Origin: Verrucomicrobiota bacterium
Lineage (GTDB): Bacteria > Verrucomicrobiota > Verrucomicrobiia > Limisphaerales > AAA164-E04
Direction of reading: 5' to 3'
Assembly: GCA_047947115.1 (NCBI GenBank)
Contig: CP170459.1
Coordinates: forward strand, 4,064,001-4,128,000
DNA length: 64,000 nt
The translations under genes and the position numbers were made by a program. The notes beneath the pieces were generated by a model, which did not search any database, had not been told where the DNA came from, and saw only the letters and a program-made list of their open reading frames with translations. Shown piece after piece: positions 1 through 64,000 of this stretch (the first letter of the stretch is position 1; each line of letters begins with the position of its first letter).

Positions 1-1947
1 CGATGGAACACCTTTGGGTTCCTTCCCTACCCCAACAACGACGAAATGGATACGTTCAACGTGCTGATAGCACTGGATGCTTCACCTCAAATCACGCTCG
101 ACACGGACATCACCATTGAGAACCTCCACCTGGCCTCCAGTTTTATTGCGGGAGGTAACACATTGACTCCCCGGGAAGGTTTTATATGGCGAGGAGGCGG
201 GTTCAATGGCGGAAACGGAAGCCTTCATTCATTGAAGCCCATCCAGATGTCTGGTGGACAAAAATTTCTTCGAGGATTTCATGTTTACAGCCACATCGAA
301 ACTTCGTGGGTATCCGGCAATGTGGACTCACGATCGGGAGGGGTTTTTCACAACCAACCGGACTCGACCTTCAATGTGCTTTTTGATGGAGACTGGGAAG
401 CAGAGAGCGGACTTATTCCGGCAGAATTCATCAATCTTGGTCAATTTATCAAAACTCAATCCATCGGAATCACGCACATGGGGCCTGATTTCACGAACAC
501 AGGAGATGTTCTGGTGGAGACAGGCACTCTGAAGTTCTCCGGTAGGAAAAATAATCTGGGCAACATTCAGGCATCTGATAACTCATTGCTGGAATTCGCC
601 GGCGGTTACACGTCGGTTCCCGAATCCAGCTTGGTCAGTCGGGGATCAGTCCGATTCAATTCGACTCAGGATGTTGTGGAAATCCGGGGATTGTTCGATG
701 TGGGCAAGGAAACCGATTTCGCCGCGAAACAAACATTTTTATATCCCGAGGCACAATTTAAATCCGCTGGTGACACTGTTTACGTCAGAAACGGCAACAC
801 TCAATTCGATACTCAGGAAACTGTGGGGGTCAAGGAACTGTTTCTTGTTGAACGCGGTCAACTTCTCGGAAGCGATCCCATTTCGGTTCAAAACCGGTTC
901 ATCTGGTCAAATGGCACGACGCTGAGTGGTGATTCTCCCCTGTATAATGTCACCTTGGCTGAGTGGATCAAGCTGGAAACATCCGAGTTGCCGAGGATTC
1001 TTGGCGAACGTCCATTTGTGAATTTTGGCAAAGTGGAATGGTCCGGCGGTGACATGTTGATGTCATCCGACGCCACCATCGTAAACCAGAATGGAGCGGA
1101 GTTCACCATCCAGAAGAACATTATTGCAGGAGCGTTGAATGAAGGGGGAAAAGCTTCATTTCTCAATCAAGGCACTTTGAATGTGGAGAGTTCAGCATCT
1201 TCCGTGATCCTCGACCTGAATCTTGTAAATAAAGGAACCGTTCACTTTCCGAACGGTAGAATGATCATTGGCGGACATATTCAAGTGGAAGGAGGCACTT
1301 TGACCTCCGAGAATGCAATCATCTCCACCCCGGCCATGTCACTTCGCAACGGCACCTTTACGGGATCCGCCATTTTGCAAGGACATTTGGACATCAGCCA
1401 AAAAACCGCCGTTCGAACAGCTAGATCCGGTCTGCAGGTGCGTGGCAACTTGGAATGCGCCCCTGATGTGGAGTTCATTCTTTCCGTCAGTGAGGAACAA
1501 GCTCAACTTCAGATTCCTCCGCTGGATGTTACCGGGACTGCTTCCTTGGGGGGGGCGATGCTGATTGAATTTAAAGGGGATTGGCAGCCCGAATCGGGTC
1601 ATCGCATTCCGGTGTTGAGATCCCAGTCCATTGTCGGCAAGTTCAGGAACATTTTTCCATTTCGGTTGAACGAAACCATTTCACTCATGCCTGTTTACGA
1701 AGATGAAATGTTATGGTTGATGCCGTTCGACGATGGAGGGGAGTTACCTGTGTTGAATGTGTTTCTGTTGAACAATGAAGTACTGCTCACCTGGCCCCGG
1801 CATTTGTCCAATTACCGGGTTCAGGCCAGAGGATCTGTATTTGAAGGCGAGTGGACAACCCTCAAAAAAACTTTGGTCAACTACATGAAGCTACCCATTG
1901 AAGATGCGGGCATGACCTTTCGACTGATCAGGGCCGATGCACTTTGA
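1..1947 (+). CDS. Secreted beta-helix/autotransporter-passenger-like protein with verrucomicrobial C-terminal tail domain (5' partial)
   Basis: Frame 1 is open from base 1 (RWNTFGFLPYPNNDEMDTFNV...), so the true start lies upstream of the window. G/N/T-rich repeats (F.N.G...K, W.GG). Ends LLTWP..YRVQ...W...TFRL. Confidence 0.7.
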   Translation, partial: RWNTFGFLPYPNNDEMDTFNVLIALDASPQITLDTDITIENLHLASSFIAGGNTLTPREGFIWRGGGFNGGNGSLHSLKPIQMSGGQKFLRGFHVYSHIETSWVSGNVDSRSGGVFHNQPDSTFNVLFDGDWEAESGLIPAEFINLGQFIKTQSIGITHMGPDFTNTGDVLVETGTLKFSGRKNNLGNIQASDNSLLEFAGGYTSVPESSLVSRGSVRFNSTQDVVEIRGLFDVGKETDFAAKQTFLYPEAQFKSAGDTVYVRNGNTQFDTQETVGVKELFLVERGQLLGSDPISVQNRFIWSNGTTLSGDSPLYNVTLAEWIKLETSELPRILGERPFVNFGKVEWSGGDMLMSSDATIVNQNGAEFTIQKNIIAGALNEGGKASFLNQGTLNVESSASSVILDLNLVNKGTVHFPNGRMIIGGHIQVEGGTLTSENAIISTPAMSLRNGTFTGSAILQGHLDISQKTAVRTARSGLQVRGNLECAPDVEFILSVSEEQAQLQIPPLDVTGTASLGGAMLIEFKGDWQPESGHRIPVLRSQSIVGKFRNIFPFRLNETISLMPVYEDEMLWLMPFDDGGELPVLNVFLLNNEVLLTWPRHLSNYRVQARGSVFEGEWTTLKKTLVNYMKLPIEDAGMTFRLIRADAL

Positions 1948-2001
1948 TCGCCCGACAGCCACAGCTTGCCGCAATCCATCACACGGTCTATACTACCTAT
2001 C

Positions 2002-2931
2002 GTGAATAAGTTGATTACTCAGTTGACGAATGATTTATTGGCCTCCTATGCGGGTAAAGGGGGCATCAACCATCTTGATGGCGTCAACCTCCCATCCAAA
2101 TCGACAATCTCTGAAATCACTCAGGACCTTTTAAAATTACTTTTTCCGGGCTTTTTTGATGACCATTTGATCCATTCCTACGAGTTACGGATCGAAACGG
2201 CCAATCTGATGGACAGTGTCTTTGGCCGATTGGAGGACGAAGTTTACAAAAGCTTTTTGCATAATCCGCCGGAGGGGCTCAAAAAGGAGGAAACGAGATC
2301 ACTGTCTCACGAAGTGACCTGTGAAGTTCTAGGCAAATTGCCGGCTCTGCGGGAAATTCTTCACACTGATGTGGAAGCCGCATTCAATGGTGATCCGGCA
2401 GCCTTGAACCAGAACGAAGTCATTGTGGCTTATCCGTTCATTGAAGCCATTGCAGTCCAACGCCTAGCTCACGAAATGCACAACAGGAATATCCCGTTGA
2501 TTCCGCGTATCATGACGGAGTGGGCTCATGCCAGAACCGGTATGGACCTGCATCCAGGCGCAAAAATCGGCACTCATTTCTTTATCGATCACGGCACAGG
2601 GACCGTGATTGGTGAGACAAGCGTCATAGGAAACCACGTCAAAATGTATCAGGGAGTTGCTTTGATCGGTCGTTCTTTGAAAGGAGGTCAATCCTTGCGA
2701 GGCATCAAGCGCCATCCGACCATTGAAGAACGAGTTACTCTATACGCCAACGCGACCATCATGGGGGGGGATACCGTAGTCGGAGCGCGCAGTACCATAG
2801 GGGCCAATGTGTTTTTGACACACAGTGTGCCAGCGGATTCACTTGTTCTAACAGATGAAGTCAGTTTGAAGATCCTGAACAAACTGGAACACAGGGCAGC
2901 CCGAAAGCATTCAACCCCTGAAAACACCTGA
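2002..2931 (+). CDS. cysE: Serine O-acetyltransferase (EpsC/CysE type)
   Basis: GDPAA, DLHPGAKIG..FFIDHGTGTVIGET and KRHPTIE motifs. GTG at 2002 preferred over TTG at 1966. Confidence 0.9.
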   Translation: MNKLITQLTNDLLASYAGKGGINHLDGVNLPSKSTISEITQDLLKLLFPGFFDDHLIHSYELRIETANLMDSVFGRLEDEVYKSFLHNPPEGLKKEETRSLSHEVTCEVLGKLPALREILHTDVEAAFNGDPAALNQNEVIVAYPFIEAIAVQRLAHEMHNRNIPLIPRIMTEWAHARTGMDLHPGAKIGTHFFIDHGTGTVIGETSVIGNHVKMYQGVALIGRSLKGGQSLRGIKRHPTIEERVTLYANATIMGGDTVVGARSTIGANVFLTHSVPADSLVLTDEVSLKILNKLEHRAARKHSTPENT

Positions 2932-3047
2932 TCTCGATTTTAACGACCGGACAATCCATGGTGTGATCCAATTCACGGCCTTCCGTTCAAAAAACAAGTA
3001 AATCCTTCATCTTGAAGGCAGCATGGGATACCCCCTGAGATAACTTT

Positions 3048-3075
3048 TTGCGTAAAAGTCAAAGCGTGGTATATT
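3048..3075 (+). promoter_or_regulatory. Putative sigma70 promoter
   Basis: TTGCGT-N16-TATATT with TG extended -10, upstream of ATG 3099. Confidence 0.4.
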
Positions 3076-3098
3076 GCCTCACGTTGTTTTTTAATTTT

Positions 3099-3920
3099 AT
3101 GGATGTGTTCAGTCGTATCGGGTTGTCTGGAAGCAGTCGTTCTAAGGTTGATTTAATCGGTCTGAGGGGTGTTTTCAAAAAAAATGGCCGCAAAGAAAAC
3201 CAAGGATTTACCTTGGTGGAACTTTTGGTCGTGATCGCAATTATCGCCATACTGGCAGGATTGCTTCTTCCGGCGTTGAGTAATGCTAAAGCATCTGCTC
3301 AGCGCATCAAATGTTTGAGCCAAGTGAAGCAGCTTGCCTTGTCTTCCCAGCTTTATCGCGACGATTGGAAGGGCAATTTCCCGGCAAGAGCTGATGGCAT
3401 ATCTGATCAAAACGGGGTAGTCCCGACGAGTTGGCCCGGTTCACTCTTCCAGCATTTCCAATCCACCAACATGCTGCGCTGCCCCTCTGACAGAAAAAAC
3501 AATTTGGCAGGCGAACAAATTAATGTGGCGGACAAGGTATCCCGCTCTTACATCATGAATGGATGGAATGATTTTTATCTCGCTCGAATGAAGCGGGACT
3601 ACAATCTTGCAGCATTGAGCGGACTGTCTTTTAATGAAAGCTCCATCAACCAACCTTCCGATACCGTGGTGTTTGGCGAGAAAAAGGATAATTCACTGGC
3701 GCTCTACATGGATTTTCTTGAGGGTTTTGGAAATGATATCCGGGAAGTGGAACACGGGCGTCACAGCAGTTCATCCTCCCCCGAAAACGGATCATCAGTC
3801 TACGCCATGGCAGATGGCAGTGCCCGCCCCATGAAATTTGGAGGGTCTTTTCAACCTATAAACATGTGGGCAACAGAATCCATCTGGAGAACCAATACTG
3901 CCATTTTTGTTATCGAATAA
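3099..3920 (+). CDS. Prepilin-type N-terminal cleavage/methylation protein (DUF1559/H-X9-DG-like)
   Basis: [34 protein letters not shown] and RH...Y.MADG motifs. Start uncertain. Confidence 0.85.
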   Translation: MDVFSRIGLSGSSRSKVDLIGLRGVFKKNGRKENQGFTLVELLVVIAIIAILAGLLLPALSNAKASAQRIKCLSQVKQLALSSQLYRDDWKGNFPARADGISDQNGVVPTSWPGSLFQHFQSTNMLRCPSDRKNNLAGEQINVADKVSRSYIMNGWNDFYLARMKRDYNLAALSGLSFNESSINQPSDTVVFGEKKDNSLALYMDFLEGFGNDIREVEHGRHSSSSSPENGSSVYAMADGSARPMKFGGSFQPINMWATESIWRTNTAIFVIE

Positions 3921-3976
3921 TTTATCGCACACACAAATCTCATTGCTGTTTCCATTCCGGATCCGTGCAAAAAAGT

Positions 3977-4009
3977 AAAAGCCCCGCAGAAACTTTCGGC
4001 GGGGCTTTT
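3977..4009. terminator. Bidirectional intrinsic terminator
   Basis: AAAAGCCCCGC-N11-GCGGGGCTTTT between convergent genes. Confidence 0.85.
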
Positions 4010-4035
4010 GATTTGTTCGATGATGATCAGCAATG

Positions 4036-5370
4036 TTACTTCGAAGTAATCTTGTAAACCTTACCCTTCATGTTCATCAATCCATTGGAAACATTCGTCA
4101 ACAAATACAGTTCCCCTTCATCATCCTCACCGAAAGCCGTGATATAGGCTCCGATTTTCCCATTTGAAGGCCCCTCAACATCCAGAGCTTGAACAGACCA
4201 CTCACCGGAACCATTAACCGAGGCAGCAAGCAACACACCATCTGGCATTGCCCAATTTCTGCTCCAATCGGCGAACACGTAACGCCCTTTCAATCCCTCG
4301 ATCTTTTCTCCGCGGTAAACATAACCTCCAGTGACACTGATGCCGAAAGCATCCGAATCATTGCGAAATCCATTTTTGTTTTTGTATTCAAAAATAGGGT
4401 CAGTGAAAGAAACACCGCGTATGTCTTTTTCCGGGGACTCATCCGGCACTTGCCTGGGTTTGTCAGGATTGAATCCGTGCATTCCTTCGCGCAGGTTCCA
4501 TCCATAATTCGCACCTTTGGTGACGATATTGACTTCCTCAAACAGATTCTGACCGATGTCAGCGACGAATAATTGATGGTCCCCGCCCCGATCAAAACTG
4601 ATGCGCCAGGGATTCCGTAAACCCAGGGCGAAGATTTCCTTTCGATGCCCTTCTCCCTGAAACGGATTGTCGTAAGGAATGGCATAAGGATCCCCGTGAT
4701 TGACATCAATGCGAAGAATCTTGCCCAGTAGATTTGTCAAATCCTGACTATTCCCAATTTCCGAATGACCAATGCCCTTTCCATTGCCGTTCCCTCCATC
4801 TCCGCTGGCAATGTAAAGAAAACCATCTGTAGGGCCAAAAGCCAGAGAACCTCCATTGTGATTGAAATATGGTTGATCGTATTGAAGCAATATCTTTTCT
4901 GATTCCAGATCAATACGTTCGCCATCTTCCTTCATGGTGGTAAATTCGGAAACATGAGTGGTATGATTCCATTCACTGGAAGCTGAACTCCTGAGTGGGG
5001 CGGCGTAAGTGACGTAGATTTTACCGTTTTCTTTAAAATCAGGATGCGCCGCAACCCCCAGTATCCCGCGTTCGTCAAATCCAAGATTCAATTTCGTCAA
5101 ACGATGGGACAGTGACAAAAAAGGCTGCCCTCTCACGATGCCTCCCGAGGTGACCAGGTAGATGGTTCCGGCCTGATCCGCCACGAGCAATGAACCTTTC
5201 CCGTCATTTAACGGAGTCAAGGCGATGGGCGAAGTAAATCCCTCGGCAAATGGTTTTAAAGTCAGCGTTGGCAGCTCCGCCTTCGCTGTAACGGCTAACA
5301 AACCTGCCGTCAGCATGACGGCCGCGCTGTTTCGGAATGTTTGAATCCTGGAGAGTGGTTTTATGTTCAT
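4036..5370 (-). CDS. PQQ-dependent glucose/sorbosone dehydrogenase family beta-propeller, secreted
   Basis: ERGILGVAAHPDF, NHNGGSLAFGP.DG.LYI..GDGG, GLRNPWR.SFD, NYGW motifs. Signal peptide follows ATG 5370; the extension to 5823 overlaps dapB. Confidence 0.88.
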   Translation of the reverse strand: MNIKPLSRIQTFRNSAAVMLTAGLLAVTAKAELPTLTLKPFAEGFTSPIALTPLNDGKGSLLVADQAGTIYLVTSGGIVRGQPFLSLSHRLTKLNLGFDERGILGVAAHPDFKENGKIYVTYAAPLRSSASSEWNHTTHVSEFTTMKEDGERIDLESEKILLQYDQPYFNHNGGSLAFGPTDGFLYIASGDGGNGNGKGIGHSEIGNSQDLTNLLGKILRIDVNHGDPYAIPYDNPFQGEGHRKEIFALGLRNPWRISFDRGGDHQLFVADIGQNLFEEVNIVTKGANYGWNLREGMHGFNPDKPRQVPDESPEKDIRGVSFTDPIFEYKNKNGFRNDSDAFGISVTGGYVYRGEKIEGLKGRYVFADWSRNWAMPDGVLLAASVNGSGEWSVQALDVEGPSNGKIGAYITAFGEDDEGELYLLTNVSNGLMNMKGKVYKITSK

Positions 5371-5542
5371 GTTTCTAGTGTCATTGATTTGCATAATAAA
5401 ACTGAATCTGCAAAGAATACGGGGCTCACCGTCAGGTGACAAGTGGAGAGCGGAGGAATTTATCAGGCATCCGGTATTGATCCCCCCTCCCCTAACGATG
5501 TAAAACCCATCAAATCGAAGCGATAGCCATACGAATAACAGC

Positions 5543-6277
5543 ATGACAAACATTATCATAACAGGTTCCAAAGGACGCATGGGGGAAGCGCTCATACGTT
5601 GCGCCAAGGACCACGCTGACCTGAACGTTGTCGGTGAAATAGATATGGGAGACGATCTGAAACCATTATTGCCCCAGGCGGACGCCGTCATCGATTTCAG
5701 CTTCCACGAAGTCACTCGCACTTTTGCCGAACAGTGCGCGGATGCCGGGAAGGCCATCATTATAGGAACCACGGGCCATACCGAATCTGATCGTAGCGCC
5801 ATCCAGCAATTATCCAATCGCATCCCAATGGTCTGGGCGTCAAATTATTCAACCGGAGTCAACACCCTTTTTTGGCTGACACGAAAAGCGACCGAGATTC
5901 TCGGGCCCGATTTCGACCTCGAAGTCATCGAAATGCACCACCGCATGAAACGCGATGCCCCCAGCGGAACGGCTGCCACACTGGCAGAGATATTGGCTGA
6001 TGTGCGAAAAGCCCAGTTGAGTAAAGTCATCCGGCATGGCCGTGAAGGCATCGTCGGGGCCCGCACTAAGGAGGAAATTGGTATGCATTCGTTGCGTGGA
6101 GGCGATGTGGTGGGTGACCACACAGTTGTTTTCGCAACACAAGGCGAACGTGTTGAATTAACGCACAAGGCATCCAGTCGAGACACCTTTGCCAACGGAG
6201 CATTGAGAGCCTCAGGTTGGGTGGTAAAACAAAAACCCGGATTATACTCCATGCAGGACGTACTGGGTTTGACTTAA
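5543..6277 (+). CDS. dapB: 4-hydroxy-tetrahydrodipicolinate reductase
   Basis: G.KGRMG, IGTTG, IEMHHRMKRDAPSGTA, RGGDVVGDH. Confidence 0.96.
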   Translation: MTNIIITGSKGRMGEALIRCAKDHADLNVVGEIDMGDDLKPLLPQADAVIDFSFHEVTRTFAEQCADAGKAIIIGTTGHTESDRSAIQQLSNRIPMVWASNYSTGVNTLFWLTRKATEILGPDFDLEVIEMHHRMKRDAPSGTAATLAEILADVRKAQLSKVIRHGREGIVGARTKEEIGMHSLRGGDVVGDHTVVFATQGERVELTHKASSRDTFANGALRASGWVVKQKPGLYSMQDVLGLT

Positions 6278-6278
6278 A

Positions 6279-6821
6279 GTGAGAAAAGTTGGCGTAAATG
6301 GGAATAGTGACTGCGTTCCGGTATTGATCGCCATTGGGTCAAATCTGGGGAATCCCGAATCCAAGATTCAGGATGCTTTCCGGGAGTTGAAACGATTGAG
6401 TCGTGGACATTTCAAACAATCGTCTCTCTGGAAATCTGCACCGCTGGACTGCCCCGAAGGATCGCCCGATTACATCAATGCTGCCGTTTCCTTCACGGTC
6501 CAAGGAGGCACACAACCTGTATCGTTTCTGGAACATCTATTGGAACTTGAGGATCGCCTGGGGAGAAGGAGATCTGGCATACCCAACGAAGCACGCGTCA
6601 TCGATTTGGACCTCATCTGCTTCGGCTCGGTAATCCATCATGAAAAAAAGCTGATCCTGCCACACCCCAGGGCGCACTTGAGAAATTTCGTCCTGGCTCC
6701 TCTGGCAGAGATTGAGCCAACATTCGTCATTCCTGGACAGGGGAAAACGGTGAGCCAACTACTGGAAAATTTGGCAACCAGTGGTGGATCATCGGGCTTG
6801 AACCGAATCCATTCGACTTGA
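6279..6821 (+). CDS. folK: 2-amino-4-hydroxy-6-hydroxymethyldihydropteridine diphosphokinase
   Basis: IAIGSNLG, R.IDLDL, LPHPR...RNFVLAPLAEI. Confidence 0.93.
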   Translation: MRKVGVNGNSDCVPVLIAIGSNLGNPESKIQDAFRELKRLSRGHFKQSSLWKSAPLDCPEGSPDYINAAVSFTVQGGTQPVSFLEHLLELEDRLGRRRSGIPNEARVIDLDLICFGSVIHHEKKLILPHPRAHLRNFVLAPLAEIEPTFVIPGQGKTVSQLLENLATSGGSSGLNRIHST

Positions 6822-6850
6822 CAAACCCACAACCGAGCCCCCCCATCCCG

Positions 6851-8040
6851 TCATTCTTCCAAATGTATCCGAAAGAATGTCGCGAATGCACCAGGTTGGA
6901 TGATTGTTGATAGAGTCGCAGGAATCTGTACGGGAGCTATATCCTCAACAGGGAACCACTTCAAAAAATCAGAACTTTGCTCAAGGCGAACAAAGGTTCC
7001 CTCTGGTCCAGTAACATCAAACATCAGTTCACCAAGGTCATTCACGCAAACATACTCAACAATAATGGGTTCACGAGTAGCTTAAGACATTTTGTTCCAT
7101 ATTTTCAGGCTCGAAGTTTGACGATCCCACAACGATAGAAGCCCCACGTTGCCTTGATGATCTAATACCGGTTCCATTGAACGGATACTTCCCACGCTGG
7201 GACCAATGAGCATGATTTGGTTTTGAATACTTTGAAGATCCTGGGATAGGGACGCGATTCGCAGTTCCCTGGACTGGAAACCTTGACTCCAGGTGAGGGT
7301 CGGAGGGTTCGCATCAAAACCAGGCGCCCACTTGATCGAATTTGGTTGCACCGAGTTGAGCAACACCTGCTGCGATGTGATGGCGCTCACTTCGGGATTA
7401 AGGATCCCGGTCAACAGGTTTCCATCTGCATCTGCCCAGGCCAAAGCGAGTTGATTGTCTGGCGTGAGGATCAAATCGAGTGCATTGCCGAGATGGGTGG
7501 CCAAGGTCATCCGCGGTCCCGGGGTGGTATTTGTCCAATTGGCTCCCAGGAGTGTGCCCTCTGCCTTGAGTGCGGCATGCGCCCAGGATCCTTTGCGCAC
7601 CAATCTGACGGACCGGATGACTTCATTGGCCATGATTGTGTCAGGTTCGGACCATGAGGAGCCGTTCCAAATCGAAGTCATCAAATTGGCGACAGGAGAG
7701 GTCGGGCCCGCTGTCGTGTGGACCATTGCAACGGCGACTTCTTCATCGGAAACAGCAGCTTCGATCTCACGACACACGCCGTCGGTTTCGATCAGGGTGA
7801 CTGGAGTCGACCATGTTTGTCCCCCATGGTCGGTGATGGATGATTTGATCTTTGATTGAGGGTATGGATTCAGCGAATCATCTTGCTGAATTTCACACCA
7901 CATGGCCATCCATGATTCACCTCCCAAAGCGACGATGCTGGAGCTGATCATCCCATCGCTTTCGGTGATCACTCCGGCTCATCGAAGCCGGTTTCAGATT
8001 GCCTGGAAAACATTAATTTCATACGACCCTTATCCAAATC
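6851..8040 (-). pseudogene. Decayed secreted protein (BNR-like repeats plus C-terminal tail domain)
   Basis: ORFs 7082-7972 and 6851-7045 are in the same frame, split by one TAA at 7082-7084. A 1-nt frameshift near 7973 joins FSRQSETGFDEPE to VITESDG. No N-terminus found. Confidence 0.65.
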
Positions 8041-8272
8041 TCCACGAAACCACCCCTCCGACTCGCTGGCAATTTTGACGGCAACGGAACATTGGAGTTT
8101 TCGGATGACCAATCAATGGAGGTCCAGGGAAATGCGGATTTCAACGGACCAAATTTAGATTTCCCGAGATGATCCCACCCGCATCAAGGTCCAGCTTATA
8201 ATTCTGCCCAGACGCGATACAGCTCGTTTTTTCCGACTCAACATCAAAGTGCAGAACCCAACTCAGCCTTGA
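8032..8272 (+). pseudogene. Relic of a second secreted-protein C-terminal tail domain
   Basis: Manual translation: IQISTKPPLRLAGNFDGNGTLEFSDD[frameshift ~8110]NQWRSREMRISTDQI*ISRDDPTRIKVQLIILPRRDTARFFRLNIKVQNPTQP*. Confidence 0.5.
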
Positions 8273-8427
8273 GCAGCATTCAATCGTTGGTATCATTTTC
8301 ACCGGTGAGCAATCAGATTACCGACGGTGGAATAGTAAAAAAATCCACATTTTCAGAAAATGCCGGTCGCCACCGGGCAAGAGCCCCGATCGCAATGTGG
8401 AGGCAATACAACACCAAACACCTTTAG

Positions 8428-9546
8428 CTAGGTCAGTTTTCTAAAGCGTTGGTCCTTGGCAAGCATCTGCACCAATTGCTTAATCTGCTGACTGTGAGAT
8501 TTTGCAGCGATCAAGCAGGCGTCGTCTGTCTGCACAACGATGCAGTCCAGGATACCGATCAATGCAATCGGTCGTCCCTTTTTCTTTCGGGCATCGAAGA
8601 TAATGTTACCGTGTGAATCCAATTGCATCAGGTCACCACGAAAATAATTTCGATTGCCGTCGGATGCCAAGTGGCGTTCCAACGCCGTCCAGGATCCCAG
8701 ATCGTCCCAATCAAACGCACCCTCTGCCATGACCACATTCCCGGCTTTTTCCATCAGAGCGAAATCAATGGAGATCCGCTCGATATCCGGATATTCCTTC
8801 TTTAGGGCACGCTTCAACAATGTGGGCCGGTTTGCCAATCTGGTCCAGTTCCGGCACGCTTCAGCCATCTTGGGCCGATGGGTTTCCAGAGCGTGGAGAA
8901 ACGTCTCCACCGACCACACAAACATACCTGCGTTCCATCGATAATTCCCGGATTTTAGGAACCGTTTCGCTTTTGTCAGGTTGGGTTTCTCTACAAACTG
9001 GCGAACTTTCCAAAAGGGCGTTTGGATCTTCACTTTGCCCAGTTCCGGTTTCAACATCGAATCGGTCATGATGTATCCATACCCGGTGGCGGGTTCTGTC
9101 GGACGAATGCCGATCGTCACCAACGCTGGTTGCCTGGATGCCAAATGATAGCAATCTTTCAATACTCTTTGAAATTTCTTACGGTCTTGAATCAAATGAT
9201 CCGCTGGCAACACCGCCATCGTCGCTTTCGAATTGCGGCTCGCCACCAAAGCGGCTCCCAAGGATATGGCCGCGCAGGTGTCGCGCCCACAGGGTTCAGC
9301 AATGATATTCTCAACAGGCAAGTTAGGCAGTTGCTTTTTGACTTCGTTTGTCTGAGCCTGATTAGTGATGATCAGAATGTTGTCAATCGGCACGAGCTCA
9401 AGCACCCGATCGACGGTCTGTTGAAGAAATGACCGGTCTCCCAACAGCCTGATCAGTTGTTTGGGTGTTTTCTCACGACTGACCGGCCAGAATCGCTCCC
9501 CTCGCCCGCCGGCCATGACCAGGATGTAGCGGTCAAGCTGACTCAT
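8428..9546 (-). CDS. manC: Mannose-1-phosphate guanylyltransferase
   Basis: MAGGRGERFWPVSR..PKQ, EP.GRDT, LPADH, TGYGYI, FVEKP, WNAGMF, SIDFALMEK, WDDLGSW. Confidence 0.93.
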   Translation of the reverse strand: MSQLDRYILVMAGGRGERFWPVSREKTPKQLIRLLGDRSFLQQTVDRVLELVPIDNILIITNQAQTNEVKKQLPNLPVENIIAEPCGRDTCAAISLGAALVASRNSKATMAVLPADHLIQDRKKFQRVLKDCYHLASRQPALVTIGIRPTEPATGYGYIMTDSMLKPELGKVKIQTPFWKVRQFVEKPNLTKAKRFLKSGNYRWNAGMFVWSVETFLHALETHRPKMAEACRNWTRLANRPTLLKRALKKEYPDIERISIDFALMEKAGNVVMAEGAFDWDDLGSWTALERHLASDGNRNYFRGDLMQLDSHGNIIFDARKKKGRPIALIGILDCIVVQTDDACLIAAKSHSQQIKQLVQMLAKDQRFRKLT

Positions 9547-9558
9547 GTTATCAGGAAA

Positions 9559-10359
9559 TTAGAATTTTTTGATTGCATTGGACAAGGATCCTACAAATTC
9601 AGAAACGTGAGAAACAAGCGTATCCGATTTCCCCTCCTCGGCGATCTTATTGACCACAGCACTTCCGACAATAATGGCATCACCATATTCCGCCACTTGG
9701 CGCGCCTGTTCCGGATTGGAAATGCCAAAACCTATGGCGATCGGGAGTTGGGTTCGCTGACGGATAGTGCCGGTCATTTCTGAAATGGTTGACGAAATAC
9801 TGGATTGCATTCCCGTCACGCCTTCTCTTGATACATAATAGATGAATCCTTTTCCATGCTCGACGATGGATTGAATCCTTGCGTCGGGTGTCGTCGGCGC
9901 AATCAAAAACACTGGGCAAAGCCCGGCGTTCTGCATCAACTGACTGTAGTCCTCCGATTCTTCCGGCGGTAGATCCAGAATCAAAATTCCATCGGCCCCG
10001 GCATCGGCACTTTCCTGAATAAATCGCTTCAATCCATATCGGTGAAGCAAATTGTAATAAACGAAAAACACGATGGGGATTTCAGATTCTTTCCGAATGG
10101 ACTTCACCGTTTCCAACACGCCACCAGGTGTCGTGCCGGAATCCAATCCCCGCTGAGCGGCCAATTGGTTTACAAGGCCGTCAGCAAGCGGATCACTGAA
10201 CGGTATTCCAAGTTCCAGCACATCCGCGCCAGCATTGTCGAAGGCAAGAGCCAGTTGGCGCGTCGACTCCAGATCCGGATCTCCCGCGCCGATATAAACC
10301 ACCAGGCCCTTTTTACCTTGGCTCTTCAAATCGGCAAAACGTTGCTCAATACGATTCAT
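9559..10359 (-). CDS. trpA: Tryptophan synthase alpha chain
   Basis: AGDP, ELGIPFSDPLADG, DLPPEE, LIAPTT, YYVSREGVTG, GFGIS. Confidence 0.97.
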   Translation of the reverse strand: MNRIEQRFADLKSQGKKGLVVYIGAGDPDLESTRQLALAFDNAGADVLELGIPFSDPLADGLVNQLAAQRGLDSGTTPGGVLETVKSIRKESEIPIVFFVYYNLLHRYGLKRFIQESADAGADGILILDLPPEESEDYSQLMQNAGLCPVFLIAPTTPDARIQSIVEHGKGFIYYVSREGVTGMQSSISSTISEMTGTIRQRTQLPIAIGFGISNPEQARQVAEYGDAIIVGSAVVNKIAEEGKSDTLVSHVSEFVGSLSNAIKKF

Positions 10360-10480
10360 TTTTCAAATAGTTGGGTTTCCTGCGTCAGGATGCAAGAGTT
10401 AATCAAACCAACTGGAATGGTAATCGGTTTTTCTTCTTAGAAGCTTTGAATAATCGTCCCTATCATGAGTGCGGATATCA

Positions 10481-10513
10481 AGAAAGCGGTTCCCTTAACA
10501 GGAACCGCTTTCT
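10481..10513 (-). terminator. Intrinsic terminator hairpin after the Gfo/Idh/MocA gene
   Basis: Perfect 13-bp stem AGAAAGCGGTTCC-N7-GGAACCGCTTTCT. Confidence 0.7.
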
Positions 10514-10538
10514 CGTGAGTAATTCATTTGCCTTGGGC

Positions 10539-11702
10539 CTAGATCTTGACCCATTGCCGTGTCTCGGCGGATTCTTCGACCGCTTCCATGACACGCTGGT
10601 TAAGCATACCGTCTTCAAACGTAGGCTGGACAGCGCTGCCATCCACCACCGCATTGACGAAGTCGGCCAAGGTGTGAACGAAGGTGTGTTCATAGCCCAG
10701 AATGTGGCCGGGAGGCCACCATTGCCCCACGAAAGGATGATCTCCACCGGGCTGGGTAACCAGGATGTCGCTGAATCCCTGGCGATCGCTGGCCACCGTG
10801 TTGTCAAACCATTTGAGGCGGTTCATGTCTTCGAAATCGAAGTAAAGGGATCCTTTCGAACCATTGATTTCAATGACAATGTTGTTTTTGCGACCTAGTG
10901 CGAAACGAGTGGCTTCCAAATTGGCGACGGCTCCGTTTTGAAATTTCCCGATAAACAACGCGGCGTCATCCACAGTGACTTCGCCCATGGTTTTGCCACC
11001 GGCACCGCCCAGACCGTCTCCTTTACCGGAGGAGTCTTCGATCGGGCGCTGTTTGATGAAGGTGTTCATCATGCCGCAAACTTCCTCGAATTCACCCACC
11101 AGATAACGTCCAAGATCGATGATGTGTGCATTGATGTCTCCGTGAGCGCCACTTCCGCTGATACCTTTCTGCAGCCTCCAGACCAAGGGGAACTCAGGAT
11201 CCACAATCCAGTCTTGGGCGTAACGTGCGCGGTAGTGATAAATTTTTCCAATGGCACCCTCTTCAATCATTTTCTTGGCATGGGCGATGGCGGGAATGCG
11301 GCGATAATTGTGACAAACCATGTGCACAATACCCGCTTCCTTGGCGGCATCCACCATTTCCTGACACTGCGCCACAGTCATGGCCAGCGGTTTCTCACAC
11401 AAAACGTGTTTACCGGCCTTGGCAGCTGCTATGGAAATTTCAGCATGCGAATCATTGGGTGTATTGATGTCAACAATATCGATCTCTGGATTGTTAATCA
11501 CTTCTTCCCAACTGGTTGAAATATTTTCCCAACCAAGTTCCTTGGCCGATGCTTCCAGGGCTTCCTTATTGCGACCACAAATGGTGTGCATTTTAATGTC
11601 GGCTTTCAACGGAAAGAAATGGGGAGCCTGCCTCCAACCGTTGGAGTGAGCTTTCCCCATGAACCGGTAGCCGATCATACCGACGTTAAGTGTTTTGGAC
11701 AT
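10539..11702 (-). CDS. Gfo/Idh/MocA family oxidoreductase
   Basis: VGMIGYRFMGKAH, TPNDSH, GKHVLCEKPLA, GD..AHIID. Confidence 0.92.
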   Translation of the reverse strand: MSKTLNVGMIGYRFMGKAHSNGWRQAPHFFPLKADIKMHTICGRNKEALEASAKELGWENISTSWEEVINNPEIDIVDINTPNDSHAEISIAAAKAGKHVLCEKPLAMTVAQCQEMVDAAKEAGIVHMVCHNYRRIPAIAHAKKMIEEGAIGKIYHYRARYAQDWIVDPEFPLVWRLQKGISGSGAHGDINAHIIDLGRYLVGEFEEVCGMMNTFIKQRPIEDSSGKGDGLGGAGGKTMGEVTVDDAALFIGKFQNGAVANLEATRFALGRKNNIVIEINGSKGSLYFDFEDMNRLKWFDNTVASDRQGFSDILVTQPGGDHPFVGQWWPPGHILGYEHTFVHTLADFVNAVVDGSAVQPTFEDGMLNQRVMEAVEESAETRQWVKI

Positions 11703-11799
11703 AATTCCTTGCTTACGCTTCTAAAGTTTAATGGTTGATTCGATTAATCCGTGCTTTATAAAGATCTCGCGAGAGCAAGTCAACGCGCGACTTGAAGTT

Positions 11800-12183
11800 A
11801 TGTGGATACAGATATTGAAATCAAAACTGCACCTTGCCACGGTCACCGAGGCATGCGTGGATTACGAGGGAAGCATGACCATTTCTCAGGACCTCATGGA
11901 CCTGTGCGGGATCCTGCCATACGAGAAAGTTCTGTGCGGCAATATGGCAAATGGCAGTCGCTTTGAAACGTATGCCATTCCAGGGGAAGCAAAAAGAGGA
12001 CAAATCATCCTGAATGGGGCCACCGCACACCTGGGAAAGGTCGGGGATCGGCTCACCATCATGACTTTTGCTAATGTGAAACAAGAGGATGCCGGTGTTT
12101 GGACTCCCAAAGTTCTTGTTCTGGACACATCAAACCGGGTCGTAAAGCGACGCGGCATTCAGGATGCGGAACCTGCCAGCTGA
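11800..12183 (+). CDS. panD: Aspartate 1-decarboxylase
   Basis: LKSKLH.ATVT...YEGSMT (G-S autocleavage site), RFETYAI, LNGA.AH. Start ATG 11800. Confidence 0.95.
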   Translation: MWIQILKSKLHLATVTEACVDYEGSMTISQDLMDLCGILPYEKVLCGNMANGSRFETYAIPGEAKRGQIILNGATAHLGKVGDRLTIMTFANVKQEDAGVWTPKVLVLDTSNRVVKRRGIQDAEPAS

Positions 12184-12261
12184 GACTCCCAGCTAAACCG
12201 GACCTTTCTTGTTCCTGTTTGATTCAATCCACAAAAAGATACCAACAGCTGATACCAGTTC

Positions 12262-13272
12262 ATGCCAGCACTCAACATACAAAAAATCGCCGATCATGTG
12301 GGAGGTAAGTTAACCGGTGATTCAAGCATTGAAATCGTCGGAATTGCTCCCGCAGACACGGCACAGGAAGGTTACCTTACCTTTGCCGAGAACGAACGCT
12401 ACCTCGAGGCTGCGCTAAACAGCAAAGCTTCAGCCATCCTGATTCCAAACGGAGAAATCAACACGGACAAAACCGTGATTCAGATTGACAATGTCAGGGT
12501 CGGATTTGCCAAGTTGCTAGCTTTGCTCTACCCGGAACACGTGCCGGCTCCCGGCATTCATCCTTCCGCCGTCATTGCTCCGTCCGCCCAGGTCGCGGAT
12601 TCGGCCCATGTGGGACCTTACTGCATCATTGAGGCTGGCGCCCAGGTCGGTGAGAATGTGGTATTGAGTGGGCACGTCTATGTCGGAACACACACCGTCA
12701 TTGATGATGGCTCGGCCATTTTTCCCAACGTCACCCTGTATCCATCAACCAAAGTCGGCAAGCGTGTCAGGATTCACTCCGGTGCTGTCATTGGATCCGA
12801 CGGGTATGGATATGTCCTGGATCATGGATTTCACCGCAAAATACCACAGATCGGCAACGTTGTGATCGAGGACGACGTGGAGATCGGGGCCAATACGACC
12901 ATCGATTGTGGCGCATTGGGATCCACGCGCATTGGTAAAGGTACCAAAATCGACAATCTTGTCCAACTTGGGCACAATGTCCAGATAGGAGAACACTCGA
13001 TCATTATTTCCCAAACGGGTATTGCCGGCAGTTCCAAGGTTGGCAACTATGTCATCCTGGCAGGTCAAACAGGTGTCGCCGGCCACATCACCATAGGCGA
13101 CAAAGTGGTAGTGGCCGCACAATCCGGGGTCATGCATTCAATTCCTGCGGGAGAGAAGTGGATGGGTTCTCCCGCTCAACCTGACAAGCAGGCCAAACGT
13201 CAGTTGATCTCCATCCAGCAACTTCCAGACTTGCTCAGGAGAATCAAAAAATTCCTGAACCTGCAATCATAA
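12262..13272 (+). CDS. lpxD: UDP-3-O-acylglucosamine N-acyltransferase
   Basis: Hexapeptide repeats, [36 protein letters not shown]. Confidence 0.95.
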
Positions 13273-13284
13273 CACCCGCCATCA

Positions 13285-13755
13285 ATGTTCAAGCAAATCG
13301 ACTCCGACCTGATCGAAAAGTGCCTGACCCAAGCCCGTCAATCCCCCAGGAAGCGCAGTCACTTCAACCTACACGAAAGCCTGGAGGCGCCTGTTCAACG
13401 CCTCTGTATTGCTTTGATTGATGGGACTTATGTTCCACCACACAGACACCCGCAGTCCAATAAATGGGAACTGCTGGTTGCCATAAAAGGGATCAGCCTT
13501 CTGGTAATTTTCGATGATGCCGGCAACATCAAAAAGGTGTTCGAGATCAGTCCGACAGGTCCGCTTTCGGCGGTCGAGATCCCCCCCAACACCTGGCATT
13601 CGCTTCTGCCTAAAGAAGCGGAAAGTGTTGTACTTGAGGTGAAAGAAGGACCGTATACGCCAAATAAGCCTGAGTATTTTGCAGCTTGGGCCCCCGAAGA
13701 AAGCAGCGATCAAGCAAGTGAATACCTTTTGAAACTTCGGAAAAGCTGCGGATAG
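13285..13755 (+). CDS. WbuC-family cupin-fold metalloprotein
   Basis: SPRKRSHFNLH, VQRL, YVPPHRH, WHSL, EVKEGPY, FAAWAPEE. Confidence 0.85.
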   Translation: MFKQIDSDLIEKCLTQARQSPRKRSHFNLHESLEAPVQRLCIALIDGTYVPPHRHPQSNKWELLVAIKGISLLVIFDDAGNIKKVFEISPTGPLSAVEIPPNTWHSLLPKEAESVVLEVKEGPYTPNKPEYFAAWAPEESSDQASEYLLKLRKSCG

Positions 13756-13786
13756 AACTTCAAGTTTCGGTTTGGGATCCACAGAT

Positions 13787-13866
13787 TTGACACAGCCTGG
13801 GTCTGCTGGTAACAACTGTGCGGTATTGGCAGCTAAGCCACGTTCTGCCGGTCCGTAGGCGGGGCA
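13787..13866 (+). promoter_or_regulatory. Sigma70-type promoter followed by JUMPstart-like leader hairpins
   Basis: TTGACA-N17-TAACAA, then GTATTGGCAGCTAAGCCA and a second GU-rich hairpin GTTCTGCC/GGCGGGGC. Confidence 0.5.
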
Positions 13867-13895
13867 AAAGACAAGGAATCATTCACTGACAAATA

Positions 13896-14435
13896 ATGAG
13901 AACCATCCAGGGAAGGAATACCAAGGATCCGGAGATAATGCACGCGGACACGGATACATTGTGGTTCGTTGCGCACACACGCCCGAGGTGTGAGAAAAAG
14001 TTGCAGCATTATCTTGATCGCGAAGCCTTGCGCCATGTCCTGCCGACGATCAAAAAAGTTCACAAATACAAGGGTAAAACCGTTTCGTTTCAAAAACCGT
14101 TGTTCCCCGGATACATTTTCCTGAACATACATCCTTTCAAGCGACAGACAGTCTATCAGAGCGACTATGTTGCCAATCTGCTGGATGTGCCGGATCAGGA
14201 GGAATTCTACCAGCAGCTCGGAGATATTCTCGAAGCGGTCGATTCGGGTTATGAAATCCAATTGGCACCGGAGATTGGAGTCGGAAAAAGAGTCATGATT
14301 CGTTCCGGCCCCATGCGCGGTATCGAAGGATGGGTGGAAGATCGTTATGGTGTCAGCACTGTTCTTTTGAGGCTGGACTTCATTGGGCAGGCAGCCGCCA
14401 TGAAAATGGATGCAGACATTCTGGAACTCGTCTGA
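13896..14435 (+). CDS. NusG-paralogue transcription antiterminator (RfaH/UpxY/LoaP-like)
   Basis: NGN domain WFVAHTRPRCEKK, PLFPGYIF; KOW domain G..V.I.SGPM.G.EG.V. Confidence 0.88.
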   Translation: MRTIQGRNTKDPEIMHADTDTLWFVAHTRPRCEKKLQHYLDREALRHVLPTIKKVHKYKGKTVSFQKPLFPGYIFLNIHPFKRQTVYQSDYVANLLDVPDQEEFYQQLGDILEAVDSGYEIQLAPEIGVGKRVMIRSGPMRGIEGWVEDRYGVSTVLLRLDFIGQAAAMKMDADILELV

Positions 14436-14449
14436 CCTCATCTTCCATC

Positions 14450-14932
14450 ATGCAGATATCCACGCTGATTTATTGCTTTGATTCAAGCGACCGCGTGTTG
14501 CTGATACAACGCAACAAGGCGCCCAACAAAGGATTTTGGAGCCCTCCGGGAGGCAAATTGAATCAGAGCACGGGTGAATCACCGCATAGCTGTGCTGCAC
14601 GCGAATCAAAAGAAGAACTCGGACTGGACGCCAAGCCGGAGGCATTTCATCTGACCGGCATGGTCAGCGAAACGGGTTACGAAGGCAATGGTCACTGGTT
14701 GATGTTTCTTTTCGAATACCAACATCCGCTGCCTTATTGTCCACCGCCACATCCCGAAGGAGCGTTTGAGTTTTTTTCAAGGCAAAGCCTGGGGTCACTT
14801 AAAATACCGGAAACCGACAGAACATTTATCTGGCCCTTGTTCTGGAAATACCGAGGCGGATTCTTTACCGCCCATTGCGACTGCACCAAACCTGACGCAT
14901 TTGATTGGCGATTGCTTCAGGCGATGAAATGA
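14450..14932 (+). CDS. NUDIX hydrolase
   Basis: Nudix box GGKL....GESP..CAARESKEELG. Start ATG 14450. Confidence 0.88.
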   Translation: MQISTLIYCFDSSDRVLLIQRNKAPNKGFWSPPGGKLNQSTGESPHSCAARESKEELGLDAKPEAFHLTGMVSETGYEGNGHWLMFLFEYQHPLPYCPPPHPEGAFEFFSRQSLGSLKIPETDRTFIWPLFWKYRGGFFTAHCDCTKPDAFDWRLLQAMK

Positions 14933-14951
14933 ATAGATAAATTGATCCACC

Positions 14952-15428
14952 ATGATTGATCGACAAAGTGATGACTTTTTCATGAATGAAGCCCTCCGCC
15001 AGGCCAGGCGAGCCTATACCGCCGACGAAGTCCCCGTCGGAGCAGTCATTGTTCACGAGGGCCAAATAATTGCGCGTGCCTTTAATCAGGTAGAATTGCT
15101 CAAGGACGCAACTGCTCACGCCGAAATGCTGGCGCTAACCCAAGCCCAATCCGCCATCGGTGACTGGAGATTGAATGGATGCTCGCTTTTCGTGACCAAA
15201 GAGCCTTGCCCCATGTGCGCCGGCGCAATCGTTCACACACGCATCGACCGTGTCATTTTTGGCCTGGCCGACCCCAAAGCCGGCGGTGCGGGATCTGCTA
15301 TGAACATCCTGCAATTCCCAACATTAAACCACCACAGTGCCATCACAAGCGGTGTCATGGAGCAGGAATGTCGATCCTTGATTCAGACATTCTTCGCTCA
15401 GAAACGAGCCTCCAAACAAAACAACTGA
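14952..15428 (+). CDS. tadA: tRNA adenosine(34) deaminase
   Basis: EVPVGAV, D.TAHAE, WRL, T.EPCPMCAGA, DPKAG. Confidence 0.95.
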   Translation: MIDRQSDDFFMNEALRQARRAYTADEVPVGAVIVHEGQIIARAFNQVELLKDATAHAEMLALTQAQSAIGDWRLNGCSLFVTKEPCPMCAGAIVHTRIDRVIFGLADPKAGGAGSAMNILQFPTLNHHSAITSGVMEQECRSLIQTFFAQKRASKQNN

Positions 15429-15451
15429 AATCACTCCCTGATGTGCGGGCA

Positions 15452-15760
15452 TCAGCTCACCATCAAAAGGGAGACACGGATATTTTCCTCCGTGCGTGTG
15501 ACACCATTCGCCTGGGGATCAAGAACGGGTTCGCCATCCACCAGGAAGAGATAGCGATGTTGGCCTGTATGCATGGGAAGTTGAAGGTGCCAGGCCCCAT
15601 CAGGCATTCGCTGCATGGGATGATCGGATCCATGCCAGTGATTGAAATCCCCAAGCAATTGAACTGATTTCGCCTTGGGGGCGAAGTAACTGAAGTTAAC
15701 TGGCACAACAGTGCGTTTGGCCGAATAACGATGTACGGTTTCTGGTGTTTGCTCTCTCAT
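15452..15760 (-). CDS. Stand-alone glycogen-binding (CBM48/E-set) domain protein
   Basis: AP.AKSV.L.GDFN.W, G.W, Y.FLVDG....DP. Confidence 0.85.
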   Translation of the reverse strand: MREQTPETVHRYSAKRTVVPVNFSYFAPKAKSVQLLGDFNHWHGSDHPMQRMPDGAWHLQLPMHTGQHRYLFLVDGEPVLDPQANGVTRTEENIRVSLLMVS

Positions 15761-15932
15761 AAATCCAATATTCCTTCTTTTATTCCCTTAACAAGAGGAA
15801 TTCAGCCCGGTTCACATTCCATGCGAATGGACAAACGTCGAGAAAGAAAGCAGATGTCGTACCTGGCTTCAAGGAACTTCCTTAGTTTTTTACAACATTG
15901 CCAAGCGATCCATTTATGCTTAGAAAGTCGAC

Positions 15933-17051
15933 ATGCAAATCTTTGACTCATTCAATCCACCTGCACGCCTTCTGATGGGACCCGGTCCGAGTAATGCCGC
16001 TCCGTCGGTCCTTTCCGCCCTGGCCAATCCCCTGCTTGGCCATCTGGATCCTGCTTTCATTCAAATGATGGAAGAGATCAAATCCATGTTGCGAAGTGTA
16101 TTTCAAACGAAAAACCAAATGACTTTTCCAGTCAGTGGAACAGGAAGTGCCGGAATGGAGTTTTGTTTTGTCAATCTGATCGAACCAGGTGATGAGGTCA
16201 TTGTCTGCATCAACGGAGTATTCGGCATGCGAATGGCCGACCTGGCGGAGCGTTGCGGTGCAAACGTTATCAAAGTGGAAGCGCCCTGGGGCGAGATTAT
16301 CCGCCCGGAGCAGGTCAAAGAAGCGGTCACAGGTCGTTCCCCCAAACTGGTGGCCCTGGTTCATGCAGAAACCTCAACAGGCGCTCTTACCCCGGTGGAA
16401 AGCATATCCGAGATAGCTCATGGAGCCGGGGCGCTCATGCTTTTGGACACCGTCACTTCTTTGGGTGGGTGCAAAGTGGATATTGACGGTTGGAATATCG
16501 ATGCAGTTTACTCCGGCACTCAGAAATGTCTGAGTTGCCCCCCAGGATTGGCCCCTGTGTCATTGAGCCCAAGAGCGCTGGAAACTGCACAGAACAGAAA
16601 AACAAGGGTGCAGAGCTGGTATCTGGATGTGAACATGCTTTCAGGATACTGGGGTAGCGAACGGGTTTATCACCACACCGCTCCCATCTCCATGAATTAT
16701 GCACTGCATGAAGCGCTTCGTCTCATTCTCGAAGAAGGTCTCGAAACCAGATGGGAACGTCACCGCCAAAACCATTTGAGATTGGTGGAAGGACTCAAAA
16801 CACTTGGACTGGGAATCGCTTCCCAGCAAGGGCACCAGCTCTGGCAACTGAATGCAGTTACCGTTCCTGAAGGAACCGATGAAGCTGGCGTGCGCAAACG
16901 CCTGCTGGAAGAGTACCAGATCGAGGTCGGAGCCGGACTTGGCCCAATGAAAGGGAAAATCTGGCGCGTTGGCTTGATGGGAGAATCATCACAAGCCAAA
17001 TACGTAGATCATTTTCTGGAAGCCATGACCGCGATCCTGAAAGGATCCTGA
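15933..17051 (+). CDS. Alanine-glyoxylate aminotransferase family (class V PLP)
   Basis: LMGPGPS, SGTGSAGME, HAETSTG, SGTQKCL..PPG, YHHT.P, WRVGLMG. Confidence 0.92.
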   Translation: MQIFDSFNPPARLLMGPGPSNAAPSVLSALANPLLGHLDPAFIQMMEEIKSMLRSVFQTKNQMTFPVSGTGSAGMEFCFVNLIEPGDEVIVCINGVFGMRMADLAERCGANVIKVEAPWGEIIRPEQVKEAVTGRSPKLVALVHAETSTGALTPVESISEIAHGAGALMLLDTVTSLGGCKVDIDGWNIDAVYSGTQKCLSCPPGLAPVSLSPRALETAQNRKTRVQSWYLDVNMLSGYWGSERVYHHTAPISMNYALHEALRLILEEGLETRWERHRQNHLRLVEGLKTLGLGIASQQGHQLWQLNAVTVPEGTDEAGVRKRLLEEYQIEVGAGLGPMKGKIWRVGLMGESSQAKYVDHFLEAMTAILKGS

Positions 17052-17065
17052 TCAACGAAACCGCC

Positions 17066-17947
17066 ATGCGATTTGGAAGGAAACGGCCGACTGAATCCAT
17101 AGGGGCTAACGTGGTAAAAAAGCGTGTGTGGTGGCTTACCAAATTATTGTGCGCTCTTGGGCTGCTTTATTTTGCCTTGAAGTGGTTTGAGTGGTCTCAA
17201 ACCTACCAGCCCAGCCGGCGTGTGGTTTCATCCATCGATACCATTTCTCATGACGGACTTGAGTTTCAAGTATTGTCAGGAGGCAGGTATCAGGTTCAAG
17301 CTTGGCTTCTCCCGGCCGCCCGGGGCGCCGCCTATCAGGACTGGCTGGTGATCTTTGCTCATGGCAATGCCGGCAATATCAGTCACCGGCAATCCTTTTA
17401 CCAAACCTGGCTTCATCTTGGATTCAATGTGCTGGCTTTCGACTATCGCGGCTATGGTGCCAGCGAAGGGAGACCATCCGAATCCGGCACTTACGAGGAT
17501 CTCCGTTCGGTTCTGGATTGGGCATTGAAAAACGGGTTTCCTCAAGAACGTATTTTACTGCTGGGGAAATCACTGGGTGGCGGGGTTGCCTCCGAAGTGG
17601 CCAGGGATGGCAACAGCGCCGGCCTGATCCTGCATTCCACATTCACCAGCATTCCCGACATTGGGGCAGAACTATTCCCCTTCCTGCCTGTCCGCTGGCT
17701 CGCCACCATACTACATGACACATATGGAAAGTTGCATGACCTGCAAAAACCGGTCCTGATACTGCATAGTCGATCTGATTCTCTGATCTCCTTCCATCAT
17801 GCTGAACGCAATTACTCGGCAGCTCAATCGCCGAAGTGGTTGTTTGAAATTTCAGGTGATCACAATGATGACGAATGGGAAAGAGTCACCTCACTCGAAC
17901 CGGCCGTCACAACATTCATGCGACACCTGACCCTCTCTCAACAGTAG
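17066..17947 (+). CDS. Alpha/beta hydrolase with N-terminal membrane anchor
   Basis: HGNAGN, DYRGYG.S.G.PSE, G.SLGG, D and H of the catalytic triad. Confidence 0.88.
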   Translation: MRFGRKRPTESIGANVVKKRVWWLTKLLCALGLLYFALKWFEWSQTYQPSRRVVSSIDTISHDGLEFQVLSGGRYQVQAWLLPAARGAAYQDWLVIFAHGNAGNISHRQSFYQTWLHLGFNVLAFDYRGYGASEGRPSESGTYEDLRSVLDWALKNGFPQERILLLGKSLGGGVASEVARDGNSAGLILHSTFTSIPDIGAELFPFLPVRWLATILHDTYGKLHDLQKPVLILHSRSDSLISFHHAERNYSAAQSPKWLFEISGDHNDDEWERVTSLEPAVTTFMRHLTLSQQ

Positions 17948-18012
17948 GTCCATCAGACGATCAATCCCGTATTAATCTCGACTCAAAGCCCTTACTTTCC
18001 TATCCCTTTCCT

Positions 18013-19314
18013 ATGACGAAGAAGTTTCCCCCAGGAAAACAAAGCATTGCCCATCTGTCCGAACTGGCCCAACGCATTGAAGCGCCCCCCATTTCATGGC
18101 TCATGGATCAAAAGCTGAAGTATCCGGATTTGATTTCACTTGCTGCGGGTTTTACGGATGGGCCCTCGTTGCCGGTGGAAGAGGTGCAGAAGATTTTCAA
18201 AACCATCACCCGCACCAAAAAGCGAAGCATGGAAATTCTCCAGTATGGCGTGGGCGCTGGACGCGACCTGTTAAGGGATTTGACCGCTTCCAACACAGCA
18301 AAACTGGATGAACAGGACGCGAATAATCCGGCCTATCATACGGATCGGATCCTCATCACCCACGGCAGTCAGCAGTTTCTTTATCTACTGAGTGAAGCGC
18401 TTTTTGAGAAAAACGATATCGTCATCCTGGAAGCGCCTACCTATTTCGTTTACCTCGGCATGCTGCAGAGTTTTGGGGTTCAAAGCAGGAGTATCCCGAT
18501 GAAATCTGATGGGATGGATATCGAACACTTGAAAGCAACTCTCGAATCCTTGAAAAAAAGCGGACGTCTTTCCAGTGTTAAACTGCTCTATCTGGTGTCC
18601 TATTTTCAAAACCCGACGGGCTATTCCACATCGTACGCCAAGAAAAAGGCAATCTTGAAACTGGTTCGTTCGTATGAGAAGCACGCGGGACATCCCATCT
18701 ATATTCTTGAGGATGCTGCTTATAGGGAACTCAAATTTCCAGCCACTCCCGAACAACCTTCCATGCTTTCCTTGCCACACGCTCGGGATCGAGTCATCTA
18801 CTCCAGCACATACAGCAAACCATTTGCCACGGGTATACGGGTTGGTTACGGATTTGTCCCCGAACCTCTCAGGACCATTTTGCTCCGCATCAAGGGGAAT
18901 CATGATTTTGGTACGGCAAATCTGCTGCAGGCAGTTGTAGAGGAAGCTTTGCGATCCGGACTTTACTCCGGTCATGTGCATCAGCTCCAGGCCGAATACG
19001 CAAAGAAATCCGAATGGATGTGTCAAAGCATTCGCAAGTATTTCTCAAGTCAAGTTCGCTGGAACCATCCGTCAGGCGGGCTTTACGTATGGGCTCAAGC
19101 CCCTGACCATGTGTCCACCGGTCCGGACAGCAGGTTATTCAAGGCCTGCCTGAAGGAGAGGGTCATGTACGTGCCGGGGAGTTATACTTACGGGGAAGAT
19201 TTGACACCTAACAAGCCGGATCAGTCCATGAGAATCAGCTATGGGAGTGCCTCTCGCAGTGAAATTCAAAAAGGCATCAAACGACTGGGAGCCGCACTGC
19301 ATGCGGCGGAGTAA
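18013..19314 (+). CDS. PLP-dependent aminotransferase class I/II (2-aminoadipate transaminase-like)
   Basis: LQYG, GSQQ, E.PTY, FQNPTG, ED.AY.EL, TYSK..ATGIRVG, P.GG.Y.W. ATG 18013 avoids overlap with the upstream gene. Confidence 0.88.
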   Translation: MTKKFPPGKQSIAHLSELAQRIEAPPISWLMDQKLKYPDLISLAAGFTDGPSLPVEEVQKIFKTITRTKKRSMEILQYGVGAGRDLLRDLTASNTAKLDEQDANNPAYHTDRILITHGSQQFLYLLSEALFEKNDIVILEAPTYFVYLGMLQSFGVQSRSIPMKSDGMDIEHLKATLESLKKSGRLSSVKLLYLVSYFQNPTGYSTSYAKKKAILKLVRSYEKHAGHPIYILEDAAYRELKFPATPEQPSMLSLPHARDRVIYSSTYSKPFATGIRVGYGFVPEPLRTILLRIKGNHDFGTANLLQAVVEEALRSGLYSGHVHQLQAEYAKKSEWMCQSIRKYFSSQVRWNHPSGGLYVWAQAPDHVSTGPDSRLFKACLKERVMYVPGSYTYGEDLTPNKPDQSMRISYGSASRSEIQKGIKRLGAALHAAE

Positions 19315-19339
19315 GTTGATTGGGACAGGTGGTCTTACC

Positions 19340-20029
19340 CTACCACCCAAAGGCTCCGGGTTGGGATTTGATCACCTGAGCTGCGTTGCCTTTGTGCACG
19401 ATAAAGGGCTTGCCGGTTTCGGCGTCGTTGATAACCACCGCCAGTATTTTGCCGTTCTCAAACTGTGAAATGACATCGGAGCTTCTTCCCAGTAGTCGGA
19501 AGTCCGGTAAAAGCAGTGCAAAGGATGTGGCCTCGGATTCATTCCACAGCGACTGTCTTTGGATACCCTTAGGCAAACCGATCAGGCTGACCACCACTTT
19601 GTGATCTGCATGAGCATCGGCCAGACTCTGAAAGGATGCCGCATCAACAATAAAACTGAGGGGTGTTTTGGATTTTGGGGGGATGAAAACCGAGTTGGGA
19701 TCTTTGAGATAACTTTCGCTCAGTTCTGGGTAAACCTTGGTGACTGTAACGTTTTCCCCGAGCCCCGTCCGCAACCCATCATGGCCCATGGTGTCGTGGT
19801 CCTTGATTTTTTCGGTGGCATCAGGCCGTTGAACAAAGGGATTGCCCACCAGCAAAACGCTTTCACCGGGTTTATTGTCACGGATAAATTCACCCAGAAG
19901 TCGCATGGACTCGAAACGACCGTCAAGATGTAATGAATACGAGCTGGCCGGCCGCCAAAGAATCAACAGCACGATGGCTGCCACAGCAATCAGACTGATC
20001 GCGATGGCATTCGATTTCGTGATTTTCAC
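19340..20029 (-). CDS. Hypothetical membrane-anchored periplasmic protein
   Basis: 229-aa ORF with an N-terminal hydrophobic helix; overlaps the upstream prepilin-like gene by 4 nt. Confidence 0.65.
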
Positions 20030-20715
20030 GGGAAATAACTTTCCTCGTCGTCTTCTCCGAACAACGCCTCGTAGCCAAGTTCTTCAAGACGGGAACGACT
20101 CATCGACTCAGTATGCCCATCGAAGAACCAACCGTTTGCCGCATTGTTGTGGCGGGCGTGAATTTCAGTGGCGGTTGCCTGCGTGAAGGTATGGAACTGT
20201 TCTGCGCCGATCCCGAGACGCCCACGGCTGCTAGTGTCCGCAATGTGAACGTAATCCGAAGGTTGGCGAATGTTGTCAACTTTCAGGAAGTTTTTGAACT
20301 CACCCGTTGTAAACTCCTCCGGGGGATCTATGCGGATACCGTAGGTACGAAACCAGTTGGTAAAAAACCTCGGTTTATAGGAAGGGCAAAGAAACAATTC
20401 CTCTGTTCCTAGATTTTGGTTGGAAAAAAGGACGGAACCCCAGGTAAAACTTGGGTTCAACGGATCATGCAGCTGGATCTTGCCGTCAAAGTCTTCGGCA
20501 TACATGATGGTGGCTAATCCCAACTGACGCAAGTTGTTCAAGCACTTGATTTGTCGGGCCTTTTCCTTGGCTTTTGACAGCGCAGGCAGCAACATCCCCG
20601 CCAAAATGGCAATGATGGCAATAACCACCAGCAACTCGATTAGGGTAAACCCCAACCTATGGTGTCGATTTACCCTGTCGCTAAGCCTCCTCATAATGGT
20701 TGAAGCAGTCAACAT
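20026..20715 (-). CDS. Prepilin-type N-terminal cleavage/methylation protein (H-X9-DG type)
   Basis: [43 protein letters not shown]...AN..FFDGH. Start 20715 or 20694. Confidence 0.88.
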
Positions 20716-20905
20716 TTGACGTGGAAAGATGAATGCGTCGACATTCGGTGTCAATAAGAATCTGGAAATCAATGCAGACCAACCGGTTCAACGCAGACTG
20801 GTTGATCCAATCACGGATCAACTCTCCAATTTCTATCATTGATGAACAAGGAACGACAGCCTCGGCTTGACGAAAGCAATAAAACTGGGAAATCTCCCTG
20901 TCTCA

Positions 20906-22294
20906 ATGTTTTTTAATTCAGAGACATTTCTATGGTTCCTGCTGGCCTTCACGCTGCTTTATTTCCTGGTGAGAAGGAGCCTGTCCCAACGCAACCTGTT
21001 AATCCTTGTTGCGAGCTATCTGTTTTATGGTTGGTGGGATTGGAGATTTCTCTTTTTGCTGCTCGGTTCCAGTCTGGTGGATTTCTACATTGGACTTCGC
21101 GTCAAGAAGGCCAGTGAATCGAAAGTGCGAAAGCGCCTGGTTGCAATCAGTCTTGCCGTCAATCTGGGGGCCCTCGGAGTATTCAAATACCTCGATTTTT
21201 TCATCGGATCCTTACAGACAACCCTCCAGACCATCGGGGTTCAGGCAAACCTTCCTTTTCTTGAAATTATTCTTCCTGTCGGCATTTCGTTTTATACCTT
21301 TCAAAGTCTGAGCTACACACTGGACGTTTACCGCAACAAGGTGGAGCCTACCCAAGACCTGGTCGCTTTTCTGGCATACGTTTCTTTTTTCCCACAGTTG
21401 GTGGCGGGTCCTATCGAACGCGCCAGCAACTTGTTGCCTCAGTTCCTGTCGGAACGAAAGGTCACAAAAATGGGATTCGAATCCGGCCTCTGGCTGGTCA
21501 TCTGGGGCATGTTCAAAAAAGTTGTCCTGGCCGATAATTTTGGTCTGTTATCGGATATGATTTACGGTCCTCACAGCGTGGATGGCGCCATTGTCGTGCT
21601 GGCAACCATTGCATTCGGAATGCAGATTTACTGTGACTTTTCGGGTTACTCCGATATCGCACGCGGATTGGCATCCATGATGGGGTTTCATCTCATGGTC
21701 AATTTCAACCTGCCCTATTTTGCAAAATCACCAAGCGACTTCTGGCGGCGCTGGCACATCAGCTTATCCACATGGTTCAGGGACTACCTCTACATCCCGC
21801 TGGGTGGCAATCGAGGTGCCTCGGGTAGTGTCATGCGAAACCTGATCATCACCATGTTGGTCGCCGGACTCTGGCATGGAGCCGGATGGAACTTTGTACT
21901 GTGGGGACTTTGGCATGGCATCATGCTGTGCTTGTTTCAGGCAACTTCACTGGATAAAAAAGTACCTGTGTTTATTGGATGGTTACTGACCATGATGGTG
22001 GTATTTTATGGATGGCTTATGTTTCGGGCTCAATCGCTTGACCACATCATGCAATTGACTTCGAACATTTTCGTATGGGAATTTCCTGAGTGGATTGGCA
22101 GTTATGTCCTGAATTTGGTGATCTTCACCCTGCCTCTGCTGGCCATGCAAATCTGGCAATATCGAACTCAAACGATCTATCCCCTTCTCCCTCACCGCGG
22201 CTGGCTCAAGGCTGGACTCATGACTCTTTGCGTGTTTTTCATCTCGGTATTCTGGAACCCGGCCGGCAGCCCGTTTATCTACTTCCAATTCTAA
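20906..22294 (+). CDS. MBOAT O-acyltransferase (AlgI/PatA/DltB-like)
   Basis: M.FNS..F, LPVGISFYTFQ, FFPQLVAGPIER, YCDFSGYSD, FWRRWHISLS, GLWHGA, FIYFQF. Confidence 0.93.
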   Translation: MFFNSETFLWFLLAFTLLYFLVRRSLSQRNLLILVASYLFYGWWDWRFLFLLLGSSLVDFYIGLRVKKASESKVRKRLVAISLAVNLGALGVFKYLDFFIGSLQTTLQTIGVQANLPFLEIILPVGISFYTFQSLSYTLDVYRNKVEPTQDLVAFLAYVSFFPQLVAGPIERASNLLPQFLSERKVTKMGFESGLWLVIWGMFKKVVLADNFGLLSDMIYGPHSVDGAIVVLATIAFGMQIYCDFSGYSDIARGLASMMGFHLMVNFNLPYFAKSPSDFWRRWHISLSTWFRDYLYIPLGGNRGASGSVMRNLIITMLVAGLWHGAGWNFVLWGLWHGIMLCLFQATSLDKKVPVFIGWLLTMMVVFYGWLMFRAQSLDHIMQLTSNIFVWEFPEWIGSYVLNLVIFTLPLLAMQIWQYRTQTIYPLLPHRGWLKAGLMTLCVFFISVFWNPAGSPFIYFQF

Positions 22295-22306
22295 AAGCCA
22301 TTCACC

Positions 22307-23278
22307 ATGAACAGTCACTACTACGAATTCGATACGCAATGGATCATCAAGCTGCTTGGCACCTTGATTGCGTTTATGGTTGGCGGAGCTTTGGTTTTGC
22401 GATTCGCAGCCCCCATCCTTCCATCGTCCCGCAACACATGGGATATGGATCGCACCATCATGGCGCATCAGGCCGACGCATCCGGTCGCGCGAATGATGC
22501 GGATATTCTGTTAATTGGTGATTCCTCCTGCCTCATGAACATCGATGCCTCGATTGCTTCAGAACACCTTGGAAAAAAAGTGCTCAATCTGGGAACTGTC
22601 AGTTTTCTGGACGTTGAAATGTTTGGGAATTTAGTGAAGCGATATTTGGAGAGCTGCTCCAAGTCACCTGACACGATCGTTTTGGTTACCCACCCGGATT
22701 TTCTTCGAAGGTCTTCCGCTTCCAGATCGCATGTTGCCTGGATGGAGCATTATCTGGCTGGAAGAGATGATCTTTCTCGAAGGCGCAATTGGAAATCCAT
22801 TGACCAATGGCTGGGAGCCCACATCCTTCAAGGAAGAATCCTGAAATATCTGCCGCGTCCGTTATCTGTGGAGTTTGGGCAACAGTTCGGCTTCACTCAT
22901 GACTTGGAAACCTACATGCATCAGCATGGAGGATCCGCCCTTGATCCTAGAACGTTGGATGCGGAAAAGTTAACGGGGAGCCGGGAATACCGCATATCCT
23001 CACCAAATAAAAAAGCAGCCTCCTTGTTTGCTCTGACAATCCCTGATAATACCAGGCTATTCATCGCACTCACACCACTTCCCGAAAGTTTCGTGAACGC
23101 TCAATTTTCCGACGATTTGGAAGCAATCAGAAAAGAATGGGCGACAACTTTGAGTGCCGACCGGGAACTTGCGGCCCTGCCCTTTTCCATGCCCGACGAA
23201 CTGTTTGCATCCAAGACACATCTGGCTCCTGCCGCCGTGGAAGATTATACCATCAATTTTGCGGAATCATTGAAGTGA
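22307..23278 (+). CDS. SGNH-like periplasmic partner of the MBOAT acyltransferase (AlgJ/DltD-like)
   Basis: N-terminal TM helix, LLIGDSS block I, NLG, C-terminal HL; directly follows the MBOAT gene. Confidence 0.65.
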   Translation: MNSHYYEFDTQWIIKLLGTLIAFMVGGALVLRFAAPILPSSRNTWDMDRTIMAHQADASGRANDADILLIGDSSCLMNIDASIASEHLGKKVLNLGTVSFLDVEMFGNLVKRYLESCSKSPDTIVLVTHPDFLRRSSASRSHVAWMEHYLAGRDDLSRRRNWKSIDQWLGAHILQGRILKYLPRPLSVEFGQQFGFTHDLETYMHQHGGSALDPRTLDAEKLTGSREYRISSPNKKAASLFALTIPDNTRLFIALTPLPESFVNAQFSDDLEAIRKEWATTLSADRELAALPFSMPDELFASKTHLAPAAVEDYTINFAESLK

Positions 23279-23328
23279 TGCCATTCAGATTCGCTTACTC
23301 GCGAGAATACCTTGCCATACCTAAACTA

Positions 23329-24477
23329 GTGTAGTCCGCCTTACAGATAGCATATTAAAAGAAATGTGTTAAAGTCGTTACATGCGAGTTGCTCCGCCCA
23401 TTGAATTGACAGCTAAAGAACGTAAAAAATTGGAAACCATTCGCCGTGGGCGAAGCAGTTCAGTGCGGGCACGTGAACGAGCCGCGATCATTCTGTTGGC
23501 CGCCGATGGATTGGAGAACAAAGAAATCGCCGATCAGCTCGGGCAGGATAAAATGAAAGTGGGACGTTGGAGAAAGCGATACTCCCAAGGCGGTCTTGAA
23601 GCTATTCTCAAAGACAAATCACGGCCTGGTCGAATCAAGCCTCTTTCAAAAGCAAAAGTAGCACTCATTATTAAGCTAACACTCAACGAAAAGCCTGAAA
23701 GCGCTACCCAATGGAGCCGAAGCTTGATGGCTCAAAAGGTAGGAGTAAGTCCCTCCAGTGTAGGTCGAATCTGGGCAGCCAACGGACTCAAACCGCATCG
23801 GATCAAATCATTCAAACTTTCAAACGACAAACAATTTCAAGAAAAGCTCGAAGACATTGTCGGCCTCTATCTAAGTCCTCCTGAGCATGCGTTGGTTTTT
23901 TCGTGCGACGAGAAGAGTCAAATCCAAGCGCTTGACAGGACTCAACCTGGTTTACCAATGAAGAAGGGACGACTGCGGACAATGACGCATGATTACAAAC
24001 GCAACGGAACGACATCACTTTTCGCGGCTATGAACACAGCCGACGGGAATATTATCGGAACCTGCATGAACAAGCATCGGCATCAGGAATGGATTCGGTT
24101 TCTTAATTTGATTGAAAAATCAACACCCAAAGGAAAAGAGATCCACTTGATCTGTGACAATTACGCAACCCATAAGCACGCCAAAGTCAAAGCGTGGCAG
24201 AAGCGACATCGTCGATTCCATTTCCACTTTACGCCCACCAGTGCTTCATGGTTGAACATGGTGGAACGTTTTTTCCGAGACCTGACGGTCAACACAATCA
24301 GAGGTGGGGTGTTCCATAGTGTTGGAGATTTAACCCGAGCTATCGAAGAGCATATTACCCATCACAACCAGAATCCAAAACCATTTGTCTGGACGGCTAA
24401 CGCGACGGACATTCTTGAGAAAGTTAAGCGTGGCCGAGAGAAACTTGTTAATATGCAGTCTGCTTGACGGACTACAC
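23329..24477 (+). mobile_element. IS630-family insertion sequence (1149 bp)
   Basis: Imperfect 29-bp terminal inverted repeats (GTGTAGTCCG...GCATATTA) and TA duplication at 23327-28 and 24478-79 in a CTAG target. Confidence 0.93.
23382..24467 (+). CDS. IS630-family transposase
   Basis: HTH region (V.RW..RY..GG, RPGR), DEKSQIQAL, HDYKRNGT, DNYATHK, HFTPTSASWLN.VERFF. Confidence 0.96.
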   Translation: MRVAPPIELTAKERKKLETIRRGRSSSVRARERAAIILLAADGLENKEIADQLGQDKMKVGRWRKRYSQGGLEAILKDKSRPGRIKPLSKAKVALIIKLTLNEKPESATQWSRSLMAQKVGVSPSSVGRIWAANGLKPHRIKSFKLSNDKQFQEKLEDIVGLYLSPPEHALVFSCDEKSQIQALDRTQPGLPMKKGRLRTMTHDYKRNGTTSLFAAMNTADGNIIGTCMNKHRHQEWIRFLNLIEKSTPKGKEIHLICDNYATHKHAKVKAWQKRHRRFHFHFTPTSASWLNMVERFFRDLTVNTIRGGVFHSVGDLTRAIEEHITHHNQNPKPFVWTANATDILEKVKRGREKLVNMQSA

Positions 24478-24567
24478 TAGCGTATTAGGTTCCTCCTGAG
24501 CCTGACTCATGCTTCTCGGCATGCGGTCCAACTTAAAAATCTACAAAGGAGGGTTTTATGTTTTTGT

Positions 24568-24903
24568 ATGGGATTAAAAAACTTCAAATATCACTATTGT
24601 GAAATGCGCGGGGTGAAACCTGATTCGTTTTCCAAATCCATCATTCTCGAAACGTGTTATCCACAGGCACGATCCTACTACAGCATCCTCTTGAAAATGG
24701 GTGACGCACGCACCGAGGCAGAAACTGTTTTAATACACGATCTGGCCGAAGCCGAATCAGTGCAGAAGATGGAGGCCATGATCAACGGGGTGTATTTCGC
24801 CTCATACTTGAAATCCCTCGGGACTTTTCGCAAAAAACTGAAACTGCGGCTTTCCGGCAGCAAAATTGTTTTGGTCGGACGTGAAGCATTTGCCTCACAA
24901 TGA
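24568..24903 (+). CDS. Small hypothetical protein
   Basis: 111-aa ORF with ATG and an AGGAGG-like sequence upstream; fills the gap after the IS. Confidence 0.6.
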   Translation: MGLKNFKYHYCEMRGVKPDSFSKSIILETCYPQARSYYSILLKMGDARTEAETVLIHDLAEAESVQKMEAMINGVYFASYLKSLGTFRKKLKLRLSGSKIVLVGREAFASQ

Positions 24904-25100
24904 GCAGGCTCAGGCGAGCGTGCTTTTAACTCAACGGGTTTTAGCATGGTCTGGCATACGACCTGACAGATAACCATTTTTCGGATGCAGCCCTCGCAGG
25001 AACGTGCTTGATCTAAGCCTTTTTTGCAGTCATCATCATTCAAACACCCATCATGGAGCCAAACTGATTTCGAACTTCATGACACGTGGTGCTCTTGATC

Positions 25101-28100
25101 ATGAAAAACACGCATGCCCTTCATTACAACAGGTCGGCTTTTCAGCGACTCTCCGCTGTTTGCCTGAATACCCTGGTTTGCCTTTTTTCCTATGCTTGGA
25201 TCAACGCTGCCAGCAGTGAATCGATCTCCTTTGCCCGCCAAATCAGACCCATCCTTTCCGACGCTTGCTTTCAATGCCATGGCCCCGACGCGAACAAACG
25301 GAAAGCAGGTCTGCGTTTGGACCAGGAAACGTCCGCCAAAAAGCAAATTGACGGAGTCTGGATCATCAAAGAAGGCGCCCCCCATGACAGTGATTTCATC
25401 GATCGTATCTTTACCTCGGATCCGGATGAAATCATGCCTCCGCCAAAGTCGGGGAAAACATTAAAAGAGGAAGAGAAGGCAATGCTGAAAACCTGGATTG
25501 AGCAAGGAGCTCCCTGGGAAATGCATTGGTCTTTCGAACCCCTCCATCGTCCGATTGTGCCGATCGTGAAGGATTCCGAGTGGCCGGTCAATCCGATTGA
25601 CTTTTTCATTTTATCGAAACTGGAGAAGGAAGGCATCCGCCCATCCCTTCCAGCTAATCTAAATACACTTGCTCGCAGACTTCATTTGGATCTGACCGGA
25701 CTACCACCTACGGTCGAAGTTACGAGACGATTTGTGGACTCTGAAGATCCGCTGGACTACGAGCGAATGGTGGACTCCCTGCTTGCGGACAAAGCCTATG
25801 GAGAAAAACTGAGTACCCATTGGCTGGACCTGGTTCGATATGCAGACACGGTTGGATATCATGGCGACCAACCCTATACCGTGTGGCCATATCGTGATTA
25901 TGTGATCGACGCCTTCAATTCCAACATGCCATTTGACCGCTTTACCCGGGAACAAATTGCTGGCGACCTTTTACCGAATGCCACACGCACCCAGAAGGTG
26001 GCTTCAGGGTTCAATCGATTGCACATGATCACCGCGGAGGGAGGCGCTCAAGACAAGGAATATCTTGCAAAATATGCGGCCGACCGAGTGCGGACCACCG
26101 CCGGTGTTTGGTTGGGGGCGACCATGGGGTGCGCCGAATGCCACGATCACAAGTATGATCCTTATACGATGAAAGACTTTTACAGCCTTGCCGCCTTCTT
26201 CGGAGATTTGAAGGAAAAAGGTTTTTATGGAGGATCTGTCTGGGAACCCGAGATGCCCCTCCCTTCCAATTCCCAGGAACAGGAGCAGGACCAGCTTCTG
26301 ACGAGAGTTGACACTCTTCAGAAACAATTGGCAACTCCCACCAAGGAACTGACACAAGCACAATCGGCATGGGAAACATTGGTACAAGATTTGGCATCAC
26401 AAGGTCGCCTTACCTGGATTCCGATTCAGCCCGAACAGATTGCCAGTGAGAATGGAACTGAATGGATTCAGCAGGCCGATCTTTCCATCCTCACACGCGG
26501 TCCGAATCCTGAACAGGAAACCTTCACCTTACAATGGGAACCGGGCCAGGAAGAAGCCATCACCGGACTGCGGTTGGAAGCTCTCACCCATCCATCCATG
26601 GACAAGATGTCTCTTTCCAGAGGCGGCGGCAACTTTGTGCTGAGCGAAACGATCCTGACAGTTGTTCGAGGTGATAATGAAATCCCGATCAAGATCGAAC
26701 ATGCGGAAGCCGACTTCGCTCAGAATAATTTCGACGCTCGCCGCGTTCTCGATGGGAATGAAGAAACAGGATGGGCTGTCGACGGCGCCAACAAGAAGGA
26801 AAACCGGCAACTCCTCCTCACATTACAGGATGCATTCCACCCGCAAACATCCGACACCTTGAAGCTGAGATTGAAATTCACCTCAAAGCACAAACATCAT
26901 GTGATGGGAAGATTTCGTCTGACTTCAACATCGGTTCCCGATCCCGTTTTGAGTGAAACAGGTTTGTCGGATGAGATCTATGGCATTGTCACCAAACCAT
27001 CCACGGATCGAACGGAAGATGAAACAGCTCAACTGACCAAACATTTCATGGATCGCACTCCTTTGCTGGATGAAGCACGCACTCAACTGGCATCCGTAAA
27101 AAGGCGATTGGACACGCTCAAAAACGAGATTCCTACCATGCTGGTTTCCATGTCGGTCAAACCTCGGGTCATGCGCATCCTTCCTCGAGGGAACTGGATG
27201 GATGATTCCGGCGACATCGTGCAGCCTGCGATTCCGGATTTTCTGGATTCGGAAGGGTTGAACAAAGAGGAAAGCCCACTGTCCCGGATGGATCTGGCCA
27301 ATTGGCTTGTCTCGGATAAAAACCCTCTCACCGCACGCCACTTCGTGAATCATTTGTGGAAAATCTATTTTGGCTATGGCCTTGCAAGGGTTATGGAAGA
27401 TACTGGATCGCAGGGAACACCCCCTACTCACCCGGAATTGATCGACTGGCTGGCATCGGAATTTATCCGTAGTGGCTGGGACGTCAAACACATCGTTCGC
27501 CTGATGGTCACGTCCCAAACCTATCGTCAAACCTCAACACCCAGCGACTGGCTGATGGAGCGCGATCCCTACAACCGACTTTATGCACGACAGTCGAGAT
27601 TTCGTCTGGATGCAGAAATCATACGGGACCAGGCGTTGGAGGTGTGCGGTCTGTTGATGGATCAGGTTGGTGGACCCAGCGTCAAACCGTACCAACCGGC
27701 AGGTTATTATTCCCAGCTCAATTTCCCCAAGCGAACATATCAACATGACACGGGTTCCTCCCAATACAGAAGAGGGCTCTACACCCACTGGCAACGCACA
27801 TTTCTGCATCCCATGCTGAAAGCTTTCGATGCACCAACCCGTGAGGAGTGCACCGCTCAACGCCCTCGATCCAATACTCCCCTACAGTCACTGAACCTGC
27901 TGAATGATCCATCATTTGTGGAGGCTGCCCGCACCTATGCCGCTGAAATTTTAACCTCCGGCAGAGGTTCGGATCGTGAACGTATTCGAAGCGCATTCGA
28001 AAAAGTCACCTTAAGGCCTCCCAGTCACAAAGAACTTCAAATACTTGAAGACCTGCTAAATGACATGAGGGACGGATACCGGACAAATCCGGAACGGGGC

Positions 28101-28223
28101 AGAGAACTTGTCAAGGTCGGCCTGAATTCGGCGGGAGCGCAATGCCCTCCAGATGAGTTGGGGGCATGGACTTCGGTGACCCGTGCACTGTTCAATCTTC
28201 ATGAAACCATCACACGCTACTGA
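25101..28223 (+). CDS. Planctomycete cytochrome c / DUF1549 (PSCyt2) / DUF1553 (PSD1) protein
   Basis: CFQCHG, MPP, W.F..., NPID.FI, WLDLVRYADT, CAECHDHKYDP, PTHPELIDWLA, TPLQSL.LLN. Confidence 0.93.
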   Translation: MKNTHALHYNRSAFQRLSAVCLNTLVCLFSYAWINAASSESISFARQIRPILSDACFQCHGPDANKRKAGLRLDQETSAKKQIDGVWIIKEGAPHDSDFIDRIFTSDPDEIMPPPKSGKTLKEEEKAMLKTWIEQGAPWEMHWSFEPLHRPIVPIVKDSEWPVNPIDFFILSKLEKEGIRPSLPANLNTLARRLHLDLTGLPPTVEVTRRFVDSEDPLDYERMVDSLLADKAYGEKLSTHWLDLVRYADTVGYHGDQPYTVWPYRDYVIDAFNSNMPFDRFTREQIAGDLLPNATRTQKVASGFNRLHMITAEGGAQDKEYLAKYAADRVRTTAGVWLGATMGCAECHDHKYDPYTMKDFYSLAAFFGDLKEKGFYGGSVWEPEMPLPSNSQEQEQDQLLTRVDTLQKQLATPTKELTQAQSAWETLVQDLASQGRLTWIPIQPEQIASENGTEWIQQADLSILTRGPNPEQETFTLQWEPGQEEAITGLRLEALTHPSMDKMSLSRGGGNFVLSETILTVVRGDNEIPIKIEHAEADFAQNNFDARRVLDGNEETGWAVDGANKKENRQLLLTLQDAFHPQTSDTLKLRLKFTSKHKHHVMGRFRLTSTSVPDPVLSETGLSDEIYGIVTKPSTDRTEDETAQLTKHFMDRTPLLDEARTQLASVKRRLDTLKNEIPTMLVSMSVKPRVMRILPRGNWMDDSGDIVQPAIPDFLDSEGLNKEESPLSRMDLANWLVSDKNPLTARHFVNHLWKIYFGYGLARVMEDTGSQGTPPTHPELIDWLASEFIRSGWDVKHIVRLMVTSQTYRQTSTPSDWLMERDPYNRLYARQSRFRLDAEIIRDQALEVCGLLMDQVGGPSVKPYQPAGYYSQLNFPKRTYQHDTGSSQYRRGLYTHWQRTFLHPMLKAFDAPTREECTAQRPRSNTPLQSLNLLNDPSFVEAARTYAAEILTSGRGSDRERIRSAFEKVTLRPPSHKELQILEDLLNDMRDGYRTNPERGRELVKVGLNSAGAQCPPDELGAWTSVTRALFNLHETITRY

Positions 28224-28253
28224 TTCCTCAATCGTCAATCACTCATCAGCCTT

Positions 28254-29683
28254 ATGAACGCATTTAATGCAGCCCTTCAACGCCGCAGTTTCCTGAATCG
28301 CTCCACCGTCGGCATTGGCTCTCTCGCCCTGAGCCAGTACCTCAAGCCGTGGCAAACCGCTGCACAAACCACCGAAATTGGAGCAAGACCATGGCCGGGC
28401 GTCATTGACCCGATGCACTTGCAACAGAAGGCTAAAAGGGTGATTTACTTGTGCATGGCCGGCGGGCCAAGTCATCTGGAGACGCTCGATTACAAACCAA
28501 AGCTTGCTGAGATGGACGGCAAGCCCATGCCGGAATCGATCACCAAAGGCCAGCCCATCGCACAGCTGCAAGGCCAAAAACTCAATTGTCTAGCCCCCCA
28601 GCATCCGTTTGAAACCTATGGGCAATCCAAACAGCAGATTTGTTCTCTTTTTCCAAAGATCGGTGGCGTCGCAGATGATTTGTGTATCATCCGCTCCTTT
28701 CATACGGAACAAATCAACCATGATCCGGCCCACACTTTCATCAATACCGGTTCATCAGTATCAGGACGTCCCAGCATGGGCTCCTGGTTGCTGTATGGTT
28801 TGGGTAGTGAGACCGAAAACCTGCCCGGATTTGTGGTGCTGACATCGGTAGGCAAAGGTGGGCAGGCGCAACCGATTTCGTCCAGACAGTGGCACAGCGG
28901 GTTCCTGCCCAGTAATTTTCAAGGGGTGCAGTTTAATGCCAACGGAGATCCTGTTCACTATGTGTCATCTCCTCCGGGTGTTCATAACAACGAACAACGC
29001 CGGCTTGTTGACGCCATCAACGCCCTGAATCGCGAAAAAGACATCCTTGTGTCGGACCCGGAAATCGCCACGCGTATCAGCCAATATGAAATGGCGTTCC
29101 GGATGCAGACCAGCGTGCCTGAATTGATGGAATTAAAAGATGAACCAAAGCACATTCTGGACATGTACGGAGCCGAGGCCGGGGATGGTTCTTTTGCTTC
29201 CAACTGCCTTCTTGCCCGGCGACTGGCCGAGCGCGGGGTTCGTTTTATACACCTCTATCATCGTGGCTGGGATCATCATGGTAACGTAAAAGGGAATATG
29301 GTCACGACGGCCAATGAAGTCGACCAGCCCACAGCTGCTTTGATCACCGATCTTAAACAAAGGGGCATGCTTGATGATACCTTGGTCATTTGGGGGGAGA
29401 ATTTGGACGCACCCCCATGGCGCAAGGAAGCGGGCGCGACCATCATATACGGGGATTTTCCCTCTTTATGGCTGGCGGAGGTATTCAAGGCGGGATGTCT
29501 TACGGCAACACCGATGATCTGGGTTACAAGGCCGTGGATCGGCCTTTTCATGTTCATGATCTCCATGCCACAATGCTTCACCTTTTCGGTATCGACCACT
29601 TGCGACTCACCTACCGTTTCCAGGGGCGCGATTATCGTCTGACAGACATTGCCGGGAATGTGGTGCAGGATATTCTGGCATAA
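28254..29683 (+). CDS. DUF1501 (sulfatase-like, Tat-exported) protein, frameshifted
   Basis: RRSFL Tat motif, AKRVIYL.M.GGPSH, GWDHH. The WGGEFGRTP motif is broken by a -1 frameshift in the G6 run at 29392-29397 and continues in ORF 29390-29683. Confidence 0.88.
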
Positions 29684-29720
29684 ATTTTACAGGCGACCTT
29701 GCTCCATTTGAATTATCATC

Positions 29721-30926
29721 ATGCGCACCTACTGGGATTTCCATTCAGCTGGAAAACTGTTGTTCGGCAGCGGAGTTTTGAAGCAACTTCCCGTTGAGTT
29801 AAAACGCAACGGTTACACCCGCCCCCTGATCATCACCGATCGCAATATTGTTCAAGCAGGCCTTCTTGAAAGGCTCAAACTAGCTCTGGGTGACTCGGTG
29901 GAACACTTGCGGGTATTTGATGGAGGAGAAGCTGAGCCTTCCTTGAAGGCCGCGCAGCTCGCACGTGAAGCGGCAAATGAAACCGCTCCGGATGTCATCA
30001 TCGGACTGGGTGGCGGCAGTAATCTTGATCTGGCGAAAATCACAGCACTGTTACATTGCCACGGGGGGCAACCTGCCGATTATTTCGGGTTTGACCAAGT
30101 TCCTGGCTCTGTTACTCCGCTGATATGCATTCCCACCACAGCGGGCACAGGCAGCGAGGTATCCCACGCAGCAGTATTAACCGATACTGAGTCAGGTTTG
30201 AAAGTCAGCACATTGAGTGCGCACCTTCGTCCGAGTCTGGCGTTGGTGGATCCCGCACTCACGGAAACATGCCCCGCAAGAGTCACGGCTGAAAGCGGCA
30301 TGGACGCACTGACTCATGCCATAGAGGCCTATACCTGCCGGCTCCCGCTGGAAATGAAAGAGGACGACGATGTGATGATGCCCTATCCCGGCAAAAACCC
30401 GGTTTCTGATGCCTTTGCTGAAAAGGCCATTCGACTGGTAGCCCGGCATCTGGTCAGGGCCGTAAAGCATCCATCCGATACCATAGCCCGTGAAGGCATG
30501 GCATTGGCCGCCACTCTGGCTGGGTTGGCTTTTTCGAACGGAGCGGTTGCCGTGGTGCATGCCCTGGAATATCCCATGGGTGTTGCACTCCATTGCTCGC
30601 ACGGACAGGGAAACGGACTGTTACTGCCTTATGTGATGCGATTCAACAAGCCGGCCAGATTGGAGGAATTTGCTTCCATTGCTGATTTTTTAGGTTGCGA
30701 CATTGAAGGCGTGTCCCGGGAGGAAGCCGCGGAATTAGGGATTCGGGCAGTCGAAAAACTGAAAGAAACCGTCGGTATACCCCGAGGCATTCGTGATATT
30801 GGCGGAAAGGACACGCAGCTTGAAGGATTCGCCGATAAATCGCACCAGATTTCCAGACTGATGAATATCAATCCCATCCAGCCTTCCAAAGACGATTTAT
30901 TGTCCATACTCAAGGCAGCCTTCTGA
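29721..30926 (+). CDS. Iron-containing alcohol dehydrogenase (HOT-like)
   Basis: GLGGGSNLD.AK, PTTAGTGSE, DALTHAIEAY, H..H metal ligands. Confidence 0.92.
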   Translation: MRTYWDFHSAGKLLFGSGVLKQLPVELKRNGYTRPLIITDRNIVQAGLLERLKLALGDSVEHLRVFDGGEAEPSLKAAQLAREAANETAPDVIIGLGGGSNLDLAKITALLHCHGGQPADYFGFDQVPGSVTPLICIPTTAGTGSEVSHAAVLTDTESGLKVSTLSAHLRPSLALVDPALTETCPARVTAESGMDALTHAIEAYTCRLPLEMKEDDDVMMPYPGKNPVSDAFAEKAIRLVARHLVRAVKHPSDTIAREGMALAATLAGLAFSNGAVAVVHALEYPMGVALHCSHGQGNGLLLPYVMRFNKPARLEEFASIADFLGCDIEGVSREEAAELGIRAVEKLKETVGIPRGIRDIGGKDTQLEGFADKSHQISRLMNINPIQPSKDDLLSILKAAF

Positions 30927-30978
30927 CATTTCAATTTTTTTAAAGATAACGACACTAAGATTTGTATCGAAATGGTTC

Positions 30979-30994
30979 TGGCACCGATTTTGCT
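30979..30994 (+). promoter_or_regulatory. Sigma54 (-24/-12) promoter
   Basis: TGGCAC-CGATT-TTGCT, exact GG-N10-GC spacing, intergenic and oriented toward the VTC gene. Confidence 0.78.
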
Positions 30995-31007
30995 TAGTCA
31001 GTCATAG

Positions 31008-31114
31008 CATTCAAATGAGAAACCTATCCGGAAATATCCGGTGAACGTTGCAGGAGATGGTGTAGCCACAAACGTTCCCGTGTGATACACGGCATGGTTT
31101 TTCTGATTGAAATG
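31008..31114 (+). ncRNA. Candidate structured leader RNA/sRNA (four-way junction)
   Basis: Closing stem GAGAAACC/GGTTTTTC encloses three adjacent hairpins: CCGGA/TCCGG, GAACGTT/AACGTTC and CCGTGT/ACACGG. Confidence 0.45.
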
Positions 31115-31199
31115 TGTTACAGTTGAGTGACAATGATCAACGAAGCGGGTTCAACAATCAAACCGCTCGGGATGAGGCAATTTATATACTGGCGACAAT

Positions 31200-32090
31200 A
31201 TGGGGCAAGGCAAGCTACAGAAACAGCGGCACGAGCTTAAGTATGTGATACCGGAGCATTTGGCTTTGGCGGTGCGTGATTTTGTGCGCTGTTATCTTGA
31301 TTTGGACCTCAATGGTGCCGATCAGCCGGATCTGTCCTATCCTGTTCACAGCCTGTATATGGATTCACCTGGGATGGCTCTTTACAACAGCACCATCAAT
31401 GGAGATAAGAACCGATTTAAGTTACGCATTCGTTTCTACAACGAACGGGAAGACACCCCTGTTTTTTTGGAAATCAAACGTCGGATGAACAACATCATCA
31501 GCAAAAAACGCGTTGGAGTCCCACGATCCTGCATGCCTCAGATATTGGCCGGACAAATTCCGGATGCATCGTACCTTTACCACCAAGAAAATCCTGCTGA
31601 CCAGACAGTTTTCAACGATCCGACTCTTGCCAGCCAGGAGCAGGCTCTCATTGATTTTGTAGATATGGTCAACCGACTGGAAGCACAACCGGTATCGCAT
31701 GTCGCATACCGACGGGAAGCCTGGGTGCAACCCGACAGTAACCAAGTCAGAGTCACTCTTGACAGACAGGTGAGGTGCGAGCCTGATCCGGGTGCCCGCA
31801 TGATGACCGCGATGCAAAACCCTACTTTGGTCTTCGGCGACTGGGTAATCCTTGAATTGAAGTTCACCGATCGTTTTCCAAACTGGTTCAGAGAGCTGGT
31901 GGAGATTTTCAATCTGACACAATGCGGTGCTGCCAAGTATGTTGACGGAATTACCCTGATGGGCAAGGATCAGACTTCCGAACTGATCGCCTCACATATG
32001 GAAACCCATCACGCCATCGGTTCGCCCCACTCAGCAGGGACCCGGGATCATCTGAAGCGTCGAGAACAGGCCATAGCTGCCACTTTCTGA
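31200..32090 (+). CDS. VTC-domain (polyphosphate polymerase, TTM/CYTH fold) protein
   Basis: RHELKY, SLY.D, KLRIRFY, LEIK, YRREA, RVTLD, ILELKF, KY motifs. Confidence 0.88.
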   Translation: MGQGKLQKQRHELKYVIPEHLALAVRDFVRCYLDLDLNGADQPDLSYPVHSLYMDSPGMALYNSTINGDKNRFKLRIRFYNEREDTPVFLEIKRRMNNIISKKRVGVPRSCMPQILAGQIPDASYLYHQENPADQTVFNDPTLASQEQALIDFVDMVNRLEAQPVSHVAYRREAWVQPDSNQVRVTLDRQVRCEPDPGARMMTAMQNPTLVFGDWVILELKFTDRFPNWFRELVEIFNLTQCGAAKYVDGITLMGKDQTSELIASHMETHHAIGSPHSAGTRDHLKRREQAIAATF

Positions 32091-32095
32091 TCAAC

Positions 32096-32779
32096 ATGGA
32101 TTGGTTTCTAAACGCGGATTTCTCCACGGCACCCACGCCTCTGCACCTTACCCTGCTTGGGTTGCTGCTTTCGTTCCTTTGTGGTCACGTGATCGCCTGG
32201 GTTTACATGATGACTCATACCGGATTGTCCTATTCCCGTACCTTTGTGCAATCATTGATGATCATGCCGGTCATTGTGGCTTTGGTGATGATGGTGCTTT
32301 CCAACAATATCGTGTATGCGTTTGGATTGATGGCGGTATTTGCCATTGTCCGCTTCCGTAACATCCTGCGGGACACCCTCGACACAACTTATATCCTCGG
32401 TGTGATCGTCATCGGAATGGCCTGCGGCACCTATAAATTTCTAACGGCATCAATCGGCTGTCTGCTGATCGCCCTGATATTGCTCTATGTCTGGCTCACA
32501 GGATTCGGCAGTCGTCAGCGCTACGATATGATTTTGAACATGCATTGGGCGCGTGATCTGAATCACCTGATGGAACTGGAACTGATTCTTCGCAGACATG
32601 CGTTACGATCTGTTTGTGCCAGCCAGCGATCCCACCAAACACTTTCAGGAACGGATCTATCTTATCGATTGTTGTTACGAAACCCCTCGAAGATGCAGGA
32701 TTTGCTGGAGGAAATTAAATCATTGGATGGAGTCTCACGCGTCACCGGACTGCGTGCAGAGGAGGAATCAGAAATATGA
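32096..32779 (+). CDS. DUF4956 membrane protein
   Basis: About 5 TM helices, A.GL..V.AIVRFRN.LRD and GMACG motifs, soluble C-terminal domain; the usual VTC neighbour. Confidence 0.85.
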   Translation: MDWFLNADFSTAPTPLHLTLLGLLLSFLCGHVIAWVYMMTHTGLSYSRTFVQSLMIMPVIVALVMMVLSNNIVYAFGLMAVFAIVRFRNILRDTLDTTYILGVIVIGMACGTYKFLTASIGCLLIALILLYVWLTGFGSRQRYDMILNMHWARDLNHLMELELILRRHALRSVCASQRSHQTLSGTDLSYRLLLRNPSKMQDLLEEIKSLDGVSRVTGLRAEEESEI

Positions 32780-33912
32780 GCCAGGTTCCTCCCAAATCGA
32801 TCCCTATTCCAGCATGGAAACGATGGATGGAATTTCGCCACCGAGTGTTGCCTTCCATCATGTTTGTAGTGGTGTTGTTTCTGGTTGGATTCCTTTGGAA
32901 ATCACATCTGACCAGCCCTTCTCTGATCGGACAGGTGCAGACCATGCGATTGGATATCCGCACTCCGTCATCAGGCACGCTCACCAATCTTGCAGTGGAG
33001 CTTTATCAGAAAGTCAGGAAAGGCGACATCATTGCCAAACTCGATCCGGGTGATCCATTGACGTCGCTCGGATCTCAAGCCCAAGTCTTGTTGGCCAAAA
33101 AGGAATTACTGCAATTAATGAACCTGACTACTGCCGCCAACGCGTTTGATATCCAGCGAAATGTCATGGACAAAGAACGGTTGAGAACCGAGTTGTTGCA
33201 ACAGAAAGTCAATCTTGCCTCTGCTGAAATTTCCCTCAAGAACCTGGAAAATGAATGGCACCGTTCCAAAGGGTTGTTTGATGAAAAACTCCTGTCTGAA
33301 AGCGCATATGATCGTGCGGAAAAGGCTTTCCTCGCAGCCAAAGCCGAAGTTGAGGCGCGCAACGAATTGATTGCAGATCTGGGAAGAACGATTCAGAGCA
33401 TTGAATCCCTGATTGAAGGAAGTCGCGAGATTGAGGAAGCTAAATTGGAGATTGACCGAACCACACTGCAGAGATCGATCGCCAAACTGGAGCAGGAATG
33501 GCTCATCAGGGCCCCGGTGGATGGTGTCATTACGGCGATTCAAAAACGAAGCGGTGAAATGGTGGGATCCTCCGATTCCATTGCTACGCTGACCCAGTCC
33601 GGCACGAGATCCGTCATAGCTTTCCTTCCTCAGGGTTCTGAAATCCCCTTGTCAATCGGGCAATCATTGGAAATCAAGACCCGATCCCAGTTTGTGAAGC
33701 AGTGTAAGGGAACGGTCACCAAAGTGGGAGAAAGCTATGAGCCCATGCCGGACCAACTTTCTCAACTGCAGCTATTCAAAATTGGAGGCATTGGAATTCC
33801 CATTTTGATAGAATTGCCGGATGAGTTTCAGTGTCTCCCGGGTGAGCTGGTCAACATCACCTTCAACACGCCCGTCAAACATTCGAAAACTGAATCCTTG
33901 GCAGAACGCTGA
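32776..33912 (+). CDS. HlyD-family membrane fusion (periplasmic adaptor) protein
   Basis: N-terminal TM, lipoyl half-motifs IRTP.SG.L...V...QKVRKGD and IRAPVDGVI....GE.V around a long coiled coil. ATGA overlap with the DUF4956 gene. Confidence 0.85.
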   Translation: MSQVPPKSIPIPAWKRWMEFRHRVLPSIMFVVVLFLVGFLWKSHLTSPSLIGQVQTMRLDIRTPSSGTLTNLAVELYQKVRKGDIIAKLDPGDPLTSLGSQAQVLLAKKELLQLMNLTTAANAFDIQRNVMDKERLRTELLQQKVNLASAEISLKNLENEWHRSKGLFDEKLLSESAYDRAEKAFLAAKAEVEARNELIADLGRTIQSIESLIEGSREIEEAKLEIDRTTLQRSIAKLEQEWLIRAPVDGVITAIQKRSGEMVGSSDSIATLTQSGTRSVIAFLPQGSEIPLSIGQSLEIKTRSQFVKQCKGTVTKVGESYEPMPDQLSQLQLFKIGGIGIPILIELPDEFQCLPGELVNITFNTPVKHSKTESLAER

Positions 33913-33933
33913 GCTCCACGGCATGATCTCCGC

Positions 33934-34554
33934 ATGGCACGCATCAAAGCGCTACCAACGGAAGTTTCTTCCCGGTATTACCCGTTTGATTATTTTGCGC
34001 CCATAGATTGGGAGCAGGTATTTGGTATCACGTCCCCAATAGAAATAGAGCTTGGGGCGGGTGATGGATCGTTCCTTATACAATACGCGGAACAAAACCC
34101 CCAGCTCAAGCTGCTGGGAATCGAACGCCTTCTGGGGCGTATCCGTAAAATCGATCGAAAAGCGCATAAATCCGGGATCACCAACCTGCGGCTCCTCAGA
34201 ATTGAAGCAGGTTATTTTTTGAAATACCTCCTCAAGGAACAATCCGTGCGTGCCGTCCACGTTTATTTTCCTGATCCATGGCCCAAAAAGCGTCATCAGA
34301 AAAACAGGCTCATCAACTCAACCTTTGTTGACCATTGTAAACGAATTCTGGAACCTTCCGGCCACGTTTACCTCAGAACGGATCACATCGAGTATTTTGA
34401 ACAGATGAAAACGGTCTTCGCGGACTCACCGGATTTTGAATTTCAGGATACTCCAATCAGTTTGCAAACCATCAAGACGGATTTTGAAACCCGTTTCAAC
34501 CAACAGGGCATCCAGACCCAGCACGCCACATACCGCTTGATTGCAGGAACATGA
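33934..34554 (+). CDS. trmB: tRNA (guanine-N7)-methyltransferase
   Basis: EIELGAGDG, GIE, YFPDPWPKKRH.K.RL, RTD..EY, T.FE. Confidence 0.95.
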   Translation: MARIKALPTEVSSRYYPFDYFAPIDWEQVFGITSPIEIELGAGDGSFLIQYAEQNPQLKLLGIERLLGRIRKIDRKAHKSGITNLRLLRIEAGYFLKYLLKEQSVRAVHVYFPDPWPKKRHQKNRLINSTFVDHCKRILEPSGHVYLRTDHIEYFEQMKTVFADSPDFEFQDTPISLQTIKTDFETRFNQQGIQTQHATYRLIAGT

Positions 34555-34751
34555 TCAGGCCAAAAGTATCCCTCACTGAGCATGGCAGAACTCGCCTGAA
34601 ATCCCCCTTGCCTCAGACTCTCGAAAAATCACATGTTGATCCGCACTGGTTTTGGGAATTTTCACATTCTCGCTTCCATTATCGAGCATCGGGACTGAGA
34701 ATTGTGGACCGTTGGTTGAGAATTGGACTTTTTCCATTATATTAAACGCCT

Positions 34752-36032
34752 ATGTTCAAAACCAGATTTCAACCTAGGCACCTTTTCGCCTGTTTACTTG
34801 CTTTTTCCACCTCATTAAGTGCAGGTGTTGAGCTCGGGAGTGACATGCTGGAGCTTTTGAATTTCGAGCCGCTTCAAAACAAGAGAGTAGGTCTCATGAC
34901 GAATCCCAGTGGAATCAACCGAAAGGGTATCACCACTGTCGACCTGTTCCATCAAGCGCGGGAGGTGAACCTGGTCGCACTTTTCGGAGCCGAACATGGT
35001 CTGGACGGAATGGCTCCGGCCGGTAAAGAAGTCAGGGATGGAACCGACCCCAAAACTGGTTTGCCAGTGTTCTCACTCTATGGCCCCGGCCCCATTCGCA
35101 AACCAACCGAGAAAATGCTGCAACATATCGACATTCTTGTCTATGACCTGCAGGATACAGGTGCGCGATCTTACACCTTTATCAGTTCCATGGGAATGGC
35201 CATGGATGCCTGTGGAAAAGCTGGAGTGGAATTCATGGTATTGGATCGTCCCAATCCGCTGGGCGGAATCCGGGTGGAAGGGCCGCTTTTCAATCCGCGT
35301 TTTCGTTCCATGGTAGGTCAGTGGCCCATCCCGTATGTTTATGGAATGACCTGTGGAGAACTGGCACGCATGATCAATGGCACTGGCATGATCGAAAACC
35401 CCTGCGTGCTCTATATCGTTCCCATGAGAGGCTGGAAACGTGACATGGTGTGGCAGGATATTGGATTGAACTGGCGACCGACTTCACCATTGGTCCCCCA
35501 CTCTCACTCACCGCTTTTTCAGGTAGCCATGGGAATGGTGGGAGAAATCGGGGGGCTCGATCTGGGATTTGGAACACAGACACCATTTGAACTGTTTGCA
35601 TCAGCCTGGTTGGATGCGCCGGCTGTCAGCGAGCATCTCAATCAACTGGATTTGCCGGGGACCCGATTTGAATCCACCCACACCACTGTCGCCCGCGGAC
35701 GTTACAAGGGCAAAACCATTCCAGCAGTCAAAGTGCACTTCAACGACCCGGTGGGAGCTCCGCTTTCTCCCGTTAATTTGTATGTCATCGAAGCACTCCG
35801 ATTGGTTCAGGGAAGGGACATGATTCGCATCAAGAATGATGAAGGCAAGCGTTGGGGGTTGTTCGACAAAGTAAACGGTACCGACACAACAAGGCGAGAT
35901 CTCGAAGTAGGCCGTTCGGTTAAAAACATTGTGGAGTCATGGCAAGAAGGTCTGGACACCTTTAAGGAAAAACGGAAACCTTACCTCATCTACTCAACAT
36001 CCGAATCCACAAAATCCAATGCCCAGCGATAG
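34752..36032 (+). CDS. Exo-beta-N-acetylmuramidase NamZ family (DUF1343)
   Basis: Signal peptide, RVGL.TN, LFG.EHG, SLYG, YDLQD.G.R.YTF, VLDRPNP, GMT.GELA. Confidence 0.9.
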   Translation: MFKTRFQPRHLFACLLAFSTSLSAGVELGSDMLELLNFEPLQNKRVGLMTNPSGINRKGITTVDLFHQAREVNLVALFGAEHGLDGMAPAGKEVRDGTDPKTGLPVFSLYGPGPIRKPTEKMLQHIDILVYDLQDTGARSYTFISSMGMAMDACGKAGVEFMVLDRPNPLGGIRVEGPLFNPRFRSMVGQWPIPYVYGMTCGELARMINGTGMIENPCVLYIVPMRGWKRDMVWQDIGLNWRPTSPLVPHSHSPLFQVAMGMVGEIGGLDLGFGTQTPFELFASAWLDAPAVSEHLNQLDLPGTRFESTHTTVARGRYKGKTIPAVKVHFNDPVGAPLSPVNLYVIEALRLVQGRDMIRIKNDEGKRWGLFDKVNGTDTTRRDLEVGRSVKNIVESWQEGLDTFKEKRKPYLIYSTSESTKSNAQR

Positions 36033-36163
36033 CAGTGTGCTGAGCATCAAACCGATAAACGGCCCTTCCCTTGGGCACATGAAGGCTCTGAGGAATTAAT
36101 GCCAACGAATCGTTGCATCGGACGGCACGATTTTGCATAATGCCTTCGAAGACAATTTATCCC

Positions 36164-37687
36164 ATGGAGTACGAATTGGTTACCCAGGAAGACGTATTTC
36201 ACTCAATGGAATCCGCCAAGTCGATTGGCCGCAAAGCCTATGACGAACTTGTCACGCATCTGCGAGCGGATCTCCTCGAAGCCCAGCGTGCCCTGGAAGC
36301 AACCTCTCAATCGGTGATCATCACCATTGGAGGTGTGGACGGCGCGGGTAAAGGTGAAGTCATTCAAATCCTCAATGAATGGTTGGATCCACGTGGTCTG
36401 GACACTCATAGCTTCTGGGATATGGCGGCGAATGCGACGGATCGCCCCTACCAATGGAGGTATTGGCAGTCCCTGCCCAAGCGTGGACGCATTGCTATCT
36501 GGTTTGGAGGCATGTACACGGACCCGATCGACAAATACGTTCACGAACGACGTCACCCCGAATGGGCCAAGGAAATCAGTCGTGAAATCCGTTTTTTTGA
36601 AAACATGTTGCGTGAGGATGGGACGATTCAGATTAAAATCTGGTTGCACCTGACAAAAGGCGCCCAGCACAGGCGCTTGAAGGATCTGTATGATAACCCG
36701 CAGGAACATTGGCGTGCCATGCAGGATGATTGGAAGCACCACAACCTTTACGAACATTTTTCAGAAGCTGCCGAGCAATTGATTTCACGCACAAATCGGA
36801 AAGAATCCCCCTGGCATGTCATCGATGCATCCATCAAGGAATGGAGGAATGTCACTGTAGGACGTCTGTTGCACGAAACCGTGCTCAAGGCAATCAAGTT
36901 GCAAACATCGAAGCCAAGCAAAAAGAAAATCGCACAGAAGTTTTCCAAGGTCGAACGAGATTACCTCTCCGAAGTGGACTTGGACCAGAAATTGGATACC
37001 GAAGTGTATGAACAGGCTTTAATCACCTGGCAGGGACGATTGCATCGACTTTTCTGGGAAGCCTATGATCGCAACATCTCCACCGTCCTAACCTTTGAGG
37101 GATGGGACGCAGCTGGCAAAGGTAGCGCCATCAAGCGTGTCACGGCCGCCATCGACGCCCGCCTGTATCGCATCGTTTGCGTCGGAGCCCCGACACAGGA
37201 AGAGAACAGATATCACTATCTGTGGCGCTTTTGGGGCCCTCTTCCAAGAGCGGGACGTATCACAATTTTCGACAGATCATGGTACGGGCGAGTACTGGTT
37301 GAGCGGGTTGAAAAATTCGCAGAAGAAAAGGAATGGACACGGGCTTATGAGGAAATCAACGAATTTGAAGAGCTTCTGACAAGTCATGGCACCGTTGTTT
37401 GCAAATTCTGGCTGCATATCAGCAAGGACAAGCAAATGGATCGATTTAAAAAGCGGTTAAAAGTCCCTTACAAACGGCACAAAATAACCGAGGAAGACTG
37501 GCGCAACCGGGAGAAGTGGTCTCAGTATGAAACGGCGGTAAATGACATGATCGGTCTGACCAATACTCCCAACGCACCCTGGACCATTGTGGCCGGTAAC
37601 AGTAAGAAGTTTGCCCGCATACAGATTCTCCAATCCATCTGTCGACAATTGGAACAAGCGCTGGGAAATTCGGGCGACCAAAGCTGA
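36164..37687 (+). CDS. pap: Polyphosphate:AMP phosphotransferase (two-domain PPK2)
   Basis: Two PPK2 domains: GVDGAGKG and EGWDAAGKG..IKR, FDRSWYGRVLVERVE. TTGCAT-N17-CATAAT at 36113-36141 favours the ATG 36164 start. Confidence 0.92.
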   Translation: MEYELVTQEDVFHSMESAKSIGRKAYDELVTHLRADLLEAQRALEATSQSVIITIGGVDGAGKGEVIQILNEWLDPRGLDTHSFWDMAANATDRPYQWRYWQSLPKRGRIAIWFGGMYTDPIDKYVHERRHPEWAKEISREIRFFENMLREDGTIQIKIWLHLTKGAQHRRLKDLYDNPQEHWRAMQDDWKHHNLYEHFSEAAEQLISRTNRKESPWHVIDASIKEWRNVTVGRLLHETVLKAIKLQTSKPSKKKIAQKFSKVERDYLSEVDLDQKLDTEVYEQALITWQGRLHRLFWEAYDRNISTVLTFEGWDAAGKGSAIKRVTAAIDARLYRIVCVGAPTQEENRYHYLWRFWGPLPRAGRITIFDRSWYGRVLVERVEKFAEEKEWTRAYEEINEFEELLTSHGTVVCKFWLHISKDKQMDRFKKRLKVPYKRHKITEEDWRNREKWSQYETAVNDMIGLTNTPNAPWTIVAGNSKKFARIQILQSICRQLEQALGNSGDQS

Positions 37688-37738
37688 TTTTCCAGCAAAC
37701 CCGTTGCGAACGTCGGCAATCTCATTCATAATCTCCGC

Positions 37739-38935
37739 GTGAGTTTCGCTGAAACCTTTCATCATTTCCCTGCTGTGGATTGGCAAGACCGATGCATGAC
37801 ATCGTCGGCTGCCGGTGTGGAGCGTGCCTTGGCCACATCGCACAGTGATACCCTGGCGCAATTTGCGGCATTGATTTCTCCGTCGGCAGAGGCCTATCTG
37901 GAATCCATTTGCCAAACTTCCAAATCCATTACCCAACAGCGTTTTGGAAAAGTAATCCGCCTCTTTGCTCCGTTGTATTTGTCTAATGAATGCATTAACA
38001 ACTGCTCCTATTGCGGTTTTTCCCGGGATAACCCCATTCTACGAGTGACATTGTCTGCGGAAGACATCCTCAGCGAGGCACGGGAACTTACCCGTCAGGG
38101 ATTCAGAAACATTCTGCTGGTTGCCGGGGAACATCCCAAATTTGTTTCATCCGGATATTTGGAAGCGTCTCTTCGGCAATTGAGGACTTTCGTCCCGGGT
38201 TTGTCTTTGGAAGTCGGTCCGATGGAAGCCAATGAGTACCGGTCCATGGTCCGCGCCGGTGCAGAAGGCTTGGTGGTGTACCAGGAGACTTACGACCGTG
38301 AGATGTACGTAAAAATGCATACGGCTGGCCCCAAAAAGCACTTTGACTGGCGGCTGGAAACTCCGGAGAGAGCTTATGAGGCGGGTTTCCGTCGTTTGGG
38401 TATCGGAGCTCTGTTTGGATTGTCGGACTGGCGCACCGAAGCGTTGGCTCTTGCCGCACACACGCAATATCTGCTGAAACATTGCTGGAAAGCACAGCTG
38501 ACCCTCTCATTTCCCAGATTACGCCCTTGTGCAGGATCTTTTAAACCGCTGACACATTTGTCCGACAAACACCTGGTACAGCTGGTTTCCGCCTTTCGAA
38601 TCTGTTTTCCAGATGTCGGTCTGGTATTGTCGACTCGAGAACCGGCGCCTTTGAGAAACGGTTTGATACCACTTGGGATCACTCTCATGAGCGCAGGTAG
38701 TCACACTGAACCGGGCGGCTATACCGGCGCCGGCAAGGAAAAACTGCACCAAACGGAGAAAGGACGCGTCGTACCTATTTCCGAGGGCAGCAGCGAGTGG
38801 GCGGACGGTCAGGCGTCAGCAACCGGACAATTCGATATTGCCGATGAACGATCCCCGGAAGAAATGGCTCAACAAATTCGCAACCTCGGATACGAACCCG
38901 TGTGGAAAGACTGGGACGCCGGGATTCTCGCCTGA
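37739..38935 (+). CDS. thiH: 2-iminoacetate synthase (radical SAM)
   Basis: FAPLYLSNEC.N.C.YCGFS, YQETY, GIGAL.GL, SFPRLRP, LSTRE, SAGS.T.PGGY, QF.I.D.RS; adjacent to thiS. Confidence 0.93.
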   Translation: MSFAETFHHFPAVDWQDRCMTSSAAGVERALATSHSDTLAQFAALISPSAEAYLESICQTSKSITQQRFGKVIRLFAPLYLSNECINNCSYCGFSRDNPILRVTLSAEDILSEARELTRQGFRNILLVAGEHPKFVSSGYLEASLRQLRTFVPGLSLEVGPMEANEYRSMVRAGAEGLVVYQETYDREMYVKMHTAGPKKHFDWRLETPERAYEAGFRRLGIGALFGLSDWRTEALALAAHTQYLLKHCWKAQLTLSFPRLRPCAGSFKPLTHLSDKHLVQLVSAFRICFPDVGLVLSTREPAPLRNGLIPLGITLMSAGSHTEPGGYTGAGKEKLHQTEKGRVVPISEGSSEWADGQASATGQFDIADERSPEEMAQQIRNLGYEPVWKDWDAGILA

Positions 38936-38966
38936 CATCATACATTCTCAAAGTATCTGAATTCAA

Positions 38967-39173
38967 ATGCCGGTCGTCACTGCAAACGGAAAAGAACTGA
39001 AAACCGAAACCATCCCCTGCTCTTTGGAAACGTTTCTGAGAGAGCAAGGGCTCATGCCGAAATCAGTCGTCGTTGAGTTGAATGGAAATGCCATTCCTCC
39101 TTCTGAATTTGCGGATCACCTCGTAAAAGATGGCGACCGGATGGAAATCGTCAAAATTGTCGCGGGGGGATAA
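38967..39173 (+). CDS. thiS: Sulfur carrier protein ThiS
   Basis: 68 aa, VVELNG, GD..EIV...GG C-terminus. Confidence 0.92.
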   Translation: MPVVTANGKELKTETIPCSLETFLREQGLMPKSVVVELNGNAIPPSEFADHLVKDGDRMEIVKIVAGG

Positions 39174-39237
39174 AACCACTACCGCGCAACCACTCATCGG
39201 CGTTTAACAAAACACCAGCGTCATGGGGCTGCTTTCC

Positions 39238-41022
39238 TCATTTCAATGGCCAAAGGAGCGGGATAACCGCGGAAGCCACCGCCCAAATCAACAGATTCAA
39301 GGGCAATCCCACCCGAATAAAGTCGCGAAATTGATATCCTCCCGCACCGTATACAAGTGCGTTGGTTTGATATCCAATGGGAGAGGCAAAACATGCGGAA
39401 GCACCTATCGCAACCGCAATCATAAATGGTTTGGTTGCCAGATTCAGGTGATGGGCCATTTCCAAAACAATCGGAGTCATGATGACCGCAACAGCGTTGT
39501 TGGATAAAAAAGTGGTCAGCAGAGAGGTCAATAATATGATACCGGATAATAAGACAACGGGATGACTCCCTCCCATGGCGGCGATCAAATGACTCGCCAG
39601 CCAATCAATCCCAGACGTCTTCTTCAGAGCCGCCCCCAATCCCAGCATTCCAAAGATCAAAAACAAAATGCGCCAATCCACAGCCCGATAAGCTTCATCC
39701 ATCTCCAGGCACCCAGTCATCACCACGATCAATGCAGCAGCCAACCCCAAAGCAGCAATTGGCATTGATGTGAAGGTAGCCGCTAATACCATCGCAAGAA
39801 TGACTCCCGCAGCGATCCATTGCTTGCTCTTGCGTGGCACCAGTCGTGGTTCATCGGACAAAACAATCACATCACGCGAATCCCTGAGGCGACGCATCGA
39901 GTTCTCTGTTCCTTCCAATAATAACGTGTCACCGTACTGCAGCACTGTGGATTCGAATTGATTGCGCAGGTTCACCCCGTGTCGGTGCACGGCAAGAACC
40001 AATACACCGAACAATCTGCGCAAATCTCCTTGTCGAATCGATTTCCCAATCAATGAGGATCGTGGACTGACCACACATTCAGCCACCGCCGCTTTCTGAG
40101 TTCCCACCCATTCAAGCCCCATCTGCCCATCCCCTTTGAGTATTTCCAATCCCGATAGGTTTTTCAGTTCCATCACCGATGAGAAAACAGTGCTCAGCCT
40201 GACCCGATCTCCCGCCTGAAACACGACTTGATCCAACGGCACGCCAATCAATTCATCACCACGAATCACTTCCAGAATTCGGGCTTTGGGAATGGATTTG
40301 AGGGATGTCTCGATCAGTTTTTTTCCTACCAGCGGAGAGTTGGGAACAATAATAGCTTCGGTGAAGAACTGTTTACTCTCGGTCGTTTGCAGGATGGTGG
40401 ACAGAGTCTCGCGATCGGGAAGCAACTTCCGCCCAATGGTCCACAGGTATCCCAAGCCAACCGCCGTCAAGATGAGTGCCACCCCGGTCAAATCAAACAT
40501 GCCAAGCGCTTTTTCTCCCAAACTATGTGCCGTTGAACTCACCAGGATGTTGGTTGAAGTTCCAATCAAAGTGCAGCAACCGCCAAGAATGGAAGCAAAT
40601 GACAGCGGGATCAAAAGTTTCGATGGTTTGATGCCTCTTTTTGATACAATGCCGATCACCATCGGCATGAAGACAAGCACGACAGGCGTGTTGTTTATAA
40701 AAGCGGACAAAAATGCCACCATGGGCAACAGCAACAAACTAACGGAAAGCTCCGATTTCCCCACAATTTTGTTCAACCACCCCCCCACCCGGTCGATGGC
40801 TCCCGTCCGCTCAAGCGCCGAACTCAACACAAACATGCAGGCGACGGCAATGACCGCCTCGTTGCTGAATACATGGAACAGTTCCTCCGGGGTCAACAGT
40901 CCGGCAAAAACCAGCAACACCATAGCTGCCACAGAAATGACATCCGATCGCCATCGCTCCCAGACCATGGCAGCGAATACCACTCCCACCAGAGTGAATA
41001 CAATGATCATGTCATTTGTCAT
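39238..41022 (-). CDS. SLC13/CitMHS-type permease with two TrkA-C domains
   Basis: SAFINNT, LIPLSFASILGG..TLIGTSTN, central TrkA-C repeats, SNNA, PIGYQTN..VYG.GGY.F.DF. Confidence 0.9.
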   Translation of the reverse strand: MTNDMIIVFTLVGVVFAAMVWERWRSDVISVAAMVLLVFAGLLTPEELFHVFSNEAVIAVACMFVLSSALERTGAIDRVGGWLNKIVGKSELSVSLLLLPMVAFLSAFINNTPVVLVFMPMVIGIVSKRGIKPSKLLIPLSFASILGGCCTLIGTSTNILVSSTAHSLGEKALGMFDLTGVALILTAVGLGYLWTIGRKLLPDRETLSTILQTTESKQFFTEAIIVPNSPLVGKKLIETSLKSIPKARILEVIRGDELIGVPLDQVVFQAGDRVRLSTVFSSVMELKNLSGLEILKGDGQMGLEWVGTQKAAVAECVVSPRSSLIGKSIRQGDLRRLFGVLVLAVHRHGVNLRNQFESTVLQYGDTLLLEGTENSMRRLRDSRDVIVLSDEPRLVPRKSKQWIAAGVILAMVLAATFTSMPIAALGLAAALIVVMTGCLEMDEAYRAVDWRILFLIFGMLGLGAALKKTSGIDWLASHLIAAMGGSHPVVLLSGIILLTSLLTTFLSNNAVAVIMTPIVLEMAHHLNLATKPFMIAVAIGASACFASPIGYQTNALVYGAGGYQFRDFIRVGLPLNLLIWAVASAVIPLLWPLK

Positions 41023-41086
41023 GGCAAAAAAACGGCCTGATGATTCCAAGATTCAATCTTCCATGGCCGAACCGGTTCAAACAGGC

Positions 41087-42475
41087 TCAGGAATGGATAG
41101 TTCGGTCATCCACGGACAGGGCGGCTTCTTTCAACGCTTCGGAAAAGGTGGGATGGGCATGGCAGATACGTGCCAAATCCTGACTGGTGGCCTGTCGTTG
41201 CATGGCGACAGCGGCTTCATGAATGAGTTCTCCGGCATTTTCCCCAAGAATATGCACACCCAAAATACGGTCTGTCGCCTCATCGGCCAGCATCTTAACC
41301 CAACCGTCCACATCCCCCGTCGTCCGGGCGCGTCCATTGGCTCTGAAATGAAACATCCCTTTCCGGTATGCGACGCCTCTCGTCTGCAAAGACTCCTCGT
41401 GGGCACCGATCATGGCCAGTTCAGGATGTGTATAAACCACGGCAGGGATCAGGTCGTAATCGACATGTGCTTCCTTACCATACAACTGCTCAGCAAAAGC
41501 AACCCCTTCTTCCTCAGCCTTATGAGCAAGCATCGGGCCTCGAATGACATCTCCAAGTGCGAAGAGGCCCGGAACATTCGTCTCAAACCGTTCGTTCACA
41601 CTGATGCACCCGCGCTCATCCATTTGAACCCCCAGTGCTTCCAGTCCCAAATTGGCGGTAAAAGGTTTGCGTCCAACGGCAACAAGCACATGACTGCACT
41701 CGATAACCTCCCCTCCATCCAGTTCAATGCGACAACCATCCTCGTCACGTGTTGCAGACAGAACCTTTTTCCCAAATTGAAATGACAATCCCTGCCGATG
41801 AAGGATGCGTTGGGCCTCCCGGGCGGTTTCTCCATCCATACCCGGGAATATTTGCGGCAACATTTCCAAAACGGTTACCTTGGAACCCAGGCGATTCCAG
41901 ACTGACCCCAGTTCCAACCCGATATAACCGCCGCCGATCACGACCAAATGCTCGGGAACGGACTCAAATGACAAGGCTTCCTGGCTGGTCACAATCCGTT
42001 CTCCGTCAGTTGGAACCTGAGGTAATGCGACGGGTTGGCTCCCGGTTGCGATCAATATGTTCTTGGTCTGAATCATGGAATCACTCCCGTCATCGGCCAA
42101 CACTCGAACCTGGCCGGGACCGGTGATGCCGGCCTGCCCTTGGATGGAGGTAATCTTGTTTTTCTTGAACAGGGTTTCCACTCCCTTCCCAAGCATGGTC
42201 ACCGTCTGCTGCTTGCGCTTCATCATGCGTGCAAGATCCAGACGAGGAGAATCGACAAGGATGCCGTGCTGGGCGAGCTGTTTGCCCGCAAACACAAAAT
42301 GCGCGCTGGATTCCAGCAGTACCTTACTCGGGATGCATCCCACCCGAAGACATGTCCCCCCCAAAGAGGGAGCCTTGTCCACACAGGCTACTTTCAACCC
42401 GAGTTGCGCCGCACGTATGGAGGCGACATAACCACCCGGACCGCTGCCAATCACCGTCAAATCAAATTCGCTCAT
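41087..42475 (-). CDS. lpdA: Dihydrolipoyl dehydrogenase
   Basis: GSGPGGY, GGTCLRVGCIPSK, GGGYIGLE, MLAHKAEEEG, HAHPTFSE. Start 42475-42505. Confidence 0.95.
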   Translation of the reverse strand: MSEFDLTVIGSGPGGYVASIRAAQLGLKVACVDKAPSLGGTCLRVGCIPSKVLLESSAHFVFAGKQLAQHGILVDSPRLDLARMMKRKQQTVTMLGKGVETLFKKNKITSIQGQAGITGPGQVRVLADDGSDSMIQTKNILIATGSQPVALPQVPTDGERIVTSQEALSFESVPEHLVVIGGGYIGLELGSVWNRLGSKVTVLEMLPQIFPGMDGETAREAQRILHRQGLSFQFGKKVLSATRDEDGCRIELDGGEVIECSHVLVAVGRKPFTANLGLEALGVQMDERGCISVNERFETNVPGLFALGDVIRGPMLAHKAEEEGVAFAEQLYGKEAHVDYDLIPAVVYTHPELAMIGAHEESLQTRGVAYRKGMFHFRANGRARTTGDVDGWVKMLADEATDRILGVHILGENAGELIHEAAVAMQRQATSQDLARICHAHPTFSEALKEAALSVDDRTIHS

Positions 42476-42581
42476 CTCAGTCATCACGTTAGGTTGGGAA
42501 ACCATAGGTGGTTCCGATCGGACATGGGAGAAAAAACGGATCTTTTATGTTGGTCAACATTGCTCCAATCATTCCTCATGC

Positions 42582-44441
42582 CTAAGGCTGATCCTTCGAA
42601 GATTCAAGGCGCTTGGCTGATTGGAGTATGACCTCATTTGTTTTTAAGAGAATCATCTCTTCGGGTGTGTTGTTGTATCTCACGGGAGGGATCTCCTTAC
42701 CTGAAACATAGAGCAAATTGGATTCCACAACATTGGTGGAGGCGCGGTGAAAGCGCAAAGGTGAGCGATCAATATTATAAATCAAATTTCCTTTCACTGT
42801 AAACCCGGTCGTTCCTTCGTCCAGAAACATGCCATTGCTCTCGGCGCGACCCAGGTTCAATGGAACATCATGAATCACATTACCCTCAATTCGACTATTC
42901 GGCTGACGTCCAAGTGTGTAGATACCACCACCATCCGAAAGAACCTGCATCACGTGGTGAATGCGATTCTCGAGGATCAAATTGCCTTCAACCGGCGTCG
43001 GAACAGGACTCCACATCCATCCCAGCGAAATACCGGTATAAGGTAAATGCCGAATGGTATTTCGCTCCAACCGGGTTTCACGCGCAAATCCAACCCATAT
43101 CCCAACGGCCCCGAAAAACTGATTTCCGCACTCCTCAACCAGGTTTTCCGCAATTTTGTTCCGTGAGGAAATCTGATCAGGTGCAGCCTGCCACCAGGTT
43201 TTGCCATCTATGTGGCGAGAGTAATCCTCACCTATCATGATTCCGTTGCCGGCCACATGATGCAGATGATTATATGTAATCCTGTTGTTGATCGACCAAG
43301 CACCCAGATGTAATCCGGATGTACCGACATGACGCAATTCATTTCCCTCAAAAGAACAATTCTGCACAAATTGCATTTCAACTGCGGCTGGAATGAGTTC
43401 CCGCAAAGCCCCTCCCTCCCCAAAGCGTCTTTCATGATAGGTGGCCTGTCCGGCGGCATACCCATTAGCTGGGATCGGCCAGGAGGTGTGTTCCAGAATG
43501 AGCCCCTTGATGTTGACATTCTGAAATGGCTTTTCCGGAGTTCCGATCACCCGTATCAGTTGGGATGCCAATGGAATGACAGCGTCGAGGTCCTCGGTTG
43601 TTTCCCCATCACAGGGCATGTAAAGAAGTTCTTTTTCCTTGCGATCCAGATACCATTCACCAGGTCCATTTATAAAACTCCTGGAATGTTCGAGGTAATA
43701 CCGGGGATGGCGCTCGAAATTATCGATGGCAAAATGAGGTGCATTCGGGCCTATCGGATCGGTAACTGTCAAAACGCGCCGGGTAAAATCCACTGCTTTC
43801 ACTCCAACGCGGGATGTGGACCAATCATGAAAAAACACCAGTTCACAGTGATCCAAATCAGGGATCGGATTCAGATCTCCCTCATGGAACGAGAAACTGG
43901 TCCGACGGTCCTTGCCTGAAGATTCAATGCGCAGAAAATCATCATCAGGATATCGTGCCCGTGTGGCCCGATGTTGTCCGACGAAGAGTTCTCTCACGCC
44001 AGTCAAATCTCCCGGGTATTCGGTAAGCGATGCCTTGAACAACCCATCGTCTCTCCTCACCCAATGGGGAATCGGCCACCCTCCAGAAACAATGGATTGT
44101 TTGCCGGCAAGAGACCGAATTGTGAGCGTAAATGGCCTCCTTGGCCATTCTGAAGATCGGAATTCCCAAGGATCCGAGATCCGGAAAGTCCCCCCCATCA
44201 AGACCATCGTCACTTCAATGTCGGCAGTGTCGTGCGCATGTTCCCAAAGAAAAGAACGGGCGAGTTCGCTTGCACGTTGAAGTGTGAACACCGGCGATTC
44301 AAACCGTCCATCGTGATTGTCGTCACCCGCTTGGCCAACGTAAATGACTCGTTCCAAATGCTGCCCCCCTTGAGCCATGAACGAAATGCATAATAACATT
44401 AGAAGTGCGACAACTGCGCTCGATTTTTTTGGGGTAATCAT
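42582..44441 (-). CDS. Secreted right-handed parallel beta-helix protein (probable glycoside hydrolase/lyase)
   Basis: Signal peptide, RARYP, PGEWYLD, PbH1-like repeats, PYTGISLGW, DGGGIYTLG.Q, LDEG. Confidence 0.82.
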   Translation of the reverse strand: MITPKKSSAVVALLMLLCISFMAQGGQHLERVIYVGQAGDDNHDGRFESPVFTLQRASELARSFLWEHAHDTADIEVTMVLMGGTFRISDPWEFRSSEWPRRPFTLTIRSLAGKQSIVSGGWPIPHWVRRDDGLFKASLTEYPGDLTGVRELFVGQHRATRARYPDDDFLRIESSGKDRRTSFSFHEGDLNPIPDLDHCELVFFHDWSTSRVGVKAVDFTRRVLTVTDPIGPNAPHFAIDNFERHPRYYLEHSRSFINGPGEWYLDRKEKELLYMPCDGETTEDLDAVIPLASQLIRVIGTPEKPFQNVNIKGLILEHTSWPIPANGYAAGQATYHERRFGEGGALRELIPAAVEMQFVQNCSFEGNELRHVGTSGLHLGAWSINNRITYNHLHHVAGNGIMIGEDYSRHIDGKTWWQAAPDQISSRNKIAENLVEECGNQFFGAVGIWVGFARETRLERNTIRHLPYTGISLGWMWSPVPTPVEGNLILENRIHHVMQVLSDGGGIYTLGRQPNSRIEGNVIHDVPLNLGRAESNGMFLDEGTTGFTVKGNLIYNIDRSPLRFHRASTNVVESNLLYVSGKEIPPVRYNNTPEEMILLKTNEVILQSAKRLESSKDQP

Positions 44442-44702
44442 GGCTGAACCATACTGGAAAATGACCTTCGAGGTCCAATATGAAATCCGGTCTCATCGTT
44501 TTCAAAACTTGTGATCGCTGCACGTTATATTCCTTCCCGATTGTTGACAAAGGACGTGATTTACTGGTGTTCATGAAGCCCATAGAAAAAAACTATCCAA
44601 TAACCGAGTATTTCGCTTGACCGGGTGTGGAGGCTTGAAGCGGAATGTTATCCAATGACAGTCCAAACCAGATCAAGGAAGCAACCCGGAAATGCCAGGG
44701 TC

Positions 44703-47700
44703 ATGCATTTCAAAAAAATCATGGCTGCGAATCGCTCCGAAATCGCGATCCGCGTGTTCCGGGCCGCCACAGAACTTCGACGGCGTACCGTCGCGGTTTA
44801 TGCTCAGGAAGACCGCTTCTGCATGCACCGATTCAAAGCGGATGAAGCCTACCAGATCGGCAAGGGCAAGGGACCGGTGGCTGCTTATCTGGACATTGAC
44901 AGCATCGTTGAAGTCGCCGTGGCCAAGGGCGTGGATGCCATTCATCCAGGTTATGGTTTTCTGAGTGAAAATCCTGATTTCGCCCGGGCCTGTGCCAAAG
45001 CCGGAATCACCTTCATCGGACCACGTCCGGAATTGTTGGACATGATGGGAGATAAGACTGCGGCCAGAGCTGTGGCTCAACGCATCGGCATTCCCACACT
45101 ACCCGGCACCGACGATCCAGTTTCAGAACGAAAAGAAGCGATCAAACTGGCCAAGGAAATAGGTTTTCCACTGATCATAAAGGCTGCCTTCGGTGGTGGT
45201 GGACGGGGCATGCGCATCGTTCGGTCGGAATCAGAATTACCATCCCTGCTGGATGAAGCACAGGCTGAAGCGGAACGTGCCTTTGGTAATGCTGCCGTTT
45301 TTCTTGAGAAATTCATACCTCACGCCAAACATATTGAAGTGCAGATTCTGGGAGATCGGCATGGCAATGTCATCCACCTTCATGAACGCGATTGTTCCAT
45401 TCAGAGACGTCATCAAAAAGTGATCGAAGTCGCCCCCAGTTTTGGACTGCCCGATGCGTTGGTGGAACAGATGTGTGCAGACGCCGTGCGCTTGGCCAAG
45501 GAAATCCGCTATGAAAATGCGGGAACGATCGAGTTCCTCTATGATCAGGACGGACAACAGGCTTATTTCATTGAGATGAACCCCCGCATTCAGGTGGAAC
45601 ACACGGTTACAGAAGAAATCACCGGCGTGGACCTTGTGCGCAGTCAGATCATGATTGCCCAGAATTACCCGCTGAGCTCACCCGAGCTGGCGATCCCCGC
45701 TCAAGATCAGATTCCAAGAAACGGTTATGCTATCCAGGCACGTGTCACGACGGAGGATCCTGCCAATCATTTCATGCCCGACTATGGTAAATTGCTGGCC
45801 TACCGATCTCCCGGAGGCCTGGGGATCCGTCTCGATGGTGGAATGAGCTACTCCGGCGCGGTCATCACACCTTTTTATGATTCGATGCTGGTAAAATTGA
45901 TCACACATGGAGGTTCCTATGAGATGGCCATGGATCGGATGCATCGGGCCTTGAGTGAATTCCGCATTCGCGGGGTTAAAACCAATATTCCATTCATTGA
46001 AAACGTGATTGCTCACCCAGAGTTCCGCTCGGGGCAGGCGACTACACGTCTCATTGATCAATCACCCGAACTGTTCGAATTCCACCCAAGACGTGATCGA
46101 GCTTCAAGGCTCCTAAAGTATCTGGGAAATGTCACGGTCAACGGCAATCCTCATATCAAAACCCCCACCCCTGAACACCAGGTCATGGCCCCGGACGCCA
46201 TCCCCTTTCACCCAGACACGCCATGCCCGAAAGGTACGCGAGACTTGTTGCTCGAATTGGGCCCGAGGAAATTAGCCGAATGGGTTATGAAGCAAAAGCG
46301 CCTGCTGGTGACTGATACCACCTTCAGAGATGCGCACCAATCCCTGATGGCCACCCGAATGCGTACCTACGACATGTTGGGATGCTCGGACTTTATTGCG
46401 CGCGAACTGGGAAGTGAAAAGGATGGACTGTTTTCACTGGAAATGTGGGGGGGAGCCACGTTTGACACCACTATGCGATTCCTGAATGAGGATCCCTGGC
46501 AACGTCTCCGTACTCTGCGGCGCCGCATCCCGAACATCTGCTTTCAAATGTTGTTTCGTGGCAGCAACGCCGTGGGGTATTCGAATTATCCTGAGAATGT
46601 TGTGGCTGGTTTCGTCAAGCATGCGGCGGAAGCGGGTATGGACATCTTCCGGATTTTTGACAGTTTGAATTATCTCCCTAATCTGAAGGTCGCCATGGAG
46701 TCCGTGCAGGACACTCATGCCATATGTGAAGCAGCGATCTGCTATACCGGAAATATTCTGGATTCCAAACGTGACAAGTTTTCCCTGCAATATTACGTCA
46801 AACTCGCCAAAGAACTCGAAAGGATGGGAGCGCATATGCTCGCCATTAAAGACATGGCAGGTCTCTGCCGGCCACTGGCGGCACGCAAGTTGATCAAGGC
46901 CTTAAAACAGGAAGTGGGCATCCCCATCCATTTCCACACTCACGAAACCGCCGGCGTACAAACCGCCACCATCCTGGAATCAGCACAAGTCGGCGTGGAC
47001 ATAGCCGACCTTGCCATCGCCTCCATGTCGGGCAGCACTTCTCAACCCAACATGAATTCACTGGCGGTGGCGCTCGAGGATTCCCCCAGAAAGACAAAGC
47101 TCAACATAGGGGCCCTCAACAGACTGAGTGATTACTGGGATCAGGTACGCGATGTTTATCAGCCTTTTGATACCGCTCCAAAAACAGGTAGCGCCGATGT
47201 GTACCTGCATGAAATGCCCGGTGGTCAATATACCAACCTTAAGGCACAGGCGGCCAGCATGGGTGTCGCTCACCGATGGAACGAAATCGCCAGGACCTAT
47301 GCAGACGTCAACACCCTGTTTGGCGATATCGTCAAGGTAACTCCTTCCAGCAAGGTCGTCGGTGATATGGCGCTGTTTCTTTTCAGCCATGGCATCAAAC
47401 CCGAAGATGTCGTCAATCTAGAACCCGGCGAACAATCCTGGCCGGAATCGGTCATCGATATGTTCAAAGGTGGCCTAGGCTGGCCGGACGGTGGGTGGCC
47501 TGAAGCGGTATGGAAGGTCATTCTCTCTCCCGAAGATTACAAAAAAGCGCGTCAGCGGTACCGGGCAGACGTCAAGCGTGGTCGCCCCAAGGCATCTCCG
47601 CCGTTGAACCTGGAAAAAACCCGCAAGGAACTGGCACAAAAAATCAAACGCAAAGTCAACAAGGACGATCTGTATGCCTACCTCATGTACCCCAAGGTAT

Positions 47701-48188
47701 TCCTGGATTATGAACGCCATCATAAGGAATTCGGAGAGGTCAGCGCCCTCCCCACTCCCAGTTTTCTCTATGGTCTTCACCCCAGCGAGGAAATTGCAGT
47801 CAGCATTGAGGAAGGTAAGGATTTGTTCATCCGGCTCATCAACGTTGGTCAACCCGATGAGAATGGCCAGTGCGCCGTCACTTACGAGTTGAACGGCATC
47901 GCACGTGATACGATGATCACAAACGAAACCGTGGCTCCCAAGGGGATTCAAAGGGTCAAGGCGGACGATGCCGATGCCAAACAAGTGGGCGCTCCCATCC
48001 CTGGCTTGATTGCCGAGGTGCTTGTCTCTGTCGGACAAAAAGTAATTAAAGGAGAACGAATGATTATGATGGAAGCCATGAAGATGCAAACTTCCATCAA
48101 TGCTCCCTGCGATGGACATGTTGCCGAATTGTTGGTTCAATTCGGCGAAAATGTCGACATCAAGGATCTGCTGGTACGTTTGAAGTAG
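44703..48188 (+). CDS. pyc: Pyruvate carboxylase
   Basis: Biotin carboxylase domain (ANRSEIAIR, HPGYGFLSEN, ERDCSIQRRHQK), carboxyltransferase domain (DTTFRDAHQSL, IKDMAG) and biotinyl EAMKM. Confidence 0.97.
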   Translation: MHFKKIMAANRSEIAIRVFRAATELRRRTVAVYAQEDRFCMHRFKADEAYQIGKGKGPVAAYLDIDSIVEVAVAKGVDAIHPGYGFLSENPDFARACAKAGITFIGPRPELLDMMGDKTAARAVAQRIGIPTLPGTDDPVSERKEAIKLAKEIGFPLIIKAAFGGGGRGMRIVRSESELPSLLDEAQAEAERAFGNAAVFLEKFIPHAKHIEVQILGDRHGNVIHLHERDCSIQRRHQKVIEVAPSFGLPDALVEQMCADAVRLAKEIRYENAGTIEFLYDQDGQQAYFIEMNPRIQVEHTVTEEITGVDLVRSQIMIAQNYPLSSPELAIPAQDQIPRNGYAIQARVTTEDPANHFMPDYGKLLAYRSPGGLGIRLDGGMSYSGAVITPFYDSMLVKLITHGGSYEMAMDRMHRALSEFRIRGVKTNIPFIENVIAHPEFRSGQATTRLIDQSPELFEFHPRRDRASRLLKYLGNVTVNGNPHIKTPTPEHQVMAPDAIPFHPDTPCPKGTRDLLLELGPRKLAEWVMKQKRLLVTDTTFRDAHQSLMATRMRTYDMLGCSDFIARELGSEKDGLFSLEMWGGATFDTTMRFLNEDPWQRLRTLRRRIPNICFQMLFRGSNAVGYSNYPENVVAGFVKHAAEAGMDIFRIFDSLNYLPNLKVAMESVQDTHAICEAAICYTGNILDSKRDKFSLQYYVKLAKELERMGAHMLAIKDMAGLCRPLAARKLIKALKQEVGIPIHFHTHETAGVQTATILESAQVGVDIADLAIASMSGSTSQPNMNSLAVALEDSPRKTKLNIGALNRLSDYWDQVRDVYQPFDTAPKTGSADVYLHEMPGGQYTNLKAQAASMGVAHRWNEIARTYADVNTLFGDIVKVTPSSKVVGDMALFLFSHGIKPEDVVNLEPGEQSWPESVIDMFKGGLGWPDGGWPEAVWKVILSPEDYKKARQRYRADVKRGRPKASPPLNLEKTRKELAQKIKRKVNKDDLYAYLMYPKVFLDYERHHKEFGEVSALPTPSFLYGLHPSEEIAVSIEEGKDLFIRLINVGQPDENGQCAVTYELNGIARDTMITNETVAPKGIQRVKADDADAKQVGAPIPGLIAEVLVSVGQKVIKGERMIMMEAMKMQTSINAPCDGHVAELLVQFGENVDIKDLLVRLK

Positions 48189-48321
48189 CTTTTACGTTCC
48201 ATTTGAATGCGGTTCTCTGGTGGAAGTTTTGTTTTCCTAATATTTTTGTTTGCGTTCTGATCAATCTGTGTGAAGGATTGAAAAACATCACAAAAAGGAG
48301 AACTTAACAACATTCAACCAC

Positions 48322-48576
48322 ATGCCGGACAAACGCTCTCGTGATGATTCTTCTGTGCATGGGCACGGTTCCTCGCGTTCGGATCATCAACATCACCACC
48401 ACCGACATCGTCGCAAACGTCGTCGATCGAGGAACCATGGTGGATCGGTCAAATCGATCAACAATGGGCTGCTGTTGTTTGCGGTCATTCTTGCTTTTGT
48501 CGTGGCATTGGGATTTTGCTTGTGGATGATCATTCCTCCTTTGTTGCAATATCTCAGTCAATCAACCCATTGGTGA
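48322..48576 (+). CDS. Small His/Arg-rich single-pass membrane protein
   Basis: HQHHHHRHRRKRRRSR followed by a hydrophobic helix; AAGGAG lies further upstream. Confidence 0.6.
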   Translation: MPDKRSRDDSSVHGHGSSRSDHQHHHHRHRRKRRRSRNHGGSVKSINNGLLLFAVILAFVVALGFCLWMIIPPLLQYLSQSTHW

Positions 48577-48671
48577 GACATAACTGTCCAGAAAGCAGTG
48601 TTGCTTTGGACCTACAGACCTGTTGAATCCTGTACTTGTTTAAATTCATTTTCCGGGCTTTAATTTGCCTT

Positions 48672-49976
48672 ATGCCAAATTCAATAAAGCGTTCTCGGGT
48701 GCAATTCATCATCGCTACCATGTTGATTGCCGGATTGCTGGTGACGGATGTGGTCATGGGTCAAACAAACCAGTCCCTTGCCATACCCGCAACCGATGAC
48801 GGCTTGCCGGGTGCCGGACCTGTCCGCCGCTACGACTGGTTCCAGAACCTATGGCTCCGTAAGCGAACAGGCTGGAGCGAACGTGTTCGGGAAGATCAAA
48901 AAACCCTGGTGTTTTTAGGTGATTCCATCACCCAGGGATGGACGGACGCGTTTCATGGCCACTTTGCTGATCTTGCCAAATCCAACAGAGGGATCAGCGG
49001 GGATACTACGCGCGGGGTTTTAATCCGGATGGAAAAGGATGTTCTTTCTCTAAATCCGACCGGTATTGTTCTGTTGATTGGAACCAATGATTTAGAAGAA
49101 GGCGCATCGCCGGAAACAATCGCTGGCAATTTAAAACTCATTCTCGACAAGCTTCAGGCCCACCGATCGGACATGCCTGTCATTTTATGTCAGGTATTTC
49201 CAAGCGATGCTTCCAAAAAGCGACCTGCGGATGCTATCAGGGAAATCAACAAACGATATGGCGATTTAGCAAAAAACTACTCCCAAGTCACCGTCCTCGA
49301 CACCTGGACACTTTTTGCAGACGCAAACGGTAACGCCAAAGAGCCCGAATTCCCTGATCTTCTCCATCCAAACGAACGTGGATACACCAAGTGGGCCAAG
49401 GCACTTCAACCTTTGCTGGCCACCACAGGTTTTGTGGAAACAACCCGTGAACGCTTCAAACCCGAAGATGGTTTTATTTCGCTTTTCAATGGAAGAGACC
49501 TGACAGGATGGGGATTCCGCGACATGAAATCCATGATTCAAAAATCCGATTTCTCCGGGCTAAAACAATCCGATGACGGCCGTTACCAGGTCATCAACGG
49601 TCGCATCGTCGTCACCACTCCGCCTGAGGGACATCGCATCCAACAAATGTGGACCACCAAAAATTTCCCTGAAAATTTCATCCTCAAACTCGAGTTCCGC
49701 GCAACACCGAATGCTGATTCGGGCGTGTTCATCCGAAGACCGCAACTTCAATGCCGGGATTACCCGCTCGCAGGTCCCTACAAGGAATTGAAGCATTACC
49801 GTGCTCAGGAATGGAACGAATTGATCATCGAAGTAAGGGACAACGTGGCCCACTGCACATGTAACGGAGAAATCCTGGAGGATGCCCTAAACCTTCCGGC
49901 AACCGGTCCTATCGGACTGGAAGGTGATCGTGGTCAAATGGAATATCGTCGGATCCGGTTGAAGCGTTTGCCGTAG
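48672..49976 (+). CDS. Secreted SGNH/GDSL esterase fused to DUF1080 (3-keto-disaccharide hydrolase-like) domain
   Basis: FLGDSITQGW, NRGISGDT, IGTND, DLLHPN..GY; then SLFNGRDLTGW, NF.LKLEF, DSG, WN, GPIGL. Confidence 0.87.
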   Translation: MPNSIKRSRVQFIIATMLIAGLLVTDVVMGQTNQSLAIPATDDGLPGAGPVRRYDWFQNLWLRKRTGWSERVREDQKTLVFLGDSITQGWTDAFHGHFADLAKSNRGISGDTTRGVLIRMEKDVLSLNPTGIVLLIGTNDLEEGASPETIAGNLKLILDKLQAHRSDMPVILCQVFPSDASKKRPADAIREINKRYGDLAKNYSQVTVLDTWTLFADANGNAKEPEFPDLLHPNERGYTKWAKALQPLLATTGFVETTRERFKPEDGFISLFNGRDLTGWGFRDMKSMIQKSDFSGLKQSDDGRYQVINGRIVVTTPPEGHRIQQMWTTKNFPENFILKLEFRATPNADSGVFIRRPQLQCRDYPLAGPYKELKHYRAQEWNELIIEVRDNVAHCTCNGEILEDALNLPATGPIGLEGDRGQMEYRRIRLKRLP

Positions 49977-50077
49977 TAGACATTCGGATGATGGTCATCC
50001 GTCATTGGTATTGTCACGAGGATCAAAACAATAGAAGGCCAATACGGTGAAAACACCTTGTTGAAACGTCTCACATT

Positions 50078-52510
50078 TCAATAGTATTTGAATTGCACTG
50101 ATACCATCGCCTCCTTGTCGCAGACCGTTCTTACCCAATAAGCGCTGTATCCCAATGGAAATCGATGGTGTAAGTTTTTACCCCCAGTGATTTCGAATGT
50201 ATCATACGGTAACCACAAACCAGTCCCATCGATATCCACTTCCAAACGGACATTCACATCTCGATCCGACCAGATTTTGAGCTGCTTGTGGTCGTAACCC
50301 GTCATGAGATAGGGATCGGATGCCTCCCCCGCTTCAACTTTTGTTTCCATCCATGGTCCGCCCAGCCCACGCGGTTTTCCCAACTGCCATAAATCATCCA
50401 CAACTCCCGCCCAAACTGCGGCCTTTCCGTCCTCGCTTCAAAAGATACGATCACTTTTCGTGACATCATCCATGCCGGTGAAAAACAACAAACCATTGTG
50501 AGAGCAAAAATCATGAATCTGAAGTTCATGTGTGGCGATGGGGCGCATCTTCGCTAATCCTTGAGCATTGCGGGCGGGCAATTCATAGAACGTACCATGA
50601 ATATTCAGCAAGTCTCGTTCGGTAGCCACTTCTCGGCATACTCGAGCGATTGAAAAACCTCCTTGGATATCTGGCCCCTTAAATTCATCCGATTTCGGAA
50701 TTCGATATCGTATTCCATCCTCCTCGATTACCACCGAAGCGGCATCCACCGAGTATTCCTGGGAGGGCTGGCTTACGTCAGATACCAGTTGATGCATAGC
50801 AACCGGATCCTCAACAGATCTCAATTCCATTTTCGGAGTGAGAGTGTAGAATCGGGCGTCATCCCCCGAAACATCTGACGCAGCCACGATACCCAATCGA
50901 TCATGCGCAAGACTGCGCATCAACCCGTAGGTCGCAGCTGTGACTTTGGGAGAAGCAATGCCATCAAATATCGCGTTATTCGTTGTGCTCCGACTGTCCT
51001 TGTCTCGATACTGAAAGTGGACGGTGACTCCTTTGGCATCCGTCTGGCACCTGACTCGAACCCATGCTCCCACTTCATCCTGGTTAAACAGATAGGAATG
51101 ACTTCCTTTTGCTTCGAGTGTCCAGGTATGAATCTTGGTCCATTGGTTGTTACCATCCTGATCCACCTCCAACTCCATGGTGATCTCCAGATCCGACTGA
51201 TGTTGTATATGAATCTGCCGATAATCGAATCCCGAAAACAAGTAAGGATCACTCACTTGCCCCGCGCCGACCTCGTCCCGCAACCAAACCGAACCACGAC
51301 CGATCGCAGGACCCAAGTTGTCCAATCTTCCGGGTTCAACAAACCATAAGTTGGAGTTGGATTGTTTGGGAGCTCCATGAGCGGCCTTGAAGGAGCGTTT
51401 GTTTAAAAACTCAGCGCGCGCCGAATCGTCGCAACCCAGCACCACCCGATCTCCCCATCGACAAAAATCACCCACCACTTTCAGATAATTGGATCTCGGG
51501 GCAATTCCGGAAGATTGATGCCTGGAGAAGGCTTTCGGAAATTTCCAGAACGTTCCATGCATCGTTGCCAATAAATCCTCTTCGCCAATTTCCCTGATGC
51601 GGGGCCACTCTGTGTTCCATCCATGTGAACCGTCATAGCTGTGACTTCCTTTCGGTAATCGATAATAAGACCATTCCCCCGCCTCCAATAATCCCAGTAT
51701 CAGCGAACGTGCATCCCACCCGAATGCCCAAATAGGATCTTCAGCCGGGTGTGGATTGCCATAGATACCACCCGGCCCGGTCACTTCACAGAATTGATTG
51801 CGGCGTATCATCTGCCAATCCCCTTCAGCTGTCCAGCGAGCCAGGGATCCGGATGCGATGGTCGGATCACGACTGACGTCCGGGTGGCGTTCTCCGTTAT
51901 TGGCATAAATCAACTGCCCCTGACCGGAATACATCCCCTTGCCATGGTATCCGGGCAATTTCGAAACCAAGCCCACATCCGGTGCTCCGGAATTGCCGTC
52001 TCGAATCAAACAGTGTACGTCCAGGGTTCTTAAATCCACTTCGTATAATCCCTCCTCCATGGTTGCATAATACATTTTGTGCTCGGGTTCACTCAGATGA
52101 CGTGCGTTGGCGGTCAATCGACCAAACATTTTATCCGGTGAAATGACACGTATCTCACTTTGGGCGTTGATGACATAAGGACCGATCAGCAACTGTTGGG
52201 ATTCAGAATGAATCATTCGGTTCGCCGGGGTTCCTCCAACACTGCCCTTGAAGATGATTTGGTCCAGGTCAGCCGTTATTTCGTAAAGCTTATCTGTCGA
52301 GCCACCTGGTTGATGCGGAGCGTAAGTAACGGCCCATAACCTGCCTTGCCAGGGTACCACTGCGCCTGTCCCGCACTCATTTTCATCGTTCCACATGGTC
52401 AGATGAGGGTAAATACCTGAAATCTGAATGGGATGCTGATCAGCTCCATACAAGTTCACCAGATAAAACCGGGAACAGATCAACCAGATACAAAACACAC
52501 GAAAATTCAT
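50078..52510 (-). pseudogene. Secreted hypothetical beta-propeller-like protein interrupted by one in-frame TGA
   Basis: ORFs 50438-52510 and 50078-50401 share a frame: ...SDRIF*SEDGKAAVWAGVVDDLWQLGKP. The downstream part repeats an internal module (G.G.VW....V.AG..SDPYL..G.D). Confidence 0.75.
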
Positions 52511-52781
52511 GCCCGTATCATGGGTGAGGAACCGTCAATTGGCAACCAGTTTGGCCAGAAGCTTTGCACTGATAAGCAAACGGTATGGGTTTCCTGGAAG
52601 CATCAAGCCTTATCAGCACTTGATCGGTCAGTCCTTTGGTTTTCTTGATCATGAGCCACATGGATATTTATTTGATTTACATGTCGAACATAACAAACGG
52701 TCTTACCAAAATCCGGTTTAAATTGTAATCGCAAAAGTGAGCGTTGGGGGTATGCTGAAGCCAAGGTTATTTCGAATCACT

Positions 52782-53507
52782 ATGTGCGCTGCTGAAAAAA
52801 AACGACGGGGCTGTTTCTTCTATGGCTGTATCGCTTCCATCATTCTGGGGCTGATCCTTTTTGTCGGCATTCCTCTGGCTCTCTTTTTTGGGTTTAATTA
52901 CGCGGTCAAAACAGTGGTCAACAACTACGCCGACGAGCAACCCATGGAACTGCCGGTGGTCGAAATGCCCCAGGAAGAAGTCCATTCACTACGGCAACGT
53001 GTTGACCAGTTCCAGCAGGCAATCGCGGACAACACACCGACTTCTCCCTTGGAACTCAGCGCCGACGAACTCAATGCGCTGATCTTCCACGATCCTCAAC
53101 TGGCCAAACTCAAGGGCAAAGCCTTTCTCGATTTCGTAGACAATAAGGTCAAAGGGCAACTGAGCATTCCGCTCTCAGACCTGAACATCGGTTCCGGCGA
53201 ATCCCTCTACCTGAATGGAACAGGCATCTTTGAGATCACCATCCAGAATGGCACCCTCTCAGCCAGACTGGATTCACTGGAGATCAAAGGCAAACCTTTG
53301 CCCACCAAGTTAAGTGGATGGTTCAAGGGTAAGAACCTCTTCAAGGACGCCCAAATGAATCCCGAAGCACAAAAGTTCATCAATCGCATCAGTCGACTTG
53401 AAATCAAAGAAGGCAAACTGATTCTGGAAAAGGATGCAACCCCGCCCCAAGCGGAAGTGGAGGATCCGGGCGCCTTTCAACAACTGGAAACCGGCGCGAC
53501 ACCTTGA
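52782..53507 (+). CDS. Hypothetical membrane-anchored protein
   Basis: KKRRGCFFYGC followed by a TM helix, then a soluble domain. Start uncertain. Confidence 0.7.
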   Translation: MCAAEKKRRGCFFYGCIASIILGLILFVGIPLALFFGFNYAVKTVVNNYADEQPMELPVVEMPQEEVHSLRQRVDQFQQAIADNTPTSPLELSADELNALIFHDPQLAKLKGKAFLDFVDNKVKGQLSIPLSDLNIGSGESLYLNGTGIFEITIQNGTLSARLDSLEIKGKPLPTKLSGWFKGKNLFKDAQMNPEAQKFINRISRLEIKEGKLILEKDATPPQAEVEDPGAFQQLETGATP

Positions 53508-53616
53508 GTGATTCACCACACCAGTGGAAATCCCTTAATAAGCTCCGATCCTCTGCGCATCAATCCCGCACATCCGGGAGGGCGTGATAATTTCAGGCGG
53601 CCATGCAAATACATCA

Positions 53617-55332
53617 TCAACGGACCAACCAGAGAAACCCTCCGATCATTGCTGCAACCGCAACCCAGGAGAGCAGGAACCCAATCACAGAAATGCGCGA
53701 AGGAACGGGTAATTCAAAATCACTACCTGCAAACCAACACCGCCGTGACGCCGGCAGGGTTCCCTTCGGTAATTGACAACTCTCGGTGATCACTTCTCCG
53801 GACCGAATTGGAGTTCGGATCAAGGCATGGAAACGATTCAATAAATCACTGTCTCTGCGAGGTGTGATCAAACTCGCCAGCACACCCGCCACAATCGCGG
53901 CTGACAGGTAAATGACAATTTGCCAAGGTTCGGAAATGCTGGATTTGGTCGCGCTATGCACTACCAGGTTCCAGTTTTTGGAAACAGGAAGTGATTGAAC
54001 CCATTCAATGATTCGCGGCTGCAAGGTCAACCACCACACAACGAAACCCGTCAGGGTGCTGACCCAGGCTCCAACCCCATTGAACCGCTTCCAAAGAAGC
54101 CCGACCCAGAAAGCAATTCCGAGCATGGGCGCTATTTTCAGCCAAGTCTTGAGTCCGGATACCACATTGGGCATCCAGAACGCGCATGCAACACCTCCCA
54201 ACACAATCATCAACGACACTACCCGTCCTACGGCGAGGTAATGTTGAGGCGTTCGTTCACGGACAAGCGGTTTATAGAGGTTTTCGGTAAAAAGCCCTGA
54301 CGCGGCAATCATCATGGAATCACACGAACTCATGACCCCTGCTAGCAACGAAGCCAGAAATAACCCCAACATGCCAGGCATGGCCTTGGGGAGAAATTCC
54401 GCGGCCATCTGCCCGTAAACCTGATCCGGCTGCACCTCAGACAAATCCATGCCCTGTTGCATATACCAGGCCACTGCAGCAATCCCTGTAACTGCCCAGG
54501 CAGCTGTACAGACACGTTTGATCAAATTGCCCACCACAAAACCAAAGCGCCCATCCATCTCGGTGCGACCTGCCGCACAAACTCCCATGATGAAGGGTTG
54601 AGCCACGATTCCGACCAATGAAAGGACAGCGAACGTTCCAATAAAAAAGGGAGTAACCCCCTCAGGAGCAACCATGGAAAGCATCCCCGGATCCTGAATG
54701 GTTTCCCGCACTCCCTGCAACCCTCCGACCGCGGACAGTACCCAGGGAAGGAGCATTACGGAAAAAAGGACCGTCAGGATGCCCTGAATATAATCCGTCA
54801 CGATAGCAGCCCCCAAACCTCCAGCCATGCCGTAAACCACAAACAACACCGCTACCACGGGCATGGCAAAGGAGGTGGAAATCGCTCCCTGGGTCCCTGA
54901 CTCAATCAGAGCTCCCGCGCCCTTAAGCAACAAACCGATTTTGACCGAAAGCCCGATCATGCCCACCAGGGCAAACAACACTGCTACACTCGAACCAAAA
55001 CGGAGCGCATACACATCAGCCGTCGTGGTGGCTCGAAACCGTCGGAAGATCGGCGCCAGCAGCCAGTAAAACGGAGTGTTGAACAACCACAACCACTGAT
55101 ACCAGATGCCGGACAAACCCTGACTAAACGTCCCTGAAGCAACCACCACCGCCTGATCCGACGCAGTCCCAGTGCCGAAGGCATGCATCATCATCATGCC
55201 CTTGCCAAACTTACGTGGCATGAAAAATTCCGACTGCTTCTGAATTCCCTTCCCTAGACGAATCCCCAACCAGGTAATCCCCAGCAAATACCCCACGATG
55301 ACCGCCCAATCCACCATTGGCATATTACCCAT
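53617..55332 (-). CDS. Sodium:solute symporter family protein
   Basis: DW.VI..YL, GG..A...TD.IQG, PG..GL.LA..LA..MSS.D; about 13 TM helices. Confidence 0.9.
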   Translation of the reverse strand: MGNMPMVDWAVIVGYLLGITWLGIRLGKGIQKQSEFFMPRKFGKGMMMMHAFGTGTASDQAVVVASGTFSQGLSGIWYQWLWLFNTPFYWLLAPIFRRFRATTTADVYALRFGSSVAVLFALVGMIGLSVKIGLLLKGAGALIESGTQGAISTSFAMPVVAVLFVVYGMAGGLGAAIVTDYIQGILTVLFSVMLLPWVLSAVGGLQGVRETIQDPGMLSMVAPEGVTPFFIGTFAVLSLVGIVAQPFIMGVCAAGRTEMDGRFGFVVGNLIKRVCTAAWAVTGIAAVAWYMQQGMDLSEVQPDQVYGQMAAEFLPKAMPGMLGLFLASLLAGVMSSCDSMMIAASGLFTENLYKPLVRERTPQHYLAVGRVVSLMIVLGGVACAFWMPNVVSGLKTWLKIAPMLGIAFWVGLLWKRFNGVGAWVSTLTGFVVWWLTLQPRIIEWVQSLPVSKNWNLVVHSATKSSISEPWQIVIYLSAAIVAGVLASLITPRRDSDLLNRFHALIRTPIRSGEVITESCQLPKGTLPASRRCWFAGSDFELPVPSRISVIGFLLSWVAVAAMIGGFLWLVR

Positions 55333-56263
55333 GATCCGTTCCTTCCCTTGATTGATGACGATACAGGGCAGCCACCGAACTGTTATCCATCTGCCCCAGT
55401 CCCAATTGTTCCGCCTGCATCAACAACTCGGCGTGCAAGGAGGTTAAAGGGACATTCAACCCCTTCGAATTCGCCTCTTCCAACATGATTTTTACATCTT
55501 TCAAGTGCTGTGAAAGTCGTGCCTGAGGTGGTTCAAAATTACCTTGCACCATGCGTTCCCCTTTGGATTCCATCACCACGGAAGCGGCAGGTGTTTGCTT
55601 GAGCACTTCCAGAGCTTTGACTGGGTCGATCCCCAGAACATCGGCAAACGCCAGCCCCTCGGCCAACACCATCCTGTGAAGCCCCAAAATCATGTTGTGA
55701 ACCAATTTGAATCGAGAGGCAGCCCCCACTGCACCCAGGTAAAACGGTTTGCTGGTCAGGTTTTGTATGAGAGGCTTCAGTGATTCGAAAACCACGGATT
55801 CGCCTCCAAAAAACATCGCCGCTTCTCCTTCCCGCATCAGTTCACTGGAACCGGCAACATTGGCTTCCAGGTAATGAACACCGACATCAGAGAGATTTGC
55901 CGACAGCTGTTCCATTTCCTCCGGCTTACCCGTCGTCGCATCCAGGACAATTTGACCGGGACAATATTCTAACAGGTTTTTCTGAACCAACTGAAGCGCT
56001 ACAGAGCTGTTCGGAAGACAGAGCACCATCACATCCGTATGGCCCAACAAATCATTGAAGGAAGCCATCACTTCAACGGCTTCCACCTGGAACGGGTTGA
56101 GATCAAAACCAGACACCTTCCAGCCACACCGAACAAGCCTATGGGCAATCGCGCTCCCCAACAAACCAACACCCACTACCCCTATCGGTTTGGTAGGCGC
56201 TGAAAGAACATCAGAGATATGCGATAACTTTGAACATTCGGTCATAACTGGAACGCTCGACAT
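55325..56263 (-). CDS. NAD(P)-dependent beta-hydroxyacid dehydrogenase family
   Basis: GVVGVGLLG, D.TT, V.GS, G..G....KLV.N, KD. Confidence 0.88.
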   Translation of the reverse strand: MSSVPVMTECSKLSHISDVLSAPTKPIGVVGVGLLGSAIAHRLVRCGWKVSGFDLNPFQVEAVEVMASFNDLLGHTDVMVLCLPNSSVALQLVQKNLLEYCPGQIVLDATTGKPEEMEQLSANLSDVGVHYLEANVAGSSELMREGEAAMFFGGESVVFESLKPLIQNLTSKPFYLGAVGAASRFKLVHNMILGLHRMVLAEGLAFADVLGIDPVKALEVLKQTPAASVVMESKGERMVQGNFEPPQARLSQHLKDVKIMLEEANSKGLNVPLTSLHAELLMQAEQLGLGQMDNSSVAALYRHQSREGTDHG

Positions 56264-56406
56264 ATAACAAAGGAATCAACCTGCCTGCAATCATAGTATT
56301 CCCGGAGTGTGACATATCTGCGTTCATTCGCGTCGTCTCCAAGTTCCCACGAATACGAAGATGCGGTTCAAGAACACTCTCTAAATCGATAACAGACTCT
56401 TTTCTG

Positions 56407-56435
56407 TTGACACTACTACCGTGGTAGTATTAGTT
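56407..56435 (+). promoter_or_regulatory. Promoter with BlaI/CopY-type palindromic operator
   Basis: TTGACA immediately followed by the perfect inverted repeat TACTACC-GT-GGTAGTA (56414-56429), just upstream of the BlaI-family gene. Confidence 0.75.
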
Positions 56436-56446
56436 CGGTCGTAGCA

Positions 56447-56851
56447 ATGAAACCAAAAGCCTCCACACCTCCTCCCCGCCGATTGGGCGACCTTCAGTTG
56501 CGCATCATGAAAATACTGTGGGAACAGGGTTCCGCCAGCGCTGGCGATGTACGTAAAGCCTTAATCCCGGTAAAAGATCTCGCCTACACCACCGTGGCCA
56601 CGATGCTTCGCAAGATGGAAGACAAGGGCTTGGTCACCCACACCACTCTGGACCGGACTTACATCTACACACCACTCGTGAAAGAAGATTCCGTTTCAAA
56701 AAGCCTGGCAGGTGAACTCCTCGACAAACTGTTCGAAGGAAATATCGCAGGTATGGTGAGCCACTTGCTCACTGCCAAGGATGTCAGTCACGAGGAACTC
56801 GAAGAACTGGAAGCATTGATTCAATCCAAAAGGAAGGAGACCAAATCATGA
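56447..56851 (+). CDS. BlaI/MecI/CopY family transcriptional repressor
   Basis: L..IM.ILW, LAYTTV.T.L..M..KG.V, Y.Y.P, LF.G. Confidence 0.93.
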   Translation: MKPKASTPPPRRLGDLQLRIMKILWEQGSASAGDVRKALIPVKDLAYTTVATMLRKMEDKGLVTHTTLDRTYIYTPLVKEDSVSKSLAGELLDKLFEGNIAGMVSHLLTAKDVSHEELEELEALIQSKRKETKS

Positions 56852-59800
56852 ATGCAGATTTTCAACTCCTGGCCCAGGAATCGGCCACTTTACTCGGTAT
56901 ACATATTACTTGGATACTTTTGTTGACTTTGGGGGCATCCCGCTGGATCCGCCACACCATCCTCAAACGCACCCTCTGGCGCAGTACGTTCGTTGCAATA
57001 TTGCTACTTTTGGGAAGCACATTCTCGGGCCTTTACCAATGGAACTGGATGTCCGGGGTCACATTACATGCCGCAGCCCCGACTTCCCAGTGGAAACCGA
57101 TGCAACTGGTCTCGGATTCTATCGCGACGACTTCCATTCAACCAGAAGCACCTGTCATCAAAATCCGAGATACCAAAGCACCTTCCGTTACGGCAACTAC
57201 GGCAACTACGGCAACTACGGCAACTACGACAACGGCATTTTTACTGCAGTTTTGGTTTCTCGGTATGGTAATCACTTTCAGTTTAATGATGATCAATGCC
57301 ATGATCTGGCGCATTCGAATATTCCGCAAGGCATCACCCGCATCCTCCCATCTCCGATATCTTTTCAAGCAGGCGGCCACATCACTGAACTACCGCGGCA
57401 CTCCACAATTGATCGAATCGCCCATAATTCGCAGTCCTTTGGTGATGGGATGTGTCAGACCGGTGATCGCATTTCCAGTTGACTATGCAAACCTTTACAA
57501 CGCGGACGAGCAACACCTGATCATGTCGCATGAAATCGCACACCTGCGTGAAAAGGATGGATGGTGGCAATGCCTGGCCAATTTGGTCTGCATGGCGGCC
57601 TGGTGGCATCCCTTGGTATGGATCGCACGTCAACGTCTGCGTCAATGCGCAGAAGAAACTGCCGACAACCTCAGCACACAAAACACAACACACCGCGAAC
57701 AACTGGCCACCTGCCTGGTGCGCATCGGTCGTGAACTCAACGCCACGCGCTGCCCCGGTGCCCTATCGATTTTTGGAGCAGGTTTCCGCTCTCAACTTGG
57801 CAAACGGGTTGAACGGCTGATCCAACACGATCCATCTTGGAACGAACGACCGAAAGGAGTCCTCTGGATATCCCTTCGTCTTGCAGCGCCCCTCCTTCTC
57901 TTCGGAGCATTGTTTTCTACCGCATCCTGGTTTGGGACTTATTCCGGATCTAGCGCATCTGATTCAATGCGACACTCCGTTGTCGGGCTGATGCTGATGG
58001 CTGAAGAGGAAGGACCTCCTTATGAGTTTCCAGATTCCAATATCACGCACACAAACAACCTCGCTACATCACAGAAGGATACCATCACCGATGACCATCC
58101 TCATCACCTGGAAAGCATATCAACGATCAACTCAAACACGGTAACCAGACTCAAATCGATCATCGTTCCTGAATTTCACATGACGACGGCCACCTCATTC
58201 TCTGGTACGAATATACTGGAAAACTTAAGAAATTTGAGAAAAACCATCATAAACTCCGACCCCTCGTGGAAAAACATCACCTTTATCTTAAGAGGAAAAA
58301 TCACCCAAGGAAATCCAGGAGCCGGAGTGGTATCGGTCAATGCTCTAGCCCATTTGAAAATGGGAGAGATGGAAGCACCAAGTTTCCTACCCGAATTTAA
58401 TCCCGGAACATTGATCCCACGGGCATCGGACTTACCCGAATCCTCCATGATATCACCCGGATCAAGCCAGGTTGCCACTTTTAGCATCAAGAACGCATCG
58501 GCCTATGACTTGTTGTTGCGCCTATTGGACTCTGAAGATGATGAAGATCATTATCATATTTTGGACAATTTCGTCGTTGTGGATATTGATCATATTGAAT
58601 CATCGGTACAGCCCAATTCACGTGTTTCGACAGGATTTGAAGGGCCACCTTCCCCCACTTTGTCTCCGAATTTCAACGCCACAGTATCACCGTTAAACGC
58701 TGCTGAAGCAGAGGCGCCAGAATTCTACACAAGGGTCTACAAAATGAATCCACCATTTTTTCTGCAACGCATCATGGCCTTGTCCGGTTCATTGAACACG
58801 TCACAAAGTCCTGGTGACTATGATATTCAAAAAACAGTTCACAAATTCATCTCCAATCTCGGCATAAAGAACATCTCAGAGACTGCAGTTTCAAGTTCCG
58901 TAGGACCGGCGCACAACGATGCGTCCGCTTTGAGAACAATACAGGACGCCAAAGCCATTTTTTATAACGATCGAAACGGTAAACTCCTTACGCGACTCAC
59001 ACTCGAGGACCATGACAAACTCGAAGCAGCACTCGCTCTTCTTCAGGACCCAGCCGAACGGAATACCAAGATCTCTATGAGCATGCATGTGGTGCAACTG
59101 AATGAAGCCGGCATCAAGACGTTGAAAGAGTTTGGATTTGATACCACCACTCAGGATTCCGGTCAATTTGAACACACCATCGATACACCCACTTTGGAAC
59201 GATTACTGTTGCGAATGAACCTTGCGCCAGGTGTCGACATGCTTCAGTCCCCTCGAATCACCGCATTAAACGGACGACAGTCCGAACTGAAAGCCCAGGA
59301 ACTGAGACGCATCGTCACTCACAATGAATCCGGCAACATCCAGACCAAAGAAGTGGCAACCGGACCATCTCTGAGCATTATTCCTCAAATACAACCCAAC
59401 GGTCAGTTGGAGATGACAGTGCATTTTGAGCTGTTGGAATTTATGGGTTACGACGACCCCGGTCCCTTTCGAATTGTATCACAAAACGGCAATACTGAAA
59501 CGACAAGCGCTTCAACGAACAAGAATCGTTCAACAATTGACGGATATAAAGAAATGATAAAAGAAATGGAATCGGCCCCCAAACGCGAGACTCCGCTTAT
59601 CATTCTGAAGTATATGCCAAACCAAATCAGACTTAAACACCTCAGCAACGAACTGGAAACCGCTCAACAATCCAAGACACAAATTGAATCAAAGGTGTCC
59701 AGGAACGCCAAAGACACCATCAACTCTCATCGAGAACTTGCCGCAGTAAACGACCTGATTTCAGCATTGCAAAAACAGATTGATCAAGAAGTCGCCAGTA

Positions 59801-60147
59801 TCAGACGGCATATCCTTGCCCAAATGGACAGTCAAGAGCTTAGCGGAGATAACGAGAACAAACCAATTGAATCAACGACCATCACAGCGTCAGGAAACGA
59901 CTCAACTGAAAACAATCCCGTCCCTTTACCGAGGTTTAATCGGCTGGAATTAACCACCAAGACCACTCTCCAATCAGGTCAAACACTGATCATGGGCGGC
60001 CTTAAATCAACCGAAACCATCAAATGGAAAAACAACATACCCGTCATGAGCAAACTCCCTCTTCTCGGAAGCATGTTTCGGCGGGAAGGCACCAGCACCA
60101 CGGAACAATACATCTACGTCCTCATCACCCCTCAAATCCTTGAGTAG
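56848..60147 (+). CDS. M56 (BlaR1-like) metallopeptidase fused to a C-terminal secretin domain
   Basis: SP.V.G...P.I..P, HEIAH...D, WWHPLVW, E..AD, L..R...L. C-terminus has SPRITALNG, GQTLIMGGL, IPV..KLPLLG.MFR and LITP.I. ATGA overlap with the BlaI gene. Confidence 0.88.
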   Translation: MNADFQLLAQESATLLGIHITWILLLTLGASRWIRHTILKRTLWRSTFVAILLLLGSTFSGLYQWNWMSGVTLHAAAPTSQWKPMQLVSDSIATTSIQPEAPVIKIRDTKAPSVTATTATTATTATTTTAFLLQFWFLGMVITFSLMMINAMIWRIRIFRKASPASSHLRYLFKQAATSLNYRGTPQLIESPIIRSPLVMGCVRPVIAFPVDYANLYNADEQHLIMSHEIAHLREKDGWWQCLANLVCMAAWWHPLVWIARQRLRQCAEETADNLSTQNTTHREQLATCLVRIGRELNATRCPGALSIFGAGFRSQLGKRVERLIQHDPSWNERPKGVLWISLRLAAPLLLFGALFSTASWFGTYSGSSASDSMRHSVVGLMLMAEEEGPPYEFPDSNITHTNNLATSQKDTITDDHPHHLESISTINSNTVTRLKSIIVPEFHMTTATSFSGTNILENLRNLRKTIINSDPSWKNITFILRGKITQGNPGAGVVSVNALAHLKMGEMEAPSFLPEFNPGTLIPRASDLPESSMISPGSSQVATFSIKNASAYDLLLRLLDSEDDEDHYHILDNFVVVDIDHIESSVQPNSRVSTGFEGPPSPTLSPNFNATVSPLNAAEAEAPEFYTRVYKMNPPFFLQRIMALSGSLNTSQSPGDYDIQKTVHKFISNLGIKNISETAVSSSVGPAHNDASALRTIQDAKAIFYNDRNGKLLTRLTLEDHDKLEAALALLQDPAERNTKISMSMHVVQLNEAGIKTLKEFGFDTTTQDSGQFEHTIDTPTLERLLLRMNLAPGVDMLQSPRITALNGRQSELKAQELRRIVTHNESGNIQTKEVATGPSLSIIPQIQPNGQLEMTVHFELLEFMGYDDPGPFRIVSQNGNTETTSASTNKNRSTIDGYKEMIKEMESAPKRETPLIILKYMPNQIRLKHLSNELETAQQSKTQIESKVSRNAKDTINSHRELAAVNDLISALQKQIDQEVASIRRHILAQMDSQELSGDNENKPIESTTITASGNDSTENNPVPLPRFNRLELTTKTTLQSGQTLIMGGLKSTETIKWKNNIPVMSKLPLLGSMFRREGTSTTEQYIYVLITPQILE
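57190..57225 (+). repeat. In-frame 9-bp tandem repeat (ACGGCAACT)x4
   Basis: Read directly; encodes (TAT)4 in the linker before the M56 TM helix. Confidence 0.9.
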
Positions 60148-60349
60148 CCGCATTCGCCAGAATGTGGCCCCCGAGCTAACCACGCTGGCAAGCGCAACTA
60201 CAACAGTAGCCGCATTCGCCAGAATGTGGCCCCCGAGCTAAACCACGCTGGCAAGCGCAACTACAACAGTAGCCGCATTCGCCAGAATGTGGCCACCACG
60301 CCCAACGCATCCCTTCCCTGCAACACCACGCTTTGACAAATGCGGCTAC
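60144..60349. repeat. GTAG-family REP doublet (REPIN/BIME-like) array
   Basis: GTAGCCGCATTCGCCAGAATGTGG at 60144, 60206 and 60269, each closed by an inverted degenerate copy ending CTAC. Units 1 and 2 are 62/63-bp near-identical copies. Confidence 0.85.
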
Positions 60350-60364
60350 GGTGTTATGCCGCTA

Positions 60365-61957
60365 TCAATCCTGATGCATTCGCTGGCGTTTGGGTGTTTG
60401 ATTCTTTGAGGCTGCCTGATTTGCCGCCTGCTGAACAGCTGCCTCCAAATAAGGTCGAAGGCAAATCGGTTGATCACTGCGGCCGGTTCGTTGATAATCC
60501 GTCCAAAGTGTTTCAGCAACAGGTTGGGGATCCAGCCTCATCTGTTTGGTCAGGTATTGAAACACGTAGGCAACCAATTTGGTGAGAGCGATCCCGTGCC
60601 GGTTTCCTGTCGTCCCGTAAAGCCAGTCGCTGAAGGCCATGAAGGCATCAAAAGGATCTTGTGTCGTGCTCCAAATCAGCGGAACCGTGCCAATGAAATT
60701 TCCACTGTTGCCAACAAGATCCCAATATCTGGCAAATCGCTTGATGCGCTGCAGGCCTTCAAAACCGAGGTGCTCGTTCTTTAATATTTCGTAAGGTGGG
60801 TTTTCATCATAAACCATGTTGAATGCCTGGTCATGACGTACAATCGGCGTGCCCCTCAGGCGCTTCAAGATCCCGATCTGAATTTCATGGGGATTCAGTT
60901 CGATGAGTTGATTGAACCCATGTCCGAATGATTCCAAGTCTTCTCCGGGCAATCCGGCGATCAAATCGACATGCAGATGGACACCGGTTTCCTGACGTAA
61001 GAACCGGATGTTATCCCTGGTTTTATCGAGGTTCTGACGACGACTGATGTTGTTGGAAACCTCATCGTTGAAAGTCTGGATACCTATCTCAAACTGGACT
61101 GATCCTTTGGGGAATTTTTGAATCAAGCCCCTAAGCGCCTCCGGCAAACGATCGGGAATCATTTCAAAATGCAGAAACAATCCGGGTTCGTAAAGTTCCA
61201 GGAAGCTTTGCAGAATGGTCGAACCAGTCTTGATGTTCAAATTGAACGTCCGATCAACAAACTTGAAATGCCGGACGCCTCGATCAAACAGCGCCTTCAT
61301 GGACTGCATGAAGCAATCAAGTTCAAAAGCGCGGACCGGAACATCCAAAGACGATAGACAGAACTCACACGTAAATGGACATCCCCTGGAGGCTTCCACA
61401 TATATGATGCGGTTGCTTACATCGTCATCGTTGTATTGGTCATAAGGCAGTTGAATTTCACTCAATGTGGGGGTGGGCGAGTGGATGATTTGTGGCCTGT
61501 TGCCAGTCACAACCTGCGATCCTGATATCAAATCCCGACAAAGTTGACGAAATGTTAAATCCGCTTCACCCGTCAGGACAAAATCCACACCATTCAGCCA
61601 CTTTTGGGAAGCGGTTTCATAACTGACTTCGGGCCCCCCGAGCACGATCTGAATGGTCGGCCGGATTTTTTTAAGCAGTTGCACGAGGTGACGCACCTGC
61701 GACACATTCCAGATATATACCCCTATGCCGACGATATCCGGCGCGTGGCTGAGAATACGCTCGGCAATATCAACGATGCGCTGGTTAATATCAAACTCAA
61801 CGATACTTGCCTGATCCTGCAGTTCTTGCAGATTGGCATATAAATATCTGAGACCAAAGGACGCATGGATGTATTTGGCATTGATTCCGACCAAAAGAAT
61901 GCTTTTGGAGCCAGTCTGGTCAAGGCAGACCCCGATCGATGGTTGATCCAGTGTCAT
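60365..61957 (-). CDS. B12-binding-domain radical SAM protein (DUF4080-type)
   Basis: INAKYIH, YIWN, LGGPEVS, GE.D, E.SRGCPF.CEFCLS, F.DRTFN, DLIAGLPGE. Confidence 0.9.
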   Translation of the reverse strand: MTLDQPSIGVCLDQTGSKSILLVGINAKYIHASFGLRYLYANLQELQDQASIVEFDINQRIVDIAERILSHAPDIVGIGVYIWNVSQVRHLVQLLKKIRPTIQIVLGGPEVSYETASQKWLNGVDFVLTGEADLTFRQLCRDLISGSQVVTGNRPQIIHSPTPTLSEIQLPYDQYNDDDVSNRIIYVEASRGCPFTCEFCLSSLDVPVRAFELDCFMQSMKALFDRGVRHFKFVDRTFNLNIKTGSTILQSFLELYEPGLFLHFEMIPDRLPEALRGLIQKFPKGSVQFEIGIQTFNDEVSNNISRRQNLDKTRDNIRFLRQETGVHLHVDLIAGLPGEDLESFGHGFNQLIELNPHEIQIGILKRLRGTPIVRHDQAFNMVYDENPPYEILKNEHLGFEGLQRIKRFARYWDLVGNSGNFIGTVPLIWSTTQDPFDAFMAFSDWLYGTTGNRHGIALTKLVAYVFQYLTKQMRLDPQPVAETLWTDYQRTGRSDQPICLRPYLEAAVQQAANQAASKNQTPKRQRMHQD

Positions 61958-62029
61958 GGCAATTTCCTGAGGACGCGTTTGTTGAGCTTAAAATGTAATC
62001 ACGAAAATGGGGACAACAAACGAAACCTC

Positions 62030-63526
62030 CTAGACCTTCCCCTGCTTTCTCCAACGATACAACGTGGTCGGATGAATGCCCAGCTGCGCCGCCACCCATC
62101 CCAGGTTGTTGTCGGATTGAACCAGCAAATCACGGGCGAGCGCCATTTTCTGTTTGGGTGAAAGTGCAGGCGTTGAAGGCCATCCGGTCATTTGCTGATT
62201 AGGATAAGCACCTGGCGCCGCCATATGGCTGCCCCCTCCGGTTTGGGGGGCAAATCCACCAGGAGTTCCGTGAACAGGTTGAAATCCCCTTTGTCCGGCA
62301 TCACCGCCGGGCACATAACTTTCCTGCAAATGCTGTGCCGGCATGCCACTATTCATCGGAGCCCCTGCATGATGCATGCCTCCTTGGTTGGAAGAAGAAA
62401 GTGGCCGTTCCCACCAGGCAGCCCGCAGGACGGGCCCGTCGTGCAGGACAACCATGCGATCAATCTGACTCTTCAGTTCACGCACATTACCGGGCCAATG
62501 ATAAGCCTGAAAAGCCTGGACCAACTCAGGTTCAATTCCATCAAAGTGCTTTCCGAACCGTTCGCTCGCCATGTCCAAAAAGAGCTTCACGAATTGCGGG
62601 ACATCATCGTTGTGCATGCGCAAGGGTGGAATTCTCAGGGTGATTTCCGACAGTCGGAAGTAAAGGTCTGTACGGAAATTATGACGTTCGGTTTCATTGT
62701 CGAGATTGCGGTTTGTTGCCGAAATCACCCGGACATCGACCGGATAATCCTCGCCCCCCCCGATACGCCGTGCCTTTCTGGTTTCCAGAAAACGCAACAG
62801 TTTGGGTTGCAGCCCCATGTCCAACTCACCAATTTCATCCAGGAACAACGTTCCTCCATTGGCCTGCTCAACCAGCCCCTTTCTAGTCTTGAGTGCTCCG
62901 GTGTAGGAACCTTTCTCGGCTCCAAACAACTCTGCTTCGATCAAGTCTTTGGGAATGGCGGCACAATTGACGGCAACAAAAGTCTCCCGACCACTGCTTG
63001 CATGCAATGCCTGTGCCACCCGCTCTTTCCCGACCCCGGATTCGCCCAGAATGAGCACCGTCGCATCAGTTGGCCCAAGACGTTCGATGCCTTGCCTCAG
63101 GTTTTGCATGGCGTATGATTCGCCCACCAGGATGTCTTTGGATTCCAGCGTCTTCCCCCCATACAACTGAATCCACAAATGCTGAGAATCCGAAGCCTTT
63201 TGCAAGGCTTCCTTCCACCGAGCCACATCGTCTTCAAGGTCCAGGACATCAAAGGCTCCGTCGCGCATGGCGCTGACGGTTTCCTTGGTCCCCATCATGG
63301 AGCCAAATGCAATATAAAAACGGCTTGTCTGGCTCAGCCTCACCCGAATATGCGCCCACCTGTCGTCTGAAGTGGATTGGTAAGGAATCATATACACACT
63401 GTCATGGGTATTGTGGCTCAGTTCTTTGATTTGATCGGGCTCGAAGAACTGACATCGAAATCCCATGGATGTTACCCAGGCTTCCGCCTTCCGGGATTCC
63501 GGGTGATTGAGGAGTTGAATGATCAT
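62030..63526 (-). CDS. Sigma54-dependent enhancer-binding protein with degenerate receiver domain
   Basis: LGESGVGKE, NCAAIP, ELFG.EKGSYTGA, GGTLFLDEIGE, WPGNVREL, C-terminal Fis-type HTH. Confidence 0.93.
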   Translation of the reverse strand: MIIQLLNHPESRKAEAWVTSMGFRCQFFEPDQIKELSHNTHDSVYMIPYQSTSDDRWAHIRVRLSQTSRFYIAFGSMMGTKETVSAMRDGAFDVLDLEDDVARWKEALQKASDSQHLWIQLYGGKTLESKDILVGESYAMQNLRQGIERLGPTDATVLILGESGVGKERVAQALHASSGRETFVAVNCAAIPKDLIEAELFGAEKGSYTGALKTRKGLVEQANGGTLFLDEIGELDMGLQPKLLRFLETRKARRIGGGEDYPVDVRVISATNRNLDNETERHNFRTDLYFRLSEITLRIPPLRMHNDDVPQFVKLFLDMASERFGKHFDGIEPELVQAFQAYHWPGNVRELKSQIDRMVVLHDGPVLRAAWWERPLSSSNQGGMHHAGAPMNSGMPAQHLQESYVPGGDAGQRGFQPVHGTPGGFAPQTGGGSHMAAPGAYPNQQMTGWPSTPALSPKQKMALARDLLVQSDNNLGWVAAQLGIHPTTLYRWRKQGKV

Positions 63527-63760
63527 GTCAGGTTTTTAGTTGTCGGTTGGTTGTAATCCCTCCACGAGGAAAACATATGCACAGCATCGCTGCAATGAAA
63601 AACATTGCAAACGCGATATTGCAGTTGCGATATTGCGACTTGGGAAGTTGTTGATTGCCGATTAATGAGTCGATGATTTACCACATATCCATCGCTTATT
63701 TCGGTCTTAAACCAATAATTGCTTTCTCTGATATGGCTATTTTGATTCAATGCGCCCTTC

Positions 63761-64000
63761 ATGAAGATACTGGTTATTGGATCTGGAGGCAGAGAACACG
63801 CTTTGGTTTGGAAACTCGCTCAATCAAGTCACGTCTCCACCATGTGGTGTGCACCTGGAAATGGCGGGATTGCGCTCGAAAAACTCTCCTCCAATGGTCA
63901 GCCTGTTCAGTGCGTGGGTGTTGGAGCTGAAGATCTTGAAAAGCTTCTGGAGTTGGCAAGCCGGATCAAACCAGACCTGACCGTTGTCGGGCCAGACAAC
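63761..64000 (+). CDS. purD: Phosphoribosylamine-glycine ligase (3' partial; absent from the ORF track)
   Basis: Manual translation [22 protein letters not shown]...APGNGG...DLTVVGPDN runs off the window end. Confidence 0.95.

Follow-up and report, generated by a model that had tools for sequence, protein, structure and literature searches.

A VTC-type polymerase gene linked to DUF4956 and an EmrA-type adaptor in Verrucomicrobia: a candidate module for polyphosphate export

In the available portions of two reviews (PMC13318637, PMC12526157), VTC is treated as eukaryotic and the synthesis of polyphosphate (polyP) in bacteria as an intracellular activity of PPK1 and PPK2, and the accessible part of a further article (PMC10657179) does not discuss bacterial VTC proteins. 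Nine Vtc4 residues have been named as required for making polyP or for binding Mn; one of them, K458, distinguishes Vtc4 from the inactive Vtc2/3 (10.1101/2023.01.27.525886). In Gram-positive bacteria, accessory genes of the type cotH-PPP-DUF4956-DUF4832 adjoin pel loci, and the trio of VTC, DUF4956 and CotH is also found in single-membrane bacteria (PMC7112168). Our literature search did not find a description of the cassette considered here, in which a gene for a HlyD-like adaptor follows the VTC and DUF4956 genes.

Such a cassette lies in a 64-kb stretch of verrucomicrobial DNA, the whole of which is referred to as the window (Table 1). A preliminary description of this DNA had claimed three tightly coupled genes, and the ORF coordinates and a check of the sequence bear this out, with a 5-nt gap followed by an ATGA overlap. 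A trmB gene starts 21 nt past the adaptor stop codon and is probably carried on the transcript of the triplet at this locus; it is outside the module, and the trmB cluster is present in 12 of the 82 VTC loci compared. The claim that no CotH, ABC or RND gene is adjacent also agrees with our scans, which found no match to CotH or to TolC-family outer-membrane proteins (OEP) inside the window, and no ABC or RND pump among the 13 proteins examined from 20.9 to 41.0 kb. Nor was an inner-membrane pump (ABC, RND or MFS) conserved beside the triplet in the loci compared. The two-domain PPK2 gene does lie about 2.2 kb past the adaptor, but a partnership suggested by this position did not stand: trmB and the NamZ muramidase gene (namZ), neither of them mentioned in the preliminary description, intervene, and among the 82 loci only the window and its closest relative carry PPK2, which is regarded as an incidental neighbour. 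Part of the window is contained in 20 metatranscriptome runs from 17 studies. In one of them (X5) a single contig spans both gene junctions, in another (X8) two contigs cover one junction each, and two of the four runs examined (X1 and X2) have long even contigs across everything, possibly derived from DNA; this RNA evidence consists of assembled contigs, from which a single transcript, its start or its level cannot be read.

Table 1. Coordinates of the features discussed. Positions refer to the window, except for the last row.
Feature	Position	Strand	Remarks
sigma54-type -24/-12 motif TGGCACCGATTTTGCT	30979-30994	+	exact match
Inverted Pho-box-like array	31105..31133	-	three half-sites, 11-bp spacing
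VTC ORF	31200..32090	+	296 aa; PF09359 134 bits vs cut-off 23
Intergenic gap VTC/DUF4956	32091-32095		5 nt
DUF4956 ORF	32096..32779	+	227 aa; PF16316 45.9 bits, cut-off 30.6
ATGA overlap DUF4956/HlyD-like	32776-32779
HlyD-like ORF	32776..33912	+	378 aa; HlyD_3 43.4 bits
trmB tRNA methyltransferase	33934..34554	+	TIGR00091 above cut-off
Two-domain PPK2 (polyP:AMP phosphotransferase)	36113..37687	+	TIGR03708 612 bits, cut-off 548
Candidate TolC in trans, pump-less housekeeping copy	G000:C1:4491032-4492648		basis: tree position

Across the Verrucomicrobia phylum, the VTC-DUF4956-HlyD triplet was found at 66 of the 82 VTC loci sampled, with median gaps of 4.5 nt and 1.5 nt, and it is kept across classes although both flanks vary. 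A survey of the HlyD linkage pointed out in the preliminary description showed it to be conserved, the adaptor following 66 of 74 VTC-DUF4956 pairs and being absent after eight; another eight of the 82 VTC genes lack an adjacent DUF4956. The second VTC-DUF4956 locus of the source genome has no adaptor, and at two DUF4956-VTC pairs a phosphate-selective porin takes the place of the adaptor. Among VTC-negative genomes, a full-length operon-type adaptor was detected in only 1 of 70. In one genome (G202) the adaptor is placed apart from VTC-DUF4956 and overlaps a TolC gene that has no neighbouring pump. No conserved glycan-synthesis or cargo gene was found beside the triplet in the loci compared. 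Since VTC, DUF4956 and CotH occur together in single-membrane bacteria, the adaptor is best seen as an add-on.

Judged from its sequence, the VTC protein is a predicted polyphosphate polymerase that would convert ATP into polyP. Its top PDB matches are Vtc4 chains (E value of 7e-20 for the profile against 3g3q), the VTC domain spans residues 9-254 of 296 with no other Pfam family and no SPX domain, and the protein is soluble, having no predicted transmembrane segment. Eight of the nine Vtc4 catalytic residues, K458 and E426 included, are retained, so the predicted active site conforms to the polymerase type assigned in the preliminary description. Across 67 VTC proteins, K14, R76, R78, K93, R172, E219 and K246 are invariant, Y170 is kept in 66, and the equivalent of S457 is alanine in 52. 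PPK1 is separately encoded in the source genome, for cytosolic polyP.

The model of the DUF4956 protein (pLDDT 79.8) comprises five predicted membrane helices and a C-terminal ACT-like domain, with residues 139-227 matching ACT/ferredoxin-like folds at Z 8-10. An RFR motif (R86-F87-R88), placed by the loop charges where helix 3 ends on the cytoplasmic side, is invariant in 67 of 67 members. As supposed in the preliminary description, DUF4956 would be a candidate for the translocation pore or channel. Sequence and fold searches returned no match of DUF4956 to the eukaryotic VTC membrane domain and no solved relative of its membrane part, which does not establish a new fold; matches to the ACT domain took up the fold lists, and these searches barely probed the membrane part. 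Weak matches to MgtC (PF02308) were obtained for 25 of 67 DUF4956 members (E values up to 1, the best being 4.7e-6), the window protein not being among them, and a profile comparison with one MgtC (hhalign) gave a probability of 0.1%. Prediction of a complex between DUF4956 and the adaptor scored 0.01, a value that for this tool speaks neither for nor against an interaction. Many longer proteins join DUF4956 to DUF1080; in a search for fusions it appeared alone or with DUF1080, and no VTC or HlyD annotation was seen among the 120 listed of 299 matches.

The third protein had been cast in the preliminary description as an outward relay, and its model (pLDDT 88.8) fits this role, being that of an EmrA-type adaptor equipped to dock TolC. 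It is predicted to consist of an N-terminal membrane helix, a lipoyl domain, a long hairpin and a beta-barrel, without a membrane-proximal domain; its best PDB profile match is EmrA (4tko, E 1e-23) and the top Foldseek matches are MacA/EmrA. The RLS TolC-docking tip is formed by R163, L167 and S174, which are conserved in 51, 51 and 46 of 56 adaptors, respectively. Four genomes contain hairpin-less adaptors of ~240 aa, for which TolC would be out of reach.

As to the outer-membrane partner, no OEP gene was found within the 61 loci retrieved first, which came from the family and the order, and 6 of 20 loci fetched outside the order have one directly 3′ of the adaptor. Three same-order genomes have an OEP that adjoins the adaptor or lies one gene away, and in a quick tree these three group with the pump-less OEP of the source genome (SH-aLRT 99); none of its 10 other OEPs joins them. 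OEP linkage arises with two separate OEP clades. Given this tree, the duct of the triplet is here likely the pump-less housekeeping TolC listed in Table 1, which is not dedicated to it, since it occurs in 52 of 52 genomes, some of which are VTC-negative. The OEP of an RND pump (2.675 Mb) was also considered, being the best match to a profile made from six distant linked OEPs and one unconfirmed 403-aa protein, but it was rejected because the tree puts no source-genome OEP in that clade. The candidate TolC in trans had been overlooked in the preliminary description, together with the genome-level tie to CotH and the inverted Pho-box array.

CotH proteins are ATP-using kinases. They were detected in 210 of 214 VTC-positive genomes, compared with 25 of 87 VTC-negative ones, and at least six CotH candidates were present in 170 of 214 against 3 of 87, counts that overstate independence because the genomes are related. 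The source genome has 30 CotH matches elsewhere and none next to the triplet, and an N-terminal hydrophobic stretch is found in 20 of its 27 CotH frames.

Regarding the regulation of the triplet, an exact -24/-12 promoter had been claimed. The match is indeed exact, with a predicted start near 31005 and a leader of ~195 nt, but exactness on its own was rejected as evidence, as the genome contains six such matches where 5.9-6.7 are expected by chance. In a scan that allowed at most one mismatch and kept GG/GC fixed, the motif was found upstream of VTC in the sense direction at 15 of 80 loci and in antisense at none of the 80, compared with 2 of 291 controls. This conservation and the rpoN gene encoded in the source genome support a predicted sigma54 promoter; since the motif is a minority feature, such control is not shared by the module as a whole.

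Between this motif and the VTC gene lies the inverted array, 66-95 nt ahead of the start codon, with the minus-strand half-sites TTGTCAC, CTGTAAC and TTCAATC. It overlies plus-strand sigma70-like elements (31107-31134) and is the most conserved upstream block in genera g1 and g3. When a matrix was derived from the upstream block of the family itself, it detected no further strong site genome-wide, for which reason an independent matrix trained on pstS upstream regions was used. This matrix gave the array a score of 16.8 (genome rank 18) and ranked the head of the TonB-Pit-pst operon 3rd and pstS 11th in the source genome. Antisense matches were obtained at 20 of 80 loci, which belong to 9 families, and sense matches at 3 of 80 (controls, 1 of 291; shuffle mean, 0.28), a Pho-like box scoring in only a quarter of the loci. 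Five full-length OmpR-type regulators are encoded in the genome, the best PhoB match being below the family cut-off, and any of them could be the owner of the box. A PhoB candidate is located at G000:C1:636816-637484. Compared with the Pho box consensus taken from PMC3131613, the array shares the 7-nt repeats with a 4-nt spacer; what sets it apart from known Pho boxes is its orientation, opposite to that of the gene, and its place 3′ of a sigma54 motif. In the available part of the same paper, orfA-pit of Sinorhizobium meliloti is PhoB-repressed and has its box near the start codon, a position that the array resembles. The array is likely, on these sequence features, a putative PhoB repression site.

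The reading that we favor, with a probability of about 0.5, is a synthesis-coupled export of polyP, for which DUF4956, the adaptor and a shared TolC would provide the route; it is likely repressed at low phosphate and possibly feeds secreted CotH kinases. What the data show is the order of the genes and how it is conserved, the active-site residues, models of the folds, enrichment of the motifs and phyletic co-occurrence; polymerase activity, pore function, partner binding, export, the direction of regulation and the CotH link are inferences. The VTC enzyme would polymerise ATP into a polyP chain that would thread an inner-membrane oligomer of DUF4956 and then be led by the EmrA-type adaptor through the periplasm to a duct of the TolC family whose gene lies elsewhere, the driving force being polymerisation itself, as in yeast VTC. 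Phosphorylated PhoB at the inverted array would likely close the operon when phosphate is limiting, a shut-down that would fit a unit that spends phosphate. Less certain, though likely, is that secreted CotH kinases would use the exported polymer. A further proposal is that the triplet represents a tripartite exporter of a new class, whose polymerase takes the place of the pump and sends polyP to the surface as a donor for secreted CotH, with PhoB closing the drain; it is tentative and on the doubtful side. If true, bacteria would have a dedicated polyP secretion route and TolC a new kind of inner-membrane partner, and both the phosphate source of extracellular kinases and a biological origin for dissolved polyP in estuarine and marine water would be explained. 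The inverted Pho box would separate the two directions, with the exporter down and the scavenger up under phosphate starvation.

Alternatively, the duct might export something other than polyP (ATP for CotH, a phosphorylated glycan or a protein). In that case the VTC protein would be a triphosphatase, an energiser or a loader, and DUF4956 an anchor of MgtC-like type under ACT regulation. The use of ATP by CotH, the MgtC-like architecture of DUF4956 and its fusions to DUF1080 would suit such a role. Moreover, triphosphate-tunnel enzymes perform varied reactions, as described in the available part of PMC4641920, and the Gram-positive cassette adjoins Pel polysaccharide loci (PMC7112168). Nevertheless, the complete tunnel set, along with the Vtc4-specific K458, does not vary, and no glycan-synthesis or cargo gene is conserved next to the triplet in the loci compared, which makes a different cargo unlikely. 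It could also be that VTC and DUF4956 release polyP across the inner membrane only, the adaptor being an accessory that retains or leaks and is TolC-linked in some lineages. While the core pair does without the adaptor in monoderms and at the second locus of the source genome, some adaptors lack the hairpin and the loci first fetched contain no OEP, this option is rather improbable in view of the long hairpin and RLS motif kept in most adaptors and of the recurrent OEP linkage.

TolC/adaptor ducts are established export devices, which speaks against the import of environmental polyP by a reversed or degradative VTC as part of PhoB-activated phosphate scavenging. The presence of a Pho-like box, the phosphate-selective porins at two loci and the estuarine and marine samples from which transcripts of the source organism come would fit import, and routes of external polyP uptake are unknown according to the available part of PMC13318637. 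However, the box is inverted with respect to those of pstS and stands near the start codon, as in the PhoB-repressed orfA-pit (PMC3131613, part available), and the co-occurring CotH kinases would use up a phosphoryl donor rather than provide one, so import is highly improbable. Least probable of all, the adaptor would serve a pump encoded elsewhere and be linked by inherited synteny, for which trmB, an unrelated gene riding along at the locus, and the separated adaptor of G202 could be invoked, but the triplet persists over classes with changing flanks, the adaptor is nearly confined to VTC-positive genomes (1 of 70 VTC-negative ones) and the TolC gene that the displaced G202 adaptor overlaps has no neighbouring pump.

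The export module proposed here has parallels in several known systems. The MgtC family is regulatory. MgtC/SapB proteins likewise have a membrane domain followed by an ACT-like domain, the C-domain of Mycobacterium tuberculosis MgtC (2lqj) being matched at Z 8.0 (rank 48), but no DUF4956 member was shown to reach the MgtC cut-off. The Gram-positive pel-side genes include the same pair of VTC ("poly-phosphate polymerase") and DUF4956 in association with CotH (PMC7112168); their hosts are monoderm, with neither adaptor nor TolC in the set, whereas CotH genes in Verrucomicrobia are dispersed, expanded and non-adjacent. With EmrAB-TolC (4tko, 8zal) the triplet shares a membrane-anchored adaptor with a long hairpin, an RLS tip and no membrane-proximal domain, and it would likewise rely on a shared TolC encoded elsewhere. 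EmrA, which likewise lacks the membrane-proximal domain, has a partner without a large periplasmic domain, but in the triplet the inner-membrane slot is occupied by the 227-aa DUF4956 protein and a soluble enzyme in place of an MFS, ABC or RND transporter.

As for yeast VTC (Vtc4/Vtc3/Vtc1; 3g3q, 8i6v, 7ytj), its catalytic tunnel is homologous to the bacterial VTC protein, in which K200, R264, R266, K281, Y359, R361, E426 and K458 all have equivalents, and both systems combine the enzyme with a small membrane partner that has basic residues at the cytoplasmic face. DUF4956 is modelled with five helices and an ACT-like domain, and searches that barely probed its membrane part detected no homology to the VTC membrane domain or to the three-helix, Vtc1-type channel subunit. 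Unlike the yeast complex, the triplet has no SPX domain, encodes the enzyme and the membrane part in separate genes and mostly has alanine at S457, and its adaptor and TolC would prolong the path over a second membrane.

The simplest account of the unit formed by the VTC-domain, DUF4956 and HlyD-like genes is that it would couple polyphosphate (polyP) synthesis to export, with DUF4956 as the pore, the adaptor as a tube across the periplasm and a shared TolC as the exit, and that this export would be throttled when phosphate is short; we assign this reading a probability of roughly 0.5. The gene coordinates in the preliminary description are correct.

Coordinates of the three genes within the window
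Feature	Position	Junction
VTC-domain gene	31200-32090	
DUF4956 gene	32096-32779	5-nt gap after VTC gene
HlyD-like gene	32776-33912	ATGA overlap with DUF4956 gene

A gap of 273 nt separates the upstream iron-alcohol-dehydrogenase gene from the VTC gene, and the adaptor is followed after 21 nt by trmB, then by a NamZ muramidase gene and a two-domain PPK2 gene; PPK1 is encoded separately in the genome, a single contig of 6.08 Mb. Named relatives of the window proteins belong to Verrucomicrobia, one of them to subdivision 3, and the stretch is present in metatranscriptomes from estuary, seawater and other aquatic sites, from which we infer an aquatic verrucomicrobium as host. Upstream, a DUF1501 gene (28254-29683) carries an apparent frameshift near 29390-29420, with a conserved-looking C-terminus in another frame; its relatives have about 476 aa in a single frame, and it seems to reflect a sequencing error or a pseudogene. 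A transposase-like ORF (23382-24467), presumably IS630-like, is absent from this place in the closest relative's gene map.

The VTC family profile matches yeast Vtc4 over its length (E 7e-20). In the profile alignment, K14, R76, R78, K93, Y170, R172, E219 and K246 of the window protein correspond to Vtc4 K200, R264, R266, K281, Y359, R361, E426 and K458, which together with S457 are triphosphate and Mn ligands according to the available part of bioRxiv 10.1101/2023.01.27.525886, where K458 is also given as the single difference between Vtc4 and the inactive Vtc2/3. Across 67 sequences, seven of the eight residues do not vary and the eighth, Y170, is present in 66; 52 have Ala at the S457 position. 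Since the catalytic residues are retained, the VTC protein is likely a polyP polymerase, an activity put forward as a prediction from sequence because the chemistry of triphosphate tunnel enzymes is varied (PMC4641920, in part). Export of ATP, a glycan or another cargo in place of polyP is judged unlikely.

In the DUF4956 model (pLDDT 79.8, pTM 0.59), five hydrophobic helices precede an ACT-like domain at the C-terminus. Loop charges lead us to favour an N-out, C-in topology, under which the invariant R86-F87-R88 would lie at the cytoplasmic face, the presumed site of the VTC protein. Purely by analogy, this motif is reminiscent of the rings of basic residues around the entrance to the yeast VTC channel (bioRxiv 10.1101/2023.01.27.525886, available part). 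Fold searches, which barely covered the membrane part, found no solved relative of it, and a relationship to MgtC is weakly suggested.

The adaptor model (pLDDT 88.8) contains a membrane anchor, a lipoyl domain, a long hairpin and a beta-barrel, without a membrane-proximal domain; model and database matches give it the domain plan of EmrA, as outlined in the accessible portion of PMC4158417. At the hairpin tip, R163, L167 and S174 (retained in 51, 51 and 46 of 56 adaptor sequences) make up RxxxLxxxxxxS, the TolC-binding motif (PMC3391258, in part). Relatives of about 240 aa (L086, L097, L185, L186; genomes G099, G028, G160, G058) lack the whole hairpin and keep the family's N-terminus and beta-barrel; those in G099 and G028 are divergent from VTC-DUF4956.

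In a scan of 59 flanking proteins, six loci outside the order have a TolC-family outer-membrane protein (OEP) directly 3' of the adaptor, two DUF4956-VTC pairs without adaptor are followed by a phosphate-selective porin, and CotH-like kinases (CotH) adjoin five loci. Within the order, no OEP occurs in the first 61 loci fetched; in loci added later, an OEP overlaps a displaced adaptor in G202 and lies one gene from the adaptor in G126 and G200. A DUF3616 gene stands between adaptor and OEP at L192:8712-9710 (Pfam-checked) and L193:about 9645-10680 (similar by eye), in two genomes. In a quick tree, the OEPs of G202, G126 and G200 are sister to a clade with G000:C1:4491032-4492648, the only OEP of the window's genome (G000) without adjoining adaptor or pump, found in 52/52 genomes tested, VTC-negative included. 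This shared TolC is a plausible candidate partner of the triplet. Release of polyP into the periplasm only is improbable, and import instead of export is very unlikely.

The window VTC protein has matches in 21/22 family, 214/301 order and 31/301 phylum genomes. Eighty surrounding regions were fetched: 20 family, 40 order (picked among the best matches, favouring long contigs and a spread over families) and 20 of 30 phylum matches. With profiles built from these loci, and partial or frameshifted adaptors scored as present, DUF4956 comes next after VTC in 74 of 82 VTC genes, and DUF4956 plus adaptor in 66, which bears out the HlyD linkage proposed earlier. Median intergenic gaps are 4.5 and 1.5 nt, and the genes flanking the triplet vary. 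Of the 87 VTC-negative genomes, 70 were searched for a full-length operon-type adaptor, with no more than 25 candidates scored in each, and one yielded it; negative here means that VTC was not found with this query. PPK2, noted earlier downstream of the triplet, falls outside the unit, since among the 82 loci only the window and its closest relative have it. That the linkage is mere synteny is very hard to credit.

The window's genome also holds a second, divergent DUF4956-VTC pair (G000:C1:5927434-5929600; L003:9474-11572), followed by a lamin-tail-domain gene and without adaptor, in whose VTC protein an uncertain alignment puts Glu at the K281 and Gly at the K294 position. In L079, L080, L081, L084, L088:17878, L089 and L091, VTC paralogues stand alone, with the catalytic set intact and DUF4956 absent next to them; two lie after response regulators and two after TerC genes. 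Proteins P0146-P0265 include a large group of DUF4956-DUF1080 (PF06439) fusions of roughly 450 aa, some named from Anaerolineae.

CotH, previously noted as missing beside the triplet, is found nowhere in the window. Over the whole genome CotH is matched 30 times, with a hydrophobic stretch at the N-terminus in 20 of the 27 frames inspected. In the set of 301 order genomes searched for VTC, 210/214 VTC-positive versus 25/87 VTC-negative genomes have CotH, and at least six candidates occur in 170/214 versus 3/87, these genomes being kin and candidates not equating to copy numbers.

As to regulation, the sigma54 promoter described earlier is at chance level as a motif alone, but it is enriched before VTC (15/80 versus 2/291 controls, 0 antisense). 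Another exact consensus match, at 63003-63018 (minus strand), lies within an ORF and is probably due to chance. In the upstream-region alignment, a block at 31095-31135 is conserved better than the sigma54 motif, and its minus strand reads as Pho-box half-sites at 11-bp spacing (consensus in the available part of PMC3131613). A Pho matrix trained solely on pstS upstream regions (13 sites in 28 of them, starting from a general Pho-box consensus) places, in the window's genome, the head of the TonB-Pit-pstSCAB-phoU operon at rank 3, pstS at 11, the VTC site at 18, the second DUF4956 gene at 24 (sense) and the phoB-like intergenic region at 30; many of the remaining high-ranking matches are unrelated. 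Scored from -130 to -25 of the VTC start at a threshold of at least 12, antisense sites precede VTC in 20/80 loci from 9 families and sense sites in 3/80; the corresponding figures for 291 control genes are 1 and 0, and shuffling gives a mean of 0.28. Of the 21 best sites, eight face a divergent gene, but their spacing to VTC is fixed in all but one. The Pho-like array overlies sigma70-like elements, downstream of the sigma54 motif. In the PhoB-repressed orfA-pit, a Pho box lies immediately before the start codon (PMC3131613, same portion), and through its putative array the triplet would be repressed under phosphate limitation; an OmpR-type regulator other than PhoB may possibly act there.

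Elsewhere, a Pho-like box lies in sense orientation 39 nt upstream of the second DUF4956-VTC pair, and another, with one mismatch, lies in sense 54 nt before the CotH gene at G000:C1:4410736 (L157). A strong Pho box heads G000:C1:5337082-5352134 (L150), a run of DUF3450, ExbB, ExbD, TonB, TPR, TonB-dependent receptor, Pit transporter, pst genes and phoU that may take up a phosphorus compound by a TonB-dependent route.

In the full-text literature, subscription papers lying outside its coverage, DUF4956 turned up in five papers and no description of a bacterial VTC-adaptor exporter was found; the nearest described is a putative cotH-PPP-DUF4956 group beside pel loci (PMC7112168, available part). 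The triplet resembles yeast VTC in its proposed working, but without an SPX domain, and EmrAB-TolC in its build, but without an ABC, RND or MFS pump; since one defining test of each was negative, it is assigned to neither.
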